Sequence record: OR352942.1
Source of the DNA: Escherichia phage AV112
Direction: 5' to 3' (one strand)
Length of the DNA: 64,000 nucleotides
Shown: positions 1-64,000 of the stretch, one piece after another
How positions within the stretch are numbered: position 1 is the first letter of the stretch
Layout: every line of letters starts with the position of its first letter
Notes under the pieces: model-generated
What the model was told of the DNA's origin: nothing
The model's database searches: none
What the model saw: the letters and a program-made list of their open reading frames with translations, nothing else
Program-made: the position numbers and the translations under genes

Positions 1-2317
<2,317 letters not shown>

Positions 2318-2344
2318 AAATAAAGCAAATTAAGAGGAATTAAA

Positions 2345-4327
2345 ATGGCACTTCTCTCTCCGGGCGTTGAGCTCAAAGAAACTACCGTACAGAGTACTGT
2401 AGTTAATAACTCCACTGGTACTGCTGCCCTGGCTGGAAAATTCCAATGGGGACCTGCATTCCAGATTAAACAAATCACTGATGAAGTTGCATTGGTTGAT
2501 ATGTTTGGTACTCCTAATACGGATACAGCAGATTATTTCATGTCTGCTATGAACTTCCTTCAATATGGTAATGACCTTCGTGTTGTACGCGCAGTTGATC
2601 GTGATACCGCTAAGAACTCATCTCCTGTAGCAGGCAATATTGAATTCACAATCTCTGCTGCTGGTAGTAACTATGCAGTTGGTGATAAAATTATCGTTAA
2701 GTATTTGACCGAAACCGTTGAAGCAGATGGTTATGTCACTTCAGTTGATGTCGATGGTAAAATTCTTAACATTTATATCCCAACCGGTAAAATTATTGCT
2801 CGTGCAAAAGAAATTAATGAATATCCGGCATTGGGTTCTAATTGGACCGCTGAAGTTGCCAGTTCTTCTTCTGGACTTTCTGGCGTTATTACAATTGGTT
2901 CTATCGTAACCGATTCGGGTATTCTGTTAACTGAAGTTGAAACTTCTGAAGAAGCTATTACTTCTCTAACTTTCCAAGAATCTATTAAAAAATATGGTGT
3001 CCCAGGCGTAGTTGCTCTTTATCCTGGTGAACTTGGCGACCAGCTTGAAATTGAAATCGTATCTAAAGCAGACTATGACAAAGGTGCTTCAGCCCAGTTA
3101 AAAATTTATCCTGATGGTGGTACTCGTGCATCTACTGCTAAAGCAGTGTTTGGATATGGCCCACAAACTGATGACCAATACGCAATTATCGTTCGTCGTA
3201 ACGATGCTATAGTTCAGAGCGTAATTCTTTCTACTAAACGCGGTGAACGCGATATTTATGGTAGTAATATCTTTATTGATGATTTCTTTGCTAAAGGCGC
3301 AAGCAATTATATTTTCGCTACTGCACAAGGTTGGCCAAAAGGTTTCTCTGGCGTAATCAAACTGAGTGGTGGCTTATCATCTAATGAAACGGTTGACGCT
3401 GGTGATTTAATGGAAGCTTGGGATTTGTTTGCTGACCGTGAATCTGTTAATGCGCAGTTGTTTATTGCCGGTTCTTGTGCAGGTGAATCTTTAGAAGTTG
3501 CTTCTACAGTTCAGAAACATGTTGTAGCAATTGGTGATTCTCGCCAAGATTGTTTGGTTCTTTGCTCACCGCCACGTGCAACTATAGTCGGTATTCCTGT
3601 TAATCGTGCAGTTGATAATCTGGTTGATTGGCGTACTGCGTCAGGAACTTACACTGATAATAACTTTAATATAAGTTCTACTTATGCTGCTATTGACGGT
3701 AACTATAAATATCAATATGACAAATATAATGACGTGAATCGTTGGGTTCCATTAGCTGCTGATATTGCTGGTCTTTGTGCTCGCACAGACAATATTTCTC
3801 AGCCTTGGATGTCTCCTGCCGGTTATAACCGTGGACAAATTCTTAACGTTATTAAGCTTGCAATTGAAACTCGCCAACCGCAGCGTGATCGTTTGTATCA
3901 GGAAGCTATTAACCCTGTTACTGGTACCGGTGGTGATGGGTATGTTCTGTATGGTGATAAAACTGCCACTTCTGTTCCTTCACCATTTGACCGTATTAAC
4001 GTTCGTCGTTTGTTCAATATGGTTAAAACGAACATTGGTTCAGCATCTAAATATCGCCTGTTTGAATTGAACAACGCATTTACCCGTTCTTCTTTCCGTA
4101 CAGAGACTTCTCAATATCTACAGGGTATTAAAGCTCTTGGTGGTGTATATAACTTTAAAGTTGTTTGTGATACTACCAATAACACCCCAGCAGTTATCGA
4201 CCGTAATGAATTTGTAGCTACTTTCTACTTACAACCTGCCCGCTCGATAAATTATATTACGTTGAACTTTGTAGCAACAGCAACTGGTGCCGATTTCGAC
4301 GAACTAATTGGTACTGTAAGTGGCTAA
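2345..4327 (+). CDS. 18: Contractile tail sheath protein gp18
   Basis: 660 aa, T4 gp18 length (659) and sequence-like; preceded by TATAAATA late promoter and RBS. Confidence 0.95.
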   Translation: MALLSPGVELKETTVQSTVVNNSTGTAALAGKFQWGPAFQIKQITDEVALVDMFGTPNTDTADYFMSAMNFLQYGNDLRVVRAVDRDTAKNSSPVAGNIEFTISAAGSNYAVGDKIIVKYLTETVEADGYVTSVDVDGKILNIYIPTGKIIARAKEINEYPALGSNWTAEVASSSSGLSGVITIGSIVTDSGILLTEVETSEEAITSLTFQESIKKYGVPGVVALYPGELGDQLEIEIVSKADYDKGASAQLKIYPDGGTRASTAKAVFGYGPQTDDQYAIIVRRNDAIVQSVILSTKRGERDIYGSNIFIDDFFAKGASNYIFATAQGWPKGFSGVIKLSGGLSSNETVDAGDLMEAWDLFADRESVNAQLFIAGSCAGESLEVASTVQKHVVAIGDSRQDCLVLCSPPRATIVGIPVNRAVDNLVDWRTASGTYTDNNFNISSTYAAIDGNYKYQYDKYNDVNRWVPLAADIAGLCARTDNISQPWMSPAGYNRGQILNVIKLAIETRQPQRDRLYQEAINPVTGTGGDGYVLYGDKTATSVPSPFDRINVRRLFNMVKTNIGSASKYRLFELNNAFTRSSFRTETSQYLQGIKALGGVYNFKVVCDTTNNTPAVIDRNEFVATFYLQPARSINYITLNFVATATGADFDELIGTVSG

Positions 4328-4359
4328 TAAGACGCCTGATGGGCTATTTCGGTAGCCCA

Positions 4360-4367
4360 TATAAATA
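4360..4367 (+). promoter_or_regulatory. Late promoter TATAAATA (gene 19)
   Basis: Exact TATAAATA within extended motif CATATAAATATAACTATA. Confidence 0.7.
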
Positions 4368-4440
4368 TAACTATATCGTTTAAAAATTAATTCTATGGGC
4401 ATCTGGTTAATCCTAAGCCCATATTACTACAGAGGCTAAT

Positions 4441-4932
4441 ATGTTTGTAGATGACGTAACTCGTGCCTTCGAATCAGGTGATTTCGCTCGCCCTAACCTG
4501 TTCGAAGTAGAAATCTCTTATCTTGGGCAAAACTTTAGCTTCCAGTGTCGTGCTACGGCTCTTCCTGCTGCGATCGTTGAAAAGGTTCCTGTTTCTTATA
4601 TGAACCGTAAAATTAACGTGGCCGGTGATCGTACATTCGATGATTGGACTATTACAGTAATGAACGATGATGCTCATAGCATTCGTCAGAAATTTGTTGA
4701 TTGGCAAGGTATTGCAGCAGGACAAGGTAATGAAATTACCGGTGGTAAACCTGCTGAATATAAAAAGACCGCTATCGTTCGTCAATTTGCTCGTGATGCT
4801 AAAACGGTCACTAAAGAAGTTGAAATTGTTGGCTTGTGGCCTACTAACGTTGGTGAAGTATCTCTTGACTGGGACAGCAATAACGAGATTGAAACGTTCG
4901 AAGTAACTCTTGCTCTTGATTGGTGGGAATAA
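4441..4932 (+). CDS. 19: Tail tube protein gp19
   Basis: 163 aa as in T4 gp19; late promoter upstream; synteny. Confidence 0.95.
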   Translation: MFVDDVTRAFESGDFARPNLFEVEISYLGQNFSFQCRATALPAAIVEKVPVSYMNRKINVAGDRTFDDWTITVMNDDAHSIRQKFVDWQGIAAGQGNEITGGKPAEYKKTAIVRQFARDAKTVTKEVEIVGLWPTNVGEVSLDWDSNNEIETFEVTLALDWWE

Positions 4933-4980
4933 TCTGGTTGGGGAGAAATCCCCAGCTTCCCGTGATGACGGAGAAGTCCA

Positions 4981-4988
4981 TATAAATA
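4981..4988 (+). promoter_or_regulatory. Late promoter TATAAATA (gene 20)
   Basis: Exact TATAAATA, same extended motif as at 4360. Confidence 0.75.
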
Positions 4989-5016
4989 TAACTATAATTC
5001 CCATTCGGAGAATACA

Positions 5017-6588
5017 ATGAAATTTAATATCTTAAGTTTGTTTGCTCCATGGGCAAAAATGGACGAACGTGATTACAAAGACCAAGAAAAAGAAAATTTA
5101 GAATCTATCACCGCACCAAAATTGGACGACGGCGCTAAAGAATATGAAGTATCTGAAAATGAAGCACAGCAAACATATAATGCTATGTTTCAGAGAATGT
5201 TCGGTAGTCAAGAACCAGGGCTCAAATCAACCCGTGAATTAATCGATACGTATCGAAATTTGATGACGAACTATGAAGTGGATAACGCGGTCTCTGAAAT
5301 AGTTTCCGATGCTATCGTGTATGAAGATGATACAGAAGTCGTTTCTATAAATTTAGACAACACAAAATTTAGTCCAAATATCAAATCAATGATGTTGGAT
5401 GAATTTAATGAAGTGTTAAATCATTTATCTTTCCAACGTAAAGGTTCAGATCATTTTAGACGTTGGTATGTGGATTCTCGAATTTTCTTCCATAAAATTA
5501 TTGACCCTAAACGCCCTAAAGAAGGTATTAAAGAGCTTCGTCGTTTAGACCCACGTCAAGTTCAATATGTCCGTGAAGTTATTACAACCACTGAAGCCGG
5601 TGTTAAAATAGTCAAGGGTTATAAAGAATATTTCATTTATGACACATCACAAGAATCTTATGCTTGTGATGGTCGCATATATGAAGCTGGCACAAAAATA
5701 AAAATCCCTAAAGCCGCGATTGTTTATGCCCATTCTGGTTTAGTTGATTGTTGTGGTAAAAATATCATCGGTTATTTGCATCGGGCTATTAAGCCAGCGA
5801 ACCAATTAAAACTTCTTGAAGATGCCGTCGTAATTTATCGTATTACTCGTGCTCCCGATCGTCGTGTATGGTACGTTGATACAGGTAATATGCCTTCAAG
5901 AAAAGCAGCAGAACATATGCAACATGTTATGAATACGATGAAAAACCGTATTGCGTATGATGCTACTACAGGCAAGATTAAAAACCAGCAGCATATTATG
6001 TCGATGACCGAAGATTATTGGTTACAACGACGTGACGGTAAAGCGGTAACAGAAGTTGACACATTACCAGGTGCAGATAATACTGGAAATATGGAAGATG
6101 TACGTTGGTTCCGTAATGCTCTTTATATGGCTTTACGTATTCCTATTACCCGTATTCCAAGTGACCAAGGTGGTATACAGTTTGATGCTGGTACTTCTAT
6201 TACGCGAGATGAATTGACATTTGGTAAATTTATTCGTGAGCTGCAACATAAATTTGAAGAGATATTCCTAGACCCGCTTAAAACTAATTTAATTCTTAAA
6301 GGAATTATTACAGAAGATGAGTGGAATGATGAAATAAATAATATTAAGATAAAATTTCATCGGGATAGTTATTTCTCGGAATTAAAGGATGCTGAGATTC
6401 TGGAGCGTCGCATTAATATGCTTCAGATGGCCGAACCATTTATTGGTAAATATATTTCTCACAGAACAGCTATGAAAGATATTCTTCAGATGTCTGACGA
6501 GGAAATTGAACAAGAGGCTAAGCAAATTGAAGAAGAGTCGAAAGAGGCTCGTTTCCAAGACCCCGACCAAGAACAAGAGGATTTTTAA
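5017..6588 (+). CDS. 20: Portal vertex protein gp20
   Basis: 523 aa (T4 gp20 524); late promoter 29 nt upstream; synteny. Confidence 0.95.
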
Positions 6589-6818
6589 TGGACGATTTAA
6601 TTCAAGCTATTAAATCAAACGACCTCGTTGCTACTCGAAAGTTTTTTGAAAGTGCAATGGCAGAAAAAACGGTTCGTTTGATTGAAGCACGCAAAGCAGA
6701 AATCGCTTCTCAATTTTTGATTGAAGGCGAAGAACCTGAAGAAGAGAAAGCTTCGGAAGACGACGAAGACGAAGACGAAGATGATGACGAAGACGAAGAT
6801 GATGAGGACGATGAATAA
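6588..6818 (+). CDS. 67: Prohead core protein gp67 with poly-acidic C-terminus
   Basis: 76 aa; Asp/Glu-rich tail; start overlaps gene 20 stop; position between 20 and 68. Confidence 0.85.
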
Positions 6819-7243
6819 TGTATCTTATCCCTGAATCTTATGAATTGGTACTCGAAAATGTCGAAGCACTTATTCCTGAAGCACAGGGCCGAATCGATGC
6901 ATTGTCTTCTGCTCTCGATATTGACGATATAAATACTATTATCGAGAACATGCTTGAAACTGAAACGGATTTAGCTGTTGCAATGGCTTCCATTATTAAT
7001 GAAGAACAGTTAAATGAGTTTATCGTTAAACATGTTTCTTCTCGTGGTGAAGTCACTCGCACTAAAGACCGTAAAACTCGTGAACGTAACGCGTTCCAAA
7101 CAACTGGTCTTTCTAAAGCAAAACGTAGACAAATCGCTCGTAAGGTCGTTAAAGCTAAAAAAGCTAACCCTTCAGGCCAAGTTAAAGGCTTGCGTAAGCG
7201 TAAAAAAGCTCTTAAACGTCGTAAAGCATTAGGATTAAGCTAA
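6818..7243 (+). CDS. 68: Prohead core protein gp68
   Basis: 141 aa as in T4; basic C-terminus; synteny. Confidence 0.85.
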
Positions 7244-7884
7244 TGAATAAACCCGAGTTACTTATTGAAACTTGGGGTCAACCCGGTGAGATTATTGATG
7301 GCGTTCCAATGTTGGAATCTCATGATGGAAAAGATTCTGGCTTAAAACCAGGGCTTTATATAGAAGGTATTTTTCTTCAGGCAGAGGTTGTTAACCGAAA
7401 TAAACGTTTATATCCTAAACGCGTTTTGGAAAAAGCAGTAAGTGACTATATTAAAGAACAAGTCGAAACCAAACAAGCCCTTGGAGAATTAAACCATCCA
7501 CCTCGTGCAAATGTTGACCCCATGCAAGCCGCTATCATTATTGAAGATATGTGGTGGAAAGGAAACGATGTATATGGACGTGCTAGAATTATTGAAGGCG
7601 ACCATGGTCCCGGTGATAAATTAGCTGCTAATATACGTGCTGGTTGGATTCCAGGTGTTTCCTCTCGTGGTCTTGGTTCTTTAACCGACACCAATAAAGG
7701 GTACCGTATCGTGAACGAAGGATTTAAATTAACCGTCGGCGTAGATGCCGTATGGGGACCTTCTGCTCCAGATGCTTGGGTTACTCCTAAACAAATATCA
7801 GAATCAGAAAATTCGGTGGAAATCACCAAAAACAGTGCTGATGAAGCATTTAAAGCTCTCGCAGAGAGTTTAAAAGCATTATAA
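7243..7884 (+). CDS. 21: Prohead core protease gp21
   Basis: 213 aa (T4 212); synteny 68-21-22. Confidence 0.9.
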   Translation: MNKPELLIETWGQPGEIIDGVPMLESHDGKDSGLKPGLYIEGIFLQAEVVNRNKRLYPKRVLEKAVSDYIKEQVETKQALGELNHPPRANVDPMQAAIIIEDMWWKGNDVYGRARIIEGDHGPGDKLAANIRAGWIPGVSSRGLGSLTDTNKGYRIVNEGFKLTVGVDAVWGPSAPDAWVTPKQISESENSVEITKNSADEAFKALAESLKAL

Positions 7885-7887
7885 ATA
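7880..7887 (+). promoter_or_regulatory. Late promoter TATAAATA (gene 22)
   Basis: Exact TATAAATA 31 nt upstream of start. Confidence 0.7.
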
Positions 7888-7917
7888 ATAATGTAATCTA
7901 AACCACAGGACACTAAA

Positions 7918-8730
7918 ATGATCAAAGAACAACTTTTGAAAGAAGCTCAAAACATCGAGACTTCAGTTGCTCTTAATAGTGTTTTCGAATCAGTAGAACT
8001 GTCTCCGGACGTTAAAGCTAATTTCAGCACTGTATTCGAAGCCACCGTTAAGCAGGAAGCAGTCAAACTGGCTGAATCTCATATCAAAGCCATCGCCGAA
8101 AAGGCCGAAGAAGAAGTTGAAAAGGCCAAAGAAGATGCTGAAGAGAAAGCTGATAAAAAATTGGCTGAACAAGCTTCTAAATTCCTAGACCATCTTGCAA
8201 AAGAATGGCTCGCAGAAAACCAAATCGCAGTTGATAAAGGCATTAAAGCTGATTTGTTCGAATCCATGCTTGGTGGTCTGAAAGAACTGTTTGTTGAACA
8301 TAACGTTGTTGTTCCAGAAGAATCTGTAGATGTTGTAGCAGAAATGGAAGAAGAGCTGGCCGAACATAAAGAAGAAACCGCTCGTTTGTTCGAAGAAGTT
8401 ACCAAACGTGATGCATATATCAATTACGTTCAGCGTGAAACCGCTATTAATGAAAGCGTAAAAGACCTGACTGAATCTCAGAAAGAAAAAGTTATTGGCC
8501 TGGTTGAAGGTATGGATTATTCTGACGCATTTGGTACTAAGTTAACTGCTATTGTAGAAATGGTTAAAGGTTCTACTAAAGAAGAAGCCGCTATTACCGA
8601 AAGTATAAATACAGTTGACAATGACGCTGCCGGTCTTAATTTTGTTGCCGAAGCAGTTGACACTACCACAACTCAGGTAGAACAGAATTCTAATGTAAGT
8701 TTATATGCGAAAGTCGCATCTCGTTTCTAA
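7918..8730 (+). CDS. 22: Prohead scaffold core protein gp22
   Basis: 270 aa, acidic coiled-coil-like; late promoter upstream; synteny. Confidence 0.9.
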   Translation: MIKEQLLKEAQNIETSVALNSVFESVELSPDVKANFSTVFEATVKQEAVKLAESHIKAIAEKAEEEVEKAKEDAEEKADKKLAEQASKFLDHLAKEWLAENQIAVDKGIKADLFESMLGGLKELFVEHNVVVPEESVDVVAEMEEELAEHKEETARLFEEVTKRDAYINYVQRETAINESVKDLTESQKEKVIGLVEGMDYSDAFGTKLTAIVEMVKGSTKEEAAITESINTVDNDAAGLNFVAEAVDTTTTQVEQNSNVSLYAKVASRF

Positions 8731-8747
8731 TTTAAAGGTTAACACAA

Positions 8748-10370
8748 ATGACTACTATCAAAACTAAAGCTCAGCTCGTAGACAAATGGAAAGAACTGCT
8801 GGAAGGTGAAGGCCTGCCGGAAATCGCTAATAGCAAGCAGGCTATTATCGCTAAAATCTTCGAAAACCAGGAAAAAGATTTCGAAGTATCCCCTGAATAT
8901 AAAGACGAGAAAATCGCTCAGGCATTTGGTTCTTTCTTGACCGAAGCTGAAATTGGTGGTGACCATGGTTATAATGCTCAGAACATCGCAGCAGGTCAAA
9001 CCTCTGGTGCAGTAACCCAAATTGGGCCAGCAGTTATGGGTATGGTTCGTCGTGCTATTCCTAATCTGATCGCTTTTGATATTTGTGGTGTTCAGCCTAT
9101 GAACAGCCCGACCGGTCAGGTATTTGCTCTCCGTGCAGTATATGGTAAAGACCCTATCGCTGCTGGCGCTAAAGAAGCTTTCCATCCGATGTATGCCCCG
9201 GACGCGATGTTCTCTGGTCAGGGTGCTGCTAAGAAATTCCCAGCTCTGGCTGCTGACACTACTACTGTTGTAGGTGATATCTATACTCACTTCTTCCAAG
9301 AAACTGGTACCGTATATCTGCAAGCTTCTGCTATCGTAACACTTGATTCTGGTGCGACTGATGCTGCTAAATTAGATGCCGAAGTTAAGAAACAAATGGA
9401 AGCTGGTGCGACTGATGCTGCTAAATTAGATGCCGAAGTTAAGAAACAAATGGAAGCTGGTGCACTGGTAGAAATCGCTGAAGGTATGGCTACTTCTATC
9501 GCTGAACTCCAGGAAGGTTTCAACGGTTCTACCGATAACCCATGGAATGAAATGGGCTTCCGTATCGATAAACAAGTTATTGAAGCTAAATCTCGCCAGC
9601 TGAAAGCTGCTTACTCTATCGAATTAGCACAAGACCTCCGTGCAGTACACGGTATGGATGCTGATGCTGAACTGAGCGGTATTCTGGCTACAGAAATTAT
9701 GCTAGAAATCAACCGTGAAGTTGTTGATTGGATTAACTACTCAGCACAGGTTGGTAAATCTGGTATGACCCTGACTCCGGGTTCTAAAGCCGGTGTATTT
9801 GACTTCCAGGACCCGATTGATATCCGTGGTGCTCGTTGGGCCGGTGAAAGCTTTAAATCTCTGTTGTTCCAGATTGATAAAGAAGCAGTTGAAATTGCTC
9901 GTCAAACCGGTCGTGGTGAAGGTAACTTCATTATCGCTTCCCGTAACGTAGTTAACGTACTGGCTTCAGTTGATACTGGTATTTCTTACGCTGCACAGGG
10001 TCTGGCTTCTGGTTTTAATACCGACACTACTAAGTCTGTATTTGCCGGTGTACTTGGTGGTAAATACCGCGTATACATCGACCAGTATGCTAAACAGGAT
10101 TACTTCACCGTTGGTTACAAAGGCGCTAACGAAATGGATGCAGGTATTTACTATGCTCCTTACGTTGCACTTACCCCACTGCGTGGTTCCGATCCTAAGA
10201 ACTTCCAGCCGGTAATGGGCTTTAAAACTCGTTACGGTATCGGTGTTAACCCGTTTGCTGAAAGTTCCCTGCAGGCTCCAGGTGCTCGCATCCAGTCCGG
10301 TATGCCGTCTATCCTGAACAGCCTTGGTAAGAACGCTTACTTTAGACGCGTCTACGTTAAAGGAATTTAA
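8748..10370 (+). CDS. 23: Major capsid protein gp23 (540 aa; carries internal 18-aa tandem duplication)
   Basis: T4 gp23-like throughout (T4 is 521 aa); C-terminus ...FRRVYVKGI; contains perfect 2x54-nt repeat at 9351-9458. Confidence 0.95.
   Translation: MTTIKTKAQLVDKWKELLEGEGLPEIANSKQAIIAKIFENQEKDFEVSPEYKDEKIAQAFGSFLTEAEIGGDHGYNAQNIAAGQTSGAVTQIGPAVMGMVRRAIPNLIAFDICGVQPMNSPTGQVFALRAVYGKDPIAAGAKEAFHPMYAPDAMFSGQGAAKKFPALAADTTTVVGDIYTHFFQETGTVYLQASAIVTLDSGATDAAKLDAEVKKQMEAGATDAAKLDAEVKKQMEAGALVEIAEGMATSIAELQEGFNGSTDNPWNEMGFRIDKQVIEAKSRQLKAAYSIELAQDLRAVHGMDADAELSGILATEIMLEINREVVDWINYSAQVGKSGMTLTPGSKAGVFDFQDPIDIRGARWAGESFKSLLFQIDKEAVEIARQTGRGEGNFIIASRNVVNVLASVDTGISYAAQGLASGFNTDTTKSVFAGVLGGKYRVYIDQYAKQDYFTVGYKGANEMDAGIYYAPYVALTPLRGSDPKNFQPVMGFKTRYGIGVNPFAESSLQAPGARIQSGMPSILNSLGKNAYFRRVYVKGI
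9351..9458 (+). repeat. Perfect 2 x 54-nt in-frame tandem duplication inside gene 23
   Basis: Copy 1 at 9351-9404 is identical to copy 2 at 9405-9458; encodes GATDAAKLDAEVKKQMEA twice. Confidence 0.95.
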
Positions 10371-10399
10371 TGCTTTAACGTTAAAATACATAACCTTAT

Positions 10400-10427
10400 G
10401 GGAGACTTCGGTCTCCCATTTTTGGTT
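10400..10427 (+). terminator. Rho-independent terminator after gene 23 (GGGAGAC-UUCG-GUCUCCC plus U-run)
   Basis: Perfect 7-bp stem with UUCG tetraloop followed by T-run. Confidence 0.7.
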
Positions 10428-10697
10428 TTATTTCTGTGCAATTTCAATGTAAGTTTTCAAAATATTTTGCCAATTAGGCATACCTTCTTGGACATATGCT
10501 GGAGAACCGTCTTTGTTTTTGAATGATGCAAGTTTATCAGTGGCCCAATAACCTTTAGCTCGAGCTTCAGAATCAACTTTCATCCATACTTTGTTGAAGG
10601 CATTACCATTAACTTTTGCACCATATTTTTCTACTAACTTAGCTGCTTCAGCTTCCAGAACTTTTAAAGTATCTCGTAAGAAACGTGCTTTAGTCAT
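10428..10697 (-). CDS. Hypothetical 89-aa protein, antisense to the late capsid operon (segD position in T4)
   Basis: ORF with GAGGAG RBS 7 nt upstream and early-type promoter GTTTAC-N18-TACTAT upstream; no nuclease motifs seen. Confidence 0.55.
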   Translation of the reverse strand: MTKARFLRDTLKVLEAEAAKLVEKYGAKVNGNAFNKVWMKVDSEARAKGYWATDKLASFKNKDGSPAYVQEGMPNWQNILKTYIEIAQK

Positions 10698-10724
10698 TTT
10701 GTTTACTCCTCTGTAGTTGATAAG

Positions 10725-10760
10725 TCTATAGTATCACATACCAAATACGTTGTAAACAAT
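10725..10760 (-). promoter_or_regulatory. Early-type promoter (-35 GTTTAC, 18-nt spacer, -10 TACTAT)
   Basis: Read on minus strand upstream of ORF 10428-10697. Confidence 0.6.
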
Positions 10761-10763
10761 CTT

Positions 10764-10771
10764 TATAAATA
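10764..10771 (+). promoter_or_regulatory. Late promoter TATAAATA (gene 24)
   Basis: Exact TATAAATA 28 nt upstream of start. Confidence 0.7.
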
Positions 10772-10798
10772 ATCTATATCACATAAGGAAAAAATGCA

Positions 10799-12082
10799 AT
10801 GAGTAAAATCCAAAAATTATTGCGTGAATCTACAACGTCTACTAGCAACTCAATTGGTCGCCCAAATCTCGTTGCTTTGACTCGCGCTACGACTAAATTA
10901 ATATATTCTGACATTGTAGCAACACAAAGAACTAATCAACCTGTTGCTGCTTTTTATGGTATCAAATATCTTAACCCAGATAACGAATTCACATTTAAAA
11001 CTGGTGCTACTTATGCAGGCGAAGTTGGATATGTGGACCGAGAAAAAATTACTGAGCTCACAGAAGATTCAAAAGCCACACTAAATAAAGGCGATTTTTT
11101 CAAATATAATAATATCGTCTATAAAGTGTTAGAAGATACACCGTTTGCAGATATTCAAGAAAGTGATCTAGAACTAGCTCTTCAGATTGCAATCGTTCAT
11201 TTAAAGGTACGGTTATTTTCAGATGCAGCGGTAACAAGCAAATTTGAAAGCTCTGATAGCGAAATTTCTGATGCAAGATTCCAGATTAATAAATGGCAAA
11301 CTTCGGTCAAATCTCGTAAACTTAAAACTGGTCTCACGGTTGAATTAGCGCAAGATTTGGAAGCGAATGGATTTGATGCCCCTAACTTCTTAGAAGATTT
11401 GCTTGCTACTGAAATGGCTGATGAAATTAATAAAGATATTCTTCAGTCTTTAATTACTGTATCTAAACGCTATAAAGTTACTGGAATTACTGACACCGGA
11501 TTTATTGACTTGAGCTATGCATCCGCTCCAGAAGCAGGTCGTTCATTATATCGAATGGTGTGTGAAATGGTATCACACATTCAAAAAGAGACAACTTATA
11601 CTGCAACGTTTTGTGTAGCCTCAGCTCGTGCAGCTGCTATTCTTGCTGCTTCTGGTTGGTTAAAACATAAGCCAGAAGATGACAAGTATCTTTCACAAAA
11701 TGCTTATGGATTCTTGGCAAATGGATTACCTCTTTACTGCGATACCAACAGTCCGTTAGATTATGTTATTGTGGGTGTTGTAGAAAATATCGGCGAAAAA
11801 GAAATTGTAGGGTCCATCTTTTATGCTCCATACACTGAAGGAGTAGATTTAGATGACCCTGAACATGTTGGTGCATTTAAAGTTGTAGTTGATCCAGAAA
11901 GCTTGCAACCGTCTATCGGATTATTGGTTAGATATGCTTTATCAGCAAATCCTTACACAGTAGCAAAAGATGAAAAAGAAGCGAGAATAATTGATGGCGG
12001 GGACATGGATAAAATGGCAGGACGTTCAGACTTGTCTGTTTTACTCGGTGTTAAATTGCCAAAAATCATCGTTGATGAATAA
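10799..12082 (+). CDS. 24: Capsid vertex protein gp24
   Basis: 427 aa as in T4 gp24; late promoter 28 nt upstream. Confidence 0.9.
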   Translation: MSKIQKLLRESTTSTSNSIGRPNLVALTRATTKLIYSDIVATQRTNQPVAAFYGIKYLNPDNEFTFKTGATYAGEVGYVDREKITELTEDSKATLNKGDFFKYNNIVYKVLEDTPFADIQESDLELALQIAIVHLKVRLFSDAAVTSKFESSDSEISDARFQINKWQTSVKSRKLKTGLTVELAQDLEANGFDAPNFLEDLLATEMADEINKDILQSLITVSKRYKVTGITDTGFIDLSYASAPEAGRSLYRMVCEMVSHIQKETTYTATFCVASARAAAILAASGWLKHKPEDDKYLSQNAYGFLANGLPLYCDTNSPLDYVIVGVVENIGEKEIVGSIFYAPYTEGVDLDDPEHVGAFKVVVDPESLQPSIGLLVRYALSANPYTVAKDEKEARIIDGGDMDKMAGRSDLSVLLGVKLPKIIVDE

Positions 12083-12120
12083 AAAAAAAAAGGGACCTTA
12101 CGGTCCCTTTTTTTTTATGA
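12081..12120. terminator. Bidirectional terminator between gene 24 and rnlB (A10-GGGACC-uuac-GGUCCC-T10)
   Basis: Hairpin flanked by A-run and T-run, between convergent genes. Confidence 0.8.
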
Positions 12121-13113
12121 TACTAATTCAATCCATGCAGGACGCAGAACATCTTGCACCATTCGGACTAATTCTTTCTTAACAAGATTCGGATTATCAG
12201 ATGATGTTAATACAATACCTTCACGAGAAGTTTCTTCCAGAATATCTTGAACAGTCAATCCCATCACTTTGCCAAAATCTTTTGGCGTTACAGTCCCAAT
12301 CTTAGAAATCACATTATTAACACGATTTAATGTAACATAACAAGCTAGAACATCAAGCAAGTTTTTGTCAATTTCGGTTAATGGAACCTGAGTTTTAATA
12401 GGCTTATCAGACTTTTTCTTTTCACTGAATTTAGAGTTCTTGCACTTAATAGCTACACGAGTACCGTTTGGCAGCCATTTAGGGAAACAAGGCTTCAGAA
12501 CATAACCTTCTGCCGTATTATCGCCAATAACATTAGCATCAAATACACAATTATTTGCCTCTACAAGGTCTTCTGACGCAGTAGCATTATAAGCGGCTAA
12601 GACGGAATCAAGGTCGTTCGGAATCATGATAAGAGAATCAAATGTTCCACGACCAAGCATTGGTGCCATTTTAAAACCGAATTCATTACAGAAATCTTGC
12701 ATTTCGTAATCGGTCAAATACGTATTATCACCACTTTCTGTATTGATAAGGATATCGAACACATAAAAATCTTTTTCACCGTAGTCAACACCTTTCTGGA
12801 TTCCACCGCCAGCGAATTCACCGAATACTTGATATGATACGGCTCGAGCTGCGTGCATTAATTCCTGAACGGCTTTAATAGCTTTATCATACTTCTTGAG
12901 TACGATTTCATAGCCGTAAAAATCTTCTGCTGGAAGAATAGGGCCTGTGCGCTTGGCGCATGTGACGTTGTCACGTTCAATTATTAACGAGAAGTTGGTC
13001 CCGTGGATCTTCTCACGTGCTACCCAAACACCAGTAGTCAAACCGTTAGTGTAGAGGTTTTCAATAAACTTAGAGTTGTAGTGGTTTTCAAGACTGCTGT
13101 ATTTCTTAAACAT
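12115..13113 (-). CDS. rnlB: RNA ligase 2 (RnlB)
   Basis: 332 aa; N-terminus [16 protein letters not shown] and adenylation motif EKIHGTNFS match T4 Rnl2. Confidence 0.9.
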
Positions 13114-13199
13114 AAATCACCATTATAAATAATAATATCAAAATAATTAGCAGAGACTCTATCTCTGTCCCAATGTTTAATTTGAATGGATAGAACCTA

Positions 13200-13235
13200 G
13201 ATTCATTATACCATCAAAAAATGTAAAGCATACTA
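13200..13235 (-). promoter_or_regulatory. Possible MotA-dependent middle promoter (MotA box TGCTTTA, 13 nt, TATAAT)
   Basis: Read on minus strand upstream of rnlB. Confidence 0.4.
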
Positions 13236-13484
13236 GAACTTGATTTCTATCCAGTGCCCATCACGCTGGTCGTGATTAATTTTGTACTGAAAGCCGTTAT
13301 CACGGAACCACTGCCCGATTTGCTCGGTGATAGTTAAATCATTCTTTGACGGATAGTATGTAAATTGTGTCTGGCCTTTGTCAGCGGCTTTCTCTGCCAT
13401 CACAGAGAAGTTAGTAATAAAATCTTTCAACAAATTGGCTTTAGTGGCCAGGGCCCTTTCTCTTAATTCCTGTGCAAAACTCAT
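13233..13484 (-). CDS. Hypothetical protein (T4 24.2/24.3-region ORF)
   Basis: 83-aa ORF, position between rnlB and hoc. Confidence 0.55.
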   Translation of the reverse strand: MSFAQELRERALATKANLLKDFITNFSVMAEKAADKGQTQFTYYPSKNDLTITEQIGQWFRDNGFQYKINHDQRDGHWIEIKF

Positions 13485-13681
13485 TTCTTCACCTTTTTGT
13501 TAATAAAACGTTTACGGTATACAACTTTTTCTTTTGCTTTAAACTTTGACCGAGCTGTCTCGGCTTTAGTCCATAGTAATCCAACTTCTTTAGGTTGTAA
13601 ACCGATTTTTTGAGCAATTTCTACGAATGAAAATCCCGCCTCATGTAATGTATAAACTTCAACTTCAGCTCTCATAATCAA
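13481..13681 (-). CDS. Hypothetical small basic protein (T4 24.x-region ORF)
   Basis: 66-aa ORF, overlaps downstream ORF start by 4 nt. Confidence 0.55.
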   Translation of the reverse strand: MIMRAEVEVYTLHEAGFSFVEIAQKIGLQPKEVGLLWTKAETARSKFKAKEKVVYRKRFINKKVKK

Positions 13682-13756
13682 TCCCGTATTATTTGGTTTG
13701 TGCCATTATACACATCAATCTCAAGATGTGTTTTGTATGCTTTAAAAACGAAGAAA

Positions 13757-13770
13757 GGGGCCGAAGCCCC
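13757..13770 (-). terminator. Hairpin terminator downstream of hoc (GGGGC-UUCG-GCCCC)
   Basis: UUCG tetraloop hairpin then T-rich tract on minus strand. Confidence 0.55.
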
Positions 13771-13776
13771 TTACGA

Positions 13777-14628
13777 TTATTGATAGGTATAGATGATACC
13801 AGTTTCTAAAGCAGTTTTATGAATGATGTATCCATTACGTGATTCTTGAACATCAACTTCTGGATAATCTTGCAACATCTTCTGAAGAGTGTAACGATGC
13901 AGGTAGTATTTACTATCTGGATCTTCAGTTTTCCAATCTTTACCTTCTTCGGTCATTTTTTGGATTTCATCCATAACCCACCAACCGCACCAGATGTAAG
14001 CTGAAGTACGATGTGGAAGAGGATGAACATAAGGTAATTCGCCTTCTGGTTCTTGAGCAACTTTATCATTCACAGTCAGTGATACTTCATTCGAAGTAAC
14101 TTCCTTTGCATCATAATCTGTCGCTGTTACTTGAGCTACACACTTAATTGTTTTAACTCCGCTTGTGGAAGGAGTGTAATTAAATGTAGCAGAAGTTGCT
14201 TCGCCTACAGGAGAACCGTCAACGTACCACTGATACGTAGCAGATGCGCCTGATGGTTGAGAAGCTAAAGCAGCAGTAAATTCAACAGGAGTTCCAATCG
14301 CTCCAGCAGCAGGACTATCAGGAGTTACAGCTAAGGTAGTTGACTGAGTTTTATTTTTAACTGTGATAGTTGTTGTCGCTTCAGCCGTTTCCGGGCCTCC
14401 TTCAGAAAGTGTATTTGTTGCAACAACTTTAATTGTTTTTGTTCCAGCAGGTCCTTTTAACACATAATCAAAAGTTGCTTCAGATCCATCTTGTTGAACA
14501 TTATCTACAGTCCAAGCATAGGTAATAGTTCCACCTCCAGTTTCACCACTGGGTGTAGCAGTAAACTGCTGAGTCTGATCTATAACTCCAGTAGGTGTTT
14601 TAGGAGTTATATCAACTGTAAAAGTCAT
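13777..14628 (-). CDS. hoc: Hoc head outer capsid protein (283 aa; shorter than T4 Hoc)
   Basis: N-terminus MTFTVDITPKTPTGVID and C-terminal capsid-binding region match T4 Hoc; Ig-like repeats. Confidence 0.9.
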   Translation of the reverse strand: MTFTVDITPKTPTGVIDQTQQFTATPSGETGGGTITYAWTVDNVQQDGSEATFDYVLKGPAGTKTIKVVATNTLSEGGPETAEATTTITVKNKTQSTTLAVTPDSPAAGAIGTPVEFTAALASQPSGASATYQWYVDGSPVGEATSATFNYTPSTSGVKTIKCVAQVTATDYDAKEVTSNEVSLTVNDKVAQEPEGELPYVHPLPHRTSAYIWCGWWVMDEIQKMTEEGKDWKTEDPDSKYYLHRYTLQKMLQDYPEVDVQESRNGYIIHKTALETGIIYTYQ

Positions 14629-14637
14629 AAGTTATCC

Positions 14638-15306
14638 TTATTTTAATGTTACGAAAGAAGAATTGCGTGTTTCACGAATTAGAACTGATCCGTCGCGATT
14701 AATGTAATAAATTAAGCTAAATAAAGTTTGGTGAGCAGAAGCATGCACAAAACTAGTTGGGCGAGATTTCCAATCTGGGGTTTCGGCTATCCATTGATAA
14801 ATCCACCAAGGAACAGTAACATATCCTGGGCCTTTGCCTAATTTAATGAGTGTAGGACTAAAATTTTCAGGCAGAACAAATTTTACTTCTTTATTTACAT
14901 CTGCCTCAGGCTCTTTTTCAGATTCAACAACCTGAGTAATTGCTTCTTCGAATTTATCATGGTCGAATTCTTTTTCTTGTTCGACAACTTCTAATACTTC
15001 AACTTGTTCTGTTGGAGAATCAAACAACAGAATAGCTTCTTCTTTAACTTCTTCGTTGGTGAAATTAACACCGTCCACATCATCTGCGGCAGTAATTAAA
15101 TCGGTGATAGATAATCCATCAGTTTCAGGTAATGGTTCATCAGCCAGTGCTTTAAGAGCTTCTTCGATATCAATAACAATATTATCGAATGATTTTGTTT
15201 TCTTAACACTAATCCCAAATTGTTCTGCGTATTCAAACAGTTTAGCTTTGGCTTCCTTTTTATCAGAAAGAGCACGTAACTCTTCAATATAGTCTTTATC
15301 GATCAT
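14638..15306 (-). CDS. inh: Inh, inhibitor of prohead protease
   Basis: 222 aa (T4 Inh 226); position between hoc and uvsW. Confidence 0.8.
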   Translation of the reverse strand: MIDKDYIEELRALSDKKEAKAKLFEYAEQFGISVKKTKSFDNIVIDIEEALKALADEPLPETDGLSITDLITAADDVDGVNFTNEEVKEEAILLFDSPTEQVEVLEVVEQEKEFDHDKFEEAITQVVESEKEPEADVNKEVKFVLPENFSPTLIKLGKGPGYVTVPWWIYQWIAETPDWKSRPTSFVHASAHQTLFSLIYYINRDGSVLIRETRNSSFVTLK

Positions 15307-15319
15307 GGTATTTCCTCAT

Positions 15320-15327
15320 TATAAATA
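15320..15327 (+). promoter_or_regulatory. Late promoter TATAAATA (uvsW)
   Basis: Exact TATAAATA in motif CATTATAAATATAACTATA. Confidence 0.7.
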
Positions 15328-15356
15328 TAACTATATTTATTACATGGTAATTTGAC

Positions 15357-16871
15357 ATGACTGACATTAAAGTACATTTTTATGATTTTAGTCACGTGCG
15401 CATTGAATGCGACGAAAGTACGTTTTACGAACTTCGTGACTTTTTTAGTTTTGAAGCTGACGGGTATAAATTTAACCCAAAATATCGCTATGGGAACTGG
15501 GATGGTAGAATTCGACTTTTAGATTATAACCGTTTGTTACCATATGGACTTGTAGGACAAATAAAAAAGTTCTGTAATAATATGAGTTATTCTGTATGGA
15601 TTGACCCTAAAATATTTGAGACCGAAGACCTTACCAGGGAAGATTTTGACGCATGGCTTTCTAAACAAGAAATTTATTCGGGCAACTCCAAAATCGAACC
15701 ACATTGGTATCAAAAAGATGCAGTATACGAAGGATTAGTTAATCGTCGTCGAATTTTAAACCTTCCGACATCAGCAGGTAAATCACTAATCCAAGCACTT
15801 TTAGCTCGATATTATCTAGAGAACTATGAAGGTAAAATTCTCATTATCGTCCCTACAACAGCATTGACAACCCAGATGGCTAATGATTTTGTTGATTATC
15901 GCTTGTTTAGTCATTCGATGATTAAGAAAATTGGCGGTGGTGCTGATAAAGCAGACAGAGCTAAAAACGACGCTCCAATTATTGTTGGCACATGGCAAAC
16001 AGTAGTTAAGCAGCCTAAAGAATGGTTCTCTCAGTTCGGTATGATGATGAATGATGAATGCCACTTAGCAACAGGCAAAAGTATTTCTTCAATCATCTCA
16101 GGATTAAATAATTGCATGTTTAAATTCGGTTTATCTGGCTCATTAAGAGATGGAAAAGCCAATGTAATGCAGTACGTAGGTATGTTCGGCGAAATCTTCC
16201 GTCCTGTTAGCACGTCTAAATTAATGGAAGACGGACAGGTAACTGAGCTTAAGATTAATAGTATTTTCCTTCGTTATCCGGACGAATTCACCGTTAAATT
16301 AAAAGGTAAAACATACCAAGAAGAAGTTAAAATTATTACCGGACTAAAACGACGTACAAAGTGGATTGCTCAACTTTCAGTCAAATTGGCTAAGAAAGAC
16401 GAGAACGCCTTTGTAATGTTTAAACACGTTACACACGGTAAAGAAATATTTGAAGCTATTAAAGAGCTTGGATACGAAAAAGTTTATTACGTATCAGGTG
16501 AAGTTGATACTGAAACACGTAACGCGCTTAAAGTCATGGCAGAAAATGGTAAAGGCATTATTATTGTCGCATCATATGGAGTATTCTCTACTGGTATTTC
16601 AGTCAAGAATCTTCATCATGTTATTTTTGCCCATGGTGTTAAATCAAAAATTATCGTACTTCAAACCGTAGGTCGCGTGCTTCGTAAGCATGGTTCTAAA
16701 GCTGTTGCTACAGTTTGGGATCTCATCGATGACGCAGGTGTAAAACCTAAATCATTAAATACTAAAAAGAAGTATACTCATCTTAATTACTTGTTAAAAC
16801 ACGGTATTGATCGTATCCAACGTTACGCTGATGAGAAATTTAACTATGTAATGAAAACAATTAATTTATAA
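15357..16871 (+). CDS. uvsW: UvsW DNA/RNA helicase
   Basis: 504 aa; Walker A PTSAGKS and DExH box NDECH; late promoter upstream. Confidence 0.9.
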   Translation: MTDIKVHFYDFSHVRIECDESTFYELRDFFSFEADGYKFNPKYRYGNWDGRIRLLDYNRLLPYGLVGQIKKFCNNMSYSVWIDPKIFETEDLTREDFDAWLSKQEIYSGNSKIEPHWYQKDAVYEGLVNRRRILNLPTSAGKSLIQALLARYYLENYEGKILIIVPTTALTTQMANDFVDYRLFSHSMIKKIGGGADKADRAKNDAPIIVGTWQTVVKQPKEWFSQFGMMMNDECHLATGKSISSIISGLNNCMFKFGLSGSLRDGKANVMQYVGMFGEIFRPVSTSKLMEDGQVTELKINSIFLRYPDEFTVKLKGKTYQEEVKIITGLKRRTKWIAQLSVKLAKKDENAFVMFKHVTHGKEIFEAIKELGYEKVYYVSGEVDTETRNALKVMAENGKGIIIVASYGVFSTGISVKNLHHVIFAHGVKSKIIVLQTVGRVLRKHGSKAVATVWDLIDDAGVKPKSLNTKKKYTHLNYLLKHGIDRIQRYADEKFNYVMKTINL

Positions 16872-16882
16872 GGGCTTCGGCC
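16871..16882 (+). other. Intercistronic UUCG hairpin between uvsW and uvsW.1
   Basis: GGGC-UUCG-GCCC directly before the uvsW.1 RBS; no U-run. Confidence 0.5.
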
Positions 16883-16896
16883 CTTAGGAGATAAAA

Positions 16897-17127
16897 ATGG
16901 TACTTGAATTTAAACAATTTTTATACGAAGCATCTATTGACGAATTCATGGGTAAAATTGCTAGTTGTCATACCTTAGAAGGGCTTGAAGAATTGGAAGC
17001 TTATTATAAGAAACGTATAAAAGAAACGAAATTAAAAGATACAGATGATATTTCTGTCAGGGATGCCTTAGCAGGGAAGCGTGCCGAACTTGAAGGCGAC
17101 GATGATGATGAGGAAGAAGACTTCTAA
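16897..17127 (+). CDS. uvsW.1: UvsW.1 small acidic protein
   Basis: 76 aa as in T4 UvsW.1; follows uvsW after hairpin and RBS. Confidence 0.8.
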   Translation: MVLEFKQFLYEASIDEFMGKIASCHTLEGLEELEAYYKKRIKETKLKDTDDISVRDALAGKRAELEGDDDDEEEDF

Positions 17128-17183
17128 TTAAAAAAGGCCCGACCTTTTTGGAAGGGCCAAAACCATAGGCAAAAAAGGTAACA

Positions 17184-17351
17184 CTATAGTAAAAGTTGGG
17201 TTTCGTTCAATTGCTCTTCTGAACTTTCTGAAACCGGCATTTGTTGGACATAATTATAACAAGGCCCAGGATGTGCTGGTCCTTTGTCTGTTTCAACAAC
17301 CAATGCAGAATCGATTGGAGTTTTACAGACAACACAAATCTTATCTGACAT
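17184..17351 (-). CDS. Small Cys-rich (zinc-ribbon-like) protein, uvsY-upstream ORF
   Basis: 55-aa ORF not in supplied track (below cutoff); MSDKICVVCKTP...GPCYNY; hand-translated. Confidence 0.5.
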   Translation of the reverse strand: MSDKICVVCKTPIDSALVVETDKGPAHPGPCYNYVQQMPVSESSEEQLNETQLLL

Positions 17352-17383
17352 GATTGCCTCCTAAGTTGAAATTACATATCTAT

Positions 17384-17608
17384 TTATACAACTCGCATGC
17401 ACATATCGATACCCATATCTTTTGTATAAAAATACTCGTCGATGTACCCAGCAAACTTCCCTTTAATATAAAGGACGTCTTCGCCACAAGGGTGGTCTGC
17501 CAGGATATTCGTATCCTGGCGACGTAGACGATACTTTTCCATTAAGAATTTAATTTCAGTTTCAAATTCTTCATCATTATTAAAGGCATCTTCAATTGAA
17601 TAACGCAT
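17384..17608 (-). CDS. Hypothetical protein (uvsY.-1/-2 region)
   Basis: 74-aa ORF ending at uvsY start region. Confidence 0.6.
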   Translation of the reverse strand: MRYSIEDAFNNDEEFETEIKFLMEKYRLRRQDTNILADHPCGEDVLYIKGKFAGYIDEYFYTKDMGIDMCMRVV

Positions 17609-18021
17609 TATTGCCCCGCTTCAAATTCTCGCATATCTTGGATATGTTTAAGTGCAAAACTACGAGACTTAACTGCGTCAAGTGCACCACTACAGAACTC
17701 AAGTAAAATTCCCCAGTATTGTAAAGTAGTCTCTATTTTAAGTACATCTTTATCAGCAGCCAGGACAGTTTTCATTTCAGACTTCTCGTATCGGTCCATA
17801 CTGAATTCATCACCGTCACCTCGTCCCGAGTAGTAGTCTAATCTTGCTTTTAGAGCAGTTTTCTTCTGAGTCTCTATACGCAACATTTCTTTACGAATAA
17901 ATGAGTGCTTACGTAGCCATTTGCTGTATAACTTAACATTATTCGCCGTCTCATATTGCAACTTTGTCATATCAATAGCTAAGTCTGCGTCTAACTCTTC
18001 CTGTAAATCTTCCAGCTTCAT
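17608..18021 (-). CDS. uvsY: UvsY recombination mediator
   Basis: Trimmed to internal ATG (MKLEDLQEEL...) giving 137 aa as in T4 UvsY; the 164-aa track ORF has an extension not expected from T4. Confidence 0.85.
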   Translation of the reverse strand: MKLEDLQEELDADLAIDMTKLQYETANNVKLYSKWLRKHSFIRKEMLRIETQKKTALKARLDYYSGRGDGDEFSMDRYEKSEMKTVLAADKDVLKIETTLQYWGILLEFCSGALDAVKSRSFALKHIQDMREFEAGQ

Positions 18022-18101
18022 AATGTTCTCTCTTTTAACTAATAATCTCCCGGCTGTATCGGAAGGACCTAAAACCATTATACACAGGTTGCCTTGAAGC
18101 A

Positions 18102-18500
18102 TTACACTCTATTGCTTGACGCTAACTGAAGTTTAATTTGTTCAATATCATCAGGGTTGTCTACGACCGAAAATCTAATCTCTACTATAACCGTATAGTC
18201 ATCATATACTGGCGTTACACTCACAGAAAGTTTGTCGATGCGTGGCTCATAGTTACGAACAGCTGCCTGGATATTACGCTCAATCGTATCGGCTGTAAGT
18301 GGTGTCATGTTCTCGAAAAGTTCGTCGACCAAATCGCATCCAAATTCAGGGTCGAAGGGGCGTGAGCCTTTTCTAGTTGTCACTATGCCAAGAAGACTAT
18401 TTTTAATAGAACGAAGTCCTACAGAACGAGCAACGTCCTTGTTCCAATCCATACGCATTTCTGGGTCGATATCTGAATAAAGTTTATTGATATTAGACAT
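18102..18500 (-). CDS. 25: Baseplate wedge protein gp25
   Basis: 132 aa as in T4 gp25; synteny. Confidence 0.9.
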   Translation of the reverse strand: MSNINKLYSDIDPEMRMDWNKDVARSVGLRSIKNSLLGIVTTRKGSRPFDPEFGCDLVDELFENMTPLTADTIERNIQAAVRNYEPRIDKLSVSVTPVYDDYTVIVEIRFSVVDNPDDIEQIKLQLASSNRV

Positions 18501-19126
18501 TATAGTAACTCAAAGAATTCTTTGAGGCCTCGTATTGTGTGAACGTGTGACGCCCCACATTTGGGACATTTAATAGGGGTTGCCAGATAAATTGATGGCG
18601 ATACTAAAAGATTTTTAATATTGATCATGTCATCTTCTGTTATAAGGCCGTAAAGGTCGTTTATTTCTGCTTCAGTTAAATCTTCAACAGGGATGGACTC
18701 TCCATTGACAAAAACAGCCTCAATACATGAAGCAATCATTAATGCGATATTTTTATCGTCAAATAATTTAGGTTGACGGAACTTAATTTTAATACCACTG
18801 AACGAATACCAGGGATCGGCCTGTTCATCTAATTGAGTGTGCAATAAATTCATATAGACTTGAAATGAATGCCCACAGGAACAATTCCAGGTGTGTTCTT
18901 GATTCACTTCACCTAATGAATGTGCCCACAGATTTACCAACAATAACTCGGCTTCTTGTTTAGTCAAGTTTTTAGCGTTAGAACAATTAGTGATAATATC
19001 GTTCACTGCTGATTCAATAGTACCGGTAGCCCGCGCACCTATGAGTCCTAAATATTCTTTTAAAGTAAAGGCTCTGCAATTCACTTCTTTATCGCCTAAA
19101 CGTACGGTAAACGTATATTTGTACAT
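18500..19126 (-). CDS. 26: Baseplate hub protein gp26
   Basis: 208 aa as in T4; divergent from gene 51 as in T4. Confidence 0.85.
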   Translation of the reverse strand: MYKYTFTVRLGDKEVNCRAFTLKEYLGLIGARATGTIESAVNDIITNCSNAKNLTKQEAELLLVNLWAHSLGEVNQEHTWNCSCGHSFQVYMNLLHTQLDEQADPWYSFSGIKIKFRQPKLFDDKNIALMIASCIEAVFVNGESIPVEDLTEAEINDLYGLITEDDMINIKNLLVSPSIYLATPIKCPKCGASHVHTIRGLKEFFELL

Positions 19127-19148
19127 GTTAACTCCTTTATTGTGTATT

Positions 19149-19156
19149 TATAAATA
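19149..19156 (+). promoter_or_regulatory. Late promoter TATAAATA (gene 51)
   Basis: Exact TATAAATA 18 nt upstream of start. Confidence 0.65.
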
Positions 19157-19173
19157 ATAGAAAAGGAGTAATT

Positions 19174-19926
19174 ATGGCTAATATAATTCGTTGTAAATTA
19201 CCGGATGGTGTTCATCGTTTTAAGCCGTTCACTGTGGCGGATTATAGAGACTTTTTACTAGTTAGAAATGATATCGAACATCGTTCGCCACAAGAACAAA
19301 AAGAAATAATTGCCGATCTGATTGATGATTATTTTGGCGAATACCCTAAAACATGGCAACCATTTATATTCCTGCAAGTTTTTGCAGGCTCTATAGGCAA
19401 AACAAAAGTTCCCGTTATTTTCACTTGCCCTAAATGCTCTAAAGAAAAAACTGCACCATTTGAGATATATCAAAAAGAACTAGTCGAACCTGAACTTGAT
19501 GTTGCTGGTATAAAAATACGTTTTTCTTTCCCTGAAAAGTTTTATGACAATAAAGCATTAATGATAAGTGAAAACATAAAAGAAATATATTATAATGATG
19601 AATGGTACCCATGGAATGATTTGACTGAAGAGAACCAAATCCAAGTAATAGAAGCAATAGACATTGACTCACTCGAAAAGGTTATTGCTTCTATGAACCC
19701 TATTAATTTGACCCTTAGATTAGGTTGTTGTGAACGTCATGTTAAAACATATACTGATATCTTAGAGGTTTTTAAATTGTTAGTTAACCCTGATGAGATT
19801 TTTACATTCTATCAGATAAACCATTCACTAGTAAAGAGTCAATACACATTGGATTCTATTATGCAAATGATTCCTGTTGAACGTGGTATTGCTTTAACAT
19901 TAGTAGAAAAGGACCATAAAAAATGA
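19174..19926 (+). CDS. 51: Baseplate hub assembly protein gp51
   Basis: 250 aa (T4 249); late promoter 18 nt upstream. Confidence 0.85.
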
Positions 19927-21095
19927 CAGTATTCCAACGTCCAGGATATCCTAACTTAAGCGTTAAATTATATCAAGATTATTCGGCTTGGCAAGAAAAT
20001 AGATACGTTGAACTCGCGGCAACAATAACAACTTTAACCATGCGAGATTCGCTATATGGAAGAAATGAAGGGATTCTTCAATTTTATGACACTAAAAACA
20101 TCCACACTAAAATGGATGGTAGACAGATAGTCCAAATCTCTGTTTCAAATTCAAACACCCCTCTCCAAGTTAGAACTCGAATTTATGGATGTAGACATTA
20201 TTCTGTGTCTGTGGACTCAAAAGGTGACAATATTATTGCAATTGAGCTTGGAACAATACATTCTATAGAGAATCTTAAATTTGGGCGACCATTCTTCTCA
20301 GACGCAGGAGAATCTATACGTGAAATGTTAGGTGTCATATATAAAGATCGTACGTTAATTACTCCGCCAATAAACACTATTAATGCTTATGTTCCTGATA
20401 TCCCTTGGACAAGCACATTTGATGATTATTTGGCATATGTCAGAGAATTAGGACTTGCTACAGCGAGTGATAAGTTCGTATTCGTATGGCAAGATATTTT
20501 AGGCGTAAACATGATTGACTACGATACTCTTATTGGTCAGGAAGGCATTAAGATGGTTGTAGGTGAGCCAAATACTGTAGGTCAGTATATTCAAGAGCTT
20601 GAGTATCCATTAGTATGGGATTTCACCTGGATGACTAAAGCTAACCAATTTACAAGAGACCCTATTAAAAACGCCACGATATTCGCTCATTCATTTTTAG
20701 ATACATCTATTCCGGTTATTGTTACAGGTGATGGTGATAATGCTATTCTTGTGTCAAGATCTGGTGGATATTCCGAAATGACCTATCGTAATGGATTTGA
20801 AGAAGCAAGTCGTCTTCAGACAATGGCTCAATATGACGGATATGCTAAATGCACTACTACAGGTAATTTTAACATAACGCCTGCTACTAAAATTATATTT
20901 GTTGACCAAAAGAACCAATTCAAATCCGAATTTTACGTGGATGAAGTTATTCATGAGTTATCAAATAACAACTCGCAAACTCATCTGTACATGTTTACCA
21001 ACTCAATGGTGTTAGAACCTGTTAACCCAGTTAAGGTTAAAAATGAACTTAAATCTGATTCTACCTCTAAAGAAAATAATTCTACCACAGTCTAA
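19923..21095 (+). CDS. 27: Baseplate hub protein gp27
   Basis: 390 aa (T4 391); synteny. Confidence 0.9.
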
Positions 21096-21576
21096 TAAAA
21101 AGGTAATGATTCCCAAATTAGGGCTCAAACATTATAATCTTTTAAAGGACGTTAAAGGTCCTGACGAAAACATGAAAATCTTAGCTGATTCTATTTGTAA
21201 AAATATGAGTCCCGCAGATTTTGATTTTGCATGTCTACACATATTGGAATTTAATAACAAACTTAAGTCTGAAGTTGAAAAAGATGGATTCACTTATAAA
21301 CTAGATGACGTCTATGTATGCCAACGAACGGAATTCCAATTTCAAGGTAATACTTTTTATTTTAGACCACCAGGCAAATTTGAACAATTCGCTACAATCA
21401 GTGAAATGCTATCAAATTGCTTAATAAAAGTTAATGACGAAGAGAAAGAAATTTCTTTCCTTGAGATGCCTGCTTTTGTAATCAAATGGGCAGAAGACCT
21501 TTCGACAACTATTGCTATTCCAGGCCCTAATGGCCCTATTAAGGGTATAGCAGAAATTATTGGATTGCTTGAATGA
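21043..21576 (+). CDS. 28: Baseplate hub distal subunit gp28
   Basis: 177 aa as in T4; overlaps gene 27 end. Confidence 0.8.
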
Positions 21577-23345
21577 AACCTGAAGAAATGAAATCCATGC
21601 GTAGAAATAAGGTCATTGCCGATAATAAACCACAAAAAGTAGCTGCAACAGCAGCTACTGATTCATTAGAAGCATTGAATAACATTTCATCAAAACTAGA
21701 CGATGTCCAAGCCGCGTCTGAACTCACATCACAAAGTGTAGAAGATAAAGGCAATGGAATTATTGAATCAATTGGAGACTTAAAGAATTCGACAGATAAT
21801 ACTGCTGAAGGCACAGAGCTTATCGCAGAAGTTATTGAAAAACAAACTGAAGTCACTAAAAGTATAAACGAAGTTTCTAGTGCAATAAGCTCTAAGTTAG
21901 ACCGATTAGCTACATTATTAGAGCAAAAATTACAAACATCTACCGCTATTCAAAATACAGGAGGCACCTCTCTTGAAGCAATTGAGAACGCAATACCTGT
22001 TAAAGTGGTTGATAACGAAACTTCTGATGAGTTGTTTAAAGCATTACCTACACCTGAAAAGATTGATAATAAGCCAGACGAAGATTTCTTCCCAGCGCCG
22101 GTTCAAGAAAGTGCTAATTCTACTTCTGATTCTAAAGGTGGAATTAGCTTTAAATTGAGCGATAAAATTGCAATGCTCACCAAAACAGTTCAAGCCGGGT
22201 TTAATAAATCGATATCAATTTCAGACAGAATTGCTGGAATGCTTTTCAAATACACTATAACGGCTGCTATTGAAGCCGCAAAAATGGCCGCACTTATTCT
22301 TGGTATTGTTATCGGTATTGATTTATTGATAGTCCATTTCAAATATTGGACAGACAAGTTCACTTCTGCCTGGGATTTATTTGATGAAAACTTTACTAAA
22401 TTCTCCGATGAAGCTAAAGAGTGGGGTAAATTCTTAAGTGATATATTCACTTCTATTGACTCGATAAAACAATTGTGGGAAGCTGGAGACTGGGGTGGTT
22501 TAACCGTTGCTATTGTCAAAGGTGTAGGAACAGCGTTAATGAACTTAGGTGAACTAATTCAATTAGGAATGGCTAAACTCTCCGCGTCTATATTGCGTGC
22601 TATAGGTTTTGGTGATACCGCGGACGAAATAGAAGGACGTGCTTTGGAAGGATTCCAAGAAACTACTGGGAACAAATTAAAGAAAGAAGACCAAGAGAAA
22701 GTCGCTAAATATCAAATGAAGCGTGACGATGGTGAATTAGGAACCGTTTCTAAAGGTCTTGATATGTTACAACGCGGCAAAACATTTGTTACTAACTGGG
22801 TTCGTGGTAATGACAATAAAGAAGAGTTTAGTACAAGCGATGAACGTGCTGCAGAATCAGCAAAATTAAAAGAGTTACCTGAAGAGGAGCGTAAAGAGGC
22901 ATATATAAAAGCTAATGAAACTCGTGCAGCACTGGTTAGATTTGAGGATTATATCGATAAAATCGATATGACTAATCCGGAAAATGCTAAAAACGTCGAG
23001 AAGTCTTATGCTGATTTAAGTAAACTTATTAAAGACCCTGAACTTAATAAAACTCCTGTTGTTAAAAAGGAATTAGATGCTAGATTTGAAAAGCTAAATA
23101 ATAAAATGGCTGAAGCCAAAAAGGCCCAGACGACAGTTAAGCCTGAATCTTCGACTAAATCTCCAGAAGCAAAACAAGTTCAGTCAATAGAGAAAGGACG
23201 TGCTTCTGAATCTAAACAACAGCAACCGGTAGCGGCGATTAGTAACACAAATAATGTCGTCAAAAAGAATACCGTAGTCCAGAATATGACCCCTGTAACA
23301 AGTACAACGGCTCCTGGAATTTTCCATGCCACCGGTGTTAATTAA
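21573..23345 (+). CDS. 29: Baseplate hub / tail length determinator gp29
   Basis: 590 aa as in T4; hydrophobic central segment; synteny. Confidence 0.85.
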   Translation: MKPEEMKSMRRNKVIADNKPQKVAATAATDSLEALNNISSKLDDVQAASELTSQSVEDKGNGIIESIGDLKNSTDNTAEGTELIAEVIEKQTEVTKSINEVSSAISSKLDRLATLLEQKLQTSTAIQNTGGTSLEAIENAIPVKVVDNETSDELFKALPTPEKIDNKPDEDFFPAPVQESANSTSDSKGGISFKLSDKIAMLTKTVQAGFNKSISISDRIAGMLFKYTITAAIEAAKMAALILGIVIGIDLLIVHFKYWTDKFTSAWDLFDENFTKFSDEAKEWGKFLSDIFTSIDSIKQLWEAGDWGGLTVAIVKGVGTALMNLGELIQLGMAKLSASILRAIGFGDTADEIEGRALEGFQETTGNKLKKEDQEKVAKYQMKRDDGELGTVSKGLDMLQRGKTFVTNWVRGNDNKEEFSTSDERAAESAKLKELPEEERKEAYIKANETRAALVRFEDYIDKIDMTNPENAKNVEKSYADLSKLIKDPELNKTPVVKKELDARFEKLNNKMAEAKKAQTTVKPESSTKSPEAKQVQSIEKGRASESKQQQPVAAISNTNNVVKKNTVVQNMTPVTSTTAPGIFHATGVN

Positions 23346-23353
23346 GGATTATT

Positions 23354-24463
23354 ATGATTAGTGTAAAAGAAATAGTAGTAGATGCAAAGGATTTAAATAA
23401 AGCAATCCCAGTCTCAGAAAGTGCTGGGCAAAGCACTAAAACCGAAACAACTACTAAAACTTATGTTGCTCAATTTCCTACAGGAAGAGCAGCCGGAAAT
23501 GACTCCACAGGAGACTTCCAGGTAACAGATCTTTATAAGAATGGATTATTATTTACCGCGTACAATATGTCTGCACGCGATTCAGGATCCCTCAGGAATT
23601 TACGTCCGGCATACGCCGGCACTTCATCTAATGGTATCATATCAGATTTAACTGATAATGTGAAAGATGCAGTGACTAAATTCTCTAATGGGTTGCTTCC
23701 TGCCGGAGCTAATAAACCTACTATAAATAAAACTCCTGTTGCTAATATACTTTTGCCACGTTCCAAATCTGACGTTGATACAACTTCACATCGTTTTAAT
23801 GATATTGGTGATAGCCTTATTACTAAAGGTGGAGGTACTGCTACGGGTGTTTTAAGTAACATTGCTTCTACTGCAGTTTTTGGTGCATTAGATTCTATTA
23901 CTCAAGGGCTTATGGCTGATAATAACGAACAGATTTATACGACTTCTCGTAGTATGTACGGCGGTGCTGAGAACCGTACTAAAGTCTTTACATGGGATTT
24001 AACTCCACGTTCAACTGAAGACCTTATGGCTATTATAAACATTTACCAGTATTTTAACTATTTCTCATATGGTGAGACCGGTAAATCACAGTACGCCCAA
24101 GAGATTAAAAGTTATTTAGACGAATGGTACCGTTCAACGTTTATTGAGCCTATGACGCCTGATGATGCAGTAAAAAATAAGACATTGTTTGAAAAGATTA
24201 CTGCGTCATTAACAAATGTATTAGTTGTAAGCAACCCTACAATTTGGATGGTTAAAAACTTTGGTTATACGTCTAAATTTGATGGATTAACTGACGTATT
24301 TGGCCCATGTCAAATTCAAAGCGTACGTTTTGATAAAACTCCAAATGGACAATTTAATGGTCTTGCTGTTGCTCCTAACTTACCGTCAACATTTACGTTA
24401 GAGATAACAATGCGAGAAATTATTACATTAAACCGTTCTTCACTTTATGCGGGGACTTTCTAA
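23354..24463 (+). CDS. 48: Baseplate-tail tube initiator gp48
   Basis: 369 aa (T4 364); synteny. Confidence 0.85.
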   Translation: MISVKEIVVDAKDLNKAIPVSESAGQSTKTETTTKTYVAQFPTGRAAGNDSTGDFQVTDLYKNGLLFTAYNMSARDSGSLRNLRPAYAGTSSNGIISDLTDNVKDAVTKFSNGLLPAGANKPTINKTPVANILLPRSKSDVDTTSHRFNDIGDSLITKGGGTATGVLSNIASTAVFGALDSITQGLMADNNEQIYTTSRSMYGGAENRTKVFTWDLTPRSTEDLMAIINIYQYFNYFSYGETGKSQYAQEIKSYLDEWYRSTFIEPMTPDDAVKNKTLFEKITASLTNVLVVSNPTIWMVKNFGYTSKFDGLTDVFGPCQIQSVRFDKTPNGQFNGLAVAPNLPSTFTLEITMREIITLNRSSLYAGTF

Positions 24464-25425
24464 TGTACTCTTTAGAAGAATTTAATAACCAAGCTATAAA
24501 TGCAGATTTCCAACGAAACAATATGTTTAGTTGTGTATTTGCTACTACACCATCAACCAAATCGTCTTCACTAATTTCGTCAATTGGTAGTTTTGCTTAT
24601 AATAACTTAGGGTTGGATTCCGATTGGCTAGGATTGACTCAAGGTGATATTAATCAGGGCGTAACAACCCTGATTACAGCAGGAACACAGAAATTAATTC
24701 GAAAATCAGGTGTAAGTAAATATCTGATTGGAGCAATGAGTCAACGTACGGTACAAAGCTTGTTAGGCGAGTTCACAGTAGGAGCTTATCTGATAGACTT
24801 CTTCAATATGGCATATAATAATACAGGTTTAATGATTTATTCTGTAAAAATGCCTGAGAACCGATTATCTTATGAAACGGATTTCAACTATAACTCCCCG
24901 AACATCCGAATTACCGGCCGTGAAATGGACCCGTTAGTAATAAGCTTTAGAATGGATTCCGAAGCATCTAACTTTAGAGCAATGCAAGACTGGGTAAACT
25001 CGGTCCAAGACCCTGTAACAGGTCTTCGTGCTTTACCACAAGACGTCGAAGCAGATATTCAGGTTAATTTACATGCACGAAATGGTTTACCACATACCGC
25101 TGTCATGTTCACCGGATGTATTCCTGTTAGTGTCTCTTCTCCTGAGTTAACGTATGATGGTGATAATCAGATAACAGTTTTTGATGTAACATTTGCTTAT
25201 CGCGTTATGCAATCAGGTGCTGTAAATAGACAGGCTGCTTTAGAATGGCTGGAATCAGGACTTATTAGTAGTGTTTCAGGAATGTTTGGAAATAATCAGA
25301 ATGATTCTGGACTAGGAAGTGCAGTATCAAGACTTTCTAGATTAGGTGGGACTGCTGGAGGTGTGTCTAATATAAACACATTGACAGGTGTGGTGAATTC
25401 TGCGTCAAGAGTTTTAGGACTATAA
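24463..25425 (+). CDS. 54: Baseplate-tail tube initiator gp54
   Basis: 320 aa as in T4; synteny. Confidence 0.85.
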   Translation: MYSLEEFNNQAINADFQRNNMFSCVFATTPSTKSSSLISSIGSFAYNNLGLDSDWLGLTQGDINQGVTTLITAGTQKLIRKSGVSKYLIGAMSQRTVQSLLGEFTVGAYLIDFFNMAYNNTGLMIYSVKMPENRLSYETDFNYNSPNIRITGREMDPLVISFRMDSEASNFRAMQDWVNSVQDPVTGLRALPQDVEADIQVNLHARNGLPHTAVMFTGCIPVSVSSPELTYDGDNQITVFDVTFAYRVMQSGAVNRQAALEWLESGLISSVSGMFGNNQNDSGLGSAVSRLSRLGGTAGGVSNINTLTGVVNSASRVLGL

Positions 25426-25430
25426 GGAAA

Positions 25431-25456
25431 AAAAAAGGGAGACGACGTCTCCCTTT
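25431..25456 (-). terminator. Terminator between gene 54 and alt-region ORF
   Basis: GGGAGACG-ACG-UCUCCC hairpin followed on minus strand by T9. Confidence 0.7.
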
Positions 25457-25462
25457 AGGGGT

Positions 25463-25756
25463 TTATTTACGGAATGAAAGGAATGCTGGTGCTCTGAATG
25501 GAGTATCATCTTTAGAGTATTTAACTAATACGACCATTGGTACCTCTGTTTCTAAATGACCTGTCACTACACCGACAAAAATTTGATCAGTGTGCTCAGG
25601 GTCACGAAAGTTTTTAAGAGGTTCCATAGCAATATGGAATGCACCTGGGAATACTCGATTCAATTCGTCAATCACAGCTTCGTTAAAAGCATCATCCGCT
25701 GGGATAACATCTTCAACTACTAGTTCTTGACCATTAAAGCGAAGCATAGATTTCAT
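25463..25756 (-). CDS. Hypothetical protein (alt-upstream-region ORF)
   Basis: Trimmed to internal ATG with GAGGAAAAC RBS because an early promoter lies inside the longer track ORF. Confidence 0.6.
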   Translation of the reverse strand: MKSMLRFNGQELVVEDVIPADDAFNEAVIDELNRVFPGAFHIAMEPLKNFRDPEHTDQIFVGVVTGHLETEVPMVVLVKYSKDDTPFRAPAFLSFRK

Positions 25757-25782
25757 AACGTTTTCCTCATGTTGTTGATAGG

Positions 25783-25818
25783 ATGATAGTATCACACATC
25801 CATGTGTTTGTAAACTAT
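25783..25818 (-). promoter_or_regulatory. Early-type promoter GTTTAC-N18-TACTAT
   Basis: Upstream of ORF 25463-25756. Confidence 0.6.
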
Positions 25819-27902
25819 CCTTGGACAAATTTAAACGGAACTGATTCTAAATCCATTAAAGATGCTAACAATTTCAATCCTTTAGGAGCACTAGTTTTTT
25901 CTACAAATGAAGAGAACGATACCGGCTCATCCGATTCGATTTCACCAGTCATAGCAACCACCTCGCCTGTTTCCATGAGAACATCACCATCGTAAATGAC
26001 AGCTTCGTCCAACTGGTCTGAGGACATGACTTCAGCTTGAATAAATTTAAGGTTGGATTCTAAACCTGCACCAGTGTCAGATGACGCATCTGTAATTTTA
26101 TTTATCTGCAAGAGAATGCCTCTAGGCAAAATAATTTCTTGCTCGTTAGGGTGATTACTCAACTGTCCAGGATAAATCACGTTAACTTTATGGGCGCCAT
26201 CAATAGCCCATCCAACGTTAACACGGATTTGGTCTGGTGCATGCATAGCTGTTCTTACTTGACTAGGAGAAATAGTAACACCTTCGTCATTATTATCAAT
26301 GTTAAGCTCTTTGCGAACTTCTTCAGGAGCAAGTCCAAGGGCAACGTTCTCTTTAAACCCACCGAAAATAATAGGAGCTAGTGAAGTGGAAACATAGTTT
26401 CTGAAGTAGAATACCTTATTTTTAACCATTGCTTCGTAAATAGGCATTCTGATAGACTGAGCTCTATATAACGTTAGTCCTTCAGGTAAACGGTCTCCAT
26501 TTAAAAACGCCGAATCAAGACCATCAATAGCGCGTTTAACTTCATCTTCATCTGCAACATCGTAAAAATCTGGTTTATAACGACCTAACAACATATTATT
26601 GATATCGGTATACGCAGAAGAGGCATATTCACGAATAGCTCGTTTTTCAGCAACAGAGTATTGATTAGGGACCCGATTCATTGTTATATTAAAGGTGCCT
26701 CTGGCCGATTCTCGTGCATAAGTATACATCACATTAGACAAGAACGCTGATTTACGTTGTTTCCAAGTTTTTTCAGATAATTCAGCTAAAACGTCGTCAG
26801 CCAGTTGGAAATTATCACGTCTAAAATCTTCAAACCATTCGTCTTTAATAGAGTCTGCAATTTCATTTGCAGCTTCAACAAAAGCAGCTAATGCTTTAAC
26901 AGATGTTGTTTTTTCAGTTTTAATTTTCTTAGCAAACTTTTCTAAAGTTGGCTTAATAACACTACCATAAGAAACTTCATCAGCAAATCTAAAGGATTCA
27001 TCAATACGATTATAAATCTTATTTTCGATATCAGCAACTAAAGTGCCTTTTGCTGTGGACGATGCTTGGGCTAGTACGATTTCATATGCTTCAGGAAGTA
27101 ATTCGGCTGTAGCTGGGCCACTAACTTCTTTAGCAGAATTTTCGTATTTCTGGAATAACTCGCCTTCTTGGCGGTCAGCTTCTAAAGATTGACTTGCTGC
27201 AATAGCACGACGAGAAATTTTAGTACGAGCAATAACAGGCTTATCTTTACGTTTTTCTTCTACAGCAGCAATAGAACCAGCGATAGCCGTTTCTTTGGTG
27301 ACCTTTTCGCCAGTCTTTTTACTCACATAAACTTCGCCAACATCAGAATCTACTTTCGTGTACAACTCTGTGTTAATGTTAGGGATGCCTTTAATATCTT
27401 CAATGTTAGCATTTTTACGAACCATCATCACATAGGTGTGTTTACCTGTGAATTGATACATTGCCGACAATACTTTAAAACGACCACCGGTTTTAGTAGA
27501 AACTAAACGAGCAAGAAGAGTTTGAAGTTGTTGTCCACGTCCTTTCAATTTCTTGGTAGGGAATCGGAACAGAACTGCATCCATACGAAGAGCTTTAACC
27601 TGTTCATATACTGTATTGAAAATGGTATTGATTGCGTCAATAGGAGCAGGACCAAGGCCATTTTTCAATTCAGCGAGATTACCCTTTTCAGACAAACTCA
27701 TAATAACAACATGAGCGTATTTGTCGCCAAGTTTAACTTGTTTTACAGCATCGCCTTCAGAAAGGTAAGAGAATAAGCGAACTACGATGTTTGTATCAAC
27801 ATCACCAATTTTCCAGACTTGTGGAACTTTAGCTTTAGGGTTCAAATTGACGACAGGAAGACTGCCTTCAGATTCAAACACTTCATTTAATTGTTCAGAC
27901 AT
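25815..27902 (-). CDS. alt: Alt, packaged ADP-ribosyltransferase
   Basis: 695 aa (T4 682); C-terminal ART-like STS (YVSTSL) and EQE motifs. Confidence 0.9.
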   Translation of the reverse strand: MSEQLNEVFESEGSLPVVNLNPKAKVPQVWKIGDVDTNIVVRLFSYLSEGDAVKQVKLGDKYAHVVIMSLSEKGNLAELKNGLGPAPIDAINTIFNTVYEQVKALRMDAVLFRFPTKKLKGRGQQLQTLLARLVSTKTGGRFKVLSAMYQFTGKHTYVMMVRKNANIEDIKGIPNINTELYTKVDSDVGEVYVSKKTGEKVTKETAIAGSIAAVEEKRKDKPVIARTKISRRAIAASQSLEADRQEGELFQKYENSAKEVSGPATAELLPEAYEIVLAQASSTAKGTLVADIENKIYNRIDESFRFADEVSYGSVIKPTLEKFAKKIKTEKTTSVKALAAFVEAANEIADSIKDEWFEDFRRDNFQLADDVLAELSEKTWKQRKSAFLSNVMYTYARESARGTFNITMNRVPNQYSVAEKRAIREYASSAYTDINNMLLGRYKPDFYDVADEDEVKRAIDGLDSAFLNGDRLPEGLTLYRAQSIRMPIYEAMVKNKVFYFRNYVSTSLAPIIFGGFKENVALGLAPEEVRKELNIDNNDEGVTISPSQVRTAMHAPDQIRVNVGWAIDGAHKVNVIYPGQLSNHPNEQEIILPRGILLQINKITDASSDTGAGLESNLKFIQAEVMSSDQLDEAVIYDGDVLMETGEVVAMTGEIESDEPVSFSSFVEKTSAPKGLKLLASLMDLESVPFKFVQG

Positions 27903-27942
27903 AGTGTTTTCCTTTTAGTAATAATTTATATTTATGCCAAAA

Positions 27943-27958
27943 AGAGCCCGAAGGCTCT
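27943..27958 (-). terminator. Hairpin terminator upstream of alt
   Basis: AGAGCC-UUCG-GGCUCU then UUUUUGG on minus strand. Confidence 0.5.
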
Positions 27959-28167
27959 TAATCCACAATCGGGAGCAAAGTACGATAAACTTCAAAATTA
28001 GGGCCTTTTTCGTACCCATTAACGTTATCTACGAAAACCCGATACGAATTTTCATTAGGAAAATCTAATACAATTTGGGAACAAGAGGTGGAAACATCTC
28101 CACCATCCTTCTTAGCTACAATAACTGTTTCTAAATAAGCTTTCATTATAAACCTGTCTGGGACCAC
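27958..28167 (-). CDS. Hypothetical protein
   Basis: 69-aa ORF between ligase and alt; start overlaps ligase 3' end. Confidence 0.45.
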   Translation of the reverse strand: MVPDRFIMKAYLETVIVAKKDGGDVSTSCSQIVLDFPNENSYRVFVDNVNGYEKGPNFEVYRTLLPIVD

Positions 28168-29639
28168 GGTCCAAATACGTCTTCAAATGAATCCGCTTCT
28201 GTTTTATCAAAACGGAACCCTTTAATAATTGGAAGGAAAATACCTACAGTGCCTTCACGGCCTTTAGAATGAACCCAACCATTACATTCACAATCAGCGA
28301 TACGTCCAATTAATTTACCTTCACGAGCTTCGGTCATTAATCGTTCACGGTCTAAATCATGACGCTCGTCTAAAGGAATAAGAACCTTTACACCATCAAC
28401 TGTTTTATGAGTTGTATCTTTAAAACCTGAACCACAATCGGTTGTAATACGTCGACAACGTGATACGAGTTCGACACCACCTAATTTGTTAGGGTCTTTG
28501 GAGTGTTCATAGTATCCTACAACTTCTAAAGCGATATCAATAACTTCTTTAAATTTAATTAGGTTCTTAGAGCGTTTGTTTTCCCAGTATGAATCACGGT
28601 TTTTAAGGATAATACCTTCAAGACCTTGGTCAACATATTTTTTATAAACCACTTTAGCTTCGTCAAGATTACGAACTAACTGATTTTCAATTGGTTCAAT
28701 TCGCTTAAAGCCTTCAGCCATATTTTCAAGAGCGGCAAAACGAACATCGTATTTCTGACCTTTAATTTTGCCATCAGAATAGACTTCATCTAAAGGAACA
28801 TAGTCCCAGGCTTGAAGAACCATACCTTCCGCTTCTTTAGGAGAAATAGTCCCTTGAAGAGATTTATTTGCTAAACCATTTGAAGTGCTACGGTCTGCAA
28901 CTTGTACTTCTTCTGATTCTTCATTATCACCAAATAAGAACGACAGGTCATTTCCTGAGCTCACAGCCTTTTTAATATCAAATGAATGATAAACTAATTC
29001 ACCGTCGATTAAAACCCCATTAGGGTGTCTTTCACGAGCTTCTTTAGTCATTTCCATTAGTTCATCCGCTAATAGAGTAAGACCATGGTATTCGTTACCA
29101 GCACGAGAAAAGAATTGAACACCATCATCGCGAACTTCAGCGAAACAACGAGCACCATCTGCTTTTAATTGGGCAAATGCGGGCCATTTAATATTTTTAG
29201 TAATCAATTTCTCATCATATGCAGATGCTAACATCTGTGGTTGCAATTGAATAAGTCCAGGCCACACCTTATTAGCAATAGACACTGAAGCACCTACTTC
29301 AAGGTCGCGCATCATTACACGACGAAGGACTTCTACATCATCGGGTTTACCATCAGCGATATAACCCATGAGCTCTTTAATTGCAGCGTTACCAGTGAGT
29401 TTACGAGTGGCTAATGTGAACTCAATAAAATCCAACATGTCATCTAATTCAAGAAGTCCATACGCTTGAGACCTTTCACCAGGCCCTGGCCATTTCTTAA
29501 TATAATACTGGATACCGCGTGCATATGTTAAACGATACACACGTTCAAGTAATTTGTTGTCCTTATTTTTCTTAAGGATTTCTTGTTTTGTTTTAGTAGA
29601 ACCGATCGCAGCTATTTGGTTTAAAATATCTAAAATCAT
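28146..29639 (-). CDS. 30: ATP-dependent DNA ligase gp30
   Basis: 497 aa; adenylation motif KADGAR; N-terminus MILDILNQIAAIGSTKTKQ resembles T4 ligase. Confidence 0.95.
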   Translation of the reverse strand: MILDILNQIAAIGSTKTKQEILKKNKDNKLLERVYRLTYARGIQYYIKKWPGPGERSQAYGLLELDDMLDFIEFTLATRKLTGNAAIKELMGYIADGKPDDVEVLRRVMMRDLEVGASVSIANKVWPGLIQLQPQMLASAYDEKLITKNIKWPAFAQLKADGARCFAEVRDDGVQFFSRAGNEYHGLTLLADELMEMTKEARERHPNGVLIDGELVYHSFDIKKAVSSGNDLSFLFGDNEESEEVQVADRSTSNGLANKSLQGTISPKEAEGMVLQAWDYVPLDEVYSDGKIKGQKYDVRFAALENMAEGFKRIEPIENQLVRNLDEAKVVYKKYVDQGLEGIILKNRDSYWENKRSKNLIKFKEVIDIALEVVGYYEHSKDPNKLGGVELVSRCRRITTDCGSGFKDTTHKTVDGVKVLIPLDERHDLDRERLMTEAREGKLIGRIADCECNGWVHSKGREGTVGIFLPIIKGFRFDKTEADSFEDVFGPWSQTGL

Positions 29640-29905
29640 TTGATGTCCTCGATTTTGGTTACGGTTCTATTATAAGCCACTTCATCTAGAAGCGATTTCA
29701 GCGTTTTCTGATAAGTGGTAATCCATTTGCCGAGACCTTCAACATAATATTCTGAGATGTAGATGAACCCTTGTTCAACACACTCTTTAAATATTTCTGC
29801 ATCTTTTACTGAACGAAACAACGGCCAGTCTCGAAAGAACATGTTAACGTGACCGTAGTCACGCGTTGTGTTTTTGCCATCTGTAATATCATGAACTACA
29901 AACAT
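29636..29905 (-). CDS. Hypothetical protein (30.1-like)
   Basis: 89-aa ORF overlapping ligase start. Confidence 0.6.
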   Translation of the reverse strand: MFVVHDITDGKNTTRDYGHVNMFFRDWPLFRSVKDAEIFKECVEQGFIYISEYYVEGLGKWITTYQKTLKSLLDEVAYNRTVTKIEDIK

Positions 29906-29914
29906 AATTAACCC

Positions 29915-30730
29915 TTAACAATTTGTAGACCAAGTCCATTTGGACGAATCTAAAGGAAAGTTTTGAATCGTCCACCATGGCTGCATATCGGTTGGTCCTG
30001 GGGTTCGCCAGGTATACGGATTCGACGGAGCGCCAATTTGATTAGGCCATGCGCCTGGACTTGTTGTACCAGATTCTTTAAGCAAATCCGCCAATCGTTT
30101 TAAAAGGTCTTCATGATCTGAATCTGAATTATGCTCGGGAGGAACCAAACGAGATTCAATATCATCCCACGTGTGTACACGTTGTGCAGTACGAGGAATG
30201 GCATCACGTTCACCACGAGCCAACCAATAAATCGGTACATTAAGAATTTCTGCCGCATGGTCACAGTGATGAGCTAAATCGTCAACGTAACAAATCACGT
30301 TATATTTTGTTTTAGCTAGTTCGAATAATTGTTCCTTTGAAGAATCATGACCACACATCATTACTTCAGAGAAAGCGCCTGGGAACAAAGCATTCAAATT
30401 AAATTGTCTATTCAATCGAGCATCAATTGAATCACCTAGCGCCGTCACGGCTACAAAATTATAGTCTTCCTTTAGTTTATTGATAACTCGAAGAGCATCC
30501 GAATAAGGCGCTAAGTAACGAATAAAATCAGAGCGATTATATTTTTCTATTAATTGTTTACCGAGGTTATCGTCGGTATTGAATAGTTTACCAGGAGAAA
30601 TAAATTTTTCGTCCTGAATCATTTTTAAAATATGTTCTAATGGAAGATTATATTTTTGGGCAAAATAAGGAAGTCCGGATTGCCAGCTTAAACATACACC
30701 ATCAATATCAGTTAAAATAGTAGGTTTCAT
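29915..30730 (-). CDS. HAD-like hydrolase (30.2-like)
   Basis: 271 aa; N-terminal DIDGV phosphoryl-acceptor-like motif. Confidence 0.65.
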   Translation of the reverse strand: MKPTILTDIDGVCLSWQSGLPYFAQKYNLPLEHILKMIQDEKFISPGKLFNTDDNLGKQLIEKYNRSDFIRYLAPYSDALRVINKLKEDYNFVAVTALGDSIDARLNRQFNLNALFPGAFSEVMMCGHDSSKEQLFELAKTKYNVICYVDDLAHHCDHAAEILNVPIYWLARGERDAIPRTAQRVHTWDDIESRLVPPEHNSDSDHEDLLKRLADLLKESGTTSPGAWPNQIGAPSNPYTWRTPGPTDMQPWWTIQNFPLDSSKWTWSTNC

Positions 30731-31179
30731 AAAGAGTCTCTTAATAGGTTTAACACATCAATAAATTCAGCTTCGGTTAGTATTGTATCATCTTTTGTTA
30801 GACCGCTAGCCATGCTGTGCTTCAAAATTTTTCCTTTAGAGGCTTGTAAGGCATCACGAAACCCCTTGTTTTGGATCGCGGCTTCAAAATATGCATTTGT
30901 GTATAATTCTTTCCACGCTTCAGAGTATCTTGAAAATGGAACTCCTAACCAGAAGAGAGTCCCACGGTCCTGAGCTCTTGCATAAGACCTTCCAGCTTGC
31001 TGTGCAGCCAATCCAGACAACCCAAATATACGTTTTTGTTGTTCAACGTTTTTCACCTTACATCCTTGGAGAAATCCTTCAAGTCCTCCGAATTGAATAC
31101 CATCCATAACAAAAGGCCATTGAGCAAAGTTACTTAATGCACATGACGGCCATTTGAAATTGCTTCTGATTTCAATCAT
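30727..31179 (-). CDS. Conserved hypothetical protein (30.3-like)
   Basis: 150-aa ORF, 4-nt overlap with neighbours. Confidence 0.6.
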   Translation of the reverse strand: MIEIRSNFKWPSCALSNFAQWPFVMDGIQFGGLEGFLQGCKVKNVEQQKRIFGLSGLAAQQAGRSYARAQDRGTLFWLGVPFSRYSEAWKELYTNAYFEAAIQNKGFRDALQASKGKILKHSMASGLTKDDTILTEAEFIDVLNLLRDSL

Positions 31180-31370
31180 AGTCTTTTAAGGCTTTTGATA
31201 ACTTCTAATTCAGAACTCATGCGAACGTCTTCAGTTCCATCGACCCATAAGACGGTGTAGGCTTTTTTAATAGTAACATTACCTAATTTAAAAGCAGGTA
31301 GAACCTTGGAAATCATTCCAGGAATACCTACACCTTTTAACTGGACTGTTTGTGATAAGAATAGTTGCAT
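31176..31370 (-). CDS. Hypothetical protein
   Basis: 64-aa ORF in tightly overlapping array. Confidence 0.5.
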   Translation of the reverse strand: MQLFLSQTVQLKGVGIPGMISKVLPAFKLGNVTIKKAYTVLWVDGTEDVRMSSELEVIKSLKRL

Positions 31371-31657
31371 TAGAACCTCATCTGAAAGCCGTGTGATTTA
31401 ACATTGCCACCATAGATGTCAGAGGTATTGACTTCACGGGCGACACTTGGGTCGATATTGATATCACGGTTGAGCTTAGTGATTGCTAGGGTATCACGAC
31501 CATTAACAGTACGGAATTCTACCGGGCATACAACATCAGCATAAGCCTTAATAGATTCACGAGTAGGTTGTTTGTCGGCAGGAACATCTTTACCTGCTTT
31601 AGAGAAAACAACTTCACAGAAATTTTTACGAGTATCGAAATAAGTGGTCATAAACAT
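31370..31657 (-). CDS. Hypothetical protein
   Basis: Trimmed to internal ATG preceded by GAGGAAAAT RBS; a hairpin GGAGGCttcgGCCTCC covers the longer ORF start. Confidence 0.55.
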   Translation of the reverse strand: MFMTTYFDTRKNFCEVVFSKAGKDVPADKQPTRESIKAYADVVCPVEFRTVNGRDTLAITKLNRDINIDPSVAREVNTSDIYGGNVKSHGFQMRF

Positions 31658-31697
31658 AATATTTTCCTCAATGGAGGCCGAAGCCTCCATTTTTAAA

Positions 31698-32063
31698 TTA
31701 GATATCGAATTCGTTCAGAACTACATCAAAGATTGCTTCCAGGTGTTCAGGTTTAGCTCGATTGCTCAGGATGTGACGAATCCAAGTTTTAACCAGAAGT
31801 TTACGATTAACACCGTTCCAGCAAGGATGAGTACCTAAATCACGCTGACGGAAATCATCATCTAATGCAATTTTAAAATTTGAACCTTCCATCGTGATTG
31901 AAACCGTGATGCCATTTTCAAATCGCATATAAACATAATTAGGAGTCATGCACTGCTCAATTTCACATACTGAACCATTTTTATGCTTCCACAAACAAAC
32001 CATATCGATAGAACCAGCGATACCGTTAGAAACATATTTGCGTTCGAAGTTGGTGTAGTTCAT
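31698..32063 (-). CDS. Hypothetical protein (30.x-region)
   Basis: 121-aa ORF with early promoter upstream. Confidence 0.6.
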   Translation of the reverse strand: MNYTNFERKYVSNGIAGSIDMVCLWKHKNGSVCEIEQCMTPNYVYMRFENGITVSITMEGSNFKIALDDDFRQRDLGTHPCWNGVNRKLLVKTWIRHILSNRAKPEHLEAIFDVVLNEFDI

Positions 32064-32100
32064 TTTATTCTCCAGATGTTTAAGTTGTTTGTTGGTACAG

Positions 32101-32135
32101 GTCTATAATAACATAACCTGTACCAAAGTAAACAT
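32101..32135 (-). promoter_or_regulatory. Early-type promoter; -10 flanked by 8-bp inverted repeat
   Basis: GTTTAC plus A/T-rich -10; upstream of ORF 31698-32063. Confidence 0.55.
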
Positions 32136-32137
32136 TT

Positions 32138-32509
32138 TTATTTGATTTTTGTCCACTTAGCTGAATCAATAACACCTTTTGCTTTAATCTTCTCGATTAA
32201 TGCCTCTGCGCGATTTCTGGCATTTTCGTACCATACAACATCTTCGGAGTAACCAGTCTCTTCATCTTCGTAAGTTTTAGAACGAATACAACCATAAACT
32301 GTAGAATTCAGACGGTAAATTTCACCGGTGAAAAAGTTTTCGATTTCGATATGATAACAAAAATCGTCTGAAGGGCCATCAGGAGTTGTACAATAAACTA
32401 CATCGCCTTGAACCGAACGAACCATCCACTGTAACTCGTTAACAACTTGAGATTTATATCCATCATGGTCGCGGCATTTAATTGTAGCATTTAAATTGAT
32501 AGTGTTCAT
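32138..32509 (-). CDS. Hypothetical protein (30.x-region)
   Basis: 123-aa ORF with early promoter upstream. Confidence 0.6.
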   Translation of the reverse strand: MNTINLNATIKCRDHDGYKSQVVNELQWMVRSVQGDVVYCTTPDGPSDDFCYHIEIENFFTGEIYRLNSTVYGCIRSKTYEDEETGYSEDVVWYENARNRAEALIEKIKAKGVIDSAKWTKIK

Positions 32510-32547
32510 TTTATTCTCCGGTTGTTTTATTGATTAGGTGGTACAAG

Positions 32548-32582
32548 TCTATAGTAACACATCCTACAGGAGAGTAAACATC
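32548..32582 (-). promoter_or_regulatory. Early-type promoter GTTTAC-N17-TACTAT
   Basis: Upstream of ORF 32138-32509. Confidence 0.6.
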
Positions 32583-32616
32583 TTTTTTAAACTTTTTCTG
32601 CCATAAACGCACAAAA

Positions 32617-32634
32617 GGGAGACCGAAGTCTCCC
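32617..32634 (-). terminator. Hairpin terminator (GGGAGAC-UUCG-GUCUCCC) after ORF 32640-32819
   Basis: Perfect hairpin then T-run on minus strand. Confidence 0.65.
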
Positions 32635-32639
32635 TAAAA

Positions 32640-32819
32640 TTATGCAGCAACCTTTCCAAAACGAGAAGCATCATCTCGAAGAACTGCACGTGCTCTGCGC
32701 ATGATCTTCTCAACCGTTTGATTAATACGAGAGTTCGACCCACGCTTGTATCCAGCGCGTTTAGAGGTACCATCAACTTTCTTTTCGACTGCTTTCTTTG
32801 CTTTAGCTTGTTTTGCCAT
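32640..32819 (-). CDS. Small lysine-rich basic protein (59 aa)
   Basis: Hand-translated MAKQAKAKKAVEKK...; followed by UUCG hairpin terminator; just below track cutoff. Confidence 0.45.
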   Translation of the reverse strand: MAKQAKAKKAVEKKVDGTSKRAGYKRGSNSRINQTVEKIMRRARAVLRDDASRFGKVAA

Positions 32820-33088
32820 TATAAATTCTCTTTAAATGAAAATGCAGGACTTATTGACATTGCCTGCGCAAGCCCTCAAGGGGAACATAGGTTTTGGATA
32901 TTTAACGACAGGATAACCATAAACCTCGTCATCATACCAACCACGACTTAGACAGATAACCTTTTTCTGACGCGTGATAGTACAAAATACATTCAAGAGG
33001 TACACCGTAAAATTGTCGGGGCGGTACTTCTAAAACATACCGATTCGCAAATCGATAATCAGACAATTCGACGGCTCCTCGATTTAAC

Positions 33089-33337
33089 TTACTTCAGGGT
33101 AATAACAAAATGACGAACTGCTTTACGTGCTGCAGAAGCCAGAGGCTTAGCATATTTCAATTCATCTTTCTGGACCAGGATATCGCGAAGATCGGCTTGT
33201 GCTGGATTCAGATGTTTGAAATACTGTAAGATTTCAAGAGCTTCGGCTTCAACATCAATAGATGCACCGTAATTGTCATGGCCATTATTCCATGCATGGC
33301 GTTGCAGTTCAAGAGCGTGTTGTAATTGTTTAATCAT
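33089..33337 (-). CDS. rIII: rIII lysis inhibition accessory protein
   Basis: 82 aa as in T4 rIII; position upstream of gene 31. Confidence 0.85.
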   Translation of the reverse strand: MIKQLQHALELQRHAWNNGHDNYGASIDVEAEALEILQYFKHLNPAQADLRDILVQKDELKYAKPLASAARKAVRHFVITLK

Positions 33338-33461
33338 TTTAAATTCTCAATTCGAGATAATATTTAGTAGCCACGTTCGTCTGAATTTCACCTTCTTTCG
33401 ACAAGTCTCTCAGTTGTAGGCTACCGCTTAGAAGAGTGTTCTCTTCATATAGTTATTTATA

Positions 33462-33794
33462 TCACTTATAAAGACACGGAATAGCTTTATAGTGGCATGT
33501 TACGAATTTCTGTTTAATTTCTTTAGGTTGTTTAAGACCCAAAGCCACAAATGGATGTGGAACATTTCGAATTTGTCCAACTGGTAGTGGAGTCAAATCA
33601 CCGACTTCAACAAAACCTTCAGGAACATCAGGACCTACAGAATGAACTACACATAGTTCAGGAACTTCACCTTGAACACGTTTACCAATCACAAGTCCTG
33701 ATTCTGTAACTTCTTCATCACCTGCTTGAGCGGGTTCAGAAACCAGAATGACATATTCACCAACAGCACGAATTGGGAGTTGTACTTCAGACAT
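33462..33794 (-). CDS. 31: Co-chaperonin gp31 (GroES analogue)
   Basis: 110 aa; [21 protein letters not shown]... matches T4 gp31. Confidence 0.9.
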
Positions 33795-33851
33795 CTTATT
33801 TCCTTGTTGTTTGACGATAGATTAATAATACTATACTATTTGTAAAGCATA

Positions 33852-34160
33852 TTACATAAGAAGCAAACGTTCTACCGGAGAGCCATCAACCGAAATTACT
33901 TTATCAAGGCGGAAAGAACGCCACTGACCTAACTTGGTATCGAATGCTCGAACTGATTCACGAGGTTCATAACGAACTTCTGTTGCTGGATTGTTATTTT
34001 CATATTTGACTTCAAGTTCATCGCGCGAAGCAAACATAGTGCGTACCTCGCCGTTAGCCTTTTCAAATACAACACAATGAACGCCTACAGACAGAATAGT
34101 TTTAATACGTTCACGAAGAACCATAGTTTCTTGTTCAGTTAAAATCATATTATTCACCAC
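33852..34160 (-). CDS. Hypothetical protein (31.1-like)
   Basis: 102-aa ORF between 31 and cd. Confidence 0.6.
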   Translation of the reverse strand: MVNNMILTEQETMVLRERIKTILSVGVHCVVFEKANGEVRTMFASRDELEVKYENNNPATEVRYEPRESVRAFDTKLGQWRSFRLDKVISVDGSPVERLLLM

Positions 34161-34731
34161 AAAAGTTTCGGATTTGTTCCCAATTCAGAGAACGAAGATT
34201 ATTACGAGAGTACTGAATTACTTCAATACCGGCTTGTTTTAGAATGTCTGCCCAATTTTCAGGAGATCTGTCATATAATTCTGCGTATACAACCTTTTTA
34301 ATACCTGACTGCGTAATAGCTTTAGTGCAATCAGGACACGGAGAAAGCGTCGTATATAACGTAGCACCTTCAATAGAATTACCTTTACGAGCTGCAAACA
34401 AAATTGCGTTCAGTTCCGCATGGATTTCGTTATTAGCAGACCATGCACTATGAGCCGCTCGATGTTCTTTAGCCAAAACAAAATTATCTGCCCGTCCAAA
34501 TGCCGTAGTGCCTTCTTTATGTCCAGCAACGATGACCGGACTTGGTTTATTCTTCAACCAACCATTTTCAGATGCATGTTCACAACAGTTAATTCCACCT
34601 GCGGGTGAACCATTATATCCAGTAGAGATAATGCGTCCATCTTTTTCAATGACGGCACCAACTTTCCATGAACAACATTTTGATTCTTGAGAAATCAAAT
34701 AAGCAATTTGAAGATACGTGCTAGCTTTCAT
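34150..34731 (-). CDS. cd: dCMP deaminase
   Basis: 193 aa as in T4 Cd; zinc motifs HAELNA and PCPDC. Confidence 0.9.
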   Translation of the reverse strand: MKASTYLQIAYLISQESKCCSWKVGAVIEKDGRIISTGYNGSPAGGINCCEHASENGWLKNKPSPVIVAGHKEGTTAFGRADNFVLAKEHRAAHSAWSANNEIHAELNAILFAARKGNSIEGATLYTTLSPCPDCTKAITQSGIKKVVYAELYDRSPENWADILKQAGIEVIQYSRNNLRSLNWEQIRNFCGE

Positions 34732-35723
34732 TATTGAACCTTATTAATATAAGTTAACAACTCTTTAGTTTGTTCCCAACTGATGCACGCATCGGTAACG
34801 GAAACGCCATAGGACATATTATCAGAAATTTTTTGATTTCCTTCATGTAGGAATGATTCTATCATAATTCCTTTGACCAAATCATTAGCTGCTAAATTTT
34901 TACCAATACCAATTTGATTGCTATAATACCCATCAGCGTTTGCATGGCTACAGTCAACCATTACATAATGATTCAGACCTAATGCACTTGCTTTGTTAGA
35001 AGCTTCTTGAATATCAGAAGAATGATAGTTCGGGCCATTAGTCCCGCCACGCAATACGATATGCGTATTCTGATTACCTTCAGCTTCAACAATGCCTACA
35101 GTACCATCGACATCCATACCCATATACCGATGAGGCCAGGCGGCACTATACATCGCGTCTGTAGCTACTTTAATAGAACCATTGGTTGCGTTCTTGAAGC
35201 CTACGCACATCGGTAGACCTGAAGCAATTTCACGATGTGTCTGACTTTCAGTCGTACGGGCGCCAATAGCAACCCATGAGAAAATACCAGAAAGATACTT
35301 AATCGTGAATGGGTCTAATACTTCAGTTGCTAATGGAAGTCCCATACGTAGAAGTTTACGACACAATGTTCGTGCAACTATAAGACCGTGGTTCATATCA
35401 AAACTTCCGTCAAGATATGGATCATTTACAAGACCTTTCCAACCTACGGTAGTTCGAGGCTTTTCAAAATAAACGCGCATCACTAACAGAACATTAGGAA
35501 GACGAGTTTGAAGTTCAGCCAGACGTTTGCCGTATTCAACAGCAGCAATAGGGTCATGAATTGAACAAGGACCTACAACAATAAGTTTGCGTGGGTCTTC
35601 ACCGTTCATAATCGAATTAACTTGTTCGCGATGAGAAGCCACTTGTGATGCGTAAGCTTCCGACAAAGGAATAATCTCAGCCAGTTCTTTTGGAGAAATA
35701 AGTTTTCTGATGACAGGTAACAT
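34731..35723 (-). CDS. 3-deoxy-D-arabino-heptulosonate 7-phosphate (DAHP) synthase, class I (AroG/F/H-like)
   Basis: 330 aa; motifs VVGPCSIHD, VYFEKPRTTVGWKGL, IGARTTESQ, DCSHAN, EGNQ match E. coli AroG metal/PEP-site motifs; stop overlaps cd start (TAATG). Confidence 0.85.
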   Translation of the reverse strand: MLPVIRKLISPKELAEIIPLSEAYASQVASHREQVNSIMNGEDPRKLIVVGPCSIHDPIAAVEYGKRLAELQTRLPNVLLVMRVYFEKPRTTVGWKGLVNDPYLDGSFDMNHGLIVARTLCRKLLRMGLPLATEVLDPFTIKYLSGIFSWVAIGARTTESQTHREIASGLPMCVGFKNATNGSIKVATDAMYSAAWPHRYMGMDVDGTVGIVEAEGNQNTHIVLRGGTNGPNYHSSDIQEASNKASALGLNHYVMVDCSHANADGYYSNQIGIGKNLAANDLVKGIMIESFLHEGNQKISDNMSYGVSVTDACISWEQTKELLTYINKVQ

Positions 35724-35843
35724 AACAATCCTTAGGAGATATAAACAGATTCTGATTCAACAATACCTTTAACCGGATTAGACAGGCTAAGTTGGTAGTG
35801 CTCAGATTTATGACCATTCATGATAGTAATGAGATAGCTCTCA

Positions 35844-36080
35844 TTATAGTGTTCCATATACTCGAGTTGCTTCAACAAGACCATCACTGCCTAATTTAAG
35901 ATTAGTAATTTGGTCACCATCTTTAGGATTAACGATTATGAGAAAAGAACGAGGAGATTCTTGAATAACTCGTAATGTTGCATCCTGGAAACGTTCAGAC
36001 ACTTTATTGATGAGTGTTTGAGCGAATTCTTTTACTTTAATCTGAAATTCGTGTACTGTAATTGGATTTTCACTTAGCAT
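35844..36080 (-). CDS. Hypothetical protein (cd.x-region)
   Basis: 78-aa ORF with early promoter and GAGGAAA RBS. Confidence 0.55.
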   Translation of the reverse strand: MLSENPITVHEFQIKVKEFAQTLINKVSERFQDATLRVIQESPRSFLIIVNPKDGDQITNLKLGSDGLVEATRVYGTL

Positions 36081-36104
36081 TTCGATTTCCTCATTTTGGT
36101 AGAG

Positions 36105-36139
36105 TTAATCATATCACAACTCTACTGTGTTGTAAACTT
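36105..36139 (-). promoter_or_regulatory. Early-type promoter GTTTAC-N18-TATGAT
   Basis: Upstream of ORF 35844-36080; 8-bp inverted repeat flanks the -10. Confidence 0.55.
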
Positions 36140-36413
36140 AAATTGCAAAACATTTAATTTCTTGTGAATCGAAATCAACTTCACATTGAATTACTAGATC
36201 AGCGTCAAGTCCAAACACAACAATCACATGAGCCGAGCTTGGCAACAGTGTAACAGACACAGAATCCACTTGGTCTGGCACCAGCGTATTCAAAACGTAG
36301 AGTAGTTCAGAGTGGATCTTAAGCTCGGTGGCCGTATCCGGCTTATCAAAGAAATGATTTGCGATAATCTGACTAAAAACTACCTTTACAATTTCAGAAT
36401 ATTTAGGGAACAT
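36138..36413 (-). CDS. Hypothetical protein (cd.x-region)
   Basis: 91-aa ORF. Confidence 0.55.
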   Translation of the reverse strand: MFPKYSEIVKVVFSQIIANHFFDKPDTATELKIHSELLYVLNTLVPDQVDSVSVTLLPSSAHVIVVFGLDADLVIQCEVDFDSQEIKCFAI

Positions 36414-36420
36414 AATTACC

Positions 36421-36645
36421 TCAGTGCACAGTATTTACTTTAACTCGAACAACAAATCGCTCGGTTGGTTCACCTACAGGAACAAACTCTACATGATATT
36501 CACCTTTGTAACGAGTATTCAGGTCGTTACGAATTTCGGTAAGCTTGTTGATTAATGTAGAACTCATATTAAGTCCCACTAGTTTACGAAGCATTTTGTA
36601 TGCTTCATCTTCGATTTCATGATGTTTATCGTACATAGTTTTCAT
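36421..36645 (-). CDS. Hypothetical protein (cd.x-region)
   Basis: 74-aa ORF. Confidence 0.55.
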   Translation of the reverse strand: MKTMYDKHHEIEDEAYKMLRKLVGLNMSSTLINKLTEIRNDLNTRYKGEYHVEFVPVGEPTERFVVRVKVNTVH

Positions 36646-36816
36646 TTAACCATTCAATTGCCTGGTCGACGTTATCAAATATACTGCCGTCCAACCATTC
36701 TTCATGTTCATAGTCCAGCACATCAATACCGAACCGTCCATTTACTAAAGGCCATACTACAAACAAATATTCTTTATGCTGTTCGATGGCCTCAATCACT
36801 TCATATAATCGTTTCA

Positions 36817-36817
<1 letters not shown>
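36626..36817 (-). CDS. Hypothetical acidic protein (cd.x-region)
   Basis: 63-aa ORF overlapping pseT stop. Confidence 0.5.
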
Positions 36818-37903
<1,086 letters not shown>

Positions 37904-37904
<1 letters not shown>

Positions 37905-38203
37905 TATTTTATTCCTAAGAAAATTTCAAGAATACGAATGTTATGCTCGCGCCGGTCTTTATTAATTTCAGCAACGTTTTTATTAATTGACGTACTTCTA
38001 ACGTTTGAAGAAATAAATTTAATCATATGACTTTTGAGTTGTTGCAAATCCAACCCTTTTTCTTTAGCAGCTTTACGAAGAGCTTTACCTGCTTCATCTA
38101 GTGCCTTTGCTGCATCTTTGTCATAATTGCCAAGTGACATTCCACGGCAGATATCAATATACTCATCAGACCGTTTGATGTAATTCTCTAGTAATGTTTT
38201 CAT
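37904..38203 (-). CDS. Hypothetical protein
   Basis: 99-aa ORF with perfect early promoter upstream. Confidence 0.55.
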
Positions 38204-38225
38204 TTAGATTTCCTCAATTATCCAT

Positions 38226-38262
38226 AGGAGCATTATACTCTGCTCCTGAGAGTTTGTAAACT
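38226..38262 (-). promoter_or_regulatory. Early promoter GTTTAC-N18-TATAAT
   Basis: Perfect -10; 7-bp inverted repeat AGGAGCA/TGCTCCT brackets the -10. Confidence 0.65.
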
Positions 38263-38485
38263 ATTTTACTAAAGATTCAATATACTCGTGAAGGGCTTTA
38301 GTCGCTACTGCCCACTTATTCTGATATTCATTTTTCAGATTAGCACGAGACTGAACTAACAAGCGGTCATTAGTCGGAGGCAAAGATTCTAATCGTTGAA
38401 TCTGTCGCCCATAAATCATAGCCGCCATTTCAGATTCATAGATAAGCCCTTTAATGTATTCATGCTGTTCTTTAGTCATTGGCAT
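38261..38485 (-). CDS. Hypothetical protein (pseT.1-like position)
   Basis: 74-aa ORF downstream of spanin pair. Confidence 0.55.
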   Translation of the reverse strand: MPMTKEQHEYIKGLIYESEMAAMIYGRQIQRLESLPPTNDRLLVQSRANLKNEYQNKWAVATKALHEYIESLVK

Positions 38486-38766
38486 TTTTCCTCTTTTAAA
38501 CCACTACGATAATAACATAACATAGTCTTCTGGTCATGTATATATCTTTTTACGTCGTTTAACCAGATACGAAATTCTTGAGAGTCTTCAAATGGCATTC
38601 CAACCCATGGATTACCATCAATAACCTTTACTTGCCATTTCTGGTTATATTCAACAATAGATTCAGGCCATGGCGGATGTAAAGTTTCTTTAGGGCTTAA
38701 GGGCACATCCTGGGCACATCCAGCCAAAATACCAATAGATAATACAACTGTGGTTAATTTAATCAT
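38476..38766 (-). CDS. Outer-membrane spanin (lipoprotein; T4 PseT.2-like)
   Basis: 96 aa; signal peptide plus lipobox LAGC; immediately downstream of and overlapping the i-spanin ORF. Confidence 0.75.
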   Translation of the reverse strand: MIKLTTVVLSIGILAGCAQDVPLSPKETLHPPWPESIVEYNQKWQVKVIDGNPWVGMPFEDSQEFRIWLNDVKRYIHDQKTMLCYYRSGLKEEKCQ

Positions 38767-39119
38767 TCTGAGAGCTTCCTGAGGTCTTCTGCAAAGGAAT
38801 CGAAGGACTTGTTGATTTGTTTTTCGACCAATCCTGGTTTACTTGCCACCACGTTCTTCTTCTTCGAATCCTTACGGAGCTTTTCATTTTCGGCCTTAAG
38901 TTGGTCAACTAAAACACGGTTCTTATAAATCATTTCTTCGATTGACTGATATTGAACCTTGAAGTCGTCTAATACTTTAGCATTGTTTTTAGCAGTCTCT
39001 TTAACAGAAGCTAATTCATTATTCAACGAATCAACTTTGTTGTTTAAGACAACTATTGTTAGCGTAGAAACTAGAGCAAAAGCTGCTACCATAGCATAAA
39101 TCGGATTTACTTTAAGCAT
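38763..39119 (-). CDS. Inner-membrane spanin (type II membrane coiled-coil; T4 PseT.3-like)
   Basis: 118 aa; N-terminal TM helix then coiled-coil-like Lys/Glu-rich region; paired with lipoprotein ORF. Confidence 0.7.
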   Translation of the reverse strand: MLKVNPIYAMVAAFALVSTLTIVVLNNKVDSLNNELASVKETAKNNAKVLDDFKVQYQSIEEMIYKNRVLVDQLKAENEKLRKDSKKKNVVASKPGLVEKQINKSFDSFAEDLRKLSE

Positions 39120-39607
39120 GTTTTAATAATCTCAATGATTTCATCTCGGGATAATCCATTGATAAGAACGGTTTTCGGACCATCACACTGGATTTTGTAC
39201 GATTCAAACAATACACACAACTCTTCTGCTGTATGATACGGACTTGAAATTCCGAGGCGATTGAATTTGTCGGTAAGAGGGTCGCAAATAATGTAGAATT
39301 TTATACCTGAGATATGTACGTTTGGTTGACTAATATTAATGAACACATTAGCGTCATATTTAGTCAAATTGTTTTGAAGAAATTCTACCATGGCATTAAC
39401 TGCTTCCGGCATCGCTTCACGTTTCTCTTCGGTGTAACGTGTTGAATATTCCTTTTGCTTTAACTTCTTTTTAGCATTTTTCGCTAGAGTAGTACGAAGG
39501 TCCGTAAGATAACCAACTGCACGGCCTTTCTTAAAGACTCGGATTCCATCTGTAGAATCACCAAATGCTGCCACAACCATATCGTTAGTAATCAATTGCA
39601 TATTCAT
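39107..39607 (-). CDS. alc: Alc, inhibitor of host transcription
   Basis: Trimmed to ATG with GAGGAG RBS giving about 166 aa (T4 Alc 167); between spanins and rnlA as in T4. Confidence 0.7.
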   Translation of the reverse strand: MNMQLITNDMVVAAFGDSTDGIRVFKKGRAVGYLTDLRTTLAKNAKKKLKQKEYSTRYTEEKREAMPEAVNAMVEFLQNNLTKYDANVFINISQPNVHISGIKFYIICDPLTDKFNRLGISSPYHTAEELCVLFESYKIQCDGPKTVLINGLSRDEIIEIIKTCLK

Positions 39608-39633
39608 AATTTTCTCCTCGTGTTGTTGATAAA

Positions 39634-39668
39634 AGCCATAGTAACACCTTCCTTGGTGTTTGTAAACC
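39634..39668 (-). promoter_or_regulatory. Early-type promoter GTTTAC-N18-TACTAT (alc)
   Basis: Located in 3' end of rnlA, upstream of alc start. Confidence 0.55.
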
Positions 39669-39669
39669 A

Positions 39670-40803
<1,134 letters not shown>

Positions 40804-40851
40804 TCAGTTAGTTTTTTTTTAAATTGTACCACAATCCTTGTGGCATGTAAA

Positions 40852-41262
40852 CTACTTTTTCTTATGTTGGATATTCCAAGGCGGGTTGAACTTTTTGATA
40901 AAAAGCGGTTCTTCAAGGTCCATTGTTGCGATGGTCATTGAACCAAGTTCGTTGGTGACTGAAAGGTCAAAACATTGGCGGGCCCAGAATTCAACCTTTT
41001 TGCCTTGCATTAAGGCATCCAAAATCATAAGTGATTTTCTTGAATCTGAAGTCTGGTCTTTTCGATTTATGGCTGTTCGATAATAGTTAATGCGTTTCTT
41101 TAAATTCTTGGTTTTACCAATATACACAAGCTCGTCATCTATAGCAATAGCGTATATGACATTTTTCTTATTAGGGACATCAACTGTTTTAATTGTTGCA
41201 TCTTCTAATAGCTCCAATTCTGTATATTTAATAAAGGAATATTCGGCGGCAATATCTTTCAT
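40852..41262 (-). CDS. denA: Endonuclease II (GIY-YIG)
   Basis: 136 aa as in T4 EndoII; GIY-YIG-like IYAIAIDDELVYIGKT. Confidence 0.85.
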   Translation of the reverse strand: MKDIAAEYSFIKYTELELLEDATIKTVDVPNKKNVIYAIAIDDELVYIGKTKNLKKRINYYRTAINRKDQTSDSRKSLMILDALMQGKKVEFWARQCFDLSVTNELGSMTIATMDLEEPLFIKKFNPPWNIQHKKK

Positions 41263-41270
41263 AATAAAGT

Positions 41271-41285
41271 GGGACCGAAGTCCCG
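41271..41285 (-). other. Intercistronic UUCG hairpin between nrdB and denA
   Basis: GGGAC-UUCG-GUCCC on minus strand, no U-run. Confidence 0.5.
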
Positions 41286-41288
41286 TCC

Positions 41289-42467
41289 TTAGAAATATTT
41301 TTTGTATGAATTGATTACATTTTGGTCTACATCATTATCAATTTGTGCGACAAGATAAGAACTGATTTCAACTTCCTGAGGAGCTGCTTGAACTAAATCA
41401 GAGTTCAGATATTCACGAATCCAAGGATACGGATGCTTGGTCGGAGCATCAGTGATTGGGCAGGGTAAACCACACTGTTTCATACGAGACACAGTCAAGT
41501 AATCAACAAAAGCACACATACTCTGCGTATTGATACCTGGACATGTACCGTCTTTAAAGAGGTGTGCAGCCCATTCCTTCTCTTGACTATTTACTTCCAT
41601 AAAAATGCCAACTGCTTCTTGTTCACATTCTTTAGCAATTTGAACCCACTCATCACCGTCAGTACCAGATTGAAGTTGACGGATAATGTACTGAGTACCC
41701 TTGAGGTGGAGTTGTTCGTCACGAGCAATGAACTTCATAATCTTTGCATTACCTTCCATAATTTCCATATTTTTATGGAAGTTGAAAGTACATGCGAAAG
41801 ATACATAAAAACGAATAGCTTCCAAGGCGTTAATTACATGAAGGCAAAGATAAAGAGATTTCATTAGCTCACGCTTCCAATATGTCTCATGCTCAATAGC
41901 ATCTTCAATAACGTCTTCGTCTGCATTAATTTCTTTTTGGTATTTGATATCAGCTTTAGCGTTTTCCCAATAACGAGTTTTAACCAGAACATCATCGTAA
42001 TATTTACCTATTGATTCAGCTCGTTTCATGATTGCTTCGTCTAATACAATCTCATCAAATACCTTAGACGGATCGGTATAAAGATTTCGCATAATATGAG
42101 TATACGAACGAGAGTGAATAGTTTCACTGAATGTCCATGTTGCAACCCACGTATCTAATGAAGGGTCAGAAATCAGTGCCATAAGTACCGCAGATGGGGC
42201 CCTGCCTTGGATAGAATCTAATAATGATTGATACTTAAGATTGTTTGTAAAGATGTCCTGTTGGAACTGAGGAAGCTTATTGAACTGTGCAGAGTCCAAC
42301 ATCAAGTTTACCTCTTCGGGACGCCAGAAAAATGACAAGGATTTTTCTATAAGTTCTTCAAAAACTTTATGACGCTGAATATCATACCGGGCGAGGCCGA
42401 GACCAGAACCAAAGAACATCGGTTCATTCAAAACATCAACTTGTTGTGTGTTAAAAACTGTACTCAT
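41289..42467 (-). CDS. nrdB: Ribonucleotide reductase small subunit (uninterrupted, no intron)
   Basis: Matches E. coli NrdB motifs (LKYQSLLDSIQGR, FSETIHSRSYTHI, NALEAIRFYVSFAC); track ORF starts at GTG, trimmed to first ATG. Confidence 0.95.
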   Translation of the reverse strand: MSTVFNTQQVDVLNEPMFFGSGLGLARYDIQRHKVFEELIEKSLSFFWRPEEVNLMLDSAQFNKLPQFQQDIFTNNLKYQSLLDSIQGRAPSAVLMALISDPSLDTWVATWTFSETIHSRSYTHIMRNLYTDPSKVFDEIVLDEAIMKRAESIGKYYDDVLVKTRYWENAKADIKYQKEINADEDVIEDAIEHETYWKRELMKSLYLCLHVINALEAIRFYVSFACTFNFHKNMEIMEGNAKIMKFIARDEQLHLKGTQYIIRQLQSGTDGDEWVQIAKECEQEAVGIFMEVNSQEKEWAAHLFKDGTCPGINTQSMCAFVDYLTVSRMKQCGLPCPITDAPTKHPYPWIREYLNSDLVQAAPQEVEISSYLVAQIDNDVDQNVINSYKKYF

Positions 42468-42519
42468 TATATTTCTCACTTAGTTTAACTCATCCATGAG
42501 TAAATTATAATCAAAAGTC

Positions 42520-44775
42520 TTAAAGCTTACAAGCAGAACAATCTTCAGCTTTAGGTGTTTCTAATTCATAGTCATCTGTACCCGACCCATCACGAGTGTT
42601 ATGATAGTAGAGGTTTTTTCCGCCAAAGTACCAGAAGTAAAGCAGATCGTCAAGCATTACTGACATTGGCACTTTACCTTTCTCAAATACTGCAGGGTCA
42701 TAGTAAGTATTAGCAGAAGCAGATTGGCACACCCATTTCAACATGATAGCAACTTGGGTCAAATAAGGTTTATTACCTTTCTTAGCAAGTTTCCACGCGT
42801 AGTCGTAAAGACTCATGTTATGTTCTATATTAGGAACAACCTGACGGAAGTTGCCTTCTTTAGATTCTTTAATACTTACTGGACCGCGTGGGGGCTCAAT
42901 CCCGTTTGTAGAGTTTGATACTTGACTGCTTGACTCACAAGGCATGAGTGCAGACAACGTTGAGTTACGAATTCCATGTTCTTTGAGTTCAGCTCGAAGT
43001 TCTTCCCAGTCACAGACGTAGTTCGGGGCTGCAATTTGGTCAATCTTTTTATTGTACCAGTCGATAGGTAATTCGCCTCTAGACCATTTAGTGTCTGAAT
43101 AATACTCGCAACATCCTTTTTCTTTGGCGAGTTTGATTGAAGCTTTGATAAGGCCATATTGCAATCTCTCAAACAATTCATGAGTCAAATCGTTAGCGTC
43201 TTCATATGAAGCAAAGTTAGAAGCTAACCATGCAGCATAGTTCGTAACACCAATACCGAGGTTTCGACGCTTTTTAGCTTTTAAAGCTTCTGGAACCGGA
43301 TAATCTTGATAGTCTAACAGGTTATCAAGTGCACGTACTTGCACTTCGGCAAGTTCATTAATTTTATCTTGGTCTTGCCAATCAAATTTATCTAATACAA
43401 AAGCAGATAATGTGCATAAACCAATTTCAGCATCAGGACCATTCACATCATTAGTTGGAATAGCTATTTCACAACATAAGTTACTCTGACGAATTGGAGC
43501 TTTTTCACGAATAAACGGAGTATAGTTATTCGTATTATCAACAAACTGTGGATAAATTCGAGCAGTGCCAGAACGTTCAGTCATGAACAATTCAAAGAGT
43601 TCTAGTGCTTTGATTCTTTTCTTTCTGATTGTTGGGTCTTTTTCGGCTTTCTCATAAAGCTCACGGAATTTATCTTGATCTTCAAAGAACGAGTAGTATA
43701 GTTCGCCTGACATTTCGTGAGGGCTAAATAAAGTAATATAATCATTTTTACCAAGGCGTTCCATCATGAGGTCATTAATCTGAATTCCGTAGTCCATATG
43801 ACGAATACGGTTTTCATCCACACCTTTGTTATTTTTCAGAACTAATAGGTTCTCTACTTCTAAGTGCCACATCGGATAATACGCTGTAGCAGCACCACCA
43901 CGAATACCACCTTGAGAACAAGATTTTACTGCAGTTTGGAAATGTTTCCAGAATGGAATAACACCTGTATGTCGAACTTCACCCATACCGATCTTAGAAC
44001 CTTCTGCACGAAGCATACCAACGTTAATACCGATACCAGCTCGTTTAGAAATATATTCAATAATTGATGCTGAAGTTTTGTTAATAGATTTTAACGAATC
44101 ACCGGCTTCAATAACTACACAACTAGAGAACTGGCGAGTCGGAGTACGAGCGCCTGCCATAATTGGGGTTGGCAATGAAACTTGATGAGTAGAAACGGCA
44201 TCATAAAAACGAATAATATGTTTCAAACGGTCATGAGTTTCGTCTTGATGTAAGGCCATACCGATAGCCATGATAGCAAACTGTGGAGTTTCATAAATCT
44301 TCCCGGTTGTTTTATCTTTAACTAGATATTTTTCTTTAAGCTGCATAGCGCCAGCATAAGTCAGGTCAAAGTCTCTTTCATGTTTAATCTGTGAATCGAG
44401 ATAAATGATTTCTTCTGCTGAATATTGAGACAACAGCTCAGGGTCGTATTTGCCTTCATTAACACAGTAAGAAATATGGTCGATAAAAGCAGGTGGTTCA
44501 AACTGTCCGTATACATCTTTACGAAGTGCAAACATTAGCCCTTTGGCGGCGACATACTGATAATCAGGTTCTTCGACAGAAATCAAGTTAGCGGCAACTT
44601 TAATACAAATCTTCTGAATATCTTTGGTGCTCATCCCATCAACAAGATGGGTTTTAATTTCTTCGTACAATTCATATGGGTCAATTTGTGTTCCTTCACA
44701 TTGCCAAGTTAATACTTGAATAATTTTCTGTGCATCAAAATTTTGAGATACACCACTGCTCTTAGTTACTTGCAT
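42520..44775 (-). CDS. nrdA: Ribonucleotide reductase large subunit
   Basis: 751 aa; class Ia active-site motif NLCCEIAIP; C-terminal Cys pair. Confidence 0.95.
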   Translation of the reverse strand: MQVTKSSGVSQNFDAQKIIQVLTWQCEGTQIDPYELYEEIKTHLVDGMSTKDIQKICIKVAANLISVEEPDYQYVAAKGLMFALRKDVYGQFEPPAFIDHISYCVNEGKYDPELLSQYSAEEIIYLDSQIKHERDFDLTYAGAMQLKEKYLVKDKTTGKIYETPQFAIMAIGMALHQDETHDRLKHIIRFYDAVSTHQVSLPTPIMAGARTPTRQFSSCVVIEAGDSLKSINKTSASIIEYISKRAGIGINVGMLRAEGSKIGMGEVRHTGVIPFWKHFQTAVKSCSQGGIRGGAATAYYPMWHLEVENLLVLKNNKGVDENRIRHMDYGIQINDLMMERLGKNDYITLFSPHEMSGELYYSFFEDQDKFRELYEKAEKDPTIRKKRIKALELFELFMTERSGTARIYPQFVDNTNNYTPFIREKAPIRQSNLCCEIAIPTNDVNGPDAEIGLCTLSAFVLDKFDWQDQDKINELAEVQVRALDNLLDYQDYPVPEALKAKKRRNLGIGVTNYAAWLASNFASYEDANDLTHELFERLQYGLIKASIKLAKEKGCCEYYSDTKWSRGELPIDWYNKKIDQIAAPNYVCDWEELRAELKEHGIRNSTLSALMPCESSSQVSNSTNGIEPPRGPVSIKESKEGNFRQVVPNIEHNMSLYDYAWKLAKKGNKPYLTQVAIMLKWVCQSASANTYYDPAVFEKGKVPMSVMLDDLLYFWYFGGKNLYYHNTRDGSGTDDYELETPKAEDCSACKL

Positions 44776-44862
44776 ACATTCCTCAGTACAGGTTGGTAGA
44801 CATTACTCCAAACGGGATAGTATTTATCCCGTTAATTTATTATACACTTTTAAACTGAAGCG

Positions 44863-45117
44863 TTAATTATCCTCAGCAATAATTTCTTCGTATTCTTTAG
44901 GTGTCAAGACTGTGATATCGAAATAAACCAACGGTTCTTTTTCTATACCGTAACCACCACAAAATTCACGATATTCATAAATTCGTTCGTGTGAATAGCA
45001 AATAAATCGTTCACCTTTAACTGTGATTTCACTATTCGGTGAAGGGATATCCAGTTCGGTAGGATTTTTCATTTCAAAAATTGTGGTGCCATATGAATTA
45101 ATAAAACGTAAAATCAT
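44863..45117 (-). CDS. Hypothetical protein (nrdA.1-like)
   Basis: 84-aa ORF between nrdA and td. Confidence 0.55.
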   Translation of the reverse strand: MILRFINSYGTTIFEMKNPTELDIPSPNSEITVKGERFICYSHERIYEYREFCGGYGIEKEPLVYFDITVLTPKEYEEIIAEDN

Positions 45118-45118
45118 T

Positions 45119-46829
<1,711 letters not shown>

Positions 46830-46837
46830 TTTTATTT

Positions 46838-46878
46838 GATAGGACTACTATAACATAGCCCTATCTTGTTGTAAACTA
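46838..46878 (-). promoter_or_regulatory. Early-type promoter (GTTTAC -35)
   Basis: Upstream of ORF 46566-46829; 6-bp inverted repeat GATAGG/CCTATC. Confidence 0.5.
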
Positions 46879-47268
46879 CTTTTTAAAAGTTTTTTGCAAA
46901 AGTTTGATGATTTCGTCGACGTTGGTTTCATCTACGATACAATGTATTTTTGTTACACCTAAAGTTATACCTTCGTTAGTAGGTTGAGGTTTTACTAAAT
47001 CTACCTCAGTAAAGTATTTGAACTCATCATAATAAATCTCAAAATAAGTTTCAATTTCACCACCGGCAGAACATACAGTACCGTCTTCCATAGTTACACT
47101 TACTACGTTTGGCGTATCGCCATCATAATCAGGTTCCATTCCGTTTACAACAAAACTAGGCCCGTGGAGTTCAATCAATTTTAACATCTTAGCGTTATTG
47201 TGTGGTGCTTCTTGAACAAAATCGTCTTTAAACAAAGGGTTAATGATATAAGATTTTCCGATTTCCAT
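46876..47268 (-). CDS. Hypothetical protein (frd.x-region)
   Basis: 130-aa ORF with early promoter upstream. Confidence 0.55.
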   Translation of the reverse strand: MEIGKSYIINPLFKDDFVQEAPHNNAKMLKLIELHGPSFVVNGMEPDYDGDTPNVVSVTMEDGTVCSAGGEIETYFEIYYDEFKYFTEVDLVKPQPTNEGITLGVTKIHCIVDETNVDEIIKLLQKTFKK

Positions 47269-47292
47269 TTTGATTTCCTCATGTCGTTGATA

Positions 47293-47328
47293 GAACTATA
47301 ATATCACATCTAGTGAAGAAGTAAACAA
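47293..47328 (-). promoter_or_regulatory. Early-type promoter GTTTAC-N18-TATTAT
   Basis: Upstream of ORF 46876-47268. Confidence 0.6.
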
Positions 47329-47357
47329 CTTTTTTGGCAATTTACAGATACTCAAAA

Positions 47358-47375
47358 GGGAGACCGAAGTCTCCC
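47358..47375 (-). terminator. Gene 32 terminator (GGGAGAC-UUCG-GUCUCCC)
   Basis: Hairpin 6 nt after gene 32 stop, then T-run. Confidence 0.65.
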
Positions 47376-47381
47376 GATTTA

Positions 47382-48281
47382 TTATAGACCAGCTAACAGG
47401 TCATCGAGGTCGCCATCATCAGAGGATGAGGTACTCATGAAGTCATCTTCAGTTTTTGCAGAACTAAAGGCTTCCATGTCTTTATCAAAATCGTCAAGGT
47501 CAGAAGCAACTTTATCTGCAACAGAAGCTGCTGCGGCTGCTGCACCACCAAGAGCGGCAGTACCAAGAACTTGATTAAATTTAGTATTCAATTCTTCAAA
47601 CGATTTGAACTTATCTTTAGAAGTCATTTCAGAAAGGTCAACCATTTGTTCGAACAATTCTTTCTGGAAAGATTCATCATCAATGTTTGGAATCGCAGAT
47701 TGATTCAGGAATTTAGATTCGTCGTAGTTACTGAAACCAGAAACCTGTTTAACTTTCAGTACAAAGTTAGCACCTTCCCATGGGCAAGTTACATCAACAG
47801 GAGTTTCACCCATTTCAGTATCGACTGCAATCATTGCATTGATTTTGTCCCAAATCTTTTTACCAAAACGGTATTTGAATACTTTACCTTCATTGTCTGG
47901 AGCTTGTGGGTCTTTAACAACCAGGATATTAGCCCAATAAGAAGTTTTACGTTTCAGTTGAGAATATTCTGTTTTGTTTGTATTGTACAGATCATTTTTA
48001 CTAATGTACTGACATACTGGACAAGAGTCATAATCGCCGTGTGTAGATGAACAGGTTTCAATATACCATTTGCCGTTTTTCTTGAACCCGTGGTTAACAA
48101 GAATTGCAAACGGAAGTGCGTCATCTGTTTTTGCCGGCAGGAAACGAATTACCGCTTGACCATTACCGGATGCATCGAGTTTCAGCTTCCATTCACCTTT
48201 ATCTTCTGAAGAGAAACCTTTGTTACCATTCAGTTTAGCCATCTGAGCTGCGAGGTCTGCGGTACTTTTACGTTTAAACAT
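47382..48281 (-). CDS. 32: Single-stranded DNA-binding protein gp32
   Basis: 299 aa (T4 301); acidic C-terminal tail; A/U-rich leader upstream. Confidence 0.95.
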
Positions 48282-48400
48282 TTTATTTGCCTTTATTTAG
48301 ATTATTAATTAAATTTTACAGTTGGTTGCTACGACACTTATACCTCGTAGCTGGTATGTTTTATTTATACGGTAATTCTAACACACAAGAAATAAAGCTT
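48282..48400 (-). promoter_or_regulatory. Gene 32 autoregulatory translational operator (A/U-rich leader with upstream hairpin/pseudoknot-like element)
   Basis: UUAAAUUAAUAAUCUAAAUAAAGG leader before the gene 32 AUG; GCUACGA...UCGUAGC stem upstream. Confidence 0.55.
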
Positions 48401-49052
48401 AATACTTACATGATTTGATTGTTTCTATGAACAATTTCTTAGCAGCATTTCCATCGATTTGAAGTATTTTTCGATATGCCTTTAATTTGGTAGAATAATT
48501 TTGCCAGACTAAGTTATCGGTGAGTTCGTCGTGCTTATCTATAATATTCAAAAATGAGTCCAACAATAAGAAAGTCTCAAATGAAATTATATTGCTTTGT
48601 AGCAATTTGAATATGTAGCTCGACTGAACGTTGTTATTATAATCAAATATCTCTTGAAGCGCACTAACTTCAACTTTCTTACTGAAATAGTAGATGTTAC
48701 GCACGTCTTCAGCAAACGTCTCCTTGGCTTGTTTGAGACGTCCAATATATTCCCTATAGAAAACTAATGCATCAGCGTCTGATATCTCACCAATCCATGC
48801 GTCTTGGTTAGCAACTAAGTTGCTTATGAATATCAAGGTGAGTTCCTTCAATTTATATTTCTCTGATAGTTTTTCAAAGAAATATTTATCTCGGCGTTTT
48901 TGATACGCATTATCCGAAACACGCATGCACCAGTTATATTTGATTACGTCATACCGACCATTAAAATGTTGTTTGCACATCAAGTACAGTTTGTATACCG
49001 ATTTTCCGTTAATATAACGTTCTCCATCAGGAGGCATGCGTATTTTAATCAT
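48399..49052 (-). CDS. 59: Helicase loader gp59
   Basis: 217 aa; near-identical to T4 gp59 along whole length. Confidence 0.95.
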   Translation of the reverse strand: MIKIRMPPDGERYINGKSVYKLYLMCKQHFNGRYDVIKYNWCMRVSDNAYQKRRDKYFFEKLSEKYKLKELTLIFISNLVANQDAWIGEISDADALVFYREYIGRLKQAKETFAEDVRNIYYFSKKVEVSALQEIFDYNNNVQSSYIFKLLQSNIISFETFLLLDSFLNIIDKHDELTDNLVWQNYSTKLKAYRKILQIDGNAAKKLFIETIKSCKY

Positions 49053-49387
49053 AATAAGAAATCTAACGTATTAGTTTTTTCACCACGAGCAACTGATGGG
49101 CGAAGCATGTTTTCGTCAATTGCTTCGCTTGTAATTTTTTCAACAATTCCTGTAGGAATAAATTTAGCAAATTGTGTTTCTGGAATAGAATTTTCTTCTA
49201 AGAAAGCAGTTGTTGCTTCTAAATAAGACATACCAAATTGTTCAACCATGGATTCGATAATGAATCCATTTTCTTGTCGGTCAAGCAATTTAGCGATATC
49301 ATCTTTATCGTGTTTTACTGCTAATTCTTGTTCAGATAAACCGGCCTCATCAACCGGCTTAATATCACTTAGTGAAAACTGTGTCAT
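49049..49387 (-). CDS. 33: Late transcription co-activator gp33
   Basis: 112 aa as in T4; synteny 59-33-dsbA. Confidence 0.85.
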   Translation of the reverse strand: MTQFSLSDIKPVDEAGLSEQELAVKHDKDDIAKLLDRQENGFIIESMVEQFGMSYLEATTAFLEENSIPETQFAKFIPTGIVEKITSEAIDENMLRPSVARGEKTNTLDFLL

Positions 49388-49634
49388 AAAGCTCGACTAC
49401 CTCTTTGTTTTCAGCTTCAAATTGGTCACGAGCGTCTTTATGATAAAGAGCTAACAAACGATTAAACATTTTTCCATCGACGCCAAGCTCTTCTTTAGCA
49501 CGAGTACGAATGTCTTTAATCAGTTCATTATAACCAGAAATTTTAAGTTTGTTATCGGAAGCTTCCTTGACTAGTTTAGCCAGTTCTTCACCATGCACAT
49601 CTTGATTAAATTCAACTGCTTCTTTCTTAGCCAT
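49365..49634 (-). CDS. dsbA: dsDNA-binding protein DsbA
   Basis: Trimmed to ATG with GAGGTAAAC RBS giving 89 aa as in T4 DsbA. Confidence 0.75.
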   Translation of the reverse strand: MAKKEAVEFNQDVHGEELAKLVKEASDNKLKISGYNELIKDIRTRAKEELGVDGKMFNRLLALYHKDARDQFEAENKEVVELYDTVFTK

Positions 49635-49641
49635 GTTTACC

Positions 49642-50559
49642 TCAGAATTCATTAATTACACTTGTTAATTTAGAAAGACCAGATTTTACAAAGTATGAAT
49701 AAATCTTGCCTTTAGGTTGTGGTTTATATGAGTTATAATACTCTATAATGGTTGAAGCAATATTATCAGGGATATAATCAAAATCAATGAGAACCAAATT
49801 TTCTTGATACCGTTTATATTCTTCTGCACTTAATAATACTTCAGCTTGAGAACGGTCATTGGCAATTGCTTCAATAATCGTTGTTTTCATGCTCGGAGTT
49901 CGTTCACCATCAACTCTGGTAAACCAGAAGTCGCCGCGAACTCGAACAGATGCAACGCCGTCTTTACGGTCACCTTTAAGAATTTTAGTCATGCAATCAA
50001 TTTCAGCAGAACCATTCTTAATTTTAACCCATTTTTTCTGTGGTGGCGACCACTGTTTAACGTTAGGATATTTGTGTAATTGTGTAAAGTCGCCATCTGA
50101 TGCAACAATACATACCTTATGTCCAGCTAATGACAAATATTTAGTTAATACACCGATATGGTCATCCGCTTCATATTTGTCGATATCCATTACAACGTAT
50201 GGCATGTATTTCTTAATCTCATCAACAACTTGACGGAGTGCAGTAAAATATCCTTCCCAATCCCACTTTGAAGCTTCACGATCGGTTTTACGATTTTTCT
50301 TGTAATAGTAAGCAAAGTCACGACGCCAATAACCTGAAGTAGCATTATCCATACACAATACAAATTTTGTATAGCCTTGCTTACGGAACATCACTACGTT
50401 TTTACGAATTGAATTCAAGATTACATGGCGAACCATCGGAACAGTAATTTTATCACCGTCTTCAAAGTTGTTTAATGCAGCTGCTAATGCAATGTTACTA
50501 AAGTCGGCAAGTGCAATACCTTCTTTGTAATCTTCATCCAACATCATTTCTAAATCCAT
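49642..50559 (-). CDS. rnh: RNase H (5'-3' exonuclease, FEN-like)
   Basis: 305 aa as in T4; early promoter upstream. Confidence 0.9.
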   Translation of the reverse strand: MDLEMMLDEDYKEGIALADFSNIALAAALNNFEDGDKITVPMVRHVILNSIRKNVVMFRKQGYTKFVLCMDNATSGYWRRDFAYYYKKNRKTDREASKWDWEGYFTALRQVVDEIKKYMPYVVMDIDKYEADDHIGVLTKYLSLAGHKVCIVASDGDFTQLHKYPNVKQWSPPQKKWVKIKNGSAEIDCMTKILKGDRKDGVASVRVRGDFWFTRVDGERTPSMKTTIIEAIANDRSQAEVLLSAEEYKRYQENLVLIDFDYIPDNIASTIIEYYNSYKPQPKGKIYSYFVKSGLSKLTSVINEF

Positions 50560-50588
50560 ATGAACCTCTTGTTCAGTTAGTCAACTTG

Positions 50589-50623
50589 ACTATAGTAACA
50601 TACTCATTTGAAAGCGTAAACTG
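50589..50623 (-). promoter_or_regulatory. Early-type promoter GTTTAC-N18-TACTAT (rnh)
   Basis: In the rnh/gene 34 divergent region; adjacent palindrome AGTCAAcTTGACT. Confidence 0.6.
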
Positions 50624-50624
50624 G

Positions 50625-50632
50625 TATAAATA
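50625..50632 (+). promoter_or_regulatory. Late promoter TATAAATA (gene 34)
   Basis: Exact TATAAATA 31 nt upstream of start. Confidence 0.75.
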
Positions 50633-50662
50633 AGTATTATTGAAACAATAAAGGAAAAACGA

Positions 50663-53600
50663 ATGGCCGACATCAAACGTAAGTTCAGAGCCGAAGACGG
50701 TCTGGACGCCGGTGGCGACAAGATTGTTAACGTAGCATTAGCCGACCGTACAGTAGGTACTGATGGCGTAAACGTTGACTTCCTGGTACAAGAAAACACC
50801 GTTCAAGTATATGATTCTACGCGCGGATATAACAAAGGATTTGTTGTTCTTTATGACAACCGTTTATATCAAGCAATAAATGATATCGTGTCTCCTTCCG
50901 GGGCATTTAACCTTTTACAATGGCGTGCAGTTCGTACCGATGCACAATGGATAACTGTCTCTTCTGGGACTTATCAACTTTCTTCAGGTGAATCGATTTC
51001 GGTTAACACTGGTGCCGGCAATGATATGGTTTTCACATTGCCAAATGCGCCGGTTGATGGTGACACTGTTGTTTTGGCTGATATTGGTGGAAGAACCGGG
51101 ACAGTTAAAGTACAGATTAACGCGTCTGTGCAGAGTATTTTAAACTTTAGAGGTGAACAAGTTCGTACAGTTTTAATGACGCGCCCACGTTCACAACTAT
51201 TGTTTGTGTTTAGTAATCGTTTGTGGCAGATGTATATTACCGATTATGGTAAAGAATCAATCACTGTTACACCTGCGGCACCATATCAAGCACAAGCAAA
51301 TGATTTTATCGTTCGTCGTTTTACTAGTGCAGCACCAATCAACATTACACTTCCACGTAATGCTAACAATGGTGATATAATCAGCCTAGTCGATTTAGAT
51401 AGATTAAACCCACTGTATCATACAATTGTTAAAACATTTGATGATACAACGTCTATTGGTGAAGTCGGGACTCATATTGCCGAAGGCAGAAATGACTCTG
51501 ACGCGTTTTTTGTTTTTGATGCTGCAAATAGTTTATGGCGTATATGGGAAGGCGACCAGAAATCGCGTCTTCGTATTATCCGTGTGGATTCAAATATTCG
51601 TCCAAATGAAGAAGTTCTTATTTTTGGCACAAATAACGCTACAGCCGGAACTATTAATCTTACGCTGCCTTCTGGAATTTTGAGTGGTGACACCGTTAAA
51701 ATTTCAATGAACTACATGCGTAAAGGCCAAACAGTAAAAATTAAAGCTGCCGAAGGTGATACAATTGCTTCTTCTGTTGCGTTGCTTCAGTTCCCTAAAC
51801 GTTCGGAGTATCCACCTGATGCACAATGGGTCTCTGTTACTGAACTAGAATTCAATGGCACTACTTCATATGTTCCTGTATTAGAATTAGCGTATATCGA
51901 AGACACCGTTGCTGGTACGCGTTATTGGGTTGTTAAACAAAACGTCCCAACTGTAGAACGTGTCGATGCTGGAACTGATACAACTAGAGCTCGTGTAGGT
52001 GTTATTGCTCTTGCAACTCAGGCACAGGCAAATGTTGATTTTGAAAATTCTCCGGCTAAAGAAGTTGCTATTACTCCTGAAACGTTGGCAAATCGTACAG
52101 CAACTGAAGCTCGACGTGGTATCGCCAAAATTGCTACAACAGCACAAGTTAACCAGAATTCCACAGCAACATTTGTAGACGATACTATTGTTACGCCTAA
52201 AAAATTAAATGAGCGTACAGCAACTGAAACTCGTCGCGGTCTTGCTGAAATTGCTACTCAGACTGAAACCGATGCTGGTCTTGATGACACAACGATTATT
52301 ACGCCTAAGAAATTACAGGCACGTCAGGGTTCCGAAACACTATCGGGTATAGTTAAATATGTATCAACTACTTCTGCTACTCCTGCCGAAACTCGTGGGG
52401 CTGCAGGCACTAATGTTTATAATAAAACCGTAAATAATTTAACTATTTCTCCTAAAGCCCTTGACCAATATAAAGCAACTTACGCCCAACAAGGTGCAGT
52501 AATTTTAGCTATTGATAGTGAAGTAATTGCTGGACAATCTCAGTCTGGATACTCTCATGCTGTAGTAACTCCTGAAACACTACATAAGAAAACTTCTACT
52601 GATGGACGTATTGGTTTAATTGAAATTGCTACGCAAGCAGAAACTAATGCTGGGACTGATTATACACGTGCAGTAACGCCTAAGACGTTAAATGATAGGA
52701 GAGCGACGGAAGGATTATCCGGCATAGCCGAAATTGCTACGCAAGTTGAATTTGATACTGGAACTGATGATACTCGTATCTCGACTCCACTGAAAATTAA
52801 AACTCATTTTGATTCTTCTGACCGTACCAGTGTTAATTCTGATTCCGGACTTATTGAAGAAGGAACCTTGTGGAACCATTATACTCTTGATATTTCTAAA
52901 GCAAATGAAACACAACGTGGTACACTTCGCGTAGCGACCCAGGCAGAATCTAATGCAGGAACTTTAGATGATGTTCTTATTACTCCTAAAAAGCTTTTAG
53001 GGACTAAGTCCACTGAAACGTCTGAAGGTGTAATCAAGGTTGCAACCCAGTCTGAAACTGTGACTGGAACGTCAGCGAACACTGCTGTATCTCCTAAGAA
53101 TTTAAAATGGATTGTGCAGAGTGAACCAACATGGGCTGCTACTACAGCAATTCGCGGATTCGTTAAAACTTCATCCGGTTCTATTACATTCGTTGGTAAT
53201 GATACAGTCGGTTCTACACAAAACTTAGAGCTATACGAGAAAAATAGCTATGCAGTATCACCGTATGAATTAAACCGTGTATTGGCAAATTACTTGCCAT
53301 TAAAAGCAAAAGCTGCTGACGCAAATTTATTAGATGGCCTAGATTCATCTCAGTTCATTCGTAGGGACATTGCACAGACGGTTAATGGTTCACTAACCTT
53401 AACCCAACAAACGAATCTGAGTGCCCCTCTTGTATCATCTAGTACGGCTACGTTTGGTGGTTCGGTATCTGCTAATAGTACATTAACTATTTCTAATACA
53501 GGTGCTTCAACTCGCTTAATATTTGAAAAAGGTCCACAAACTGGAAACAACCCTGCTCAGGCGATGAATATCCGTGTATGGGGTAACCAATTCGCCGGCG

Positions 53601-54538
53601 GTTCTGATACATCTCGTGCTACGATATTTGAAGTTGGTGATGAAACATCTAACCACTTTTATTCACAACGGGATAACCTTGGTAATATTACTTTCAGCAT
53701 CAACGGTACAGTTCGGCCGATTAATGTTAATGCATCCGGAACATTGAATGCTAATGGTGCGGCAACATTTGGACGTTCGGTGACAGCACAGGGTGAATTT
53801 ATAACCTATAGTGCAAACGCATTCAGAGCAATTAGTGGTAATTACGGATTCTTTATTCGTAATGATGCTGTTAATACCTATTTTATGCTTACTGCATCAG
53901 GTGATCAGACTGGCGGATTTAATGGATTACGTCCTTTAGCTATTAATAATGCATCCGGCCAAGTAACGATTGGTGAAAGCTTAATCATTGCCAAAGGTGC
54001 TACTATAAATTCAGATGGTTTAACTGTTAACTCGAGAATTCGTTCTCAGGGCACTAAAACCGCTGATTTATACACCCGTGCACCGACATCTGATACTGTA
54101 GGATTCTGGTCAATTGACATTAATGATTCAGCTACTTATAACCAATTCCCGGGTTATTTTAAAATGGTTGAAAAAACTAATGAAGTGACTGGGCTTCCAT
54201 ACTTAGAACGTGGCGAAGAAGTTAAATCTCCTGGTACATTGACTCAGTTTGGTAATACACTTGATTCACTTTACCAAGATTGGATTACTTATCCAACAAC
54301 TCCAGAAGCACGTACAACCCGTTGGACACGTACATGGCAGAAAACTAAAAATTCTTGGTCGAGTTTTGTTCAGGTATTTGATGGCGGAAACCCTCCTCAA
54401 CCTTCTGATATTGGCGCTTTACCTTCTGATAATGCAACAATCGGAAACTTGACAATAAGGGATTTCTTAAGGATTGGTAATGTTCGCATTATTCCAGACC
54501 CTGTGAATAAAACTGTTAAATTTGAGTGGATTGAATAA
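50663..54538 (+). CDS. 34: Long tail fibre proximal subunit gp34
   Basis: 1291 aa (T4 1289); late promoter upstream; internal ~38-aa repeats; synteny. Confidence 0.95.
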   Translation: MADIKRKFRAEDGLDAGGDKIVNVALADRTVGTDGVNVDFLVQENTVQVYDSTRGYNKGFVVLYDNRLYQAINDIVSPSGAFNLLQWRAVRTDAQWITVSSGTYQLSSGESISVNTGAGNDMVFTLPNAPVDGDTVVLADIGGRTGTVKVQINASVQSILNFRGEQVRTVLMTRPRSQLLFVFSNRLWQMYITDYGKESITVTPAAPYQAQANDFIVRRFTSAAPINITLPRNANNGDIISLVDLDRLNPLYHTIVKTFDDTTSIGEVGTHIAEGRNDSDAFFVFDAANSLWRIWEGDQKSRLRIIRVDSNIRPNEEVLIFGTNNATAGTINLTLPSGILSGDTVKISMNYMRKGQTVKIKAAEGDTIASSVALLQFPKRSEYPPDAQWVSVTELEFNGTTSYVPVLELAYIEDTVAGTRYWVVKQNVPTVERVDAGTDTTRARVGVIALATQAQANVDFENSPAKEVAITPETLANRTATEARRGIAKIATTAQVNQNSTATFVDDTIVTPKKLNERTATETRRGLAEIATQTETDAGLDDTTIITPKKLQARQGSETLSGIVKYVSTTSATPAETRGAAGTNVYNKTVNNLTISPKALDQYKATYAQQGAVILAIDSEVIAGQSQSGYSHAVVTPETLHKKTSTDGRIGLIEIATQAETNAGTDYTRAVTPKTLNDRRATEGLSGIAEIATQVEFDTGTDDTRISTPLKIKTHFDSSDRTSVNSDSGLIEEGTLWNHYTLDISKANETQRGTLRVATQAESNAGTLDDVLITPKKLLGTKSTETSEGVIKVATQSETVTGTSANTAVSPKNLKWIVQSEPTWAATTAIRGFVKTSSGSITFVGNDTVGSTQNLELYEKNSYAVSPYELNRVLANYLPLKAKAADANLLDGLDSSQFIRRDIAQTVNGSLTLTQQTNLSAPLVSSSTATFGGSVSANSTLTISNTGASTRLIFEKGPQTGNNPAQAMNIRVWGNQFAGGSDTSRATIFEVGDETSNHFYSQRDNLGNITFSINGTVRPINVNASGTLNANGAATFGRSVTAQGEFITYSANAFRAISGNYGFFIRNDAVNTYFMLTASGDQTGGFNGLRPLAINNASGQVTIGESLIIAKGATINSDGLTVNSRIRSQGTKTADLYTRAPTSDTVGFWSIDINDSATYNQFPGYFKMVEKTNEVTGLPYLERGEEVKSPGTLTQFGNTLDSLYQDWITYPTTPEARTTRWTRTWQKTKNSWSSFVQVFDGGNPPQPSDIGALPSDNATIGNLTIRDFLRIGNVRIIPDPVNKTVKFEWIE

Positions 54539-54546
54539 GAGGTATT

Positions 54547-55674
54547 ATGGAAAAATTTATGGCTAAGTTCGGACAAGGATACGTCCAAACGCCATTTTTA
54601 TCGGAAAGCAATTCAGTACGATTTAAATTAAGCATAGCGGGCTCTTGCCCGCTATCAACATCTCCTGCTTATATTAAGTTCCAAGATAATCCACTTGGGT
54701 CCCAGGTTTTTTCCGTTGGATTAAACGTTCGTGTAATAAATCCTACAACAGGTGCAGTAGTTGAATCTAAGTCATATAATTTCTCTACTGAAAACGACGC
54801 CACGTCAAGTGCATTTGTTACTTACATGGACACATATGCTTCTAATTTTATATTTGCTCTTGTTACTAACTCTAAAACAAACTTTCCTCCTGAAGTTCTC
54901 GCATGGTTTACCAAAGTTGGGAGTTCTGTTATTCCATTAGCTCAACAAGTTTTAAATATAGTGGACATTTCTTATTCTGCATTTTATATTTCTGGTAAGA
55001 ATGCTATAGCACTAGAACATATTAAGTATAGTAATAAGAAAACTTCAACCGACTATAGTACACCACTTGATGTTGTGTACGACACGATTGATGATATTGG
55101 TGCTACCGGCTTTCCTAGTCGTACGTACGAATCGACAGACACATTTTTATCTGCTGTTGGAGGTACTAATAATGAAATTAAAAGGATGCCTACAACGTCC
55201 CTTATTACACCTCTCGCTGGGTATAAATTGAAGGCTGGAGATTTCCTTTATATGAAATTCCAACTAATGGCTGATGCTGATTTGTTAGCACAAGGGACGA
55301 CACGACTTTCTATTCGTTTCTTTAAATCTCCTTCTACTTCACCTATTTCATTTAAGGATATAAACTTTGATGGGGGCGCAGGTGAATGGAAGATATATGA
55401 AGACTACATAGAAATTCCTGCTGGTGCCGACGGGTTCACGATTTATTGTTATCGTACAGCTCCAGTTGGGCAAGGTGGATTAAGAAATGTTATATTCACT
55501 GAAGTATCATGTAATGGAAGCGTTTCAAAACCTGCCGAGTTTGGTATAAATGGTATTCGTGTAAATTATGTTTCAGAATCTTTAAGTGCCCCAGACATAA
55601 TGACATTACCTACTCAATCTTCAACTGATACTGGTAAGGTATTTGGACAAGAATTTAAAGAAGCATCAGAATAA
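54547..55674 (+). CDS. 35: Long tail fibre hinge protein gp35
   Basis: 375 aa (T4 372); synteny. Confidence 0.85.
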   Translation: MEKFMAKFGQGYVQTPFLSESNSVRFKLSIAGSCPLSTSPAYIKFQDNPLGSQVFSVGLNVRVINPTTGAVVESKSYNFSTENDATSSAFVTYMDTYASNFIFALVTNSKTNFPPEVLAWFTKVGSSVIPLAQQVLNIVDISYSAFYISGKNAIALEHIKYSNKKTSTDYSTPLDVVYDTIDDIGATGFPSRTYESTDTFLSAVGGTNNEIKRMPTTSLITPLAGYKLKAGDFLYMKFQLMADADLLAQGTTRLSIRFFKSPSTSPISFKDINFDGGAGEWKIYEDYIEIPAGADGFTIYCYRTAPVGQGGLRNVIFTEVSCNGSVSKPAEFGINGIRVNYVSESLSAPDIMTLPTQSSTDTGKVFGQEFKEASE

Positions 55675-55679
55675 ATTTA

Positions 55680-55704
55680 GGGAGACTTCGGTCTCCCATT
55701 TTTG
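55680..55704 (+). terminator. Terminator after gene 35
   Basis: GGGAGAC-UUCG-GUCUCCC then CAUUUUUG. Confidence 0.75.
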
Positions 55705-55712
55705 TATAAATA
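55705..55712 (+). promoter_or_regulatory. Late promoter TATAAATA (gene 36)
   Basis: Exact TATAAATA directly after gene 35 terminator hairpin. Confidence 0.75.
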
Positions 55713-55736
55713 TGGTATACATATAAGGAGACAACT

Positions 55737-56402
55737 ATGGCCGATTTAAAAGCTGGTAGTACAACTGGCGGTGCCGTTATATGGCATCAAGGTAATTTCC
55801 CTTTAATGCCAGCAGGTGATGACGTCCTGTATAAAACGTTTAAACTTTATTCAGAATATAATAAACCACAAGCGGCTGATAACGATTTTGTTTCTAAAGC
55901 TAATGGTGGTACTTTTGCGTCAAAGGTAACATTTAATGCTGGTGTTCAAGTACCATATGCTATAAACAATACAAACCAAAGCGGTATTTATCCTGGCAAT
56001 GGCGACGCAGCTACTTTTGCTACAGCAAATATTGATATTGTTTCATGGTATGGTATTGGTTTTAAATCATCACAGGGTTCAGCAGCCCGAACTGTTGTAA
56101 TTAACACACGTAATGGTGATATTAGTACAAAAGGTGTTGTGTCGGCAGCTGGTCAAGTAAGAAGTGATGCGACTGCTCCTATAGCAGCGAATGACCTTAC
56201 TAGAAAAGATTATGTTGATGGACGAATAAATATTGTTACGGATAACGCAAATTCCCGTGTATTGCGTTCTGGCGATACCATGGCTGGTACTTTAACAGCA
56301 CCAAACTTTTTCTCACAGAATCCGGCATCCGAGGCTAATCATGTTCCTCGTTTCGACCAGATTGTAATTAAAGATTCTGTTCAAGATTTCGGCTATTATT
56401 AA
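55737..56402 (+). CDS. 36: Long tail fibre distal connector gp36
   Basis: 221 aa as in T4; late promoter upstream. Confidence 0.85.
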
Positions 56403-56410
56403 GAGGACTT

Positions 56411-59400
56411 ATGGCTACATTAAAACAGATACAATTTAAAAGAAGCAAAGTAGCAGGAGTTAATCCTACTGCAGCACAATTAGCCGAAGGCGAATTAGCG
56501 ATAAACTTAAAAGATCGAACTCTTTTTACTAAAGATGACCTCGGTAATATTATTAGCCTAGGCTTTGCTAAGGGCGGGGATATTAACGGTAATGTAACTC
56601 AAAATGGAGATTATTTACAGAACGGTACATATAATCTCAATGGAAACCAGTTTGTTTATGCAGGAAAGTATATTGAATTCTTGCCAAAAACTGCTGGAAA
56701 TGGCGCTTGGGCTAACCAACACACAAATAAAGCCCCTATCTTTACAGATTTGAGTTCAACTACTTCAACTTCTGAATACCATCCTTTGATTAAGCAACGT
56801 TATAAAAACGGTACTTTTTCAGCAGGTACATTAGTAAGCGAAGGTAGTTTTAAAATTCACTATATCGATGAAACAGGTGATTCAAAATATTGGACTTTTA
56901 ACCGTAACGGTAGTTTTATTGTAGATAACGGCAATATTGAAGTCCGCGCCGGTAATATTTCGGCTTCAGGTAATATTAACTCTGCTTCAGGGGTTGTGTC
57001 TGCGCCACGCGTCAACACAAAAAATATTAACTTGAGTTCTAAAACCTTTATCCCGAATAATGACGCGGGTTATGACATTGTTTCTTTACCTACTTGGATT
57101 TATAATCCACCAGCAGATGGTTCAGACCGTGATACAAACGGATTGAACTACATGCGTAAAATGCGTGCATCAAACACATCCAGCATTTTCCATGAAATTG
57201 TCGATTGCCGTAAAGACAAGCCGCAAGAAATTTCTTGGTGGACTGGTGTAGGGCCGTCATCTTTCCAATGGTCGTTTGATACCACTGGACGTATTGCTGC
57301 CGGTAAATCAATTTCTGTAGGTCTTCCTGATAATGGTGTGAATGGTCGTTATCCGCTTGAGTCTGCAATTTCTATTGGTATTGCAATTGGTGATAACGAC
57401 ACCGGTATTAAATGGGTCCGCGACGGTGTTATTGATTTCATGGCTAATGGTATTTCATCCGCTACCATTTTGAATAACGGTATTAACAGTACTAAGAAAT
57501 TGATGGTCGGTTATAGCCGCGATTCTGGTACTACTTGGGATTTCCCAAATAACAACCAAGCAATGTTTACTGCTCGTACTGATATTGATGGTAATAATAA
57601 CGGCGATGGACAGACTCATATCGGTTATAGCAGCAATTCTAAAATGTATCACTATTTCCGTGGCACGGGTCGTATGGCTATTGGCATGGCCGAAGGACTT
57701 ATTGTTGAACCAGGAATTTTAGATATTAAAACTAGTTCAAATACATTAAGTTTGCGTGCTGATGGTACCGTCGCTTCTGTTCAAACATTAAAGCTTAATA
57801 ATGGATTATATTTTAATGGTGATGGAACTAATGCTTCTCTAGTTTTTAAAGCAGCTTCAGGTATTGACGGCACTAAGCAAATCATGTGGGAAGGCGGTAC
57901 TCGAGCAGGTCAGAATAAGAGTTATGTAACTGTTAAAGCATGGGGTAATTCATTTAACGCATCCGGCGATCGTACTCGTGAAACAGTTTTTGAAGTAGCT
58001 GACGGGCAGGGATATTATTTTTATTCACAGCGTGTGGCTCCAACCGGTTCAGAAACTGTGGGACCTGTTGTAACACAAATTAATGGACAACTGAATGCAA
58101 GAGGGAGCATTATCACCGATGGAAGTCTTAGAGTTAATGGATTAAGTACATTATCCGGACAAGTTACTATGGATAACGGGCTTGTTTTATCCGGCGGTGG
58201 TTCTATTACCGGTCAAGTTAAAATCGGTAATACCGCAGATGCTTTCCGTATTTACAATGCTGAATATGGAGCTATTTTCCGTCGTTCTGAAGCATCTTTG
58301 TATATTATACCTACTCCTAAAGATGCCGGAGAATCAGGAGGTATAAGTAATCTTAGACCATTGACAATAGAACTGAACACTGGTACAGTTAAAATGTCAC
58401 ATGATGTTCATTTGGGAGATTCTGGATCCGGCACAGGATTATTACAAGTAAGTAATAGTCTTAAAACTATTAAAATGATATGTCCAGTAACTATTAATGA
58501 ACGTAATGCAGCGCTTACTCTAGATTCTCCTTCATCTTCTTCTGCTAATTATTTGCAGGGTTCTAAAGCTGGAACTAGATCTTGGTATGTTGGTCTTGGT
58601 GGTTCTGGAAATGATTTATCACTTTATAGCCAATCGTATGGACATGGTCTTGTTATAAGTGATAATTTCGTGTCAATCACTAAACCCTTTAAAGTCGGAA
58701 ATGCCCAACTAGGAACTGATGGTAATATCACCGGTGGTTCTGGTAATTTTGCTAACTTGAATACCACAATAAATAACCTTAAGACGGATATTGTCTCAAG
58801 TTATCCAATTGGTGCTCCAATTCCATGGCCAACGGATACTCCTCCTAATGGTTACGCTATTATGGAAGGTCAGACTTTTGATAAGTCTGCATATCCAAAG
58901 TTAGCTGTTGCATATCCTAGTGGTGTTATTCCAGATATGCGTGGGCAAACTATCAAGGGTAAACCAAGTGGTCGTGCTGTTTTGAGCGCAGAAGCAGACG
59001 GTGTTAAGTCACATAGCCATAGTGCAAGTGCATCAAGCACAGATTTAGGTACTAAGACCACTTCTAGTTTTGATTACGGTAGCAAAACGACTTCAAGCTT
59101 TGATTATGGTACTAAGACAAGTAGTACCACTGGCAACCATAACCATACAGTGAGTGGTAATACTAGTTCCGCTGGTGCTCACCAACACGCGCGTTCAGGC
59201 CCTCAGATACAAGGCGGCGTACCCGCTAGCATATTCTATGATGGATACAATAGTGCCGGTCCAAACGGCAACGCTAAAATCACTGGAAGCGTGAGCGGTG
59301 CTACTGCATCGTCGAATATGGCCAAAACTTCTTCAGACGGTGCCCACACCCATAGTTGGTCTGGTACTACTAGCGCCACAGGTAACCATGCGCATACGGT

Positions 59401-59557
59401 AGGTATTGGCGCTCATACCCATTCGGTAGGTATTGGTGCTCATACGCATACTGTTGCAATTGGTTCCCATGGACATACAATAACTGTAAATGCCACAGGA
59501 AATACAGAAAACACAGTTAAAAACGTTGCTTTTAACTATATCGTTCGTTTAGCATAA
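56411..59557 (+). CDS. 37: Long tail fibre distal subunit gp37 (receptor-binding)
   Basis: 1048 aa (T4 1026); C-terminal His-x-His boxes and conserved ...[14 protein letters not shown] end. Confidence 0.95.
59048..59137 (+). repeat. Degenerate 30-nt (10-aa) tandem repeat in gp37 tip region
   Basis: [10 protein letters not shown] / [10 protein letters not shown] / [10 protein letters not shown]; copies differ at synonymous sites. Confidence 0.8.
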
Positions 59558-59563
59558 GGAGAA

Positions 59564-59585
59564 GGGACTTCTGTCCCTTTTTATA
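59564..59585 (+). terminator. Terminator after gene 37
   Basis: GGGAC-UUCU-GUCCC then UUUUUAU. Confidence 0.7.
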
Positions 59586-59587
59586 AT

Positions 59588-60139
59588 ATGAAACTCTATC
59601 ACTATTATTTTGACACTAAAGAATTTTACAAAGAAGAAAATTACAAACCATTAAAAGGCGTAGGATTTCCGGCTCATTCGACACCAAAAAAACCTTTAGA
59701 CCCTAAAGAAGGCTATGCTATTATATTTGACGAACGCGAGCAAGAATGGGTATATGTTGAAGACCATCGTGGAAAAACGGTATGGACTTATGATAAGCAA
59801 AAAATTGTTATTGACACTCCAGGTGCTCTTCAAAATGTTACTACAGAAGAACCCGGCGAATTTGACATTTGGACCGACGACGGGTGGAAGGAAGATGAAG
59901 CATATAAACGCGTAGTTCAACGTGATAAGAAAATTCATGAACTCTATAAATTATTCAGTGTTTTAAGTTCTCTTATTGACGCAGAGGTTGCTAATAGAGA
60001 AGAAAAACGAAAATTTAAAGAGCTCAAAAAATTCTTTGCCCTTTTAGAAAAACATGAACATCTTGGCGGCGAATTCCCTAAATTCCCTGACCTTGAAAAC
60101 AAATCTATTATCAAAGCGATTATAAATATCTTTAAGTAA
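59588..60139 (+). CDS. 38: gp38, T4-type tail fibre assembly chaperone
   Basis: 183 aa as in T4; MKLYHYYFDTKEFYKEENYKP...; not the T2-type adhesin. Confidence 0.9.
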   Translation: MKLYHYYFDTKEFYKEENYKPLKGVGFPAHSTPKKPLDPKEGYAIIFDEREQEWVYVEDHRGKTVWTYDKQKIVIDTPGALQNVTTEEPGEFDIWTDDGWKEDEAYKRVVQRDKKIHELYKLFSVLSSLIDAEVANREEKRKFKELKKFFALLEKHEHLGGEFPKFPDLENKSIIKAIINIFK

Positions 60140-60148
60140 GGAGGTATT

Positions 60149-60808
60149 ATGGCAACACCAAAAGTATCATTTTCGCCTAGTGATATTCTATTTGGGTTGC
60201 TAGATCGTATTTTCAAAGATAACGCTACTGGAAAGGTTTTAATGTCTCGAGTAGCGGTAATTATTCTTTTGTTCCTAATGGCACTAATATGGTACAAAGG
60301 AAGTATTTTGCTGGATTATTACGTAAGAGCTAAGTATGATACTTATACTGAAATAATCCAAAAAGAACGAGCTTTACGTTTTGAATCTGCGGCTCTAGAA
60401 CAACTGCAAATAGTTCATATCTCATCTGGTGCAGATTTTAGTGCTGTGTATTCTTTCAGACCTAAAAACTTAAATTATTTTGTCGACCTTATAGCTTATG
60501 AAGGCAAACTACCTAGCACAATTTCTGAAAAGTCCCTTGGCGGATTCCCGGTGGATAAAACGGCCAATGAATATATAATTCATTTAAGTGGCCGTCATTT
60601 CTCATCTAAATCAGAATTTGCATTTTTGCCTACAAAATCTAAGACTGCCGAACTTTCTTATATGTATAGTTGTCCATACTTTAATTTGGATAACATCTAT
60701 GCCGGAACTGTGACGATGTATTGGTATAAGGGGAGTAATATACTTGAGGAAGACCGCTTAGCGGCTATATGCAACCAAGCGGTCCGAATACTAGGAAGGG
60801 CTAAATAA
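60149..60808 (+). CDS. t: Holin t
   Basis: 219 aa (T4 218); N-terminal TM and large periplasmic domain; ends ...RILGRAK. Confidence 0.9.
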   Translation: MATPKVSFSPSDILFGLLDRIFKDNATGKVLMSRVAVIILLFLMALIWYKGSILLDYYVRAKYDTYTEIIQKERALRFESAALEQLQIVHISSGADFSAVYSFRPKNLNYFVDLIAYEGKLPSTISEKSLGGFPVDKTANEYIIHLSGRHFSSKSEFAFLPTKSKTAELSYMYSCPYFNLDNIYAGTVTMYWYKGSNILEEDRLAAICNQAVRILGRAK

Positions 60809-61081
60809 TTAGTTGTTAGAATACATCGCTAAATGACGATAAATATTTTCAAAACCTTCATTGAATTCACTAATAAGTGTTTTCTTTTCTTCGGCAGTTA
60901 AATTTGTAATTAGTTTTCTGAACGAATTCTGATTTAGCTGCCGACCATCTTTTTTAATTCCAATCTCATTCAAGAATCCGATGAAACTTGCTCGGTCTTC
61001 AACAATATCTTCCCTAGAGAATTTAATCAAAATAGAAGCAATAGTAATAATTTCACGTACGATTTCAATGTCTTTATTCAT
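60809..61081 (-). CDS. asiA: AsiA anti-sigma70 factor
   Basis: 90 aa as in T4; conserved REIITIASILIKFSREDIVE. Confidence 0.9.
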   Translation of the reverse strand: MNKDIEIVREIITIASILIKFSREDIVEDRASFIGFLNEIGIKKDGRQLNQNSFRKLITNLTAEEKKTLISEFNEGFENIYRHLAMYSNN

Positions 61082-61127
61082 AACGTTTTATTCATTCCAC
61101 TTAGTTGATATGGATATAGTACCAATA

Positions 61128-61289
61128 TCAGTGTTGATTGTAAACGGCTTTTTCTACGCTTTTAACGTAATTGGTATAGTCTTCTTGTTCGTACGAGTGT
61201 AAGGCCAAGAACGGAACTAATAGTTCATTATAGACTAAAGCCTCACGCTCACGTTCGGCCTCTACTACGTTCTGAAGATTATGACTCAT
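61128..61289 (-). CDS. Hypothetical small protein
   Basis: Track ORF 61128-61343 trimmed to internal ATG to limit overlap with upstream ORF; uncertain. Confidence 0.35.
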   Translation of the reverse strand: MSHNLQNVVEAEREREALVYNELLVPFLALHSYEQEDYTNYVKSVEKAVYNQH

Positions 61290-61578
61290 ATCGTTCCTTA
61301 TAACTATCAATGTAGTCCTGTATGTCGAAGAATGACATTTCATATTCTAGGGCATTAAGAGCCCGTTCTTCAGTATAGTCAGAACCAAAGACGATAGTGA
61401 TTTCACCAGGCTTCATGTGATTGAAATCAACACTAAAAGGAATACGAGAACATACTTCGTCTGCCATATCTGCAACAACACTACGATATACTTCTCGGTT
61501 AACCTGATAAAGCTCTGCAAGTTCTTCACAACGAATAACAAGTTCAGTGGCAGGATTTTCTTTGATTTTAGTAAGCAT
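61279..61578 (-). CDS. Acidic protein, possibly Arn (anti-restriction)
   Basis: 99 aa, Asp/Glu-rich, at the arn position next to asiA; no sequence confirmation. Confidence 0.45.
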   Translation of the reverse strand: MLTKIKENPATELVIRCEELAELYQVNREVYRSVVADMADEVCSRIPFSVDFNHMKPGEITIVFGSDYTEERALNALEYEMSFFDIQDYIDSYKERYES

Positions 61579-61652
61579 AGTCTTTACCCTTATGTTTTTG
61601 TTTGCGTTTAGATTGAAGTTCTGATTTCTTCTTGTCCTTATGAACAGAAGCC

Positions 61653-61877
61653 TTATTGAAATCGTGTTTTGCTACAAGATTGTTCATAATGATTTATAAC
61701 CTCGTTTAAACATTTATCGGTAAAAGAAAACTTTTTAGCCACAGAACATTCGATAATGTGCTCTTTCAAATCTTTAGAGTCAGTATATCCCATCTCAGTA
61801 ATAAAGTGGCGAATTAAAGCTTTATTCTTATCATTAACAGAATTAAAATAATCTGCTTTAGAATCAATTATTCTCAT
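61653..61877 (-). CDS. Hypothetical protein (arn.x-region)
   Basis: 74-aa ORF. Confidence 0.5.
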   Translation of the reverse strand: MRIIDSKADYFNSVNDKNKALIRHFITEMGYTDSKDLKEHIIECSVAKKFSFTDKCLNEVINHYEQSCSKTRFQ

Positions 61878-62145
61878 CGTCTAATTTCCTTAATTGATAT
61901 TGCAACGAGCTAATAATTTCTTCGTTCATTTTAATATACATGTCACGCAAGAAAGATTTTAACCCGTCACGAATAATTGCTAACGTATCACCTTTACATA
62001 AATTAACCAAATAAGGATGATCTAAAGCGTCCCAACCAGGCTGATTAGCATACATACCATAGTTTTCTTCCATCATATGATTAAGACGTTTGATATCTTG
62101 GATACGTGATTCAATAGCATCTTTCTGGAGCTGTTTAATATTCAT
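61864..62145 (-). CDS. Hypothetical protein (arn.x-region)
   Basis: 93-aa ORF. Confidence 0.5.
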   Translation of the reverse strand: MNIKQLQKDAIESRIQDIKRLNHMMEENYGMYANQPGWDALDHPYLVNLCKGDTLAIIRDGLKSFLRDMYIKMNEEIISSLQYQLRKLDDENN

Positions 62146-62606
62146 TAATAAAGGTCCTCTGAATAAAGTTCTTTCTCACTTCCGCCACGTTCAATACGTA
62201 CCTGTCCAGCATATGTTGCAATAATCATTGCTTCTTCACGAGTCCAGTAATTAGAGTATTGGTCGATAAAGCCTTGGTCGTCACCACAAACTTGTTGCGA
62301 GACTAATTGAGGACCAACTATATCAAGTACTTCAGCCATATCTTTAGAGTAATGACGAACTCCAGGAATAACCAGAGTTCCACCACTCTTCAATTTAAAC
62401 CTATTAGCTGCACATACTATAACACGTTGAACTTTTTGGTCATTATTCCAATAGCACGTTTGCCAACAGATTTCAGGAACTTCATTCATTATATCATCGG
62501 CAGAATAATTATAACCGTAGGACTGGAATTTTTCTGCTAGACTTTCAGGAGTCTCACGAGACAAGGCCAAATCTAATAGCTCTAAACGTTCTTTAAATGA
62601 TTTCAT
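62145..62606 (-). CDS. Hypothetical protein (arn.x/motA.1-region)
   Basis: 153-aa ORF, tightly coupled to neighbours. Confidence 0.55.
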
Positions 62607-62947
62607 TTAAACCATTCCTTAATACGTTGCCAAATAGATTTTTGTGCTTGTTTATTTACACCAATCGAACGAATAACAGGTTGTGACTGCTGATATTCTT
62701 TATAATCTTCTTTATAGATTTCGTAAGCTGCATCAACAAATGAACTGATCGCTGCCATAAAGTTTTTACGTATACCGCCAGGAGCTACTCCATTAGGGAA
62801 TTCAGAATTTTCGCGAATAATTAAATATAACCCAGCTTTAACTTTAACTATAGTTCCAAGATAAGCCCCATGGTACCAAATATCCCATCCTTCCTGAGTA
62901 GGTTCTGCACATTTACGAAGTTCGTTAATAATATTCAGCTTATTCAT
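62603..62947 (-). CDS. Hypothetical protein (motA.1-like position)
   Basis: 114-aa ORF immediately downstream of motA. Confidence 0.55.
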
Positions 62948-62957
62948 TATGTATTCC

Positions 62958-63590
62958 TCACAGTACGTTAGTTACAAGGGTAATGATTTCTTTGGACACA
63001 TTAGGGAAGTCAATGTAAGTATATTTACCACCGATCTTAATCTTAACATCATTTTCAAGAGAAGTAAACAGCTTTGATTCAGTTTCTGACATGTTGTACG
63101 CAAATATTCTAAGACAACCATCTCGACGAATTTCGATCTGACGAATACCTAGAACTCGTTTTGCAAATCGAACTTCCAAGTTACTACGGTTTTCACCGAT
63201 TTCTTTAACTTCAACTTTATCTTTAATATTTTCAAAAACAAAGTTTGCTAATTCATGCATTTCAGGAGTAACTCCACGTGCTTTTCTAGTGTTACGTTTC
63301 TGAAGAAGTTCTGGAGCATTTTCTTGGGCAAAGAGGTCTGCAGCTTTTTGGATAATATCCATTGCTTCGCCTGTTGCTATAAGTCCATCACCAGATTTTT
63401 CGACTAAACCTTTCTTAATCAATACACCAATGTTAGAGTTAACAACCGATGCATTGTATTCCGCTTCCAGAGCTTCACGGACATTGGCAGCAGTGGTGAA
63501 GTTGTTCTTAATGATATAAACCATTATTGCAGCAGTTTTTTCATTCAGAGCGTTTTCGGAAGCTTTGATGATGTAAGCAACTTTAGACAT
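62958..63590 (-). CDS. motA: MotA middle-transcription activator
   Basis: 210 aa (T4 211); conserved NSNIGVLIKKGLVEKSGDGLI; early promoter upstream. Confidence 0.9.
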   Translation of the reverse strand: MSKVAYIIKASENALNEKTAAIMVYIIKNNFTTAANVREALEAEYNASVVNSNIGVLIKKGLVEKSGDGLIATGEAMDIIQKAADLFAQENAPELLQKRNTRKARGVTPEMHELANFVFENIKDKVEVKEIGENRSNLEVRFAKRVLGIRQIEIRRDGCLRIFAYNMSETESKLFTSLENDVKIKIGGKYTYIDFPNVSKEIITLVTNVL

Positions 63591-63624
63591 TTTATTTCTC
63601 CAATTTGGTTGTTTTGTTTTGATA

Positions 63625-63660
63625 GGTCTATAATATCATGTTTGAAGCAAAAGTAAACTG
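63625..63660 (-). promoter_or_regulatory. Early-type promoter GTTTAC-N18-TATTAT (motA)
   Basis: Upstream of motA start. Confidence 0.6.
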
Positions 63661-63683
63661 TTTTGTGAGAAAAATGCACAAAA

Positions 63684-63700
63684 GGGAGCCGAAGCTCCCT
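63684..63700 (-). terminator. Hairpin terminator upstream of motA promoter
   Basis: GGGAGC-UUCG-GCUCCC then T-run on minus strand. Confidence 0.6.
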
Positions 63701-63775
63701 AATCATGTTTGTCCAACCAATACAGCCAAATCACTAGTGCAGCTATTGCACCGAGAAATCCTAAGGCTAGGGCAC

Positions 63776-64000
63776 TCAAAGTGCCTCCAAGTCTTTAGTG
63801 TACTCTGTCACAACATCAGTAGACTTCCAATACTCATTTTCTTCTTTCTTAGCTTTAGCTTCTTCTGCCAGTTTACGCGCTTCGTCGGAAGTGATATGGA
63901 AGATGTTAAGACCTACAAGTTTATCGACATGTTCTTTATACATTTCGATTTGTGCCAGCTCTTCAGTCAAAGCTTTACGAGTCTTGCCCTGAATCACAAT
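63776..64000 (-). CDS. 3' end of a gene continuing beyond the window (gene 52 topoisomerase subunit by T4 synteny, unverified)
   Basis: Open frame to window edge; product call rests only on T4 gene order. Confidence 0.4.
   Translation of the reverse strand: MVIQGKTRKALTEELAQIEMYKEHVDKLVGLNIFHITSDEARKLAEEAKAKKEENEYWKSTDVVTEYTKDLEAL

Follow-up and report, generated by a model that had tools for sequence, protein, structure and literature searches.

The window, a 64,000-nt stretch of DNA from the phage AV112, contains gene 23, which encodes the major capsid protein gp23 (Table 1). AV112 and AV113 are T4-like phages of the genus Mosigvirus that infect E. coli and originate from Danish wastewater, and an identical protein of 540 amino acids is recorded for both of them (WPK34392.1 and WPK34652.1, respectively). 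In the AV113 record (OR352943), this protein is annotated as 'major capsid protein', and the annotation of positions 5017-12082 shows a T4-like synteny of head genes (portal, prohead core, protease/scaffold, gene 23, gene 24). The 540-residue protein matched the Pfam family PF07068 (Gp23) with an E-value of 4.6e-121 and 405 bits, compared to a cut-off of 24.4, and its residues 89-536 covered positions 1-375 of the 376 positions of the profile. As reference for T4 gp23, we used the 521-residue sequence of PDB entries 6UZC and 7VS5. A phmmer search aligned residues 3-540 colinearly with T4 residues 2-521 (E = 0); the alignment contained a single gap of 18 residues, and the other differences were conservative. 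The N-terminus is one residue longer than that of T4 gp23 (MTTIK versus MTIK). In T4-type gp23, the N-terminal ~65 residues are removed by proteolytic maturation and the protein assembles into hexamers. The surroundings of the T4 cleavage point are conserved, the mature chains in 8GMO and 5VF3 beginning with AEIGG, which corresponds to residue 67 of the 540-residue protein.

The 18-residue gap reflects a tandem duplication within gene 23. Two units of 54 nt follow each other head-to-tail without a spacer and were found to be identical base for base by direct comparison. The unit begins at codon 202 of the open reading frame with a frame offset of 0. TRF reported a period of 54, 2.2 copies, and a score of 231, which makes it the top-scoring tandem repeat of the entire window. 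Two identical 54-mers cannot be explained by chance. The period-54 identity extends from 9349 to 9463 and exceeds the two units because the heptamer CTGGTGC stands at three sites, namely at the left end, at the junction, and at the right end. The probability that the additional 7-bp match in the flank occurs by chance was computed to be ~7e-4. The single-copy joint, given here for comparison with the duplicated allele, is TTCTGGTGCGACT...GAAGCTGGTGCACTGG. The original prediction had named the gene as the major capsid gene 23, had read a perfect in-frame 54-bp duplication from it, and had given the length of T4 gp23 as 521 residues. All of this was borne out, together with the residue numbers and the ORF length that it stated; the identity is supported by the annotation, PF07068, and the near-full-length T4 alignment, and the duplication by the base-for-base identity of the copies and their frame. 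The duplication explains 18 of the 19 extra residues, and the additional N-terminal residue explains the remaining one.

Table 1. Position of gene 23 and of the elements of the tandem duplication in the window.
Feature	Position	Strand	Description and basis
Gene 23	8748..10370	+	Major capsid protein gp23, 540 aa including the duplication; ORF list, annotation, Pfam, T4 alignment
I (insertion) domain and adjacent linker segments	9195..9533	+	Residues 150-262; AlphaFold crop resembles the T4 I-domain (7VRT/8GMO)
CTGGTGC, left copy	9349..9355	+	7-bp microhomology
Copy 1 of the 54-bp unit	9351..9404	+	gp23 residues 202-219, GATDAAKLDAEVKKQMEA; identical to copy 2
CTGGTGC, junction copy	9403..9409	+	Novel joint between the two 54-bp units
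Copy 2 of the 54-bp unit	9405..9458	+	gp23 residues 220-237, GATDAAKLDAEVKKQMEA; identical to copy 1
CTGGTGC, right copy	9457..9463	+	Followed by the unique sequence ACTGGTAGAA

Microhomology-mediated duplications and deletions between short direct repeats represent a general mechanism, for which T4 rII is the classical case. Tandem duplications of this type consist of perfect head-to-tail copies and keep the short bounding repeat at the joint, and the same arrangement is present in AV112 and AV113. The latter are unusual only with respect to the target, a gene for the capsid lattice that is essential and highly conserved. At the level of the sequence, the 7-bp repeat at both ends and at the junction is what slippage or unequal exchange characteristically leaves behind. 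A single-copy ancestor would have carried CTGGTGC twice at a distance of 54 bp, and these 7-bp direct repeats would have given rise to the head-to-tail duplication of 54 bp, either through unequal recombination or through mispairing of slipped strands in the course of replication, leaving CTGGTGC at the two outer ends as well as at the joint. Outside phages, PMC7643612 provides an example with 7-bp microhomology. In searches of the literature, no directly relevant earlier report emerged on tandemly duplicated segments of major capsid genes in phages or on slippage as a source of duplications in T4.

The distribution of the duplication was analyzed at the nucleotide and at the protein level. 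Among the nucleotide matches, the 39 other top-listed phage records covered 541-553 nt, compared to 601 nt in AV113, and an even sample drawn from the 978 matches gave the same range of 541-553 nt for each record that spans the full region. Five further Mosigvirus phages of the same study (AV109, AV110, AV114, AV115, and AV116) are single-copy at this locus. The single-copy ancestry that the original prediction had proposed to confirm was found in T4 and in all other T-even records inspected, including ST0 and HY126, and the duplication is not universal among close relatives. Whereas gp23 of ST0, HY126, RPN187, and T4 contains one copy of GATDAAKLDAE(V/I)KKQMEA, that of AV112 and AV113 contains two. 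Once one of the copies is taken out, gene 23 and its product differ from those of the closest relative ST0 (MF044457) at 14 of 1569 nt and at one of 522 residues, respectively. At the site of the left repeat, ST0 has CTAGTGC (Ser) in place of the CTGGTGC (Gly) present in AV112 and AV113, and the perfect 7-bp flanking repeat is therefore missing in ST0. The exact single-copy ancestor allele was not present among the matches, the best of which showed 98.8% identity. A query spanning the junction gave a colinear match in AV113 alone.

At the protein level, 71 other gp23 cluster representatives with identities down to ~70% showed an anchor-to-anchor distance of 40-48 residues, compared to 64 residues in AV112 and AV113. 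An internal repeat was found in none of these 71 representatives, of which each stands for a cluster formed at 90% identity that could conceal duplicated variants within a single-copy cluster. A degenerate junction pattern had no match in the viral contigs of IMG/VR, and no gp23 with the junction was found in 241 million metagenome records. Nine matches of the degenerate pattern in metagenome contigs were rejected, as they belonged to unrelated proteins that contain MEAGATDAA by coincidence and are not gp23. Because of the zero divergence between the copies and because no relative carries the duplication, the event is placed on the terminal branch. We consider it likely that a real, very recent duplication bounded by microhomology took place in one Mosigvirus lineage and is tolerated at a surface loop. 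Originally, three readings had been offered, a recent duplication, a selected capsid variant, and an assembly artefact. The single-copy state of the relatives and the presence of the microhomology favor the first and disfavor the last of them.

According to the latter reading, there is only one true copy, and the second was made during assembly or re-orientation to terS, either by a pasted contig-end overlap or by a wrong traversal of the de Bruijn graph. An untrimmed overlap would likewise give perfectly identical copies, and the start codon of terS was chosen as position 1 when the AV genomes were all re-oriented. The paper describing these phages names CLC and a feature label in the record names SPAdes, two statements on the workflow that do not agree. 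With nothing but assembly-type noise between them, AV112 and AV113 may share their processing. However, the contig-end overlap labeled 'Dupl_ends_SPAdes' by the depositors is located at 51555..51681, 42 kb away from the duplication, and with 127 bp it does not have the size of the 54-bp unit. As this overlap is single-copy in the sequence, it was trimmed. A contig-end artefact was rejected on the basis of this annotation. Moreover, 7-bp flanking microhomology (p ~7e-4), a preserved reading frame (1 in 3), and a location on the sole known insertion-tolerant loop would all be unexpected for a pasted overlap. SPAdes employs k-mers of at least 21, and no exact repeat in the de-duplicated locus exceeds 12 bp, so that a graph cycle is impossible from a single-copy template; we infer that the joint must exist in the reads. 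At k = 127, twenty 127-mers hold both full copies together with unique flanks, and the five other Mosigvirus genomes processed with the same pipeline are single-copy. Taken together, an assembly artefact is very unlikely.

Over 64 kb, the window and the AV113 record differ by one homopolymer base and by one SNP, which sits at the contig-end joint, and the duplication is therefore carried by two separate assemblies. Yet AV112 and AV113 are essentially one clone, whose two differences look like assembly noise, and they are weak as biological replicates; cross-contamination or shared processing may be involved. No third, independent assembly on record encodes the exact 540-residue product. The near identity of the two genomes is also what would be expected if the duplication were real but had arisen while the phages were enriched or propagated in the laboratory, or had been passed on by cross-contamination of stocks, rather than being a genotype that circulates in wastewater. 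In the paper describing the phages, only two wastewater samples were used, with enrichment where direct plating failed. The junction is missing from the metagenome records and IMG/VR, although this absence is weak evidence in the case of a rare genotype. On the other hand, AV112 and AV113 were reported to be isolated on different hosts, both of them wild ESBL E. coli strains, and before sequencing the phages were purified from single plaques at least three times and propagated, so that a mutation acquired in propagation would need to sweep through single-plaque bottlenecks. We regard a laboratory origin as unlikely.

The favored reading of a recent and tolerated duplication was further considered in terms of the capsid structure. 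At the protein level, ATDAAKLDAEVKKQMEAG is gained between the Gly and the Ala residue that match G201 and A202 of T4 gp23. Mapping onto the gp23 structure, as envisaged in the original prediction, located the segment at an exposed loop of the I-domain. The insertion point is the tip of this flexible, solvent-exposed loop, and the I-domain itself forms the surface bump that rests on the neighboring subunit in each hexamer. The full-length AlphaFold2 model was too poor for use (pLDDT 45, pTM 0.29), and a crop of the I-domain was used, with caution. Its core was native-like and confident, with a TM-score of 0.64 to the solved I-domain of T4 gp23 (7VRT). Copy 1 was modeled with low confidence (pLDDT ~55-59) and contains a short predicted helix at residues 211-218, and copy 2 was modeled as the native I-domain helix (residues 224-237), which runs on into GALVEIAEG, with the block-mean pLDDT climbing from 68 to 87. 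According to this model, copy 2 would keep the native helix and its packing, and copy 1 would form an added loop and a short helix projecting from the capsid surface. The placement of copy 1 as an extra segment on the capsid exterior is thus a low-confidence prediction. Assuming T4 geometry, the insert would be present in ~930 copies per head and would add ~1.86 kDa and a net charge of -1 to each subunit, whose mature form is predicted to comprise 474 residues, compared to 456 in the single-copy form.

In gp23 homologs, natural indels cluster at residues ~141-225, and the duplication lies within this sole length-variable part of mature gp23. Natural variants at the I-domain loop range from -6 to +2 residues among the 71 cluster representatives, and the phage genomes of the sample show differences of +/-6 nt there, in contrast to the +18 residues of AV112 and AV113. 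Furthermore, the natural length variants of the I-domain consist of divergent sequence, whereas the insert of AV112 and AV113 is an internal repeat. The expectation that an 18-residue insertion in the capsid lattice protein would be unusual held for its length, since the other gp23 proteins examined vary by no more than a few residues here, with the qualification that the site lies outside the lattice-forming core, in an exposed I-domain loop that accepts insertions. Clusters of head-length (petite/giant) and bypass-24 mutations have been described at the capsomer periphery and within the capsomer in a 2010 review, which gives no residue numbers.

The same loop has been targeted in T4. It was described as flexible and solvent-exposed, and it tolerated up to nine acidic residues without loss in plaque size or yield (Zhu et al., Nat Commun 2023, PMC10229621). 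In the alignment to the structure of this engineered protein (9DE-gp23, PDB 8GMO), DEDEDEDED is placed at the same G|A position as the natural insert (VTIDAG-DEDEDEDED-ATDAAK versus VTLDSG-ATDAAKLDAEVKKQMEAG-ATDAAK), equivalent to T4 G201/A202. As with 9DE, the natural insert would be present in all gp23 subunits and would decorate the hexamers from the outside; the 9DE phage was reported to be viable with normal plaques. The 9DE insert is a designed, purely acidic and unstructured sequence of nine residues made by CRISPR in T4, a Tequatrovirus, whereas that of AV112 and AV113 is natural, arose by tandem duplication in a Mosigvirus, comprises 18 residues, and is nearly neutral (net charge -1). 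Unlike 9DE, it is a copy of the neighboring loop and an amphipathic helix, and with twice the length of 9DE it exceeds the 'up to 9' range tested in that study. The phage with duplicated gp23 is probably viable, judging from the consensus of a plaque-purified stock. Since the outward-facing site accepts a 9-residue insert and the phage was plaque-purified and propagated, the duplicated variant probably assembles and is roughly neutral, by analogy to 9DE-gp23.

Alternatively, the duplication might be real and positively selected, because a bigger I-domain bump would alter recognition of newly made gp23 by a host defense system, Hoc binding or capsid stability, or adhesion to surfaces. Tandem repeats are unstable, and a benefit would explain why the allele persists nonetheless. 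At least one defense system directed against T-even phages, CmdTAC, has been documented to be triggered by gp23, which acts through the chaperone CmdC, and wild ESBL E. coli served as isolation hosts; the CmdTAC study, however, recovered no gp23 escape mutants and did not map the interacting region of gp23. Six equivalent loops ring each hexamer, as for the 9DE inserts (PMC10229621), Hoc attaches at the hexamer center, and a Hoc-like gene is present in the window. The allele was obtained in two isolations on different hosts and survived the at least three plaque purifications with propagation, but it occurs in one clone only, shows zero divergence, and has not spread to relatives, a pattern that equally fits a young neutral variant. 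The paper describing the phages reports nothing unusual for AV112 and AV113 and does not mention the duplication; their host-range profiles are similar to that of AV110, which is single-copy. Positive selection therefore appears rather improbable to us. There is but a slim chance that the doubled loop-helix represents an adaptive remodeling of the capsid surface that changes recognition of nascent or assembled gp23, e.g., by Hoc or by a gp23-sensing abortive-infection system of wild E. coli such as CmdTAC, and escape from defense by CmdTAC is speculation.

gp23 is among the most conserved and best-studied structural proteins of phages, and its mature part seldom changes in length, and then only slightly. 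The allele of AV112 and AV113 is most likely a natural variant of modest interest, real and tolerated rather than an assembly error, and the length of 540 residues should be flagged in annotation as not being an error to be 'corrected'. If confirmed, nature has put a partly helical insert of 18 residues at the exact loop used by T4 nanoparticle engineers, twice the length reported by them as tolerated. This suggests the I-domain loop as a ~930-copy display site for longer, structured peptides without the use of Soc or Hoc fusions. If the adaptive reading were true, no natural allele before it would have placed escape or adaptation in the I-domain of gp23, and it would demonstrate that the loop can bear structured inserts of 18 residues or more in ~930 copies per head. 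With respect to the evolution of the family, the locus offers a clean and datable microhomology-mediated duplication in an essential capsid gene, caught before divergence of the copies, and such duplications are presumably the raw material for the length-variable I-domain of T4-like phages.

Base-by-base comparison showed that positions 9351-9404 and 9405-9458 are the same at all 54 nt. The unit starts at codon 202 of the gene 23 ORF with a frame offset of 0, and translation gave GATDAAKLDAEVKKQMEA as gp23 residues 202-219 and again as residues 220-237. The in-frame tandem identity, the residue numbers and the 540-aa length of the original prediction were thus borne out. Its interval 9351-9458 is correct as stated but misses the flank: the 7-mer CTGGTGC occurs three times, at 9349-9355, 9403-9409 and 9457-9463, so that the period-54 identity spans 9349-9463. 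Tandem Repeats Finder reported a single array (9349-9467, period 54, 2.2 copies), which was the top-scoring tandem repeat within the 64-kb window. The alignment with T4 gp23, which has the predicted 521 aa (sequence of PDB 6UZC/7VS5), contained one 18-residue gap, the other one-residue difference being an additional N-terminal Thr; the duplication thus makes up nearly the whole length difference, as had been supposed. Further repeats of the window are listed in the table. The one at 6768-6805 lies in the gene for the small prohead core protein (6588-6818), where it encodes a run of acidic D/E residues.

Coordinates of gene 23 and of further tandem repeats in the window
Feature	Position	Strand	Unit and copies or length	Matches	Location
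Gene 23 ORF	8748..10370	+	540 aa		
Perfect repeat GACGAAGACGAAGATGAT	6768-6805		18 bp x 2.1		inside GACGAA hexamer array
Imperfect repeat	8098-8142		21 bp x 2.1	87%	gp22 scaffold gene
Imperfect repeat	59387-59451		27 bp x 2.4	84%	gp37 long-tail-fibre gene

The assignment to major capsid gene 23 agrees with the Pfam family of the ORF (PF07068, Gp23) and with its annotation as major capsid protein in OR352943.1, the record of the sister isolate AV113, where it is flanked by the scaffold genes and by gene 24, which encodes the vertex protein. All sequence-level hallmarks of the gp23 family were found, and judged by these AV112 gene 23 appears to be an ordinary family member. An 89-aa ORF between genes 23 and 24 (10428-10697, minus strand) matches phrog_6003 (unknown function), and no Pfam family was found for it.

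AV113, a Mosigvirus from Danish wastewater, matches the region by 100% at equal coordinates. Over all 64 kb, the window and AV113 differ only by one base in the poly-A run of the intergenic region that follows gene 24 (12081-12091; A11 in the window, A10 in AV113) and by a SNP at position 51555 (A in the window, T in AV113). The identical 540-aa protein is deposited under two accessions, WPK34392.1 (AV112) and WPK34652.1 (AV113), and the duplication is thus carried by two deposited assemblies. The AV112 genome comprises 167,943 bp, one base more than that of AV113 (PMC10844046). The AV113 host is ESBL153 in GenBank and ESBL56 in Table 1 of PMC10844046, where ESBL153 is the host of AV112; hosts or labels of these near-identical phages may have been swapped.

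The original prediction had considered an assembly artefact, which could have arisen if overlapping contig ends were pasted together during re-orientation of the genome to the terS start. The AV113 record directly refutes this reading: it carries a misc_feature 'Dupl_ends_SPAdes' (127 bp; 51555..51681, window 51556-51682), located within the long tail fibre gene and separated from gene 23 by 42 kb, which labels where the original circular contig ended. This segment is present only once in the sequence, indicating that the true end overlap was detected and trimmed by the depositors. The sole SNP between the window and AV113 sits 1 bp before this feature, which fits contig-end noise and marks the actual contig ends. 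Moreover, neither the 7-bp flanking microhomology (~7e-4 by composition) nor an in-frame unit nor its placement on an insertion-tolerant loop is expected from a pasted overlap. In the de-duplicated locus (one unit removed), no exact repeat exceeds 12 bp, a length below any usual assembler k-mer. A single-copy template would therefore make no graph cycle, from which we infer that the joint between the copies must be in the reads. The label points to a 127-mer overlap, and at this length twenty 127-mers hold both complete copies plus unique flanks, which implies single reads spanning the duplication; sequencing was performed with MiSeq 2x250 reads (PMC10844046). On the other side, PMC10844046 names CLC Genomics Workbench as assembler whereas the record label names SPAdes, so that the workflow is incompletely documented, and no assembly on record beyond AV112 and AV113 was found to encode the 540-aa protein. 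Overall, an artefact is highly improbable.

To survey relatives, a 601-nt query was compared with phage records, yielding 978 matching records, of which the top-listed ones and an even sample of the ranking were inspected. Among these, AV113 gave the sole colinear 601-nt alignment; in the 39 other top-listed records and all full-span sampled ones, 541-553 nt were covered in two pieces. This single-copy set includes T4, T2, RB phages and the Mosigvirus isolates AV109, AV110, AV114, AV115 and AV116 of the same study. A joint-spanning query likewise matched colinearly in AV113 only. The joint peptide MEA/GATDAA, searched as a degenerate DNA pattern, had no match in IMG/VR, and in metagenome contigs it matched only unrelated proteins and no gp23. 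The 540-aa protein was the longest among the best 120 of 7,167 gp23 cluster representatives, which are clustered at 90% identity, so that similar variants could sit inside single-copy clusters. In an alignment of 72 of these best representatives, reaching down to ~70% identity, fixed anchors lay 64 residues apart here and 40-48 in all others, none of which contained an internally repeated 8-mer. Alignment to T4 and other T-even sequences thus points to single-copy ancestry, and the duplication is not universal among close relatives. The source paper (PMC10844046) does not mention it, and our literature search found no earlier report of a tandem duplication in a phage major capsid gene.

The layout unit-CTGGTGC-unit, with CTGGTGC on both flanks, is the classical outcome of slipped-strand mispairing or unequal exchange between short direct repeats. 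Two CTGGTGC repeats 54 bp apart would mispair or exchange unequally to give a head-to-tail 54-bp duplication, and the left repeat would pass through unchanged; hence the immediate ancestor should already have had the left CTGGTGC. ST0 (MF044457), the closest Mosigvirus relative, has CTAGTGC (Ser) at this position instead of CTGGTGC (Gly) as in AV112 and AV113, and this is the sole amino-acid difference between its gp23 and the de-duplicated protein. The Gly codon completing the 7-bp repeat is therefore probably lineage-specific. The exact single-copy ancestral allele was not found in the phage collection (best match 98.8%). Since the copies are undiverged and the inspected relatives lack the duplication, the sequences favour a very recent event, one of the readings offered originally. 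It belongs to the known class of microhomology-mediated tandem duplications and is mechanistically unsurprising. At the 3' end of gene 23 (~10289-10313, gene positions 1542-1566), 9 of the 14 nucleotide differences between the de-duplicated gene and ST0 gene 23 fall within 25 bp, all synonymous, a clustering that resembles a recombination or mosaic boundary more than the outcome of point mutation.

Because the unit and the downstream sequence both start with Gly, the change equals insertion of ATDAAKLDAEVKKQMEAG between the Gly and Ala equivalent to T4 G201/A202. In the T4 capsid structure PDB 8GMO, DEDEDEDED is inserted at precisely this point according to the alignment, which maps the segment to a loop of the I domain. 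This domain is a globular bump of about 60 residues, which lies on the adjacent subunit and strengthens the capsomer. The 18 added residues enlarge it by ~30%. Indels of gp23 homologs within the mature protein almost all lie in residues ~141-225 (72-sequence alignment), and the duplication thus falls in the sole length-plastic region; its size is unusual, as anticipated, other natural variants there being at most a few residues. The engineered 9DE-gp23 is the closest functional analogue and shares the insertion site. The AV112 insert, by contrast, arose naturally, has twice the length and an almost neutral charge, and duplicates the loop-helix next to it.

A full-length AlphaFold2 model was discarded (pLDDT 45). 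The model of a crop (residues 150-262; pLDDT 68.6) had a confident beta-hairpin core and matched the solved T4 I domain (7VRT, TM 0.64, rmsd 2.3 A; also 8GMO). Copy 2 formed the native helix (224-237), with pLDDT averaged over 10-residue blocks increasing from 68 to 87; in copy 1, which was of low confidence (55-59), residues 211-218 formed a short helix. The likeliest predicted arrangement is a native I domain with an additional outward-projecting loop and short helix, with low confidence for the insert conformation. The 9DE head carries 8,370 added charges (PMC10229621), corresponding to 930 gp23 subunits. Assuming T4 geometry, each head would gain 16,740 residues, ~1.73 MDa and a net charge of -930 from the duplication.

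Provided that the consensus is correct, infectious particles form with the 540-aa gp23. The 283-aa product of 13777-14628 (minus strand), whose sole annotation is 'capsid and scaffold protein', is by sequence a Hoc-like head decoration protein (phrog_1149, E 1.7e-103; PKD/Ig-like Pfam match sub-threshold). As in T4, its gene is flanked by rnlB and inh; the protein is shorter than T4 Hoc (376 aa). Positive selection for the duplication could act through this protein, as Hoc binds the hexamer centre according to the literature and an effect on Hoc is conceivable, or through the CmdTAC defence system, of which gp23 is a known trigger. However, the CmdTAC study recovered no escape mutants in gp23 and did not map the interacting region. 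Positive selection is quite improbable. The host range of AV112 and AV113 resembles that of AV110 (PMC10844046), whose gene 23 is single-copy. An allele of laboratory origin, or one spread by cross-contamination, is unlikely and would be compatible with a recent microhomology-mediated duplication. For capsid engineers, the duplication offers natural proof that the I-domain loop may have room for 18 structured residues or more, and it represents a snapshot of I-domain evolution.

Follow-up and report, generated by a model that had tools for sequence, protein, structure and literature searches.

The window, as we call the stretch of DNA analysed here, comprises 64,000 nucleotides of Escherichia phage AV112 (OR352942.1), and its local gene order is T4-like: 20, 67, 68, 21, 22, 23, a variable slot, 24, rnlB, 24.2, 24.3, hoc and inh. 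Gene 23, encoding the major capsid protein, forms the left flank of the slot (8748..10370, plus strand) and gene 24, encoding the capsid vertex protein, the right flank (10799..12082, plus strand), so that 428 bp separate the end of one from the start of the other. The single long ORF in this gap lies on the minus strand at 10428..10697, antisense to the late structural genes on either side. It encodes 89 amino acids starting MTKARFLRDTLKVLEAEAAKLVEKYGAKVNGN and is recorded as hypothetical protein WPK34653.1 in OR352943.1; the ORF listing bears out the gap, the frame and the sequence quoted in the preliminary description of this DNA. Direct reading places a GAGGAG Shine-Dalgarno element 8 nt 5’ of the ATG (10706..10711, minus strand). 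Further upstream on the same strand, a promoter scan finds the extended -10 element TGaTACTAT of an early-type, sigma-70 promoter (10728..10736, with TACTAT itself at 10728-10733), and sequence reading together with a pattern count finds a -35 GTTTAC that matches the T4 early-promoter consensus (10752..10757). The late promoter of gene 24, TATAAATA (10764..10771, plus strand), lies directly against the -35 of this early promoter, which faces the other way, and sets the upstream limit of the cassette. At the other end, a terminator scan finds a GC-rich hairpin, readable on both strands, that serves gene 23 as its intrinsic terminator on the plus strand (10398..10419).

The region is 100% identical, at the same coordinates, to Escherichia phage AV113 (OR352943.1; Straboviridae, Tevenvirinae, Mosigvirus). 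The sole difference found relative to that record across 4300-16900 is a run of 11 A rather than 10 A in the terminator region 3’ of gene 24 (window 12080-12091), which offsets downstream record coordinates by 1. Gene 23 contains a 54-bp tandem duplication (window 9349-9467; 2.2 copies, 98% match) that adds 18 amino acids, repeats GATDAAKLDAEVKKQMEA and gives a major capsid protein of 540 aa against 522 in RB69. Among 910 phage records matching this stretch AV113 alone shares the duplication, and in every other match listed the 321-bp query maps onto 267 bp. The duplication is either a genuine insertion or an artefact of assembly. Gene 24 is single-copy in the window, T4 and RB69, and is tandemly duplicated, as capsid vertex proteins I and II, in Dhakaviruses, Gapriverviruses and related metagenomic contigs (L002, L003, L018, L028).

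The signals in front of the 89-aa ORF had been described as a GAGGAG ribosome binding site and an early-consensus promoter, GTTTAC-N18-TACTAT, and both lie where that description put them. The 18-nt spacer ends in TGA, and in the register used by the promoter scanner the site reads TTTACA-17-TACTAT with an extended -10 TG; by its sequence it is a predicted near-optimal sigma-70 promoter with an extended -10. The T4 early-promoter consensus has GTTTAC at -36 to -31 (PMC1524935), and the promoter of the 89-aa ORF has this T4-type early form, TG included, in the orientation of the gene. A count of GTTTAC-N15-19-TANNNT over the window gives 19 occurrences, compared with 5.0 +/- 2.3 in shuffled sequence, and 17 of the 19 are on the minus strand. 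The ORF promoter shares its detailed form, GTTTACA...TGnTAnnAT, with the other sites, 16 of which are on the minus strand as well. Many of the minus-strand sites share the extended form GTTTACA...TGnTA[CT]TAT (for example 25786-25815, 39638-39667 and 61116-61145), and the 17 sites together offer a ready map of candidate early promoters in this phage.

These signals are more durable than the protein they serve. Promoter, leader, ribosome binding site, the spacing of about 100 nt to gene 24 and the 3’ hairpin are all kept among relatives whose proteins are only 30-60% identical. Across eight aligned relatives the -35 reads [G/A]T[T/G]TACA, with only T..TACA invariant, the extended -10 is kept as TG-n-TA[CT]TAT, and GGAG or GAGGAG stands at the same position in all T4-like homologues. 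The late promoter of gene 24 is present in all relatives, including T2 and KPV15, whose slots are empty. The hairpin at 10398-10419 folds as minus-strand RNA with -19.1 kcal/mol (z = -5.4) and is also kept 3’ of the ORF in relatives. It is the only terminator-like structure 3’ of the minus-strand ORF and therefore probably terminates transcription in both directions; the U-run that follows it is poor on the minus strand, so termination there may be leaky. As the terminator of gene 23 it is conserved among T4-like genomes (PMC1524935). An Rfam scan of the region returned nothing except a noise-level match to the hairpin.

Comparison of the region across T4-like genomes, the check proposed in the preliminary description, clearly shows that the ORF is conserved. 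By tblastn it is found in about 239 phage records, in the same slot: approximately 120 Mosigvirus records at >95% identity and approximately 119 Dhakavirus or Gaprivervirus records at 30-37%. In every case that we inspected (VR20, VR5, 04086 and the metagenomic contigs encoding P0005, P0006, P0010 and P0011) it occupies the 23-24 gap in antisense orientation. The length of the ORF is conserved in the alignments down to about 30% protein identity, and at the codon level dN/dS is 0.078-0.14 between alleles of Dhakaviruses and 0.13-0.25 in wider comparisons limited to unsaturated pairs. The ORF is a protein-coding gene under purifying selection. Residues K3, F6, G31, N32, N35 and Q70 are invariant and L14, L21, N30, A45, G64 and N75 nearly so. 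Several of these appear to be core residues or helix caps, and NGN, N35, Q70 and N75 may be just such caps rather than a binding site.

Four states of the slot can be distinguished: empty, ORF, ORF with segD, and segD alone. In the empty state, seen in T2, in most of the approximately 460 Tequatrovirus records and in the Jiaodavirus KPV15, about 83 bp separate the two genes, and the empty slots of T2 and KPV15 hold only the hairpin and the late promoter of gene 24, with no early promoter. SegD reportedly does not home into the empty slot of T2, to go by the title of the 2018 report of Sokolov et al. The ORF without segD characterizes approximately 120 Mosigvirus records and those Dhakaviruses and Gapriverviruses that do not carry segD. 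In the RB69 reference genome (NC_004928; L007 9292-9532) the reading frame is broken by one deleted and one inserted base pair that flank a diverged patch, and its two fragments are annotated as ORF188c and ORF189c; in phage mogra the homologue is likewise split, into mogra_94 and mogra_95. These splits could be real pseudogenes or sequencing errors. Because the gene is broken in RB69 and mogra, we consider it dispensable on laboratory hosts.

The preliminary description had pointed out that the slot is used by a mobile endonuclease in relatives, and in particular that T4 carries segD there. Both statements hold. T4 has segD on the minus strand of the 23-24 gap, and segD alone, antisense, is found in T4, RB18 and others, about 53 Tequatrovirus records in all. 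Since T4 segD is antisense too, the antisense orientation of the 89-aa ORF is not special. In 38 Dhakavirus records (IME08, IME341, AV109, AV114-116, JK45, F2 and others) a segD homologue of 223 aa follows the ORF after 3 nt in the same orientation, so that the two are neighbours, not alternatives. This segD is inserted at the stop codon of the ORF, has rewritten its last two or three codons, places its own ribosome binding site, GGAG, within the last codons of the 89-aa ORF, and ends just before the hairpin. The record of phage 04086 (L004 3001-3942) omits this segD from its annotation and lists gene 23 as truncated.

The T4 locus (NC_000866; L005 5234-5300, minus strand) retains what appears to be a trace of the cassette. 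In front of segD lies an early-type promoter and leader, ATTTACA-N-TGATATTAT...CAAACGGAG, and the upstream sequence ATTTACAAGACCAAAGTAATATGATATTATAATCATATACAAACGGAG aligns column for column with the ORF promoter and leader of a metagenomic relative, GTTTACAAGCCCAAAGCAGCATGATACTATACTCCTATACCAAACAAACGGAG. The arrangement suggests an order of events in which the ORF was resident, segD entered at its 3’ end, the T4 lineage lost the ORF, and segD kept the promoter. A review stated that a segD-specific promoter could not be found and that transcript levels are probably vanishingly low (PMC2988022), while time-resolved omics of T4 infection classes segD RNA as early and detects the SegD protein (PMC9697503, supplements 4 and 6). 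An early-type promoter derived from the cassette would reconcile the two accounts. From the promoter of the 89-aa ORF, and from these T4 data on a homologous promoter, we infer that the 89-aa ORF is expressed early. The four-state slot is a worked example of how a homing endonuclease may enter beside a resident accessory gene and then replace it.

The gene changes and moves more readily than its surroundings. Between AV113 and VR5, gp23 is 80% and gp24 71% identical but the 89-aa protein only 31%, and by such alignments the ORF evolves much faster than its neighbours. The ORF phylogeny disagrees with that of gp23, and one metagenomic contig (L018) pairs a Dhaka-type gp23 (93%) with a Mosig-type ORF allele (62% vs 25%). 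Homologues also exist outside the T4-like phages: in blocks of small co-oriented genes in phage ABPH49 of the Vequintavirinae (rV5-like) and a related contig, and in a siphovirus contig, where the homologue adjoins a GpJ-type tail gene. No homologue turned up when 185,579 bacterial and archaeal species genomes were scanned by motif, a scan of IMG/VR found only known Dhakavirus and Gaprivervirus isolates, and the family appears confined to virulent phages. The suggestion that this is an accessory gene is well supported by its absence from most Tequatroviruses and from Jiaodavirus, its breakage in RB69 and mogra, its fast evolution and its homologues in unrelated phages. With its own promoter and a terminator, presence/absence polymorphism and horizontal transfer, it is a moron-like accessory cassette. 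Taken together, these observations make it very probable that the slot holds a real, expressed, accessory early protein-coding cassette.

The encoded protein is small and basic (10.1 kDa, pI 9.6, net charge about +5.5), hydrophilic, and free of cysteine and histidine. Its charge is a family trait: the pI is 9.5-9.9 in eight of nine members and the net charge +5 to +6.6, despite identities of about 30%. AlphaFold2 predicts a helix (3-25), a second helix (31-48), a beta-hairpin and a third helix (76-88) with a pLDDT of 88.7, only two of the five models of this protein being confident; for P0010, which is 31% identical, the same topology is predicted with a pLDDT of 91.3 and all five models at or above 85. 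Of the profile and structure searches that had been proposed, the part concerning family membership succeeded: the protein matches PHROG 6003 over its full length (E = 6.9e-45, 152 bits, residues 1-89 on profile positions 1-90 of 90), and two members share a confidently predicted topology. The part concerning function did not, as no functional or fold match emerged. PHROG 6003 has no assigned function, so membership gives the protein a name only. Foldseek against the PDB gave a best E of 0.54 and no structural relative among solved structures, and a profile search against PDB sequences matched only a designed coiled coil (E = 0.0026). Foldseek against BFVD gave one match, an 88-aa viral protein that is 31% identical and that we take to be a family member. 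The predicted helix-helix-hairpin-helix arrangement is apparently a new fold.

Several candidate relationships were considered and set aside. Pfam DUF4859 gives a partial match (19.1 bits, E = 0.0013) below its gathering threshold of 22.6 bits, and is seen in only three of ten members, the three being close relatives. In NCBIfam and PADLOC no family matches the 89-aa protein, and isolated matches at E >= 0.0045 each concern a single member; Ca_bind_SSO6904, putAbiC, JAB and CurA, from Pfam, NCBIfam and PADLOC, are all sub-threshold and inconsistent among members. The name ‘NADPH-dependent curcumin reductase CurA’ given by JGI to P0006 (90 aa, L018 5001-5273) is a spurious label, an annotation error because its sole support is a noise-level NCBIfam match (E = 0.047). 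When 1.8 billion protein representatives were searched exhaustively with HMMER, nine matches emerged, seven of them small proteins or fragments of this family. The other two, giant Big_2 or filamin-repeat proteins (E = 5e-18 and 7e-7), are artefacts of summing 9-11 repeats, each of which contributes 3-13 bits with per-domain E-values above 7,000. Membership in the Big_2 immunoglobulin-like family is further rejected on the lack of any domain-level match and on a model that is mostly helical, not all-beta. The preliminary description had also seen no GIY-YIG or HNH motif, and Pfam agrees: for GIY-YIG there is no match at E <= 10 for the 89-aa protein or at E <= 1 for 10 members, and for HNH none for the protein or 10 family members. 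A SegD-like endonuclease is rejected on size as well, with 89 aa against a class length of about 200-250 aa, and on the start of SegD (MKYLIYQITN in T4, MNYLIYKITN in 04086), which the 89-aa protein does not resemble.

What might such a protein do? We give roughly even chances to the view that the locus is an autonomous, moron-like early accessory gene whose small basic product binds a host target; for the final element by itself, that the 89-aa protein is a host-directed binder, we would put the chances at even or a little below. Host sigma-70 RNA polymerase would initiate at the early promoter, which diverges from the adjoining late promoter of gene 24, right after entry of the DNA. The resulting short mRNA, a leader of about 24 nt and the 89-codon ORF, opposed to the late capsid operon, would be translated from its strong Shine-Dalgarno sequence, and minus-strand transcription would end at the hairpin that terminates gene 23. 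In the first minutes of infection the soluble 10-kDa basic protein would then bind a host component, either a defence factor or a takeover target, whose presence may vary among strains. A strain-variable host target is our best guess because the ORF is dispensable, patchy, exchanged and fast-evolving yet under purifying selection. Neither homology nor fold matches in Pfam, the PDB, BFVD, NCBIfam or PADLOC point to any target or activity.

The main rival of this host-binder view, given the conserved positive charge, is that the protein binds nucleic acid and tunes the phage’s own expression or DNA transactions, as a translational repressor, an RNA chaperone or a DNA-binding factor. A net charge of +5 to +6.6 and a pI of 9.5-9.9 kept at 30% identity suit a nucleic-acid binder no less well than a protein binder, the product is a small helical protein without cysteine, and its early promoter is of the kind that T4 regulators use; we nevertheless judge this unlikely. 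It is also possible to see the cassette as a product of segD homing traffic, with the ORF as a landing pad or hitch-hiking cargo that persists through linkage or gene conversion. The position of segD exactly at the ORF stop codon, co-oriented, in 38 Dhakavirus records, the use by T4 segD of the ORF promoter and leader, and the incongruence of ORF alleles with the gp23 phylogeny are all in keeping with such traffic. However, dN/dS values of 0.08-0.25 indicate selection on the protein itself, the approximately 120 Mosigvirus records and the remaining Dhakaviruses and Gapriverviruses have the ORF without segD, and the rV5-like and siphovirus homologues have no endonuclease neighbour, which leaves this an improbable account of why the ORF persists.

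Location invites another explanation, a virion-associated or head-assembly role as an internal, decoration or assembly protein, in view of the place of the ORF between genes 23 and 24, the presence nearby of hoc and inh, which are minus-strand head-related genes, and a faint match to phrog_8765 ‘internal virion protein’ (E = 0.13). The internal head proteins of T4 (IPI-III) carry an N-terminal capsid-targeting sequence ending in an L/I-x-E cleavage site for gp21, and are expressed late or in the middle period. Direct reading of the alignments finds no conserved N-terminal L/I-x-E cleavage or capsid-targeting motif in this family, for which reason we reject the internal-head-protein interpretation. 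The promoter, moreover, is early-type rather than TATAAATA, the gene is broken in RB69, whose heads are normal, and homologues in other phages sit among early genes, so that any virion role is very unlikely. Finally, it may be that only transcription matters, through an early ‘anti-late’ antisense RNA or promoter interference at the 23-24 junction, with the ORF incidental or a chance frame. Early and late promoters do stand back to back here, and the weak minus-strand U-tract could permit read-through into antisense gene 23. But purifying selection, an ORF length kept at 30% identity, a confidently predicted shared fold and homologues in unrelated genomic contexts all speak for the protein, and we find this explanation hardly credible.

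It is tempting to extend the host-target hypothesis further. The 89-aa protein could found a family of early effectors with a new fold, exchanged among at least three lineages of virulent coliphages in order to neutralise a host factor that varies between strains, for instance a defence system. The cassette would at the same time be the setting in which SegD naturally homes, inserting at the ORF stop codon, and whose promoter SegD has taken over in T4. We regard this larger combination as rather doubtful. If true, it would explain why the promoter of segD in T4 was missed, and might account for the reported failure of SegD to home into T2, where the slot is empty.

Seen by itself, the 89-aa ORF is a commonplace piece of phage “dark matter”, like many other small early genes of T4-like phages that are uncharacterised. 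More than 200 GenBank records already annotate it as a hypothetical protein, and it is clustered in PHROG 6003; a literature search returned nothing on RB69ORF188c/189c or VR7ORF190c. Of interest are the four-state polymorphism of the slot and the connection with segD, together with an apparently new fold and a distribution over unrelated virulent phages. Because the family is delimited, phage-only, under purifying selection and predicted to have a new fold, the gene is a clean candidate for anti-defence and host-takeover screens in Mosigvirus and Dhakavirus, and phages of both genera are under development against ESBL E. coli. The early-protein screen in AV110 picked its genes by homology to T4 (bioRxiv 10.64898/2026.09.14.751387), and the 89-aa gene therefore falls outside it. 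HIDEN-SEQ has so far been applied to T4 and Bas37 (bioRxiv 10.1101/2025.11.20.689424), both of which are without the gene.

Three known systems help to place the cassette. The small T-even ‘host-takeover’ genes, such as AV110 Gp94/Emp and T4 MotB and Alc, resemble it in being short ORFs with a sigma-70 early promoter on the early strand, and in being dispensable, patchy and fast-evolving. Their products have no sequence or fold similarity to the 89-aa protein, however, and the 89-aa ORF stands alone within the late head-gene block and not in an early gene cluster. Morons, a concept from the lambdoid phages, are autonomous units of promoter, gene and terminator, inserted between genes that are neighbours in related phages. 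The 89-aa ORF likewise has its own promoter, uses a terminator, has been transferred horizontally, and lies between flanks that adjoin each other in T2, KPV15 and most Tequatroviruses. Classical morons, in contrast, are expressed from repressed prophages and benefit the lysogen, whereas the phage here is strictly virulent and would express the gene as lytic infection begins. The closest parallel in position is the segD locus of T4, which shares with the cassette its slot, antisense orientation, terminator hairpin and a homologous promoter and leader; segD and the 89-aa ORF are both dispensable inserts in a slot that otherwise measures about 83 bp. They differ in what they encode, a GIY-YIG endonuclease of 223 aa in one case and, in the other, a protein of 89 aa without GIY-YIG or HNH motifs and without similarity to SegD.

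Follow-up and report, generated by a model that had tools for sequence, protein, structure and literature searches.

Introduction

Hoc is an outer capsid decoration fiber of phage T4. Mature heads carry one copy at the center of every gp23 hexamer. Through this protein phages adhere to mucus, and on T4 heads it serves as the main scaffold for display. T4 Hoc (NP_049793.1; PDB 5vf3, 8t1x, 8t9r, 9mkb, 9mof) is a 376-aa protein encoded by 1131 nt and is composed of three Ig-like domains (D1, D2, and D3) followed by a C-terminal domain (D4). D3 comes after ...SNEVSLTVN187 and is followed by the linker (A/D)KVAPEPEGE, with which the C-terminal domain begins. The C-terminal domain, residues 281-376, binds the capsid (Fokine et al. 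2023, Viruses, PMC10385173). Hoc is non-essential in T4, and acidic Hoc has been linked to pH-dependent virion dispersion (PMC10385173). In experimental evolution, the D246N substitution in D3 of T4 Hoc altered the binding of fucosylated glycans, weakening it (PMC9271167).

Variation in the domain number of Hoc is already well documented. A set of 650 Hoc homologues carries strings of Ig-like domains of varying length, with examples ranging from 1 to 10 domains (PMC10385173). Among the homologues with few Ig-like domains are the Hoc of PG7 (233 aa) and, in phage Muldoon, a second Hoc of 314 aa with two such domains (PMC10385173).

The closest described system is the Hoc of ΦPNJ-9 (PQ100635), which was described and tested as a "variant Hoc lacking Domain 3" (Fu et al. 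2024, J Virol, PMC11853027). Its D2 spans N92-N187 and its D4 spans D188-Q283, and the 283-aa protein was cloned, expressed, and purified (PMC11853027). The mucin MUC2 co-precipitates with D2, not with D1 or D4, and D2 displayed on M13 gives adhesion to the colon (PMC11853027). Mutagenesis found that MUC2 binding needs S183, L184, and T185 as well as fucose on MUC2, and antibody blocking together with mutagenesis established that PNJ-9 Hoc mediates mucus adhesion in vivo (PMC11853027). In the three-Ig Hoc of PNJ-6, the binding domain is D1, with residues E29 and G33 (PMC11150434).

The hoc gene described here is located in a 64,000-nt stretch of Escherichia phage AV112 (OR352942.1), hereafter the window. 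It encodes a Hoc of the PNJ-9 form, so the D3-less variant itself is already known (PMC11853027). The additions made here are modest: the exact breakpoint in the DNA, evidence that the allele shared by two genera arose once, and the place of the short allele in a series of alleles with two, three, four, and five Ig-like domains.

The hoc locus

The hoc gene is located between inh and 24.3/24.2/rnlB, the conserved position of hoc. The gene order in the window, uvsW / inh - hoc - 24.3 - 24.2 - rnlB - gp24, is that of T4, and both gp23 and gp24 are encoded. The protein starts with MTFTVDITPK, holds EPEGELPYVHPLPHR, and ends with GIIYTYQ. It matches PHROG 1149, "Hoc-like head decoration" (E = 1.7e-103), and both PHROG 21694 and 1149 match its C-terminus. 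By phmmer, it also matches the PDB chains of T4 Hoc (5vf3_Z, 8t1x, 8t9r, 9mkb, 9mof), with E = 2.3e-171. Coordinates of the gene, its domains, and its flanking elements are given in Table 1.

AV113 is a near-twin of AV112 from Danish wastewater and is listed in Straboviridae, Tevenvirinae, Mosigvirus. Its record (OR352943.1, 13776-14627) is 100% identical to the window hoc, and window coordinates equal record coordinates + 1. The gene is labeled in that record only as "capsid and scaffold protein", and Hoc goes unmentioned in the publication on AV113 (PMC10844046).

Table 1. Features of the hoc locus, in window coordinates
Feature	Position	Strand	Evidence or remarks
hoc CDS	13777..14628	-	ATG start, 283 codons + TAA stop; encodes a D1-D2-D4 Hoc (ORF listing)
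Ig-like domain 1 (aa 1-91)	14356..14628	-	83/91 identical to T4 D1; AlphaFold2 strands 4-91, pLDDT 85-96
Ig-like domain 2 (aa 92-187)	14068..14355	-	80/96 identical to T4 D2, 91/96 to PNJ-9 D2; AlphaFold2 strands 99-187, pLDDT 80-93
Linker + C-terminal capsid-binding domain 4 (aa 188-283)	13780..14067	-	89/96 identical to T4 281-376, 95/96 to PNJ-9
Codons S183-L184-T185 (MUC2-binding residues in PNJ-9)	14074..14082	-	Residues 180-190 are NEVSLTVNDKV in both the window Hoc and PNJ-9
Deletion junction, codons V186-N187-D188 (GTG AAT GAT)	14065..14073	-	279 nt encoding D3 absent (DNA comparison)
inh, inhibitor of prohead protease; upstream neighbor of hoc	14638..15306	-	ORF listing and OR352943.1 annotation
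Shine-Dalgarno-like AAGGA	14635..14639	-	6 nt before the hoc ATG; shares bases with the inh stop codon (14638-14640); read from the sequence
Intrinsic-terminator-like element	13745..13772	-	GC-rich hairpin (13772-13755; AAGGGGCTTCGGCCCCTT), then T-rich tail; 5 nt past the hoc stop (terminator scan)

Domain composition

The original prediction held that the protein, at 283 aa against 376 aa for T4 Hoc, lacks about one Ig-like domain and keeps two others along with the capsid-binding region. The ORF listing and the T4 record (852 nt against 1131 nt) bear out the lengths. In an alignment with T4 Hoc and the 472-aa Hoc of phage FL12, the window protein differs from T4 Hoc by a single contiguous gap of 93 aa and has no other indels. 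The same lone 93-residue gap is found in an alignment of 13 sequences. It covers exactly T4 residues 188-280, which is Ig-like domain 3, so the shortfall is one whole domain and the alternative of many small, scattered indels falls away. D1, D2, and D4 are colinear with those of T4 Hoc, which is encoded by the same gene at the same position.

The remaining domains are recognizable, as had been proposed. AlphaFold2 models residues 1-187 as two beta-sandwiches (strands 4-91 and 99-187, block pLDDT 80-96), forming an N-terminal string of two Ig-like domains. The best Foldseek matches of this pair in the PDB are tandem two-Ig fragments (NCAM Ig1-2, ICAM-2, CD22) and RB49 Hoc (3shs). The Pfam PKD and Ig_2 matches are all under the curated cut-offs; the PKD match at residues 99-161 scores 22.1 bits against a cut-off of 23.5. 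The input alignment for AlphaFold2 was shallow (30 sequences at >=85% identity), and the C-terminal domain is not modeled with confidence (pLDDT below 50). D4 is therefore assigned from its 93% sequence identity to the T4 domain of solved structure. The calculated pI is 4.56, compared with 4.74 for T4 Hoc, and the acidic character of the protein is kept.

Deletion junction

The breakpoint is identical in six phages, AV113, RPN187, PNJ-9, EP01, KIT06, and BYEP01, all of which encode D1-D2-D4 with the junction at N187/D188. Seventeen alleles, six short and 11 containing D3, were compared at this site. At the D2 end, all D3-containing alleles (11/11) read ACN GTT AAT AAR AAR ACA, and at the D3 end they read GT(G/A/C) ACN G(A/C)T AAA GTT GCT (11/11). 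The short alleles read GTG A(A/C)T GAT AAA (6/6), five as ACT GTG AAT GAT AAA GTT and KIT06 as ACT GTG ACT GAT AAA. Thus every short allele has GTG as its junction valine codon, whereas at the D2 end the 11 long alleles all have GTT and never GTG. A naive Fisher test of this split gives p = 8e-5, a value that ignores relatedness. The third base of the short-allele valine codon matches the codon at the D3 end, where three of the 11 long alleles (e.g., teqdroes and SHSML-52-1) have GTG.

These observations suggest one in-frame deletion of 279 bp, probably through an illegitimate recombination event, in register, involving the 3' ends of the segments that code for D2 and D3, with the crossover at the "GT" of the last valine codon. 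The KIT06 junction is the exact product of a single in-register crossover at this "GT". The other five short alleles carry AAT rather than ACT and would need a further C-to-A change or patchy mismatch repair under the one-crossover model. Because the breakpoint is shared and GTG is found in 6/6 short alleles versus GTT in 11/11 long alleles, we infer a single deletion event whose product later spread. The D3-less allele would then have been moved into Mosigvirus and Tequatrovirus backgrounds by homologous recombination. This reading of a single origin covers 17 alleles that are not phylogenetically independent.

Distribution and mosaicism of hoc alleles

A megablast search of the window hoc against 50,697 phage records matched 664 records; in 526 of these, a single place spanned 80% or more of the query. 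By length, the hoc spans in this set sort into separate classes (852, about 1131, and 1419 nt), and a span of 1707 nt is also on record. With a junction-spanning probe and megablast, the 852-nt allele was found in six GenBank phages. AV113, RPN187, and PNJ-9 are listed as Mosigvirus, and EP01, KIT06, and BYEP01 as Tequatrovirus. These phages were isolated in Denmark, Thailand, China, and Viet Nam. The 283-aa Hoc is also present in five protein clusters from public metagenome assemblies.

The two-Ig form makes up about 1% of alleles, or about 6 of the 526 full-length matches. An evenly spread sample of the ranking, counting full-length matches without the query, held approximately 32 three-Ig, 13 four-Ig, 1 five-Ig, and 0 two-Ig alleles. 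The exact junction pattern has no match in IMG/VR, a sample too small to be informative, as a general hoc pattern finds only three hoc loci there, all of them containing D3. A scan of JGI metagenomes with a degenerate 20-nt junction pattern returned 110 matches. None of the inspected JGI loci matched hoc by blastn, and they were rejected as chance matches to a pattern that is too degenerate.

Longer alleles are also found. FL12 (L003:1501-2919), JoYop (L010:1501-2919), and many other phages encode a 472-aa Hoc with a duplicated D2. The two D2 copies of FL12 are approximately 77% identical at the nucleotide level, and such alleles make up about a quarter of the full-length hoc matches (13/46 in the even sample). 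ECML-123-2 (OL631480.1 101466-103172; L017:1001-2707) carries an intact hoc ORF of 568 aa, whose product consists of five Ig-like domains (D1, three tandem copies of D2, and D3) followed by D4. This ORF has no CDS annotation in GenBank and is the longest allele seen in the Tequatrovirus series. RB69 Hoc (L018:658-2073, 471 aa) also has four Ig-like domains and is far more divergent. The domain-variable proteins described by Fokine et al., two-Ig forms among them (e.g., the second Muldoon Hoc), resemble this series in their varying domain number. Those examples are distant homologues, whereas the difference seen here is a recent allelic one among hoc genes that are more than 90% identical.

The hoc gene is strongly mosaic. 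In 96-nt windows compared with loci L004-L013, the nearest relative of AV113 hoc switches between Tequatrovirus and Mosigvirus and among two-, three-, and four-Ig alleles. D4 is 94-100% identical throughout the same comparison. The flanks of the junction are closest to other short alleles (PNJ-9, 99%; EP01, 97-99%), and D1 is closest to three- and four-Ig alleles. The flanking genes track the genus, with inh lengths of 669 nt (Mosigvirus) and 681 nt (Tequatrovirus) among the short-allele records. As a separate observation, the Ig region of AV113 hoc is T4-like and not RB69-like, despite the listing of the phage as Mosigvirus.

Alternative explanations

The window gene is very likely an intact, expressed-looking allele of hoc, encoding a non-essential outer capsid decoration fiber from which D3 was lost as one clean block through a single deletion later spread by recombination. 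The short form could in principle be an artifact in which short-read assembly collapsed the repeated Ig-coding units of a three-Ig hoc. The gene does contain repeated units, and its copy number differs across records (852, 1131, 1419, and 1707 nt), as at a locus of the collapsible type. T4 D2 and D3, however, share only about 60% nucleotide and 39% amino acid identity and are too divergent for collapse, and the junction is in frame. The allele was also recovered from six independently sequenced phages in four countries and from metagenome contigs, and a Hoc of the same length was cloned, expressed, and purified from PNJ-9 (PMC11853027). An assembly artifact is therefore extremely improbable. 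The deletion of D3 must also be weighed against its opposite, an ancestral two-Ig state from which the three-Ig form of T4 arose by insertion of D3. This polarity would agree with the one- and two-Ig Hoc homologues of other phages, such as Muldoon (314 aa) and PG7 (233 aa) (PMC10385173). The short alleles, though, are rare (about 6/526) and nest within the hoc diversity of Tequatrovirus and Mosigvirus, reaching about 92-94% identity with D3-containing alleles over the full length and 96-99% in the windows flanking the junction. In the divergent RB69 Hoc, a D3-type domain adjoins D4; it shares 47% amino acid identity with T4 D3, is the best-scoring match to T4 D3 in that protein, and lies beside a D4 that is 98% identical. 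RB49 Hoc likewise has three Ig-like domains (PDB 3shs). The third base of the junction valine codon matches the D3 end and not the D2 end, which is the footprint of a D2/D3 crossover. An ancestral two-Ig state is thus very unlikely, and because RB69 Hoc has a D3-type domain beside D4, D3 is best regarded as ancestral and not inserted.

The deletion of D3 might instead be a neutral or slightly deleterious step toward pseudogenization, leaving a remnant with no function. Such decay would suit a protein that is non-essential in T4 (PMC10385173) and an allele found in about 1% of records. The frame is intact, on the other hand, and the deletion fits the domain boundaries exactly. Across pairs of the six short alleles, dN/dS lies between 0.11 and 0.33 over the whole gene and between 0.03 and 0.24 in D4, and the whole-gene values indicate that the short allele is maintained. 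The allele also persists in two genera and on several continents, and the PNJ-9 protein mediates mucus adhesion in vivo, as found by antibody blocking and mutagenesis (PMC11853027). There is accordingly very little likelihood that the gene is a decaying remnant.

Predicted fiber and mucus binding

With D3 deleted, the C-terminal domain would dock at the center of gp23 hexamers as in T4, given its near-identity to the T4 domain. The two Ig-like domains would project as a fiber that is still acidic and is expected to be about one Ig-like domain shorter than the 180 Å of T4. It had been pointed out that domain number changes the reach of the fiber, and a changed reach can reasonably be expected from the shorter form. 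Unlike T4 Hoc, the window protein lacks D3 and with it the D246 site.

The window Hoc and PNJ-9 Hoc are both 283 aa, share the D1-D2-D4 organization, and are 92% identical with no gaps; the junction in both is SLTVN/DKVAQEPEGE, and PNJ-9 and AV113 are both listed as Mosigvirus. S183, L184, and T185, which characterize the domain-3-less variant, are present in the window Hoc and lie beside the junction. By homology with PNJ-9, the fiber is expected to mediate mucus adherence through D2, which would bind fucosylated MUC2 glycans at these three residues. E29 and G33, the D1 residues of PNJ-6, are present in the window Hoc as well. D1 is only 74/91 identical between the window Hoc and PNJ-9 Hoc, and the D1 of AV112 and AV113 resembles the T4, FL12, or JoYop type. 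Because of this difference in D1, and because D2 differs at 5/96 positions, the glycan specificity could differ from that of PNJ-9.

The number of Ig-like domains in Hoc affects fiber reach, glycan binding, and possibly the gut retention of therapeutic phages. AV113, a candidate for the biocontrol of ESBL E. coli, has a Hoc of the PNJ-9 type, which makes PNJ-9, and not T4, the model from which to predict how this phage binds mucus. A breakpoint shared across two genera, within a series of two to five Ig-like domains, is of modest evolutionary interest and opens no new question. A wider and rather doubtful proposal is that the D3-less allele arose once, moves by homologous recombination between Mosigvirus and Tequatrovirus coliphages of sewage and livestock, and is kept because, once D3 is lost, mucin is bound at D2 and the junction and no longer at D1, the site used in PNJ-6. 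The short form would then be an adaptive allele of fiber length and specificity in the series of two to five Ig-like domains, and not a neutral loss.

Neighboring sequence features

The exact T4 late-promoter motif, TATAAATA, was not found on the minus strand just upstream of inh-hoc. Only a version with one mismatch, AATAAATA, is seen on the minus strand upstream of inh. An exact TATAAATA is located on the plus strand at 15320-15327, in the inh/uvsW intergenic region upstream of uvsW. Across the whole window there are 19 such sites, compared with 7.3 expected by chance.

Homing endonuclease genes resembling segD and segE are absent from the window (about 10370-10800 and 15307-15356). In T4, such genes (segD/segE) occupy the interval from gene 23 to gene 24 and that from inh to uvsW. 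EP01, one of the short-hoc phages, has a homing endonuclease gene between inh and uvsW. The uvsW helicase of AV113 is annotated as two CDSs, one of 504 aa (window 15357-16871) and a downstream ORF of 76 aa (record 16896-17126). In the T4 RefSeq record, uvsW is a single CDS of 1764 nt that carries a note on sequence discrepancies.

Follow-up and report, generated by a model that had tools for sequence, protein, structure and literature searches.

Feedback-resistant variants of the DAHP synthase AroG have been described in detail: P150L renders AroG completely feedback-resistant, S180F and F209A/S also give resistance to feedback, Q151/Q152 and S180/S181 touch the main chain of bound Phe or Tyr, and a D155 salt bridge stabilises the inhibitor site (PMC9529685). 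Secondary-metabolite clusters are also known to carry DAH7PS copies of their own, of the PhzC type, on which aromatic amino acids have no inhibitory effect (PMC6435475). For phages, the only mention of a DAHP synthase that we found was a single line on a domain, in the genome paper of phiC120 (PMC8022965). Full-text literature searches turned up no experiments on a phage DAHP synthase, and nothing citable on AroF N8K or on T4 folate. The phage gene is already known, with a DAHP synthase annotation in about 200 phage records (PHROG 5045), and in itself it is an auxiliary metabolic gene of an ordinary kind. What our analysis adds to the existing annotation is a single phage clade, a rewired inhibitor site and a mobile cassette.

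Identity, active site and fold of the phage DAHP synthase

The window analysed was a 64,000-nucleotide stretch of Escherichia phage AV112 (OR352942.1), the DNA of which is 100% identical to that of Escherichia phage AV113 (Mosigvirus). An intact ORF of 330 aa with an ATG start was found on the minus strand at the cd locus.

34731..35723, minus strand: DAHP synthase (3-deoxy-7-phosphoheptulonate synthase), type I-alpha, 330 aa (profile, alignment, model)
34150..34731, minus strand: dCMP deaminase (cd), 193 aa (ORF, profile matches)

A sequence-only reading of this DNA had proposed a phage class I DAHP synthase directly upstream of cd from six AroG/AroF/AroH motifs, all of which were found in the order claimed, and this core reading proved correct, the enzyme being of type I-alpha and AroF-like. 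Profile comparisons confirmed, at the level of sequence, the assignment of the ORF to type I-alpha DAHP synthases: Pfam DAHP_synth_1 (PF00793) matched with E = 2e-74 and 250.3 bits (cutoff 25.5), the NCBIfam aroFGH equivalog TIGR00034 with 426.4 bits against a cutoff of 173.2, and PRK12755 with 453.8 bits (cutoff 343). The protein is a full-length member of PHROG 5045 (E = 1.5e-181), a family categorised as 'moron, auxiliary metabolic gene and host takeover'. Scores for the AroH-specific and AroG-specific NCBIfam models were 384 bits (cutoff 463) and 362 bits (cutoff 568), respectively. Among proteins of solved structure, the best match is E. coli AroF (PDB 6AGM, E = 1e-104), which is also the closest E. 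coli relative at 51% full-length identity.

Alignment with AroG showed that the metal ligands Cys61, His268, Glu302 and Asp326 correspond to C53, H260, E289 and D311 in the phage enzyme, so that the four ligand types anticipated from the sequence are all intact, and these positions are invariant across 128 aligned homologues (31 phage and 97 bacterial). The PEP-binding residues R83, K88, R156, K177 and R225 are the equivalents of AroG R92, K97, R165, K186 and R234, which are likewise invariant in the 31 phage and 97 bacterial homologues, and the KPRT motif is kept (R90 and T91, equivalent to AroG R99 and T100). At 114 of 124 columns conserved in bacteria the phage enzyme has the same residue. 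The AlphaFold model (pLDDT 92.5) is a (beta/alpha)8 barrel with an N-terminal extension and a beta6a/6b hairpin, in which helices 11-17 and 22-39 and strands 198-203 and 209-214 are present. It superimposes on AroG (1KFL, 1QR7) and N. meningitidis DAH7PS with a TM of 0.96 and an rmsd of 1.3-1.5 A, and among the matches listed in the fold comparison 50/50 were DAHP synthases (TM 0.94-0.96). The catalytic machinery is unchanged, and from this we infer that the protein would be enzymatically active.

Inhibitor pocket and N-terminus

An unbiased scan of 31 phage-clade and 97 bacterial homologue sequences was used to identify columns with a fixed difference between the two groups. No more than 6 of the 330 columns qualified, and in AroG numbering the changes are P150I, Q151K, D155G, S180P, F209Y and T223A (I141, K142, G146, P171, Y200 and A214 of the phage protein). 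The phage residues occur in 30-31 of 31 phage-clade sequences (97-100%) and in 0 of 97 bacterial sequences. The bacterial state, which AroG/F/H also show, is P, Q, D, S, F and T, and a few sequences at most depart from it at any one column; the clade in which these six residues are fixed has diverged to 57% identity. Five of the six changes (P150I, Q151K, D155G, S180P and F209Y) fall within a set of 14 inhibitor-site and feedback-resistance positions taken from the literature (hypergeometric p = 3.7e-7).

The N-terminus had been described from sequence as about 8 residues shorter than that of AroG, and AroG residues 1-8 indeed have no counterpart in the phage enzyme. All phage sequences have 5-9 residues ahead of AroG L16 in comparison to 13-50 in bacteria, and the short N-terminus is real, since there is no in-frame start codon farther upstream. 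We take the N-terminal tip (AroG residues about 1-10) to be part of the inhibitor site of the neighbouring subunit, with AroG Asp6/Asp7 presumably taking part in inhibitor binding (1KFL structure). The features that mark the feedback site of the AroF/AroG/AroH isoenzymes (P150, Q151, D155, S180, F209 and the N-terminal tip) are absent from the phage enzyme. The suggestion that a shorter N-terminus might alter feedback control is strengthened by the pocket substitutions, which are much stronger evidence. The pocket no longer has the residues by which the host isoenzymes hold the Phe, Tyr or Trp backbone, and from the pocket substitutions together with the eight missing N-terminal residues we predict that Phe/Tyr/Trp feedback is lost or re-tuned.

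Within the phage clade, pocket conservation was 0.99 in comparison to 0.95 at other conserved positions, which counts against simple inactivation because a dead pocket would be expected to drift. The regulatory architecture is kept in the model (N-terminal helices and beta6a/6b hairpin). The retention of AroF-type P148 and G212 counts against deregulation, as does the conservative nature of F209Y; a Lys at 151 could still bind a carboxylate, which points in the same direction.

Distribution and origin of the phage gene

The DAHP synthase protein is 100% identical to those of phages ST0 and EP02SG. The AV113 protein is recorded as WPK34689 and that of Bas47 as bas47_0048. PHROG 5045 members come from Mosigvirus, Kanagawavirus, Kagamiyamavirus, Marfavirus, Winklervirus, Bragavirus and related phages, and tblastn returned a single-piece, full-length match in 212 of 212 phage records. 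A presence/absence survey of the cd-pseT locus showed that at least seven T4-like lineages carry the gene between pseT and cd, while the site is empty in RB69 and in about 19 further records, indicating that the gene is dispensable. T4 has only small ORFs here, as had been stated in the sequence-only reading (cd.1 to cd.5 between cd and pseT), and the cd-pseT interval is variable, with unrelated small ORFs and a homing endonuclease occurring there. The gene thus has the attributes of an auxiliary metabolic gene, being host-type, metabolic, non-core and intact, and absent from T4 and RB69.

The phage copies were monophyletic in 30/30 neighbour-joining bootstraps, and the phage clade was sister to the AroF clade (NJ tree from a numpy distance matrix). 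The dN/dS value of the phage DAHP synthase was <1. Composition and codon use had been judged to match the surrounding phage DNA, and this was borne out: GC content is 40.4% in comparison to 38.1% for the window and 52-53% for host aroF/G/H, GC3 is 28% in comparison to 50-57% for the host genes, and codon usage correlates with that of the phage gene pool at 0.94, in comparison to an average of 0.89 for the other phage ORFs, 0.69 for aroF and 0.51 for aroG. Recent capture from E. coli was rejected, given only 44-51% identity to AroF/G/H, an ameliorated composition, and bacterial homologues that plateau at 50-55% with no close donor among them.

A cassette between direct repeats in Mosigvirus

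In Mosigvirus the DAHP synthase gene lies on a 1.1-kb cassette between copies of a 15-nt repeat, which had 2 matches in the window in comparison to 0 expected by chance.

34720..34734, minus strand: right copy of the 15-nt direct repeat, ATAATGAAAGCTAGC, at the DAHP synthase stop and cd start (repeat search)
35833..35847, minus strand: left copy of the direct repeat, ATAATGAGAGCTATC, at the cd.2 stop followed by a cd-start relic (repeat search)
35732..35857, minus strand: 41-aa ORF (PHROG 15876), C-terminal half of a second cd.2 homologue (protein comparison)
34620..35940, approximate boundaries, no strand: low-diversity island in five Mosigvirus genomes (variable-site counts)

RB69 has one repeat copy, at the cd.2/cd junction, and lacks the DAHP synthase. 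The 41-aa ORF is 51% and 46% identical to Kanagawavirus cd.2 in comparison to 28% for the neighbouring cd.2, and we read it from these comparisons as a putative relic brought in with the cassette. Variable sites among the five Mosigvirus genomes amounted to 2% in the island, in comparison to 9% for the remainder of cd and 33% for cd.3. The diversity of the cassette is about tenfold below that of the flanks. The cassette appears to have reached Mosigvirus from another T4-like phage. Alternatively, the presence/absence polymorphism may have arisen through deletion in RB69, which is less likely than insertion because of the truncated foreign cd.2 fragment and a diversity far below that of the flanks. 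The long residence that had been proposed for the gene accordingly applies to the T4-like phages taken together and not to Mosigvirus, where the gene sits on this low-diversity, apparently arrived cassette.

The cd junction and expression

The signals and neighbouring gene considered for expression were as follows.

35729..35733, minus strand: Shine-Dalgarno-like AAGGA, 5 nt upstream of the DAHP synthase ATG (sequence reading)
34739..34742, minus strand: AAGG Shine-Dalgarno of cd itself, 7 nt upstream of cd (sequence reading)
35844..36080, minus strand: cd.2 homologue (DUF7320, PHROG 1504), first gene of the presumed early transcription unit (profile matches)
36108..36136, minus strand: promoter-like TTTACA-17-TATGAT with TG extension, in the cd.3/cd.2 gap (consensus match only)

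The stop codon TAA of the DAHP synthase (34733..34731) shares its final A with the cd ATG, giving the TAATG overlap reported earlier. Translational coupling had been concluded from this arrangement; the stop/start overlap is real, but the coupling does not follow, as cd has its own Shine-Dalgarno. RB69, without a DAHP synthase, has an identical TAATG junction between cd.2 and cd, and the overlap therefore belongs to the cd 5' junction and not to the DAHP synthase. The early nucleotide-metabolism setting that had been described agrees with the position of the gene directly upstream of cd in that minus-strand region. At the position equivalent to 36108..36136, the annotation of T4 shows an early promoter, Pe133295, and this correspondence weakly suggests early expression, promoter-like sites being not above chance in number (18 observed, 15.6 expected). 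A terminator scan found no minus-strand terminator, and an Rfam scan of 33000..38500 at E <= 1 returned no RNA element, and thus no known leader or riboswitch. The DAHP synthase is probably transcribed early with cd.2 and cd.

Proposed role and alternative interpretations

We consider it reasonably probable that the gene encodes a competent, metal-dependent DAHP synthase that serves Enterobacterales T4-like phages as a feedback-free accessory gene sustaining chorismate flow. The phage enzyme would condense phosphoenolpyruvate and erythrose-4-phosphate to DAHP, which would feed the remaining shikimate-pathway enzymes of the host. Not being shut off by aromatic amino acids, as its pocket suggests, it could maintain the supply of carbon to chorismate once host gene expression has ceased and during inhibition of the host's AroG/F/H. 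The end uses of this chorismate may include aromatic amino acids for virion proteins, p-aminobenzoate/folate (td, frd and hydroxymethylase) and quinones.

Among these uses, it is conceivable, albeit rather unlikely, that the extra chorismate is made specifically for p-aminobenzoate/folate synthesis in the service of td, frd and dCMP hydroxymethylase. T4 uses folates, baseplate included, and the gene adjoins cd, with td, frd and nrdAB about 10 kb off on the same strand; a metagenomic T4-like contig also has frd and td about 4-5 kb upstream of pseT-DAHPS-cd. However, no pab or fol biosynthetic genes lie alongside in the window, the adjacency to cd may be accidental because the cd-pseT interval is a variable region, and the cofactor is required in catalytic amounts only whereas aromatic amino acids are used in bulk. 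An ordinary Tyr-sensitive AroF-type isoenzyme, providing extra capacity after host shut-off under normal feedback, would be in line with the Tyr-sensitive AroF-type label of several GenBank records, with AroF, from the sister clade of the phage enzymes, as the nearest relative both among solved structures and in E. coli (51%), and with the retained P148, G212 and modelled regulatory elements. We regard it as unlikely, since no phage sequence keeps either of the residues that hold the main chain of the inhibitor (K stands in place of Q151/Q152, and P in place of S180/S181), P150 has become I where AroG P150L is fully resistant, D155 has become G, the N-terminal tip is gone, and the AroG- and AroH-specific NCBIfam scores are under their cutoffs.

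The same substitutions could instead reflect a pocket re-tuned to another, phage-relevant effector (a carboxylate or phosphate metabolite, nucleotide- or folate-linked), amounting to viral control of shikimate entry. Fixation of the six residues (97-100%) in a clade diverged to 57% identity, pocket positions at least as conserved as other conserved phage-clade positions, and a cationic Lys at a ligand-contacting position are what such a pocket would show, but the conservation is also explicable by dimer-interface roles or active-state locking. We know of no candidate ligand, and hold this interpretation to be distinctly unlikely. A different function altogether, as a KDO8P-synthase-like enzyme or an inactive moonlighting protein, is very improbable: PF00793 includes KDO8P synthases too, and LPS biosynthesis is mentioned in the phiC120 genome paper (PMC8022965), but the phage protein keeps KPRT and every metal and PEP ligand of DAHP synthases, the listed fold matches are 50/50 DAHP synthases and 114/124 bacteria-conserved columns are retained. 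This candidate was rejected on the aroFGH equivalog score (426 bits, cutoff 173) and the conserved ligands.

The feedback-free accessory DAHP synthase that we favour is a sharp and cheaply testable prediction, as the natural substitutions lie at positions that engineers mutate for feedback-resistant DAHP synthases. If it is true, the phage clade would be a source of ready-made deregulated DAHP synthases, and a virulent phage would override allosteric control of host biosynthesis instead of merely supplying more enzyme. Gene-plus relatives (Bas47/AlbertHofmann of the BASEL collection, and AV113) and the gene-minus relative RB69 are available, and these natural plus/minus relatives allow a direct test of a long-standing question, namely whether it is for folate or for aromatic amino acids that T4-like phages depend on the shikimate pathway.

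Comparison with known systems

AroF (6AGM) and the phage enzyme have in common the fold, the metal and PEP ligands and the AroF-type P148 and G212, whereas the phage enzyme has short deletions at AroG 86, 289-293 and 315-316 and a GC3 of 28% against 50%. PhzC-type enzymes (type IIB, from phenazine clusters) are bacterial and of structural type II, whereas the phage enzyme is viral and of type I-alpha, and PhzC insensitivity arises from lost helices and a new quaternary structure and not from point substitutions in the pocket. The engineered AroG/AroF alleles (P150L, S180F, Q151 variants and F209A/S) are altered at the same positions as the phage enzyme (PMC9529685), although the residues differ, with I, K, P and Y in the phage in comparison to the engineered L, A/L/N, F and A/S. 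In contrast to these alleles, the phage set is natural, combines six residues and is fixed across the whole phage clade.

Identity of the phage enzyme

The DAHP synthase gene and the adjoining dCMP deaminase gene (cd) occupy the following positions:

34731..35723, minus strand, DAHP synthase, 330 aa, ATG start (ORF listing)
34150..34731, minus strand, cd, dCMP deaminase, 193 aa (Pfam and PHROGs searches)

The six motifs by which a sequence-only reading had recognised a DAHP synthase were all present in the translation in the claimed order, and this identity was confirmed by matches above cutoff to Pfam DAHP_synth_1 (E = 2e-74, 250 bits, cutoff 25.5) and the NCBIfam aroFGH equivalog TIGR00034 (426 bits, cutoff 173). 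PRK12755 was also matched (454 bits, cutoff 343), and scores against the AroH- and AroG-specific NCBIfam models were below those models' own cutoffs. In PHROGs the protein is a full-length member of phrog_5045, labelled 'phospho-2-dehydro-3-deoxyheptonate aldolase' in the auxiliary metabolic gene category. Alignment with the host isoenzymes, using MG1655 aroG, aroF and aroH as reference genes, gave 48% identity to AroG, 51% to AroF and 44% to AroH, and E. coli AroF (6AGM) was the nearest solved structure by sequence (E = 1e-104). All four metal ligands were kept (AroG C61, H268, E302 and D326 correspond to phage C53, H260, E289 and D311), as were the PEP/E4P residues R92, K97, R99, T100, R165, K186 and R234 (AroG numbering); counterparts of AroG residues 1-8, 86, 289-293, 315-316 and 346-350 are missing. 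An AlphaFold model made from a 38-sequence alignment (pLDDT 92.5, pTM 0.91) matched E. coli AroG and N. meningitidis DAH7PS (TM 0.96, rmsd 1.3-1.5 A) and retained the N-terminal helices and the beta6a/6b hairpin. The active site and fold of the enzyme were thereby shown to be intact.

Over the surrounding 2 kb the sequence shows 100% identity to that of Escherichia phage AV113 (OR352943.1; Straboviridae, Tevenvirinae, Mosigvirus), whose record labels the identical ORF as DAHP synthase. Window positions are one higher than those of the AV113 record. A single-piece, full-length tblastn match was found in 212 phage records, nearly all labelled DAHP synthase, aldolase, AroF or AroG, so at annotation level both the presence of the gene and what it encodes were known before. 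No experimental study of a phage DAHP synthase was found in the literature, where the sole mention was a domain note for phage phiC120. The initial observation was confirmed, as neither a lack of family matches nor a lost catalytic ligand, either of which would have spoken against it, was seen, and its interpretation proved essentially right.

Gene junctions and transcriptional context

An AAGGA sequence lies 5 nt ahead of the DAHP synthase ATG and AAGG lies 7 nt ahead of the cd ATG, both read from the sequence. No in-frame start codon occurs upstream of the DAHP synthase ATG and the short N-terminus is therefore real. The gene had been described as translationally coupled to cd through a TAATG overlap. 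This overlap is present (minus strand ...GTT CAA TAA TGA AAG..., where TAA and ATG share one base), but the same junction joins cd.2 to cd in RB69, so the overlap belongs to the cd start and does not mark a particular coupling to DAHP synthase.

Also nearby are the genes for gp31.1 (WYL_2), cd.2 (DUF7320), cd.3 (DUF7355) and PseT. From pseT to gp31.1 every gene is on the minus strand and no minus-strand terminator-like site was found. The best-placed promoter-like site was:

36136..36108, minus strand, TTTACA-17-TATGAT with TG, in the cd.3|cd.2 gap

T4 has an annotated early promoter, Pe133295, at the matching position. As promoter-like sites were no more numerous than expected by chance, the site is weak evidence for transcription. 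The DAHP synthase region gave no Rfam matches.

Several database labels look wrong, including 'tail fibers protein' for the gp31.1 WYL_2/SH3 protein (33852..34160), 'glycogen branching enzyme' for a 59-aa ORF (32640..32819), 'ribD riboflavin biosynthesis' for cd in O157 typing phages, and 'olfactory receptor-like protein' in the HX01 RefSeq record. The AV113 record also carries a misc_feature, 'Dupl_ends_SPAdes' (window ~51556..51682, within the gene for the long tail fibre), which flags a possible assembly-end duplication.

Distribution and phylogeny

A search of 5.8 billion proteins returned a phage group of homologues (57-98% identity, 319-343 aa) followed by a bacterial plateau at 50-55% identity that included Pontiella, Planctomycetota and enterobacterial AroF, and there is therefore no close bacterial donor. 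In a neighbour-joining tree the 31 phage-clade sequences were monophyletic in 30/30 bootstraps, with the clade containing E. coli AroF as sister. Base composition (GC 40.4%, GC3 28%) was similar to that of neighbouring genes and unlike host aroF/G/H (GC 52-53%, GC3 50-57%), and codon usage correlated at 0.94 with pooled phage ORFs, in agreement with the phage-like composition first reported. Recent capture from the host is ruled out by this composition and codon usage.

The pseT-cd interval holds the DAHP synthase gene in six further lineages:

Kanagawavirus (Entb_45, PEi26)
Kagamiyamavirus (EcS1)
Marfavirus (Marfa)
Winklervirus (CHI14)
Bragavirus (PM2)
A metagenomic T4-like contig

In these lineages zero to two small ORFs separate the gene from cd. 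The ORF in this position in Serratia phage CHI14 (L009 3998..4339) is homologous to T4 cd.1 (L011 3697..4035; 30% identity, E = 1e-10), and the older gene order was therefore cd.2-DAHPS-cd.1-cd; cd.1 is lost in AV113. In T4 itself the locus holds cd.1 to cd.5 and nothing else, in line with the initial reading. The DAHP synthase gene is maintained in >200 genomes. In Proteus phage PM2 a homing endonuclease gene (L010 1606..2322) lies between pseT and DAHP synthase, underlining the interval as an insertion hot spot. Aeromonas phage HJ05 (79 kb, not T4-like) encodes an unlabelled homologue (L018 3899..5062; 38% identity) in an unrelated genome, probably an independent acquisition.

A mobile cassette in Mosigvirus

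RB69, the Mosigvirus type species, lacks the DAHP synthase gene and its cd.2 abuts cd. By DNA alignment, the RB69 junction consists of the AV113 cd.2 end (left) and the AV113 DAHPS-end/cd-start (right). Two features mark the corresponding 1.1-kb cassette:

35833..35847 and 34720..34734, 15-nt direct repeat ATAATGARAGCTAKC bounding the cassette (2 copies only, 0 expected by chance)
35732..35857, minus strand, 41-aa ORF (PHROG 15876; annotated 'hypothetical protein') immediately upstream of DAHP synthase, corresponding to the C-terminal half of an additional cd.2

In RB69 (L012 ~6245..6262) and some 19 further records only one repeat copy is present and DAHP synthase is absent, and cassette presence or absence thus reads as a clean indel. 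The 41-aa ORF shares 51% and 46% identity with Kanagawavirus cd.2 in comparison to 28% with the adjacent cd.2, and probably represents a non-functional remnant from the donor phage; the DAHP synthases nearest to the Mosigvirus enzyme are also from Kanagawavirus (77% identity). Among five Mosigvirus genomes, dS was 0.004-0.03 for DAHP synthase in comparison to 0.12-0.30 for the adjoining cd, within a low-diversity island from ~35940 to ~34620 (variable sites 2%, versus 9% in cd and 33% in cd.3) that suggests recent recombinational spread or a sweep of the cassette. A junction probe identified 20 empty-site records (including RB69, JK36, JK42, moha, mar005P1 and more distant phages) and about 139 split-site records. 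Together, the empty RB69 site, the repeat, the cd.2 relic, the nearest enzymes, the low diversity and the junction probe favour transfer of the cassette from a different T4-like phage through recombination, with putative breakpoints inside the donor's cd.2 (left) and in cd (right), followed by recent spread through the genus. The long residence proposed earlier consequently holds for T4-like phages generally but not for Mosigvirus.

The RB69 cd (L012 5743..6252) is annotated as 169 aa and its C-terminus diverges after ...DILK, whereas AV113 and T4 cd have 193 aa; this may reflect a frameshift, truncation or sequencing error in the reference.

Remodelling of the inhibitor site

Presumed allosteric positions were inspected first, followed by an unbiased scan of all columns in an alignment of 31 phage-clade sequences, 97 bacterial homologues and AroG/F/H. 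Columns were considered discriminating when at least 90% fixed in each group for different residues. Only 6/330 qualified, namely P150 to I, Q151 to K, D155 to G, S180 to P, F209 to Y and T223 to A (AroG numbering), and none of the 97 bacterial sequences had the phage residue at any of them. For AroG, a published study (PMC9529685) describes P150L as fully feedback-resistant and S180F and F209A/S as resistant. It also implicates Gln151 in inhibition by Phe, places Q151/Q152 and S180/S181 in contact with the backbone of bound Phe/Tyr, and ascribes to D155 a salt bridge stabilising the inhibitor region. Five of the six columns fell inside a 14-position set taken from the same study (hypergeometric p = 3.7e-7). 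At bacteria-conserved columns (>=90%) the phage consensus was the same in 114/124, indicating an enzyme otherwise untouched. In front of the residue matching AroG L16, all phage sequences have just 5-9 residues in comparison to 13-50 in bacteria, and this short N-terminus removes the equivalents of AroG D6/D7, which we take to contact the inhibitor from the neighbouring subunit.

We conclude from these alignments that a remodelled feedback site is the defining change of the phage clade, which most likely frees the enzyme from inhibition by aromatic amino acids. The pocket itself is not drifting, as within-clade conservation was 0.99 in comparison to 0.95 at other conserved columns. This qualifies the prediction, since the site could be under structural constraint or could have been re-tuned to a different ligand. 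The most divergent phage-clade member (protein P0022, metagenomic contig L016 2517..3515; 57% identity) retains Pro at AroG-150, although Lys at 151 and Pro at 180 are already in place, and it does not adjoin cd; it may represent a transitional state or insertion at another site.

Proposed role

The phage enzyme would be expressed early together with cd and would form DAHP from PEP and E4P irrespective of Phe, Tyr and Trp levels. This would supply the host AroB-to-AroC enzymes that survive and increase the availability of chorismate at a time when the host's own DAHP synthases are inhibited and not being replaced. The additional chorismate may plausibly serve folate supply or may provide aromatic amino acids for virion proteins, and the evidence does not favour folate: td, frd and nrdAB lie about 10 kb from the gene, and the window has no pab or fol genes. 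Beyond annotation, the analysis adds a specific, testable prediction of deregulation or re-tuning, based on the clade-specific rewiring of the inhibitor pocket shown here, and documents a mobile cassette for which related phages with and without the gene occur in nature. Phenazine synthesis has its own DAH7PS copies that are insensitive to amino acids, and unregulated extra copies are thus a known way to meet a special chorismate demand (PMC6435475).

Follow-up and report, generated by a model that had tools for sequence, protein, structure and literature searches.

A T4/lambda-type collar, needle and head module is the probable adhesin at the C-terminus of the long tail fibre protein gp37 of Escherichia phage AV112

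The C-terminus of gp37 encoded in the window (the whole 64,000-nt stretch of Escherichia phage AV112 DNA analyzed here; OR352942.1) is by its motifs and alignments a T4-type tip of collar, needle, and head, and it is very probably best explained as the C-terminal adhesin module of a long tail fibre of the T4/lambda type. The window is 100% identical in sequence to Escherichia phage AV113 (OR352943, Mosigvirus), in whose record the protein is annotated as 'T4-like gp37'. Overall, gp37 is 45% identical to T4 gp37 and matches phrog_1699 (E 1e-242). The genes are ordered 37-38-t, with gp38 being the sole open reading frame (ORF) between gp37 and the holin (Table 1). The T4-like gp37, the gp38 chaperone, the divergence of the head domain, and OmpC as the predicted receptor are already given in the AV113 genome paper (PMC10844046); the preliminary description of this tip is correct but already known and adds little that is new.

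The collar lies just ahead of the needle and is near-identical to those of T4 and PDB entry 2XGF. In a phmmer search against PDB, the tip matched 2xgf_A (E 3.9e-94) in two stretches, query residues 8-164 and 216-285, and the homology spans both the outgoing and the returning half of the needle. All eight HxH motifs in the 1,048 residues of gp37 are found in the tip, which has 16 histidines in 159 aa compared with 9 in the other 865 aa, indicating that the clustering of the boxes is not due to chance. The boxes start 42, 14, 55, 14, 9, 9, and 9 aa apart in the window and 32, 14, 37, 14, 9, and 9 aa apart in T4 gp37, with the 14-aa spacing of boxes 2 and 3 being that of T4 H915 and H929. The return run begins with GNHAHTV (aa 993-995) and continues at aa 1002-1004, 1011-1013, and 1020-1022. 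The protein closes with ...NYIVRLA, and in T4 residues 1010-1026 belong to D10 (PMC6957217). Both the retained His-x-His boxes and the conserved extreme C-terminus that had been reported for this protein were thus found again.

Table 1. Coordinates of the features of the gene 37-gene 38 region in the window
Feature	Position	Strand	Basis
Gene 37, long tail fibre distal subunit, 1048 aa	56411..59557	+	ORF
Collar domain (D10-type), aa 801-848	58811..58954	+	Pfam PF07484 Collar, 44.2 bits, cutoff 24
His-x-His box 1, KSHSHSA, aa 868-870, needle base	59012..59020	+	Aligns with T4 H883/H885
Three 10-aa outgoing-strand repeats, aa 880-909 (two in T4)	59048..59137	+	DNA repeats; 10-aa T4 gap
His boxes 2 and 3, GNHNHTV aa 910-912 and GAHQHAR aa 924-926, distal needle	59138..59188	+	Motif positions
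Head (tip) domain, 52 aa, aa 927-978, hypervariable, presumed receptor-contacting	59189..59344	+	No convincing likeness to T4 head
His box 4, GAHTHSW, aa 979-981, first of return strand	59345..59353	+	Motif position
Four return-strand His boxes, 9-aa spacing (three in T4)	59387..59476	+	27-nt x3 repeat; 9-aa T4 gap
Conserved C-terminal 26 aa, returning into collar	59477..59554	+	24/26 residues identical to T4
AAGGAG and hairpin between gp37 stop and gp38 AUG, split Shine-Dalgarno element	59556..59587	+	RNA fold
Gene 38, T4-type tail-fibre assembly chaperone, 183 aa	59588..60139	+	Homology, PF02413, phrog_105

An alignment of the window tip with that of T4 gp37 covers 259 aa, includes 37 gap positions, and gives 64% identity; the tip is therefore divergent from T4, as had been proposed, rather than identical to it. 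The two proteins are near-identical in the collar, in the first His box, and over the final ~60 aa. T4 gp37 (D10-D11, 2XGF) is also like the window in its 14-aa distal spacing, its 9-aa return spacing, and its last 26 aa, whereas it has seven His boxes instead of eight and two outgoing repeats instead of three. The outgoing strand of the window is 10 aa longer than that of T4 and the return strand 9 aa longer (VGIGAHTHS), and the head is replaced by one with 18 additional aa. The degenerate 30-nt repeat noticed earlier between the His boxes is present in three copies at 59042-59131, with DNA identities to the first copy of 73% and 67% for the other two. The array was found with a gapless repeat finder, and Tandem Repeats Finder made no call on it even at a minimum score of 30. 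Another repeat, of 27 nt, occurs three times at 59387-59467, with DNA identities of 85% and 70% among the copies. The claim of an extra 10-aa repeat holds in that there is one more than in T4, but it is no peculiarity of the window, as a third copy also occurs in lambda Stf and in the majority of the T-even relatives compared here; T4 represents the shorter class. The VGIGAHTHS unit had been listed in the preliminary description, but its being extra relative to T4 had been overlooked.

The side fibre of lambda is also close in architecture. The C-terminus of lambda Stf (orf-314) belongs to the same needle length class, with three FDYG repeats and four terminal boxes spaced 9 aa apart, and has the same eight-box needle as the window, to which it is 65% identical over about 255 aa. 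However, the head sequence of Stf is another one, and the module is carried on a short siphovirus side fibre instead of a 1,048-aa myovirus distal half-fibre. The T4-type tip is regarded as lambda derived (PMC3157838).

The lengths of the two needle halves are coupled. Among 210 intact homologues, a spacer of 32 occurs with three terminal boxes in 134, a spacer of 42 (or 41) with four terminal boxes in 70, and a spacer of 52 with five terminal boxes in 4. No mismatched pair of spacer and box number was found among the 210, with two outliers fitting if one lost or extra His box is allowed, although the homologues are mutually related and the perfect pairing may partly mirror few ancestral events instead of selection. 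Every spacer class includes heads of many lengths, which indicates that heads have often been swapped while the needle halves stayed paired. From this pattern, we read the two insertions as probably one added metal-binding layer and not as a stand-alone repeat. We lean, by a modest margin over even chances, toward the view that needle layers are quantized, with each layer requiring an outgoing repeat of 10 aa together with a return box of 9 aa and only the 2+3, 3+4, and 4+5 combinations folding, so that needle length, head reach, and the number of metals (5 to 8 or more) would form a discrete evolvable trait apart from head specificity. Our literature search found no statement of such a pairing rule; Bartual 2010 (2XGF), which lay outside the search, may contain it. 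Neither PMC9659904 nor PMC11705849 makes a statement on variation in the number of His boxes. Because outgoing and return units are strictly paired, crossovers must keep the halves matched, and the pairing can serve as a design rule for grafting heads or altering needle length in T4/lambda-type receptor-binding proteins.

In the T4 tip, seven Fe atoms are coordinated, every one of them through the His-x-His motifs of three chains (PMC6957217). The T4 contacts G921-F970 and G964-H929, together with the limits of D11 at 882-1009 (PMC6957217), give an antiparallel register with i+j of about 1892, which would set the three 9-spaced return boxes of T4 between outgoing boxes 1 and 2. With its eight His boxes, the window protein has eight predicted metal sites versus seven in T4; this metal count and the layer geometry of the needle are what we infer from the number of motifs. 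An AlphaFold2 monomer model of the tip, built on a 70-sequence alignment, was discarded for assigning the strand register (mean pLDDT 52, pTM 0.21); its low confidence is as expected, since the tip is an intertwined obligate trimer. In the proposed structure, three gp37 chains would fold into the collar with the aid of the gp38 chaperone and of gp57A, which is encoded elsewhere in the genome. A thin six-stranded needle would rise from the collar and hold metal ions, each bound by the His-x-His of all three chains, and a small intertwined head at its far end would touch the cell. The needle of the window would be one layer longer than that of T4, with the extra 10-aa repeat as the outgoing half of this layer and VGIGAHTHS as its return half.

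The segment of gp37 that the preliminary description could not match to T4 corresponds to the head, which consists of 52 aa and has no convincing similarity to the 34-aa head of T4. None of the T4 residues important for binding OmpC or lipopolysaccharide (LPS) could be aligned in the window head. In comparisons of AV113 with relatives of the same architecture, identities range from 37% to 98% in the head and from 90% to 97% outside it. The head allele family is present in at least 86 phage records and occurs in many Mosigvirus and Tequatrovirus phages. The view that specificity resides in gp37 itself is the accepted one for fibres built in this way and was also the conclusion of the AV113 authors, who predicted OmpC as the receptor of AV113 (PMC10844046).

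Two Tequatrovirus phages of the BASEL collection, Bas41 (FriedrichZschokke) and Bas44 (AdolfPortmann), link this head family to a receptor. They have the same architecture without gaps, agree with the window at 193 of 215 positions in the tip and at 40 of 52 in the head, and likewise carry the gp38 chaperone downstream, but they belong to another genus, have another fibre shaft, and differ at 12 head positions, so that head identity with AV113 is only 77%. OmpC is their primary receptor and the LPS deep core their terminal receptor (PMC8594841 supplement), which makes them an experimental OmpC anchor for the allele family and is of use for the selection or engineering of phages that target ESBL E. 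coli. In addition, 17 OmpC-specific Straboviridae use gp37 D10/D11 with extensive allelic variation of the tip (bioRxiv 10.64898/2026.04.02.716166), and AV117 and AV118, which have other head alleles, are OmpC dependent (PMC10844046). By analogy with these phages, OmpC is the likely receptor of AV113 itself; most likely, OmpC would serve as the primary receptor to which the 52-aa head binds reversibly, followed by attachment of the short tail fibres to the LPS core.

The head sub-allele of AV113 might instead recognize a target other than OmpC, such as the LPS core alone, another porin, or particular OmpC variants only, which we regard as unlikely. AV113 is among the phages whose receptor is given in its own paper as a prediction only, and LPS dependence is proposed there for AV122 and AV116, phages of the same collection with a T4-type gp37 (PMC10844046). 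T4 itself is able to turn to LPS on cells lacking OmpC (PMC6957217). The 12 substitutions relative to Bas41/Bas44 fall within a head of only 52 residues, and near-identical heads occur in phiD1, isolated on Yersinia pestis (83%), and PhiZZ30, isolated on Serratia (79%). However, the T4-type gp37 phages to which the sources consulted assign a protein receptor all use OmpC, namely Bas40, Bas41, Bas42, and Bas44, AV117 and AV118, and 17 of 17 Straboviridae (PMC8594841; PMC10844046; bioRxiv 10.64898/2026.04.02.716166), and this targeting holds over very different head alleles. Moreover, heads 92% identical to that of the window are found in JS09 and phiC600P9, whose growth hosts are K-12 and B strains.

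The relatives also bear on the modularity of the tip. Among those compared, the most similar head at the protein level is that of RPN187 (98%), followed by those of JS09 and phiC600P9. The tip DNA of RPN187 is 99.4% identical to that of the window, while its gp37 shaft is unrelated; the shared region covers 58680-60808 at 96.6% identity and excludes the shaft at 56607-58680. Thus, tip, gp38, and holin would form a cassette whose recombination is uncoupled from that of the shaft. For the extra repeat, an origin in a recent tandem duplication that widened the host range, which would make it a lineage-specific novelty, is highly improbable. In favour of this origin, phages are documented to gain new hosts through duplications within the adhesin domain of gp37, and the repeat units of the window lie in tandem without breaking the frame. 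Tetart et al. in 1996 reportedly described laboratory T4 host-range mutants carrying duplications in this domain. Nevertheless, the copies are old, with DNA identities of only 67-73% for the 30-nt units and 70-85% for the 27-nt units, and the layout of three repeats and four boxes is also present in lambda Stf, AV117, AV118, ST0, Bas41, Bas44, JS09, phiD1, and HX01 and in 70 protein clusters. A recent duplication was rejected on this copy divergence and wide distribution; a duplication that is always paired on both strands is not what one slippage event would yield.

Gene 38 agrees with a T4/lambda-type module in which gp37 carries the specificity. The product shares 66% identity with T4 gp38 across 179 of its 183 aa (E 2e-91), matches PF02413 Caudo_TAP (23.3 bits, cutoff 22.1) and phrog_105 'tail fiber assembly' (E 1.7e-49), and is annotated as 'T4-like gp38 chaperone' in the AV113 record. 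Its family matches are to assembly-chaperone families only, and lambda Tfa is 31% identical to it. These data bear out the earlier statement that gp38 is the T4-type chaperone and not the T2/T6 adhesin. By analogy with T4 (PMC6957217, PMC3157838), gp38 would be a folding helper that is missing from the mature virion. That specificity comes from a T2/T6/S16-type gp38 adhesin (about 260 aa long and bearing both glycine-rich motifs and hypervariable stretches) capping a gp37 whose C-terminal intramolecular chaperone is cleaved has a negligible probability and is refuted by the sequence; that arrangement is called predominant in the T4 superfamily in PMC3157838 and occurs in Mosigvirus AV109, AV111, AV114, and AV115 of the same collection (PMC10844046), but gp38 in the window is a 183-aa likeness of the T4 chaperone, no further ORF separates gp37 from the holin, and gp37 closes with the T4/lambda needle and its terminal motif.

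The short interval between the two genes forms a hairpin (-15.9 kcal/mol, z -3.26) in RNA folding. It was considered as a terminator and rejected; a consensus terminator scan did not call it, and the folding shows the known translational hairpin of gene 38. Such a split Shine-Dalgarno hairpin is known to enhance the translation of gene 38 in T4 (PMC3014915). T4 has the equivalent split element ahead of its gene 38, and the substitutions in the stem preserve pairing.

The stretch that carries genes 37 and 38 (56411-60139) is 100% identical, with a one-base offset, to Escherichia phage AV113 (OR352943.1), and its gp37 and gp38 are referred to here as those of AV113. AV113 belongs to Mosigvirus and comes from wastewater in Denmark; in its record the locus is annotated as "T4-like gp37" and "T4-like gp38 chaperone", followed by a holin. 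AV112 and AV113 have been described as nearly identical (PMC10844046); AV112 was absent from the matches at ≥99% identity in the phage collection searched. The host of AV113 is E. coli ESBL153 in GenBank (OR352943) but ESBL56 in the table of PMC10844046, where ESBL153 is the entry for AV112. The record also bears a misc_feature, "Dupl_ends_SPAdes", in gene 34, which marks joined duplicated contig ends from the assembler and is an assembly note of no biological meaning.

Features of the gp37-gp38 locus and its surroundings
Feature	Position (nt)	Length or residues	Source
"Dupl_ends_SPAdes" in gene 34	51556-51682	127 nt	GenBank record
gp36	55737-56402		ORF list
gp37	56411-59557	1048 aa	ORF list
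Eight His-x-His boxes	59012-59476	aa 868-1022	
30-nt repeat, three copies	59042-59131		
Head, ending KTSSDGA	59189-59344	52 aa	
27-nt repeat, three copies	59387-59467		
gp37 stop to gp38 AUG	59556-59590		
gp38	59588-60139	183 aa	ORF list
Holin t	60149-60808		ORF list

The gp37 tip was correctly observed and interpreted in the preliminary description, and it is an ordinary, widespread and previously published allele. All eight His-x-His boxes quoted there were found, and gp37 has no HxH motif outside this set; histidine accounts for 16 of 159 residues in the tip and 9 of 865 in the remainder. The degenerate 30-nt repeat on the outgoing strand of the needle is also real, with copies 73% and 67% identical, and the return strand contains a second, 27-nt array (copies 85% and 70% identical) encoding the units HTVGIG, HSVGIG, and HTVAIG. 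A recent duplication is ruled out, since the copies are too diverged (67 to 85% DNA identity).

The gp37 of AV113 and that of T4 have a mosaic relationship, with an overall identity of 45%. The tip matched the T4 tip structure (PDB 2XGF) at an E value of 3.9e-94 and, as had been supposed, diverges from T4, with 64% identity and 37 gap positions over the final 259 aa. Compared with T4, the outgoing strand is 10 aa longer, which represents an extra FDY repeat, and the return strand is 9 aa longer, which represents an additional GIGAHTHxV unit. The head of T4 has only 34 aa and gave no convincing alignment. The start-to-start spacings of the His boxes are 42, 14, 55, 14, 9, 9, and 9 in AV113 versus 32, 14, 37, 14, 9, and 9 in T4. 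Mutagenesis showed that H929, H931, I933, N937, G938, G940, G942, G943, S947, and Y949 are essential in the T4 tip and that K945, I951, and Y953 are important in binding to OmpC (PMC6957217); among these residues, only the two histidines could be aligned in AV113.

In homologues retrieved by two protein searches, we measured how far box 2 lies from box 1 (the spacer) and how long the terminal run of 9-aa-spaced boxes is. Among 210 intact sequences, spacers of 32 aa occurred with three terminal boxes (134 sequences), spacers of 42 (or 41) aa with four (70 sequences), and spacers of 52 aa with five (4 sequences), and no mismatched combination was found. The two homologues that looked like outliers conform as well: in P0215, outgoing box 2 has been lost but both the two repeats and the three return boxes are retained, and P0216 has an extra HDH within a repeat (19 + 33 = 52) and five boxes. 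Head lengths ranged from 33 to 58 aa in the 42-aa class and from 35 to 70 aa in the 32-aa class, which indicates that heads have been swapped repeatedly while the needle halves stayed paired. Published T4 contacts (G921-F970, G964-H929) and the limits of tip domain D11 (882-1009) (PMC6957217) imply an antiparallel register with i + j of about 1892, which places the three 9-spaced return boxes of T4 between outgoing boxes 1 and 2. On this basis, we infer from sequence that the needle consists of layers that each take up about 10 residues on the outgoing strand and 9 on the return strand, which would give AV113 an additional layer, and with it an additional metal site, compared with T4. An AlphaFold2 monomer model of the tip was unusable (pLDDT 52, pTM 0.21). 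The strict pairing of outgoing and return units in three discrete length classes is the sole addition made here; it amounts to a modest structural rule, one that was not found in the literature accessible to us. The longest class occurs in prophage-type fibres (homologues P0189, P0192, P0211, and P0216), with four outgoing repeats and five return boxes, and needle classes that have just 5 or 6 boxes altogether lack the 14-aa-spaced distal pair.

AV113 has the needle length of lambda, whereas T4 belongs to the shorter class (32-aa spacer, three terminal boxes), and the T4-type tip is regarded as being of lambda origin (PMC3157838). In the lambda side fibre Stf (orf-314), which shares 65% identity with the AV113 tip, three FDYG repeats are combined with four terminal 9-spaced boxes. 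With eight boxes in total, Stf (L015; NC_001416, 1530-2471) exceeds the seven-iron T4 tip by one, so eight metal sites are predicted in lambda side fibres. The eight-box form was also found in AV117, AV118, ST0, RPN187, Bas41, Bas44, JS09, phiC600P9, phiD1, HX01, PhiZZ30, and O157 typing phage 6.

At least 59 phage records gave a gapless match of ≥90% identity to the 531-nt tip region, and the 211-nt head alone was found in 125, 86 of them with ≥80% of the head covered. These head-bearing records belong to Mosigvirus and Tequatrovirus, with E. coli, Shigella, Yersinia pestis, Serratia, and Citrobacter as isolation hosts. The 52-aa head of AV113 shares 98% identity with that of RPN187, 92% with JS09 and phiC600P9, 83% with phiD1, 79% with PhiZZ30, 77% with HX01, Bas41, and Bas44, 73% with O157 typing phage 6, and 37% with ST0, which has the same architecture; outside the head, the tips of all these phages are 90 to 97% identical to AV113. 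The AV113 head is also similar (44 to 50% identity) to the head most often seen on the side fibres of E. coli prophages (KSSGAFGG..SIFPNGY..KTSSDGA), a head that sits on a seven-box needle. The contigs that hold two "Tail fiber protein" entries from Shigella sonnei/flexneri (P0001 and P0002; 84 to 93% identity to the AV113 tip) measure 113 kb and 165,868 bp and are most likely T4-like phage genomes deposited inside bacterial assemblies.

The gp37 shaft is mosaic. RPN187 shares two blocks with the window: one that ends at 56607 (93.9% identity) and takes in gene 36, a portion of gene 35, and ~65 codons at the start of gp37, and another at 58680-60808 (96.6% identity; collar, needle, head, gp38, and holin). 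Its shaft between these blocks (56607-58680) is unrelated. Other break patterns were seen in AV117, AV118, and ST0, the last named as the nearest genome to AV113 (PMC10844046). Together these breakpoints indicate that tip, chaperone, and holin travel as a cassette; published work likewise holds that the locus recombines at conserved motifs (PMC3157838).

T4-like gp37 with a gp38 chaperone has been reported in AV110, AV112, AV113, AV116, AV117, AV118, and AV122, with the major differences in the head domain (PMC10844046). A closer anchor added here is provided by Bas41 (MZ501067) and Bas44 (MZ501046) of the BASEL collection, which carry the head family of AV113 and are listed with OmpC as the primary and the LPS deep core as the terminal receptor (PMC8594841 supplement). 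OmpC is thus the best predicted receptor and probably the one used by AV113. The 12 head substitutions between AV113 and Bas41/Bas44 leave room for AV113 being LPS-dependent or specific to OmpC variants instead.

The T4-type arrangement, with gp38 as a chaperone, was rightly recognized in the preliminary description: gp38 is 66% identical to T4 gp38 over its full length (31% to lambda Tfa), scores above the Pfam threshold for Caudo_TAP, and has a match in phrog_105 ("tail fiber assembly"), and the ORF list has no T2/T6-type adhesin gene between gp37 and t. The gp37-gp38 junction contains AAGGAG and the hairpin GAAGGGAC-UUCU-GUCCCUUU (-15.9 kcal/mol, z -3.26), which was not called in the terminator scan; the gp38 AUG lies ~27 nt downstream of AAGGAG. 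In the equivalent T4 hairpin the loop is UUCG and the substituted stem positions still pair (-16.7 kcal/mol, z -4.19). This element is already known as the "split Shine-Dalgarno" structure that enhances translation of gene 38 in T4 (PMC3014915).
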